The notes: generated by a model from the sequence alone, not told the origin. Counted from the first letter of the stretch, positions 1 through 16,523 are shown. The stretch is DNA of 16,523 nucleotides from an uncultured Candidatus Bathyarchaeia archaeon (GCA_964450845.1 CAYVGZ010000030.1:1-16523), one strand, 5' to 3'. Numbers and translations: made by a program.

Positions 1-451
1 CCGCGTAGGCTTCAACTATTTCGCCAACGAAGATTGTGTGGTCGCCTGTTGTGAACTGACTATGGAGTTTGCATTCCAAGTGGGCTATGCATTCCTTTAT
101 TATTGGCGTTTTCACCTTTCTGGCGGGTAATGGCGTAAAGCTTGTTTCCTTGAATTTGTCATAATCCTTGCCGCTCAGCCTACCGCAAAACAACGTTTCC
201 TTCAATATGTCCATTGTTGGGATGTTGACAACAAACTCTCTCATCTCCTCAATAAGGGCGTGAGAATATCTTCGTGGGGCGATGCTTATGGCTACTAACG
301 GCGGATTCATTGAAGTGGGCATTGCCCATGCCAACGTTATAATGTTTGGTCTTCCCGTTTTTCCAACGCAAGAAACAAGCACCGTATGCATTGGATGAAG
401 AAGTCTACTGGCGGAAGAGGGATTAACATTAACCTTTTCATCTTCTGACAT
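1..451 (-). CDS. Flavin reductase-like FMN-binding protein (DIM6/NTAB family), runs off the left edge
   Basis: Not in the ORF track; translated by hand from ATG at 451: MSEDEKVNVNPSSASRLLHPMHTVLVSC...PNIITLAWAMPTSMNPPLVAISIAPRRYSHALIEE...EFVVNIP...SGKDYDKF...IKECIAHLECK...GDHTIFVGEIV. These are typical flavin-reductase family motifs. SD-like AGGTG lies 8 nt upstream. Confidence 0.9.
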   Translation of the reverse strand, partial: MSEDEKVNVNPSSASRLLHPMHTVLVSCVGKTGRPNIITLAWAMPTSMNPPLVAISIAPRRYSHALIEEMREFVVNIPTMDILKETLFCGRLSGKDYDKFKETSFTPLPARKVKTPIIKECIAHLECKLHSQFTTGDHTIFVGEIVEAYA

Positions 452-463
452 TACAGATGCACC

Positions 464-1594
464 TTAACGTTTGATGTGAAATTTTTCTATGATTTTTCTT
501 GCTTTTTCCCGTTTTTTCTGATGTTCAGCGAGGAATTTATTTAATCTTTCCGTTAGTTCGGCTTTGCAATCACCACATAATATTTCGCCTGCCTTGCATT
601 GTTTTTCTCTTTCCGTTAGTTTCTTGTCGTCTTCTTCAAATAGGTAAAGAAAATACTGGAATATTGTGCAGATGTTTGGGTCTGCGCCAGTTTTTCTTTG
701 CTCTGCCGCCGTTCCTTTGCCACCTGTGAAAGCATTCCAGACTTTCCGTTTCACCACTTCTGGCTGGTCTGTAGTAAATATGGATGTTTCAGGTTCTGAA
801 GCGCTCATTTTTCCACCCACTCCCAACCCGGGCAAGAATCGACAGTGGATTTGGGCTGGTTTGTAGTAGCCGAGTTTCTGGGCTACGTCGCGTGTTACTC
901 GCCAGTACGGGTCTTGGTCTATGGCTGCTGGAATAAGGGCTGGAACATTTTCACCCGTTAGCTTCGCATGTAAAAAGCATGGAACTGCTTGAATGGCTGG
1001 CCAGAATATCCATCCAATGTTTGTGCTGTCTTGAAATCCAAAAGTAGCCTTTGTCGTTGAATAAGTTACGCGTTTTGCAACTTCCAAGGCAATGTCATAA
1101 AGCAAGCCTATGTCGTCCACATCGAAAATTATGAACGTGTTTTCGTGTTCAAAACCTAATGCAATCAAGTCTAAAGCATTTTCGTAGCCAAATTTCTTTG
1201 CTTCGTCAAGTTTAAGTTCGTCTTCTACTATGAATTTTTCGTCGTCAGTCATTTGAAAATAGAGTCTAGTTTTAAATTTGTCCTGCAAGTGTTTCGTGAA
1301 AATCCATGGGACGAGATGTCCTATGTGCACTGGTCCTGAAGGTCCTCTGCCAGTATATAAAACAAATTTTACTCCTTTCTCGTAAAGGTCTAAAACAATG
1401 TCTAAGTCGCGATGTGAAAAGAAAAGTTTTCTTCGTAGTTGAGGGTGAAGTTCGCCTGTGTATTTTGCTATTCTTCGCAGCAATTTCTCTGTTATTGGCT
1501 GGGTGCCGAACTCGCGTATTAAACGTTGATAGTCGACTTTGCCCCTAACTTCCCATGGAGTAACAACCATTTCATTTTTGTTTTCATCAACCAA
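464..1594 (-). CDS. trpS: Tryptophanyl-tRNA synthetase (archaeal type)
   Basis: VTPWEV, YTGRGPSGPVHIGH (HIGH), IPAAIDQDPY, KMSAS and C-terminal CGDCK. Start placed at TTG 1594 because GAGAGG lies 7 nt upstream; GTG 1609 and ATG 1570 are alternatives. Confidence 0.97.
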   Translation of the reverse strand: MVDENKNEMVVTPWEVRGKVDYQRLIREFGTQPITEKLLRRIAKYTGELHPQLRRKLFFSHRDLDIVLDLYEKGVKFVLYTGRGPSGPVHIGHLVPWIFTKHLQDKFKTRLYFQMTDDEKFIVEDELKLDEAKKFGYENALDLIALGFEHENTFIIFDVDDIGLLYDIALEVAKRVTYSTTKATFGFQDSTNIGWIFWPAIQAVPCFLHAKLTGENVPALIPAAIDQDPYWRVTRDVAQKLGYYKPAQIHCRFLPGLGVGGKMSASEPETSIFTTDQPEVVKRKVWNAFTGGKGTAAEQRKTGADPNICTIFQYFLYLFEEDDKKLTEREKQCKAGEILCGDCKAELTERLNKFLAEHQKKREKARKIIEKFHIKR

Positions 1595-1871
1595 GGGGAC
1601 GCCTCTCACTTAATTTGACTTCTTATAGAATTGATGGAAAACGTATTAAGTTTTGTGTGGATCAATGCTCAAGAAGACTTCATGATGTTTGGTGGAATAA
1701 GCTATAAATATGGTTTCTGCATTTGTGATTGCTGATGGTGAAGTGATGCCCTGCCAATTTACTTAAAAGGGCAAACGTTTTCTAGAAAAAAGCCAGCGAA
1801 GCACACGTATATTTTTATTAAAACTATAACAACTACATTACCAAACTTTAACCCAATTCGTGAAGGGAAAC

Positions 1872-3398
1872 ATGATGGTTGAGCTTAGAGAAGCAGAGCG
1901 CAAAACACTTTTAGCCATACAAAGGCTACGCGGAAAAGCTTCAGTTGAACAAATAGTTAATGAAACTGGATCGCCTGATGCGGCAATAATGCGTGCAGCC
2001 CTAACATTACAAGAGAAAAAGCTTGTTAAAATCAGAGAGAGAAAACAAACTATTGTAAACCTTAACAAGGAAGGAAAACTTTACGCTGAAAATCAGCTAC
2101 CTGAACGCAGAATTTTAGACACGCTCTATGATAAGGGCGGTGAAACGTTGATCGCTCACATTCCACGAGAGATAGACATTCCTCCAACTGCTATCCCTCT
2201 GGCGTTAGGCTGGTTAGTGCAGAAAAATTGGGCGGTCATAAACAAAGAAGAGAATACAATAAACCTGACCAAATACTCGCGAACTCGAAAACCTCCAAGG
2301 GGCAATGATGAAAAACTTCTCGCATTATTGGTAAAAAGACGAACGATTTTCGTTGAAGAACTTGACAAAGGCCTACAACAAGCTGTCGCCACACTAAAAA
2401 GACGCAAGCTTATAGAAACCAAGGAAAGGTCAACATACGAGCTGGAACTTACAAAAGAAGGTTCGAAGCTAGTCGAAAAAGGATTAGAAGTTACTGAAGA
2501 AGTAAGTCAGCTGACGCCAGAACTTATCATAACAAAGAAATGGCGTGAAACAAAACTGAGAAGATTCGATGTTACTGCATCTGGACCAACTGTTTATCCA
2601 GGCAAGGTTCATCCGTTGCAACAAATTATCCAACATGCACGTGAGATTTTTCTGGAAATGGGATTCACAGAAATCCGCGGACCCCTCGTTGAAACTGCCT
2701 TCTGGAATTTCGATGCTCTGTTTCAGCCCCAAGATCATCCTGCTAGAGAGATGATGGATACTTTTTATTTGGCTAATCCTAAGGCTGGAAAATTGCCGTC
2801 TAAAAATATAGTGGATGCTGTTGCCGAAGTGCATGAAAACGGTTGGATAACTGGTTCTAAAGGGTGGAGTTACAAGTGGAGCGCTGAAGAAGCCAAGAGG
2901 CTTGTTTTGCGGACACACACCACTGCTGAAACAATAAAATACCTTTCACACCATAAGAAGCCGCCCATAAAAGTGTTTTCGGTGGACAGGGTTTACCGAA
3001 ATGAGCAAGTCACATACAAAAACGTTCCAGAATTCCATCAAATCGAAGGCATAGTTGTTGACAAAAACGTGACACTTAAAGATTTGATGGGAACATTGAA
3101 AACCTTCTATGCAAGATTTGGACTGAAGAAAGTGCAGTTCTGGTCATGCTATTTCCCCTACACTGAACCTTCAGCCCAAGCAATGGTTTACCATCCGAAG
3201 CTTAAGCGTTGGATTGAGCTTTGCGGAATGGGTATTTTCAGGCCGGAGGTTTTGGCTCCCATGGGCATTAAGTATCCAGTGCTAGCTTGGGGAGGTGGGT
3301 TAGAGCGTTTGGCTATGATTGAGCTTGGTTTGGATGATATTAGGCTGCTTTATGGTAACCGTTTAGAATGGGTTAGGAGGACGCCTCTATGCCAGTGA
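1872..3398 (+). CDS. pheS: Phenylalanyl-tRNA synthetase alpha subunit (long archaeal form with N-terminal winged-helix region)
   Basis: GKVHPL, FWNFDALFQPQDHPAREMMDTF, LRTHTT, DRVYRNE, EFHQIEG, YFPYTEPS, GMGIFRPEV and AWGGGLERL. Start could be 1860 (GTG), 1872 or 1875. Confidence 0.97.
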   Translation: MMVELREAERKTLLAIQRLRGKASVEQIVNETGSPDAAIMRAALTLQEKKLVKIRERKQTIVNLNKEGKLYAENQLPERRILDTLYDKGGETLIAHIPREIDIPPTAIPLALGWLVQKNWAVINKEENTINLTKYSRTRKPPRGNDEKLLALLVKRRTIFVEELDKGLQQAVATLKRRKLIETKERSTYELELTKEGSKLVEKGLEVTEEVSQLTPELIITKKWRETKLRRFDVTASGPTVYPGKVHPLQQIIQHAREIFLEMGFTEIRGPLVETAFWNFDALFQPQDHPAREMMDTFYLANPKAGKLPSKNIVDAVAEVHENGWITGSKGWSYKWSAEEAKRLVLRTHTTAETIKYLSHHKKPPIKVFSVDRVYRNEQVTYKNVPEFHQIEGIVVDKNVTLKDLMGTLKTFYARFGLKKVQFWSCYFPYTEPSAQAMVYHPKLKRWIELCGMGIFRPEVLAPMGIKYPVLAWGGGLERLAMIELGLDDIRLLYGNRLEWVRRTPLCQ

Positions 3399-5047
3399 TT
3401 ACACTCTACGAGGAAAGGTTTTCCAAGTTTATGGGTAGGAAAACAACGGTTAAGGATATGGCTAAGTGGTTGCCTTGGATAGGGTTTGACATAGAGGAAG
3501 TGGGCGAGGATTACGTGAAGGTTGAATACAACCCGAACCGCATCGACTTTTGCAGTTACGCTGGCGTTGCAAGGGCTCTGAAAGGCTTTATTGCAAAAGA
3601 AACGGGGTTGCCCAAATATGAAGCTAAACAACCAAAAATCACGCTTACCATAGATGAGGCCGTTGCAGATGTTAGACCTTTTATGCTTGCAGCCGTAGTC
3701 CGTGACATAAAACTTGACGAAGACGCTGTTGTTGAATTAATGGAAATGCAGGAAGACATTCATTGGGGTCTTGGCAGAGATAGGAAAAAAGTTTCTATAG
3801 GCGTCCACAACTTGGATGTGGTTAAGCCGCCTTTCACTTACACGGCAGCTGAACCTGAAAGCGCAAAGTTTGTTCCTCTAGGCAAAACTGAAGAGATGAC
3901 TTTGAAAGAGATTTTGGAAAAACACGAGAAGGGCGTAGCCTATAGCCACCTCATAGACTGGGCGCCTAAATATCCACTACTGATTGATAGGGATGGGTCG
4001 GTTCTTTCAATGCCGCCTATTATAAATGGAAAGCTGACGAGGGTAGATGCCAAAACAAGGAACCTATTCTTGGATGTTACGGGCACTAATTACGATGCTG
4101 TGGAAAAAAGCTTGAAAGTGCTTGTCACTGCTTTGGCGGATGCGGGTGGCACAATAGAGAAGGTTAATGTGAAATACGTAAACCGCACGGTAATTTCGCC
4201 CAATTTGGAACAGGAGAAAATGAAGTTGAGGGTGGACTATGCCAATAAGTTGCTCGGCTTAGAACTTTCCGAAGCGGAAGCTGTAAAGTGTTTACAAAGA
4301 TGTAGGTTAGATGCGCAAAAAATGGGTAAGGGCATTTTAGAAGTGTCGATTCCGGCTTATCGAATTGACATTTTGCATGAAGTTGATTTGGTTGAGGAAG
4401 TTGCTATAGGCTATGGCTATTATAGGCTAAAGCCCTCAATTCCAACAGCCGTAACTATTGGAGAGCAGCATCCAGTTCAAAAGCTTGCAAATATGGTGCG
4501 ACAAATCATGGTAGGCTTAGGTTTCTTAGAAGTTATGAACTTCACCCTCACCAATGAGCGCCTTCATTACCATTATATGCGCATGAAAGAGGAAAAAAAC
4601 ATCAGACTCGCCAATCCTGTTTCAACAGAATATTCCATAATGCGACAGTCACTATTGCCAGGACTCATGAAGAATCTGGCTGAAAACAAACATGAAAGTT
4701 TCCCGCAGAGGCTTTTTGAAGTTTCAGACGTTGGAAAAATAAACACGAGGCTAGAGTCAATGTGCGAAAGAAATCTAAACGTAGCCGCTGTTTCATCGCA
4801 TTCAACAGCCAACTTTACCGAGGTAAAATCTTTTGCAGAAGCCTTACTTGTTAACTTAGGCTTAAAAAACTGGCAGATTAAAGAAGCAAAGCATCCAAGT
4901 TTTCTTGAAGGCAGGACAGCAGCAATCTATGTGAAAGGCAAACGTTTAGGCATTCTAGGCGAGATGCACCCAGAAGTTTTAAACAACTTTGAATTGGAGA
5001 ACTCGACAGTTGCCTTCGAAATAGATCTGGGTCTGCTACTAAAATAA
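3389..5047 (+). CDS. pheT: Phenylalanyl-tRNA synthetase beta subunit
   Basis: [65 protein letters not shown] and [15 protein letters not shown] upstream; overlaps the pheS end by 10 nt. Confidence 0.97.
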
Positions 5048-5106
5048 GAAAAACTTCCAAACTCCCCTTCACTAATCGAGCGTACGAAAAGTTCAATCTA
5101 TTTATA

Positions 5107-5422
5107 GGGGGGCTGGGCTAGTCTCAGATGGGCAGTTCGCCATCACATTTGGAATATGAGACAGTAACGTTTAATTTTTCAGAAACAATACTGTCTTGTT
5201 TGGCGATGACGGTAACGAGCCTTCTGAATCCCACTGGCTATATCCATGCAGACGGACTCAACGGAAGCAAAAAGCTTGTGATGGCGGGTTTACCCAAACA
5301 TGGGACACAGTGGGCGCGGGCGCCATAATCCCACGCCGAGAGAGCTTAACTTAGAGGAGCGCAACGCTCCACAATGAAGCTAAGTGATAGGTTACGTGGG
5401 AAACAAAAACGCCCGCGAAACA
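5107..5422 (+). ncRNA. Candidate structured non-coding RNA of unknown family (strand inferred)
   Basis: About 51% GC by hand count versus about 35% in the adjacent lines. Helices: 5138-5147/5277-5286 (10 bp), 5159-5166/5189-5196 (8 bp), 5230-5236/5308-5314 (7 bp), 5243-5248/5299-5304 (6 bp, one G-U), 5315-5322/5410-5417 (8 bp), 5329-5335/5395-5401 (7 bp), 5356-5361/5365-5370 (6 bp). TATA-like TATTTATA immediately upstream. Confidence 0.6.
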
Positions 5423-5432
5423 ACTTTTAAGT
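5418..5432 (+). promoter_or_regulatory. Putative BRE/TATA promoter of tyrS
   Basis: AAACAAC followed by TTTTAAGT about 45 nt upstream of the tyrS start; pattern match only. Confidence 0.4.
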
Positions 5433-5475
5433 CTCACCATTGCATACAACTTTAGGAAGTTAATAGAATCGGGCA

Positions 5476-6561
5476 GTGCAAAGTTTGGATATAGAAACAA
5501 AAATCGACCTGATCAAAAGACCTCCAACAGAAGAAATTCTTGTTGAAAGTGAATTAAGAGAACTTCTGCAAACCAACCCACACCCAGGGCATTATCAAGG
5601 CTTCGAAATCTCAGGACTACTACACTTGGGCAACTTCGTTGTTTCAGGCTTCAAGATAAATGACCTCCTAAAAGCAGGAATAAAATGCCAAGCATACATG
5701 GCGGATTGGCACAGCTTCATCAACAACAAATTCGGTGGAAAATGGGATAAAATTCTGACAGCTGCAAAATACTATGCAGAAGCCTTCAAATTCTTCTGTC
5801 CCGGCGTAAAAATTGTCGTAGGCTCAGAACTATATCATAACAACGATGAATACTGGCGAAACCTCGTAAAGTTTGCCAAGCACATGACTCTCAGCAGAAC
5901 GCTTAGATGCTTGACGATAATGGGCAGAAGCGAAAACGAAAAACTTGATCTATCGCAATATTTTTATCCGCCAATGCAAGCCGTCGACGTACACGAGATA
6001 GGCGCAGACATACCTCACGGCGGCTTAGACCAAAGAAAGGCACATGTCTTAGCCAGAGAAGTTTTTCCAAAAATGGGTTGGCAAAAACCAGTTGCATTAC
6101 ATCATCATTTGTTAATGGGCATAGCCGAACCAGTGAAACTCCAAGCAAAAGACAAACTAGAACAAGTTATTGCCAGCAAGATGAGCAAGTCAAAACCATG
6201 GACAGCCATATTCGTCCACGACAATGAAGAACAAATAAAAGAAAAAATGCAAAAAGCATGGTGCCCAGAGAAACAAACAGAAATGAACCCCATATTGGAA
6301 ATAGTTAAACACGTAATCTTCCACGAAAAACAAACGTTCAGCATAGAACGACCAACAAAATTTGGCGGCACAATCGAATTCGAAAACTACAACGAACTAG
6401 AAAAAGCCTATAGAAACGGTAATCTTCATCCGCAAGACTTGAAAAACGCCATCGCAAAGGAAATAGCCACAATACTTGAACCTATAAGAAGATATTTCGA
6501 AAGCAACAAGGAAGCGCAAAAATGCTTAGACTTCATGAAAACTGCCGAGATAACAAGGTAA
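5476..6561 (+). CDS. tyrS: Tyrosyl-tRNA synthetase (archaeal type)
   Basis: YQGFEISGLLHLGN (HIGH variant), ADWHS, YPPMQAVD, GGLDQRKAH, KMSKS and LHPQDLK. Confidence 0.97.
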   Translation: MQSLDIETKIDLIKRPPTEEILVESELRELLQTNPHPGHYQGFEISGLLHLGNFVVSGFKINDLLKAGIKCQAYMADWHSFINNKFGGKWDKILTAAKYYAEAFKFFCPGVKIVVGSELYHNNDEYWRNLVKFAKHMTLSRTLRCLTIMGRSENEKLDLSQYFYPPMQAVDVHEIGADIPHGGLDQRKAHVLAREVFPKMGWQKPVALHHHLLMGIAEPVKLQAKDKLEQVIASKMSKSKPWTAIFVHDNEEQIKEKMQKAWCPEKQTEMNPILEIVKHVIFHEKQTFSIERPTKFGGTIEFENYNELEKAYRNGNLHPQDLKNAIAKEIATILEPIRRYFESNKEAQKCLDFMKTAEITR

Positions 6562-6567
6562 ACCCTC

Positions 6568-6984
6568 TTGTCAACGCATCTTCAAGAGAAAGAGGAGAAA
6601 ATTCTGCAAGTTTTGGAATGCCTAGCTGAAGAATCAGCAAAAGGAATACCCATAATCGTAGAAGGCAAAAACGACATCGAAGCTTTAAGAGTTTTAGGTA
6701 TTGAAGGAACAATAATATCTGCAAAAACAGGCGGAAAATCCATTCTCGACGTTATCTCAGAAGTAGAAAAACTCGCAGCGAAAGAGGTAATCATGTTATT
6801 AGACTTTGACAGACGAGGAAAAGAATGGACAAAACGCTTAAAACAAAACCTAGAGAAAGCAAAAACAAAAATCAACCTCACCTTCTGGAGCAGACTTTTG
6901 GAGCTTGTAGGCACAGAAGTGAAAGACATCGAAGGTTTAGCCACCTACATGGAAACCTTAAAGAGGAAGATTCACAATTCATAA
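6568..6984 (+). CDS. Small stand-alone TOPRIM-domain protein (primase/RNase M5-like)
   Basis: IIVEGKNDIEAL and LLDFDRRG TOPRIM motifs; TTG start 6 nt after the tyrS stop. Confidence 0.9.
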   Translation: MSTHLQEKEEKILQVLECLAEESAKGIPIIVEGKNDIEALRVLGIEGTIISAKTGGKSILDVISEVEKLAAKEVIMLLDFDRRGKEWTKRLKQNLEKAKTKINLTFWSRLLELVGTEVKDIEGLATYMETLKRKIHNS

Positions 6985-7093
6985 AACTAATAAAGAGCAA
7001 AAATAAATAATCTCGTGAATTGAGAGCACGATTCTCTCATCATGCGATTAAAACTAACCATAACCATAACTGATCAATCGGAGGTGGACACTT

Positions 7094-8236
7094 ACGGGTT
7101 CATCACAAACGTTTACCATAAAGTATGTTATACACGCAAATTTCGAAATAGAAGGGGTAGTTGAAAAACCGGACGTTATAGGAGCAGTTTTTGGCCAAAC
7201 AGAAGGACTTTTTGGACCAGAACTCGACCTAAGGGAACTGCAGAAATCAGGCAGGATTGGAAGAATAGAAATTGAACTTCATTCGAAACAGGACAAAACA
7301 ACAGGTGCCATCACTATTCCAACAAGCTTAGACAAGGTTTCCACAGCCCTCATTGCGGCAAGCATAGAAAGCATAAACAGGGTTGGACCATGCGCCGCGA
7401 AGGTGACACTTATGAAAATTGAAGATGTCAGAGAAGCCCGAAGAAAAGTGATAATTGACAGAGCCAAGGACATTCTTCATAAATGGACAATTGAATCCAT
7501 GCCATCAGTAGATGAAGTCTTCAAAGAGGTCGCGGAGACGCTAAAAATTGCAAAAGTCGAAAAGTATGGACCAGACGAATTGTCCGCTGGACCAGAAGTC
7601 GCCAGTTCCCAGAAGATAATTGTTGTTGAGGGAAGAGCAGACGTAATAAATCTCATGCGATGTGGATTGCTCAACGTATTAGCCTTAGAAGGGGCGAAAG
7701 TTCCCGACACAATCAAGAAGCTTTCCAAAGAAAAAGAGATAACAGCCTTTCTCGACGGAGACAGAGGTGGAGACCTAATCCTAAAGGAGCTTTTGCAAGT
7801 CACAGAAACAAAGTACATTGCTAGGGCACCGAGAGGAAAAGAAGTTGAAGAGCTAAATTGCAAAGAAATATTTGAAGCCTTGGAAGCCAAAGTTCCAATG
7901 GAAGAGCCATCCAAACCGAAAAGGGAGAAGCTGAAAATAGAGATTCCAAACGAAATTGCTCAACTAATGAAAGGGCTGGAAGGCAGTCTAGAGGCTGTTC
8001 TCCTAAATGAAAAGTTGGAACAAATGGAGCGGTTGCCAGTAAGCCAGCTAGCCGAGAAACTCCAGCAAATGGAAGGAGTTGACACGGTTGTCTTTGACGG
8101 TATTATAACGCAAAGAATCGTTGATGTGGCAACCGAGAAAAACATTAAACAAATTATTGCTTCGCGTATGTCAGAGGCAGTTAAGCCATCATTAACGGTT
8201 CAACTACTGACATTCTCAGACATAAAAACATCATAG
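7094..8236 (+). CDS. dnaG: Archaeal DnaG (bacterial-type primase, exosome-associated)
   Basis: The frame of ORF 7403..8236 is open back to 7070 and encodes the conserved N-terminus KYVIHANFEIEGVVEKPDVIGAVFGQTEGLFGPELDLRELQKSGRIGRI. TOPRIM motifs IIVVEGRADV and FLDGDRGG. Start inferred at ACG 7094 from the SD GGAGGTGG at 7080-7087. Confidence 0.93.
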   Translation, partial: TGSSQTFTIKYVIHANFEIEGVVEKPDVIGAVFGQTEGLFGPELDLRELQKSGRIGRIEIELHSKQDKTTGAITIPTSLDKVSTALIAASIESINRVGPCAAKVTLMKIEDVREARRKVIIDRAKDILHKWTIESMPSVDEVFKEVAETLKIAKVEKYGPDELSAGPEVASSQKIIVVEGRADVINLMRCGLLNVLALEGAKVPDTIKKLSKEKEITAFLDGDRGGDLILKELLQVTETKYIARAPRGKEVEELNCKEIFEALEAKVPMEEPSKPKREKLKIEIPNEIAQLMKGLEGSLEAVLLNEKLEQMERLPVSQLAEKLQQMEGVDTVVFDGIITQRIVDVATEKNIKQIIASRMSEAVKPSLTVQLLTFSDIKTS

Positions 8237-8314
8237 GACTGACTCTCAAAGGGCTGACATCTCTTCTCGTACTAATTCTGGCATATTCGCACTAGCGTTT
8301 GGAGAGGCATGTAA

Positions 8315-9511
8315 ATGGAGGATACAAAGCCTAGAGAAGTTTCAAAAGAGGCTGCTAGAAGGTTTCTCCAGGGAAAAAGAGGTAAAAATGGTACGTTAGA
8401 AGCGATTAAAAGGCTTGAATGTATCCAAACAGACCCAATCAATGTTGTACATCGTAATCAGCATCTAGTCCTTCATAATAGGGTTACGGACTACAATCCT
8501 TCATACTTAGAAGAGTTACTCTACAAAGACAGGCGTGTATTCGAGTATTGGTGCAATGAAAAATCCATAATTCCAGTCGAAGACTTTCCCTATTTCCGTT
8601 ATCGAATGAAAAATCCTTCACAATTTCATTCTCCATTTTATGAACGTATCAAATCCAGAAAAGAAGAATTGAAAGGTGCAATTTCGCATGCTCTTTCGGA
8701 AATCAGAAAGCAAGGACCGCTCTCAGCGCAAGAATTTGAACAGAAAGGAAAAATTAAAAGCAAAGTGGCGACAAGCGTTTTAAACCTTTTATGGGACAGC
8801 GGCGACCTTATGATTCATCACGTAGAAGGAAATCGACGATATTATGATCTCACGGAACATGTGCTCCCACCAAACTTGGATGCAGAAACTCCAAGCAAAG
8901 AAGAATACGAACGATTTATGATTAAAAAATCTATGAAAGCTTATGGGCTTATTGACACGCGCGACTGGAGGTTTGGCTGGCTACCGTTAAAAGCTTTTCA
9001 AAGAAAAACAATAGTCGACGAAATGGTTGAAGATAACGAGCTATGTCCAGTTAGGATTGAAGGCGTTAAGCATGTATACTCTGTCCTAGATGAACATTCA
9101 AGTTTCTTTGAAAATTTTGACACGTCAATAAGAGAAACAGCTCATTTTGTTGCGCCATTAGATAATCTTTTATGGAACCGCAGAATGATTTCCGAAATTT
9201 TCGACTTCAACTATGCTTGGGAAGTGTATAAGGTTCCCGAAAAGAGAATTTATGGCTATTTTGTCATGCCAATTCTATATGGCACACGCTTCATTGGAAG
9301 ACTTGACCCAAAGCTTGACAGACAAAACAAGAAAATGATTATTAACTCTCTAATTTTGGATGAGAAAGACTTTGACAAAAAAATTATTACTGAACTTAGC
9401 AAAGCCCTCGAAAGATTCCTCAAATTCCATGATGTATCGCATGTTGTTATCAAAAAGACTCAACCAAAGGAATTGAAAAAAGCGTTAATAAGTGAGCTAA
9501 CTCAAGTCTGA
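8315..9511 (+). CDS. YcaQ/AlkZ-like (HTH_42) winged-helix DNA glycosylase
   Basis: IQTDPINVVHRNQHLVLHNRV with QxD motif (8426-8434), RVFEYW, LWDSGDL, RRYYDL, APLDNLLWNR, FDFNYAWEVY and RIYGYFVMPILYGTRFIGRLD. Confidence 0.88.
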   Translation: MEDTKPREVSKEAARRFLQGKRGKNGTLEAIKRLECIQTDPINVVHRNQHLVLHNRVTDYNPSYLEELLYKDRRVFEYWCNEKSIIPVEDFPYFRYRMKNPSQFHSPFYERIKSRKEELKGAISHALSEIRKQGPLSAQEFEQKGKIKSKVATSVLNLLWDSGDLMIHHVEGNRRYYDLTEHVLPPNLDAETPSKEEYERFMIKKSMKAYGLIDTRDWRFGWLPLKAFQRKTIVDEMVEDNELCPVRIEGVKHVYSVLDEHSSFFENFDTSIRETAHFVAPLDNLLWNRRMISEIFDFNYAWEVYKVPEKRIYGYFVMPILYGTRFIGRLDPKLDRQNKKMIINSLILDEKDFDKKIITELSKALERFLKFHDVSHVVIKKTQPKELKKALISELTQV

Positions 9512-9581
9512 TACATTTTCCGTGCAGAGGGGCTTTGAAAGATAGTTGTTGCTGAGATTATGTTTTTTGCAGTGGATGAAG

Positions 9582-11963
9582 TTAGCTTTCGAAAAAGTTT
9601 GTGAGCGTTCTTGTTTCCGTTTCCTTCATTTTAGAAGCCAGCAACTGCTCTTCTGTTATACCGAAACTTTCGAGGACTCGACTTGCAGCTGGCACAACTT
9701 GCTTAGTCACATAATATTCTATATCCACTTCGTCGTATGAAGCATACGCGTAAGGTTTGACTCTTTCATAGAGGCGACCTGTGCCAACTATCACTACGTA
9801 GCCTACTTTGTCGCCTACTGCAAGTTCCCATCCCTTATCCCTCAACATTTTTGCAGCTTCAACATGAGAAGCCTTAACTTCATATTCCTCAGCGGGTTTG
9901 GTCAAGGTTTTCCAGATTATGAGGTCGCGATAGGGAACGCGCTTTTGTCGAAGCTCCTCAATGTACTGTTGCACAAAATTGGCTGCTTTCTTTGGTGATT
10001 GTCTCTTCAAGATTATCTCTAAGACTTTTTGCTGCACGGTCTTGGCTATGGCTGTCCAGTCTCCACGCACAACCTCTAAGCCCACGATGTCGAGTTGTCC
10101 ATTCGGCAAGAGTCCAGCATAGCGTTTTTTGGCTTCTGTGAAGAATATTCGCACATAAACCTTGTCCGGCTTAATTTCTAATCCTAGTTTTTCTTCGATT
10201 TCTTTTGAGAGTTTTTCAATTTTTTCTGGTTCATGTTTTAGGAATATGCTGTCCGTATCGCCATAAACAACCTTTAACTCGGCTTTTTGAGCCATATTAA
10301 TTGCATTAAGTATCGTGTGCCTTCCCCAAGCTGTGGCTGCTTCGGCTACTGGTTTTATGTACCATCTTGCTCCTATCCACCCAGCATAGCCGTAAGAGGC
10401 ATTAGTTATTACTTTTACAGCTTTTTGGCGGGCGTCCAAAACGCTGTATTCAACGCTTTCTGGAGGAATCTTTTTCATCCGTGAACGAATTTCATCCCGA
10501 ACATTAATGAGGTAGGACAAAACTTCTTTGTAGAAGCCTGCGGGCTCTTTTCGGAATCTATGCTTGACTTCTGGGGCTTCATAAACTCCGCATGGAGGTA
10601 TAGGCTCTTTTGGTGGTACGTAGGTATCTGGAGACAGATTGTACGTTATCATAAGGTTGGGATACATGGATTTGAAATCTAGGACTGCGATGTCTTCGTG
10701 TAATCCGGGTTGTGGTTTCAGCACTACGGCGCCTACGTATGGTCTGTAGGGCTGTTCAATTCTTTTTGGCACCAGTTCGCCTATTTTTTGGGCGTGTTTT
10801 ATTAGGAACCATTCAACTCTAAAGCCTACAGCCGCTGTGCCAACATGGTCCAGTGGTAAACCCACAAGGTTTGAAAGTTGCATGGCGAAGTCTAAAATGG
10901 CTTCAGTTATTCCCATAACGCAACGCGTATTTTCTAAAGAAAACTTTTTTAGAATTTCGCGTTTTTCCCTGTCGTCCCAATAATCCGCAAAGTCTACGTC
11001 CTCAATTAACGTGCGGTTTTCAATTTTCATCACGCCCAAATAATCTGCCAGATTCTCCAAAGTCTTAACTTTGACTTCTGGAAACTCGTCAGCGAAATCG
11101 AAGAGGTCTATGTTGGTTCTTCCAGTTATTGAAACGTGTCCATAGACGCTTGTGTGAAGTTCAGCTCCTGCTCTGTCAACATGCAACTGTAATCCGAGCT
11201 TCTTGCATCTTTCGTTAAGGTATAGCCAATCGTGCCCGTTTACGCCGTAGCCTACGATGATGTCTGGATCGAAGTTTTGCACATAGTTTATGAAGGCTTC
11301 TAATACGGGTTTGTCGTTTTTGTCGTCAACCAAGAACTGTTTTTGTTCGCCACGATTAGTTGCGGCGGATATTATGATTACTGGGTTTCTGTCGGGTTTG
11401 GGTGAACCTTCTCTGCTGTAGCATATTGTTGAAAAACCCAGAATTTTCAGTTGTGGAGTTTCAGCCTTTTCGAGAAGTTTTGGGTAGGTTTTCGCCGTGT
11501 AAACTTTGTCAACTTGAACGCCTTTACTGTTTGTTTCTTCAGTTGCTTCTATTTCGTGCCATCCGCACGGAACAACGTTGTTGTCGATTAGATAGCGCAT
11601 GGAGTATCGAATGTCATCTTCGAGGCAGTCTTTTACTCCTTCGAGTTTTCGAAAAGCCTTCGAATATTTCGGTATAGCATCTGGGTTTTTGCAGTAAACT
11701 TTTATCGTTTTTAGTGGTTTTCCGAAAAATTTGCGTTCAACAACTTCAAGCTTCACGATGAGAGGATCTTGCTCTTCCCGCATTTCTTCAATCACCTTCG
11801 TTGGATCTGCACTTTCTTCAACCGCAGCATAAAAGTAAGCAAGAAAGTTTCTGTCAATAATGAGCAACCTTTTTCCGGAATCGTCAATGCCCCAAAGCCA
11901 AACTTCGGGGATATTATTCTTAGCTTCATAGTTTACGTCTAAAAGCCAAAACGTAATCTTCAT
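9582..11963 (-). CDS. polB: Family B DNA polymerase, PolB3-like; polymerase motifs intact, 3'-5' exonuclease motifs degenerate
   Basis: Motif A DFKSMYP, motif B RQKAVKVITNASYGY, motif C YGDTDS, KKRYAG and GLEVVRGDW. N-terminus FWLLDVNY...WGID is B3-like. C-terminal PIP-box-like TRTLTNFF. Confidence 0.95.
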   Translation of the reverse strand: MKITFWLLDVNYEAKNNIPEVWLWGIDDSGKRLLIIDRNFLAYFYAAVEESADPTKVIEEMREEQDPLIVKLEVVERKFFGKPLKTIKVYCKNPDAIPKYSKAFRKLEGVKDCLEDDIRYSMRYLIDNNVVPCGWHEIEATEETNSKGVQVDKVYTAKTYPKLLEKAETPQLKILGFSTICYSREGSPKPDRNPVIIISAATNRGEQKQFLVDDKNDKPVLEAFINYVQNFDPDIIVGYGVNGHDWLYLNERCKKLGLQLHVDRAGAELHTSVYGHVSITGRTNIDLFDFADEFPEVKVKTLENLADYLGVMKIENRTLIEDVDFADYWDDREKREILKKFSLENTRCVMGITEAILDFAMQLSNLVGLPLDHVGTAAVGFRVEWFLIKHAQKIGELVPKRIEQPYRPYVGAVVLKPQPGLHEDIAVLDFKSMYPNLMITYNLSPDTYVPPKEPIPPCGVYEAPEVKHRFRKEPAGFYKEVLSYLINVRDEIRSRMKKIPPESVEYSVLDARQKAVKVITNASYGYAGWIGARWYIKPVAEAATAWGRHTILNAINMAQKAELKVVYGDTDSIFLKHEPEKIEKLSKEIEEKLGLEIKPDKVYVRIFFTEAKKRYAGLLPNGQLDIVGLEVVRGDWTAIAKTVQQKVLEIILKRQSPKKAANFVQQYIEELRQKRVPYRDLIIWKTLTKPAEEYEVKASHVEAAKMLRDKGWELAVGDKVGYVVIVGTGRLYERVKPYAYASYDEVDIEYYVTKQVVPAASRVLESFGITEEQLLASKMKETETRTLTNFFES

Positions 11964-12074
11964 GGCTCATTGTCCTCAACAATGAATAGTGAAGAAATGC
12001 CACTTTTAACATTTTTTAATAGGTAGAAGTTGATTATTGAGTGTTACAACGATAGTGAAAGAGGCTACTGAAAT

Positions 12075-13154
12075 TTGAAAATCTTGGGAATGAATCTAAA
12101 AAAGGGCTTTGTAAAAGTTATTCCAGAAAATTTCGATGATTTATGGCATTTGTACAACGTAATTTACAAAAACGATGAGGTTTACGCTTACTCAACGCGG
12201 GAAATAAAGCCTGATGAAGGAGGATATGCAAGACCTAAACGTGGAGAAAGAGTCCCAGTTTTTCTAGGAATAACTGTTGAAAATGTTAATTGGGACAAGC
12301 TTTTGGGTAGGCTTAGAATTCATGGAACCATTTGTGAAGCACCAGAAAATGTTCCCACTGGTGCGCATCACACACTCAACATTGCCTTAAACACACCAGC
12401 AACAGTCGTAAAAAAGAAGTGGGCTGAACATCACATTGAAAGGTTAGAAAGAGCAAAAAAAGCATCCGAAAAACCCATAATAATAGTTTCCATAGACGAT
12501 GAAGGCTACGCAATAGCCACAACAGCCCAATACGGCGTTGAAATTAAAGCAGAAGAGAACATAAAGCTTCCAGGAAAGCTAGAAGCAGAAAAAAGAACAG
12601 GAGCTGTAAAACAGTATTTCCAAAAGGTATTGAACAGTTTGCGTCAAATCTGGAACGAAAAACATAGTCCTATAGCAATAATAGGCGTGGGCTTTGTAAA
12701 AGGCGACTTTGCAAAATTCCTAGAAAACGAAGCTACGGATGTTTGCAAATCAGTTGTGGACGTAAAAAGCGTCAACAACGGCGGTGCAGCTGGAATATAT
12801 GAAGCATTACGTTCAGGCGTATTGTTAAAAACTATGAAGCAAATGCGAATCGTCGAAGAAGCAGAAATTATAGAGGAAGTTTTGAAGAGACTTGGAAAAG
12901 GTGAATCAAACGTTACTTATGGAATGGAGGAAGTTGAAAACGCGGCGCGGTTGGGTGCTGTTGAAAAGCTTGTTTTGGCAGATACAATGTTGCGTGAAGC
13001 TTTAGACGAGAGGCGTCTGCTTGTTGAAGATTTAATGAAGAGTGTGGAACGGAAGGGCGGAAACATAATTATCGTAAGCACAGAACACGAGGCTGGTGCA
13101 AAGTTAATTGCTTTGGGTGGAATAGCCGCGCTATTACGCTTCGCATTGCATTAG
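12075..13154 (+). CDS. pelA: Pelota/Dom34 ribosome-rescue factor
   Basis: PENFDDLWHLYNVI, GRLRIHG, HHTLNI, V.YG.EEV..AARLGAVEKL and G.KL.ALGGIAALLRF; TTG start. Confidence 0.95.
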   Translation: MKILGMNLKKGFVKVIPENFDDLWHLYNVIYKNDEVYAYSTREIKPDEGGYARPKRGERVPVFLGITVENVNWDKLLGRLRIHGTICEAPENVPTGAHHTLNIALNTPATVVKKKWAEHHIERLERAKKASEKPIIIVSIDDEGYAIATTAQYGVEIKAEENIKLPGKLEAEKRTGAVKQYFQKVLNSLRQIWNEKHSPIAIIGVGFVKGDFAKFLENEATDVCKSVVDVKSVNNGGAAGIYEALRSGVLLKTMKQMRIVEEAEIIEEVLKRLGKGESNVTYGMEEVENAARLGAVEKLVLADTMLREALDERRLLVEDLMKSVERKGGNIIIVSTEHEAGAKLIALGGIAALLRFALH

Positions 13155-13155
13155 C

Positions 13156-13863
13156 TTAGACAGTTTTTAAACGTCTGCGAACCGATGGGTTGTGATCTGC
13201 AAGTCTTTTCAGTGCCATTTCAAAGGTTTCGCTGCTTGAAAGTTCTTTTTCTATGAAAACTCCTGTTCTACCAACCTCATCCCTTCTTAAGAGGGCGTGA
13301 ACACGGTCTGAAACGGTTTCCACGGATATTCCAAGCAGTTTAGCAGCTTGCTCCTCGCGTCCAATGATTGTACTTTCCATATGCCCTTTTTTTGTTGGTT
13401 CAATCAGCATTAGGCGTTTATCCACTCCGCAAACTCGCATGCCATCCCTCAAATTTTCAAGGGTTACTTCGCCGCCGAATTTGTAGAATTCCCTTTCCAC
13501 CTTTCGCATTTTCATTAAAGGAAATGATGTGCTTGTGTTTTCGTCTATTTCGATGTAGGCTTTCACTGCGTATATGGGTGTAGCTTGCACAATCAAACGT
13601 CTATTTATCGATATGCCAGCCTTTTCTAAGGCTGTTTCCACGAGAAAGGAAGACGCTCGAGAGGGTATGAAAACGTCTATGTCGCTTTTCTTGTTCACGT
13701 CTCCTCTGGCTATGCTGCCGTGCACTACGGGTTCCAGATGAAAAAATTCTAAAGCCTTCATTATCCGCTCGGATTTCTGCCTAAATTCTTTAAGCAAATT
13801 CCAGCGTTCAACATTATAAATCACTTCTAAGTACTCTAAACGCTTCTCGGGTTTCTTAGCCAT
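13156..13863 (-). CDS. Archaeal Pol-beta-type (minimal) nucleotidyltransferase, COG2413-like
   Basis: VHGSIARGDVNKKSDIDVF (GS...DxD), REFYKFGG, RVCGVDKRL and R..ALLRRDEVGRTGVF. Confidence 0.85.
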   Translation of the reverse strand: MAKKPEKRLEYLEVIYNVERWNLLKEFRQKSERIMKALEFFHLEPVVHGSIARGDVNKKSDIDVFIPSRASSFLVETALEKAGISINRRLIVQATPIYAVKAYIEIDENTSTSFPLMKMRKVEREFYKFGGEVTLENLRDGMRVCGVDKRLMLIEPTKKGHMESTIIGREEQAAKLLGISVETVSDRVHALLRRDEVGRTGVFIEKELSSSETFEMALKRLADHNPSVRRRLKTV

Positions 13864-13943
13864 TCCTTTGCCTCTTTCAAAAGACTATTGTATTTGGGTT
13901 TATTTTAGTAATTCCAGAAACAAGTTAAAAGTGTGAGCGATAA

Positions 13944-14885
13944 ATGCGCACTGAAATCGCTGTATGCACTGTCTGCAAGCGCAGAGAAACCTTCTTTTTT
14001 AGACCTTATTCTGGAGAAAAACTTTGCAGAAAATGTTTCGTCAACTCTATCGAAGAAAAGGTTAGGGCAACAATTGCCAAATACAAAATGTTGAAGTTTG
14101 ATGATAGAATAGCCGTGGCTGTTTCAGGCGGAAAAGACAGCGTCAGCCTACTACATGTTTTAGCCAAAATAGAGCGTGGCTACCCTAAAACTTCGCTTGT
14201 GGCGGTTACAGTGGATGAGGGAATTAAAGGCTATCGTGATGAAGCATTAAAAATAGCGGCTGAAAACTGCCGAAAACTTGGCATAGAGCATCATGTAACT
14301 TCTTTCAAGGAACTTTATGGCTATAGGCTTGACGAAATTGTCAGAAGCCTCAAACAGAAAGACGAAAAATCAACACCATGCGCGTACTGCGGAGTTCTGA
14401 GAAGAAAAGCGTTAAACATAGCCGCCAGAAGCCTCAAAGCAGACAAACTTGCGACAGCCCACACGTTAGACGACGAGACACAAACAATTCTTTTGAACAT
14501 TTTTCATGGTGATGTTTTGCGTATAGCTAGGGAGAAGCCAATCACAGATGAAGCACATCCCAAACTTGTGCAAAAGATAAAACCTTTCTGCGAAATTCCA
14601 GAAAAAGAAACCGCCCTGTATGCTTACATTAAAAAAATAGAGTTTCAAAGCATGCCATGCCCATACGCTTCTGAAGCCCTAAGAAACGATGCCCGTGCAA
14701 TGCTCAACAAGATGGAAGAGAAACATGCCGGAATAAAATTCACAATTTTCAAAGCGATAGACAGGATAAGACCTGCTTTAGAGGAAGTTGCCAGCAAAGA
14801 AGGATTGAGGGAATGCAGCGAGTGCGGAGAACCGACTTCCGAAAAAATATGCAAGACATGTCAGATGCTCAGACAAGTGACCTGA
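13944..14885 (+). CDS. ncsA: tRNA 2-thiolation protein, NcsA/Ctu1/TtuA (TIGR00269-like) PP-loop ATPase
   Basis: N-terminal CxxC...CxxC, VAVSGGKDS PP-loop, PCAYCGVLRR, ATAHTLDDE, PCPY and C-terminal CxxC...CxxC. Confidence 0.9.
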   Translation: MRTEIAVCTVCKRRETFFFRPYSGEKLCRKCFVNSIEEKVRATIAKYKMLKFDDRIAVAVSGGKDSVSLLHVLAKIERGYPKTSLVAVTVDEGIKGYRDEALKIAAENCRKLGIEHHVTSFKELYGYRLDEIVRSLKQKDEKSTPCAYCGVLRRKALNIAARSLKADKLATAHTLDDETQTILLNIFHGDVLRIAREKPITDEAHPKLVQKIKPFCEIPEKETALYAYIKKIEFQSMPCPYASEALRNDARAMLNKMEEKHAGIKFTIFKAIDRIRPALEEVASKEGLRECSECGEPTSEKICKTCQMLRQVT

Positions 14886-14890
14886 AGTAA

Positions 14891-15049
14891 TCGATATTTC
14901 TTTCAGTGACAACAATTAGCCTAACATCGTTAATTTGGGACGTTTTTATAGGCTTAAAAGAAGGTTTGCTAAAACATATTTTAATGGGTTTGGTGGGTTT
15001 TTCTTTAGGCACTCTTCTAGGTGGAGCATTTATTCACTTATTGTTAGAA
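14891..15049 (+). pseudogene. N-terminal remnant of a ZIP-family metal transporter
   Basis: Reads SIFLSVTTISLTSLI...IGLKEGLLKHILMGLVGFSLGTLLGGAFIHLLLE, resembling ZIP TM1-TM2 (G.LLG.AF.HL.PE). In-frame TAA directly upstream at 14888-14890; similarity ends where the antisense DUF1922 gene ends. Confidence 0.6.
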
Positions 15050-15264
15050 TGCTTTTGCTTTTGGGCGGCTTCACTTTTTAACTTACGCAAGATTGTTGAT
15101 GCTTCTTGGGCAGTTTCTGCTGAAGCGACTTTTCTAGCTTTATTTAGGTCAACTTTGAAACCGCAGTGGGGGCATGTCCTCGTTTTCTGTTCATCCCTAG
15201 CTAATAAAAGCCCACCGCATCTACTACACACAACTACGAGGACAGCCACCATGCCTTTCACCAT
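15034..15264 (-). CDS. Small Zn-ribbon protein, DUF1922-like
   Basis: VVVCSRCGGLLLA...KTRTCPHCG with two CxxC pairs followed by a helical tail. Confidence 0.75.
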   Translation of the reverse strand: MVKGMVAVLVVVCSRCGGLLLARDEQKTRTCPHCGFKVDLNKARKVASAETAQEASTILRKLKSEAAQKQKHSNNK

Positions 15265-15318
15265 CCGAAAACCTTTTCCACACTCTACTAGATAACGTTT
15301 AATGCAAGAGGAGAATAA

Positions 15319-15687
15319 ATGAACACCGAAGAAAAGACACAGACAAAACCACCATCAGAATTGATAGAGTCGGCTGTACGATATTTCAAGAAAGAAGGCT
15401 ACAAAGTAGAGCGGGAAGCGACAACACTCGAAGGGTTCAGCGGAATTTCAAGAAAATTCGATCTAATAGTCCAGAAGGGACGTGTAACCCAAGCGGTTTG
15501 GGTAAGAGACTGGAATAGAACCATAGGCGTAAACGTTGTAATAAATCTTGACAAGGCTTCTGAGGATGTAGGCCTATCAAATCCCCTATTGATAGGTGAA
15601 AAGTTCAGCGACCATGCAAAGGCTTATGCAAATAGAAGAAAAATAACATTGCTAACGAAACGACAAACGACTCTCAGTCTAAGGTAA
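15319..15687 (+). CDS. Mrr-like restriction-endonuclease-fold protein with degenerate catalytic motif
   Basis: EGYKVERE..LEGFSGISRKFDL, VWVRDW...IGVNVV and FSDHAKAYA....I.LL follow the Mrr_cat layout. GAGGAG SD before the ATG. Confidence 0.7.
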   Translation: MNTEEKTQTKPPSELIESAVRYFKKEGYKVEREATTLEGFSGISRKFDLIVQKGRVTQAVWVRDWNRTIGVNVVINLDKASEDVGLSNPLLIGEKFSDHAKAYANRRKITLLTKRQTTLSLR

Positions 15688-15692
15688 AAAGG

Positions 15693-16280
15693 CTAAATTT
15701 TCAGAAACTCTCCTAATAAGCCGTCACTTTCTAACTTGCCCAACCAGTCCACAATACCCACGTGACATTTTTTGTGTCCGCCTAGAACATTCAAAATTTC
15801 GCTGGCAACTTCTTCCACGCTTTTACCAGTGATGTCTAACTCGCAGACTTTTCCTTCTCCATGAATATTCAAAGCGTCAACTAAACAGACATCTAGAATT
15901 TCAGAAGCCAAATTCTCCCACAACTTGCGACCAGAAAAACCACACTGCTCCATAAACTTTCGCAGTTCAACAGGGTCACGTCTCAAAACAAAAACGTGCG
16001 TTACTCGTCTTTTTGGAACAACGCTAGCAGCATAATGACCATCAATAATGACACCATTTTGTTCACTGTCATCAATTATTTCTCGGATTTTACGTCGCAT
16101 GCGATTCTCATCAACAACTATAGAGTCTCGCTCCTCATCTTTACCAGTAACAAGATTTCCATACACAGCCAACTCAGTTAAATTCACATACAAAGCGTCT
16201 AGTTTAGAAGCAAGCAAGCGGGCAACCGTGGTTTTTCCAACGCAAGGTGTTCCCATCACCAAAATAACCTTTTTAGACAT
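15693..16280 (-). CDS. Adenylate kinase 6 / Fap7 / hCINAP-family NMP kinase-ATPase
   Basis: GTPCVGKTT P-loop, IIDGH, VFVLRRDP..L, K..EN..SE..DVC and ELDITGKS. Confidence 0.9.
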   Translation of the reverse strand: MSKKVILVMGTPCVGKTTVARLLASKLDALYVNLTELAVYGNLVTGKDEERDSIVVDENRMRRKIREIIDDSEQNGVIIDGHYAASVVPKRRVTHVFVLRRDPVELRKFMEQCGFSGRKLWENLASEILDVCLVDALNIHGEGKVCELDITGKSVEEVASEILNVLGGHKKCHVGIVDWLGKLESDGLLGEFLKI

Positions 16281-16356
16281 AACAATCTGCCATCCTAATT
16301 CATATGTGAATATACACCAAAATTCTTATTGCACACCTTTACGCATTATATTTTTT

Positions 16357-16523
16357 GGGCTGGCGAGTTGGTGTGTGGCTTTCGAGCTTCATACAAGAGG
16401 CTTGAGGAAACTCCGCCCACACGTAGAATTGCAACGTCCGCAAGGGCGTAAGGCGAGAGCCTTGGCTACGGAGCAGAAACGAAACGTCCATCCTGCAAGT
16501 GTCTATGATGCATGCTAAGTTGT
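16357..16523 (+). ncRNA. rnpB: RNase P RNA, 5' part (continues beyond the window)
   Basis: GAGGAAACTCC (CR-I/P4 5' strand) at 16404-16414, GNRA hairpins ACGTCC-GCAA-GGGCGT (16434-16449) and AAGGC-GAGA-GCCTT (16450-16463), and GCAGAAACG at 16474-16482. Begins after a T-run, divergent from the AK6 gene. Confidence 0.88.

Follow-up and report, generated by a model that had tools for sequence, protein, structure and literature searches.

The gap between pheT and tyrS in this Bathyarchaeia genome contains a genuine RNA gene that is deeply conserved and uncatalogued in Rfam. Within the window, i.e. the whole 16,523-nt stretch of DNA that we analysed, positions 5199-5424 encode a conserved, structured non-coding RNA on the plus strand, which consists of a 5' K-turn hairpin followed by two long irregular hairpins (modules 1 and 2; Table 1). 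A first-pass annotation had proposed an independently transcribed, pseudoknotted RNA of ~310 nt at this site. Its central claim, a structured non-coding RNA transcribed on its own, agrees with our results, since the fold covaries in relatives, the strand is plus and there is a promoter-like block from which the gene would be transcribed; however, the topology is simpler and the RNA smaller than first proposed.

The source genome, a metagenome-assembled genome (MAG), totals 1.64 Mb over 120 contigs and is 93% complete; no rRNA genes were found in it. The GC content of 5200-5399 is 53.5% and that of the flanks ~39-41%; the GC-rich block described earlier is therefore real, although its surroundings are less AT-rich than the ~35% GC then given. 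TATA-like sequences had been noticed on both sides of the block and are indeed present, at 5100-5106 and 5425-5431.

Table 1. Features of the RNA gene and its surroundings, in window coordinates
Feature	Position	Strand	Remarks
trpS-like gene	464-1609	-	
pheS	1860-3398		upstream neighbour
pheT	3389-5047		upstream neighbour
pheT-tyrS gap	5048-5475		holds the RNA gene
Putative promoter of the RNA gene	5161-5176	+	BRE-like ACAGTAAC, then TATA box GTTTAAT (5169-5175)
RNA gene	5199-5424	+	~225 nt; ends estimated from promoter spacing and T-run
5' hairpin (putative K-turn)	5202-5221	+	GGC (C stem), GAU (bulge), GA, loop, GA, GCC
Module 1	5230-5314	+	covariation
Pa, outer stem of module 1	5230-5236/5308-5314		
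Pb, helix of module 1	5244-5248/5299-5303		5 bp
Conserved loop of module 1	5249-5253 and 5292-5298		CAGAC and ACCCAAA
Pc, module 1	5254-5259/5286-5291		
Putative K-turn of module 1	5264-5265 and 5277-5281		GA, then UGU-GA
Pd, tip of module 1	5266-5268/5274-5276		
ACA of module 1	5305-5307		invariant; one nt after Pb
Crossover core of integrase-bearing elements (in relatives)	5286-5300	+	GGGTTTACCCAAACA
Module 2	5315-5417	+	covariation; model R2
Pe, outer stem of module 2	5315-5321/5411-5417		7 bp
Pf, module 2	5330-5337/5390-5400		UUA bulge
Invariant loop of module 2	5338-5343 and 5386-5389		GAGAGA and GAUA
Pg, module 2	5344-5350/5379-5385		
Putative K-turn-like loop of module 2	5351-5355 and 5371-5378		AAUGA in the second strand
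Ph, tip of module 2	5356-5361/5365-5370		
ACA of module 2	5403-5405		two nt after Pf
tyrS promoter-like box and T-run	5418-5432	+	AAACAACTTTTAAGT; BRE plus TATA; presumed roles
tyrS	5476-6561		start probably TTG at 5485
Small Toprim protein, then DnaG-like Toprim protein			after tyrS

Folding of 20-27 relatives with RNAalifold gave a nested structure with a consensus of eight helices plus the 5' K-turn hairpin. A covariance model built on the core (R1) scored 219.7 bits on 5225-5418, and we aligned it to 88 matches (alignment A5, 88 rows, about 81-85 distinct sequences). In the distinct rows of A5 standard pairs occupy 96.4% of the cells and 28 of the 49 pairs show compensatory changes; the observed values for pairing and covariation were reached by none of 500 shuffles, and when the 3' partners were slid by 1-3 columns as a control only 31-46% of cells were paired. 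A5 is itself fitted to the model structure, but the same compensatory changes are also visible in MAFFT alignments, where for example Pa changes from CCCACTG/CAGTGGG to CCCACCG/CGGTGGG and to CCCGCCG/CGGCGGG. Compensatory change affects all seven pairs of Pa, four of the five in Pb and two of the six in Pc. The first-pass annotation had named conservation and covariation in relatives as a check on its proposal, and the fold described here shows both. The strand follows from the invariant G.U pairs in Pc and the G.U variants elsewhere, which on the minus strand would be C.A mismatches.

Seven helices had been announced for this block and four of them specified. Three of the four (5230-5236/5308-5314, our Pa; 5243-5248/5299-5304, Pb; 5315-5322/5410-5417, Pe) are present and covary in relatives, and the abutment of the two domains was also correctly seen, as modules 1 and 2 adjoin with zero spacer. 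The fourth, 5138-5147/5277-5286, which was to form the pseudoknot, pairs perfectly over 10 bp here but is not conserved: complementarity exceeded that of shuffled controls at p<=0.05 in 3 of 67 relatives, as many as chance would give. In addition, its 5' arm lies upstream of a promoter-like block that all lineages keep ~25 nt before the 5' end of the RNA, so the pseudoknot is unsupported, and a mutual-information scan over all column pairs recovered nested helices only and no pseudoknot.

The ends of the RNA can be estimated from the sequences that flank the fold. The block aGACAGYAAYRTTTAAT (5159-5176) is kept across the Bathyarchaeia, ~25 nt before the K-turn hairpin and ~24 nt before helix Pa in lineages without the hairpin, i.e. 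its distance to the first structural element is fixed (~25 nt), with or without a K-turn hairpin. The tRNA and SRP RNA genes of the source genome are preceded by boxes that match it in form (AAAYNTTTAWA), and the block may well be the promoter of the RNA; read in this way, it would place the 5' end near 5199. At the other end AAACAACTTTTAAGT is kept directly 3' of the last helix in most loci, and in five (L028, L045, L052, L058 and L090) an insert of ~25 nt stands between the RNA and this box, which is conserved nevertheless and so constitutes a separate unit. In form the box matches tRNA promoters in the source genome, and tyrS starts ~55 nt further on; the box is probably the promoter of tyrS, its T-run ending the RNA. 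A 5' end near 5199 together with the T-run at 5418-5432 gives an RNA of ~225 nt rather than 310 nt.

In module 1 the loop strands CAGAC and ACCCAAR are near-invariant, and ACCCA and the ACA that follows Pb are conserved in 100% of 81 distinct sequences; the length of Pd varies, with 0 to ~25 extra nucleotides, and its pairing is retained. Module 2 has a variable A-rich loop between Pe and Pf, a second GA motif (5' strand CUGA, 3' strand AAUGA) and an ACA after Pf of which the A and C are 96% conserved. The 5' K-turn hairpin was found in 59 of ~80 related loci and is absent from some families; where present, its GA/GA dinucleotides are conserved and its C stem covaries (GGC/GCC, AGC/GCU, GGC/GCU). 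The assignment of these motifs as K-turns comes from their sequence signatures and should be taken as a prediction.

When 60 relatives were added to the source genome and searched at the DNA level, the element was present in 46 of the 61 genomes, with 5245-5437 the best-conserved stretch. The DNA of the RNA keeps 70-89% identity over 200 nt where the neighbouring proteins are down to 37-83% identity. A degenerate pattern for the 3' domain matched more than 100 Bathyarchaeota/Bathyarchaeia MAGs, and R1 found matches in all of the sampled Bathyarchaeia families and weaker ones in five families of other classes in the same phylum. A second covariance model, R2, built on module 2 alone, matched 62 of the 151 sampled genomes of the phylum, with one match each in all but two of them; complete genomes of 1.3-1.84 Mb are among those matched, and three large families (f15, f19 and f24) had zero matches in the phylum samples. 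Viral contigs had zero exact matches to the module-2 pattern.

Mapping of the neighbouring genes by tblastn showed that in nearly all loci tyrS immediately follows the element in the same orientation, often 45-75 nt away, and that pheT precedes the element in many. The other-class matches also nearly always lie between pheT and tyrS, even where TyrRS is only ~40% identical, and this position provides independent support for their homology. The gene order pheS-pheT-RNA-tyrS-Toprim-DnaG-like is maintained across classes, and the other-class alignments retain GAGAG, GAG, AUGA, GUGUUAG and GGG-N-ACA.

In Rfam 15 the region had no match at gathering scores, and at E<=10 there were chance snoRNA and miRNA matches only; distant homologous loci were likewise without a match, and no description of a pheT-tyrS RNA was found in the literature searched. 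The first-pass annotation had set SRP RNA, RNase P RNA, tRNA, T-box and group I introns aside, and the scan bears it out. Models for SRP RNA (RF01857) and RNase P RNA (RF00373) did not match the region even at E<=10, and both genes are elsewhere: the SRP RNA on another contig of the same genome (C83:5225-5539, 158 bits), and the RNase P RNA, as already noted, elsewhere in the window (16363-16523, 75.6 bits, 3'-truncated by the contig end). ARAGORN reported no tRNA in the window or the distant loci, and relaxed settings gave noise only; the 7 bp of Pe and the A after them recall an acceptor stem, but the other classes do not keep the sequence of Pe. T-box leaders precede aminoacyl-tRNA synthetase genes and combine a conserved T-box, whose UGGN pairs with the 3' end of a tRNA, with a specifier codon and a terminator/antiterminator switch. 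The Rfam T-box model had no match here; UGGC at 5282-5285 varies freely among relatives and GGUGGG is the covarying 3' strand of Pa, so there is no T-box-like site for binding a tRNA end. Box C/D sRNAs have a terminal K-turn formed by C (RUGAUGA) and D (CUGA), internal C'/D' boxes and guides of 10-12 nt, whereas the present RNA has isolated K-turns only, with no D box or guide spacing, and at 225 nt is far too long. A 35-copy repeat upstream carries a C-box-like word after 5 of its 35 copies, against a 5% background; given these five copies, its candidacy as a C/D sRNA promoter was dropped. Nothing was found to support the suggestion of a ribozyme. The label of an undescribed class holds insofar as the RNA is absent from Rfam 15, but it is too strong, because the modules contain the parts list of H/ACA RNAs.

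Mobile elements that have entered the gene in relatives provide evidence on how the RNA acts. In three loci (L032, L033 and L034) the gene is split into a 5' fragment, comprising the promoter block, the K-turn hairpin and module 1 as far as GGGTTTACCCAAAC, and a 3' fragment that begins at GGGTTTACCCAA. The order is then 5' fragment, tyrosine-recombinase gene, complete RNA copy, ~4-5 kb of cargo and the host 3' part. The integrases match PF00589 with E values of 1e-14 to 1e-21, and apart from one weak match to an integrase, the rest of the cargo yielded only PHROG families without an assigned function. The host 3' part adjoins tyrS in two of the three, L032 and L033 (the stretch fetched for L034 contains no tyrS), and the same 3' fragment adjoins tyrS in L078 and L106. 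The element-borne copy, 4-5 kb from tyrS, is complete and diverged, and its fold is kept by compensatory changes: Pa reads GTCTCAC/GTGAGAC (CCCACTG/CAGTGGG in the host), Pe reads ACGGGC/GCCCGT, and the core reads GAGTTTTACCCAATC, which differs from the host core GGGTTTACCCAAAC.

The elements thus interrupt the host gene and bring what is presumably a functional substitute with them, which argues that the RNA acts in trans and is costly to lose. They appear to use the RNA gene as an attB, as others use tRNA genes. As at tRNA and tmRNA integration sites, a small conserved RNA gene would serve a tyrosine recombinase, with a short duplicated core; unlike at those sites, the gene is split and is not rebuilt from attP, and a whole divergent copy with a different core is carried.

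The architecture of the two modules invites comparison with H/ACA RNAs, for which the archaeal motif rules are a K-turn, a helix 2 of 5-6 bp and a 3' ACA (PMC2651775). The classic archaeal H/ACA sRNAs (Pyrococcus Pab91; Sulfolobus Sso1/sR115 and sR435), which have one to three hairpins per RNA in Euryarchaeota, resemble our modules in having a lower and an upper helix on either side of an internal loop, and an ACA that closely follows the lower helix, ~15 nt from the upper one; they are topped by a K-turn or K-loop, for which our modules have the sequence signatures. Covariation supports a lower helix, two-stranded loop and upper helix in both modules (Pb-CAGAC/ACCCAAR-Pc and Pf-GAGAGA/GAUA-Pg). 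Both also have K-turn signatures (5' strand GA, 3' strand NNU-GA, apical C stem), with a helix 2 of ~7 bp and, in module 2 of the source copy, a 5-nt bulge; the modules of other classes have the form CUGA-hairpin-AAUGA, and in L173 there is a canonical K-turn. The K-loop of the Pyrococcus Pf9 RNA has GA on its 5' strand, NNU-GA on its 3' strand and its non-canonical stem facing the pocket, and the present RNA has the same orientation. As in H/ACA RNAs, where it is 14-16 nt from the top of the pocket, the ACA comes soon after the lower helix in both modules. From helix Pg to the ACA there are 15 nt in 13 of 15 other-class sequences, 17 nt in three Bathyarchaeia sequences outside the source family and ~18 nt in the source family, where the longer stretch goes with a 3-nt bulge in Pf.

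There are also clear departures from the classic form. Each module has an extra, covarying outer stem (Pa or Pe), which makes both ACA triplets internal: neither is in a single-stranded 3' tail or a hinge, and both are in loops closed by Pa and Pe. Pb has only 5 bp, compared with ~7-10 bp in the lower helix of an H/ACA hairpin, helix 2 exceeds the 5-6 bp rule, and the bulge of the upper K-turn in module 2 of the source copy is 5 nt rather than 3 nt. The 5' K-turn hairpin and the fixed gene position between pheT and tyrS are likewise unlike classic H/ACA sRNAs. In module 2 the lower loop (GAGAGA/GUGWUAG) could, instead of an open pocket, form a motif that is closed and rich in purines.

The most important difference from H/ACA RNAs is the lack of a target match: the loops are invariant across classes, yet they have no canonical match in rRNA or tRNA. 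We scanned every internal loop in several registers, allowing wobble pairs and requiring either at least 8 contiguous pairs or at most 2 mismatches. The subjects were the 31 tRNAs of the source genome (G000) and the 16S and 23S rRNA of a genome of the same family (G010), which was used because the source MAG has no rRNA genes of its own. Neither set contained bipartite complementarity flanking a U above these thresholds, and neither gave a match better than those of shuffled controls; with looser settings the rRNA reached at most 11 of 14 pairs, the maximum seen most often when rRNA was shuffled. Extending the scan to the whole genome was uninformative, as guides rich in purines match AT-rich DNA everywhere once wobble pairs are allowed. 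The neighbouring tyrS suggested a guide for pseudouridine 35 of pre-tRNA-Tyr (PMC2651775), and ARAGORN reported a single tRNA-Tyr(GTA) in this genome (contig C1), but the CAG needed to pair with C32-U33-G34 does not begin any loop strand and this candidate was rejected. The negative scan is not decisive, since in Sulfolobus the classic H/ACA RNA sR435 has eight modification sites, with pairings so weak, bulged and mismatched that they are hard to predict (PMC11077068), although a guide-target pairing would still be needed to complete the likeness.

Two groups of less typical H/ACA RNAs also bear comparison. The atypical H/ACA-like RNAs of Pyrobaculum and Sulfolobus are non-classic variants that still bind L7Ae and Cbf5-Nop10 (PMC11077068); they come from the same phylum and also have non-classic hairpins, but the present RNA has an extra stem. 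The second group is eukaryotic. There, snR30/U17 is an H/ACA snoRNA of two hairpins that does not guide modification; conserved elements in the internal loop of its 3' hairpin bind pre-rRNA, for a purpose other than pseudouridylation. The present RNA also has two hairpins, although its context is archaeal, no relationship in sequence was seen, and its modules adjoin with no hinge between them, so that it lacks an H box.

On this comparison, we give roughly even chances to the RNA being an unusual two-module variant of the H/ACA-type RNAs that function with L7Ae and Cbf5. It would be a stable trans-acting RNA of ~225 nt, made from its own BRE/TATA promoter and ending at a T-run that overlaps the tyrS promoter. 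Most likely, L7Ae would bind the K-turns and Cbf5-Nop10-Gar1 would bind helix 1 and the ACA, to give an H/ACA-type RNP whose invariant loops act on a conserved RNA. The activity might be that of a pseudouridylation guide with non-canonical pairing, or of a chaperone that does not modify its target.

Because architecture is what this H/ACA reading builds on, an L7Ae RNP unrelated to Cbf5 is a serious rival. The RNA would then be a trans-acting, L7Ae-binding RNP RNA of its own class, in which the ACA triplets and their spacings are a structural coincidence, and we regard this as possible though somewhat doubtful. It accounts for the structure, the conservation and the evidence for action in trans just as well as the H/ACA reading, and it is favoured by the K-turn hairpin with its covarying C stem, by ACA boxes that lie within outer stems as in no classic H/ACA RNA, by the failure to find an H/ACA-type target in the G010 rRNA or the G000 tRNAs, and by the order of genes around the RNA, conserved across classes. 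However, it has to explain how two modules each acquired the series helix-loop-helix-K-turn-ACA, oriented like the K-loops of H/ACA RNAs, a double occurrence that is hard to ascribe to chance, and why most lineages outside the Bathyarchaeia have a spacing of exactly 15 nt. The neighbours (aminoacyl-tRNA synthetase and Toprim/DnaG-like genes) are the only hint of a role for such an RNP in translation or RNA processing.

We think it rather unlikely, but worth stating, that the RNA is the core of an unrecognised ancient Thermoproteota RNP that works as a chaperone or processing factor, either as a counterpart of snR30/U17 or without any counterpart, its modules being H/ACA-like or merely resembling H/ACA modules. 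The importance of such an RNA would explain why elements that split the gene carry replacement copies.

The first-pass annotation had also allowed for a regulatory leader, and such an element, acting in cis on tyrS or on pheST-tyrS (e.g. a TyrRS- or tRNA-sensing attenuator with the CTTTTAAG T-run as a regulated terminator), would fit the finding that in most loci, other classes included, the RNA immediately precedes tyrS in the same orientation. It is nevertheless very improbable, as the RNA appears to have its own promoter and a separate tyrS promoter-like box stands between it and tyrS, and as tyrS is divergent from the RNA in two genomes (L188 and L190) and in more than a dozen loci is either 0.3-3 kb off or absent from the sequence fetched. 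The elements that split the host copy provide a substitute 4-5 kb from tyrS, which also argues against a leader of tyrS, and the UGGC and GGUGGG motifs that might have bound a tRNA end are, respectively, unconserved and part of a covarying helix. That there is no RNA gene at all, and that the site instead encodes a small protein or is conserved att or promoter DNA, is scarcely credible: an ATG ORF of 66 aa (5128-5328) does overlap the 5' half and the site is an integration target, but the ORF has no Pfam match and its first 70 nt are in unconserved sequence, the variation consists of compensatory base-pair changes and Pd indels of many lengths, and a stretch of 200 nt is conserved at 70-89% identity where the neighbouring proteins diverge to 37-83%.

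Large, broadly conserved archaeal non-coding RNAs are few, namely rRNA, tRNA, RNase P RNA and SRP RNA. The RNA described here occurs in every sampled family of the Bathyarchaeia at a constant chromosomal position, and yet it has no family in Rfam 15; the covariance models R1 and R2 would allow it to be annotated in hundreds of archaeal genomes. If it is a true H/ACA-type RNP, the architecture of that family would be widened to include nested modules with internal ACA boxes, and the question would arise of what the invariant loops recognise, given that no rRNA site matches them. The element-borne copy, in which the structure is preserved, is genetic evidence of a kind unusual for an uncultured lineage that this RNA is important, albeit indirect.

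The structured RNA gene lies within a conserved gene order, pheS-pheT-[RNA]-tyrS-small Toprim protein-DnaG-like Toprim protein, which falls within positions 464-8236 of the window and recurs at loci in relatives. The order from pheS to the DnaG-like gene is common to Bathyarchaeia and other classes of the phylum, and is kept even where TyrRS identity is only ∼40%. A class I synthetase of the W/Y type (trpS-like) is often found upstream of the cluster, in divergent orientation. At five loci from relatives (L025, L030, L063, L073 and L087), drawn from several lineages of Bathyarchaeia, the place of pheT is taken by a tRNA gene ending in ...GGTTCAAATCCCAGCCCCGGCCC, which directly precedes the promoter of the RNA.

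The stretch from pheT to the promoter of the RNA contains a single copy, oriented toward the RNA, of a repeat of ∼50 nt (AAAGTTCAAYCTATATATAAGGGG, then GGTCTAGTC..GCAGAGAGCAA), which is present in 35 copies in the source genome (G000) and occupies the equivalent position in close genera. The repeat looks like a strong TATA promoter followed by a conserved initial transcribed region. It shows no specific association with C/D-box sRNAs: a C-box-like word follows 5 of the 35 copies, against a background of 5%.

Downstream of the RNA, tyrS probably starts at the TTG at 5485 (LDIETKIDL...) rather than at the GTG at 5476, as judged from sequence comparison. When the tyrS product is aligned to relatives by tblastn, the match starts at residue 3-4; in homologues, TTGGAYATAGAAAC stands at the equivalent of the tyrS start.

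Other RNA genes of the source genome include the 5' part of an archaeal RNase P RNA at the end of the contig. Because the contig end truncates this gene, the match scored under the gathering score and was absent from the whole-genome family search. On contig C1 of the assembly (∼168-186 kb), 17 tRNA genes form a dense cluster, which includes the sole tRNA-Tyr(GTA) reported by ARAGORN. In its archaeal part, the bin shows only ∼31 tRNAs and no rRNA genes.

Coordinates of features in the window, in the source genome (G000) and at loci from relatives (G, genome; C, contig; L, locus)
Feature	Location	Strand	Match
Repeat copy	window 5088-5130		
Repeat copies in G000, examples	C2:304; C22:17026		
Repeat copy in G000, example	C28:6468	-	
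tyrS start region	window 5476-5490		
Archaeal RNase P RNA, 5' part	window 16363-16523	+	RF00373, 75.6 bits, E 1e-19
Integrative element L032	G019:C2:143000-156000		
Integrative element L033	G011:C84		
Integrative element L034	G023:C6:126000-138000		
Integrative elements L078, L106			

In some relatives, the RNA gene is occupied by integrative elements of ∼5-6 kb that encode a tyrosine recombinase. Their cargo genes were without annotation, except for a single ORF with a weak likeness to integrases and matches to PHROG families of unknown function. The elements interrupt the host gene for the RNA, with the break in the core GGGTTTACCCAAAC, and the copy of the RNA that they carry is complete and diverged, with compensatory changes that keep its helices paired and an altered core.
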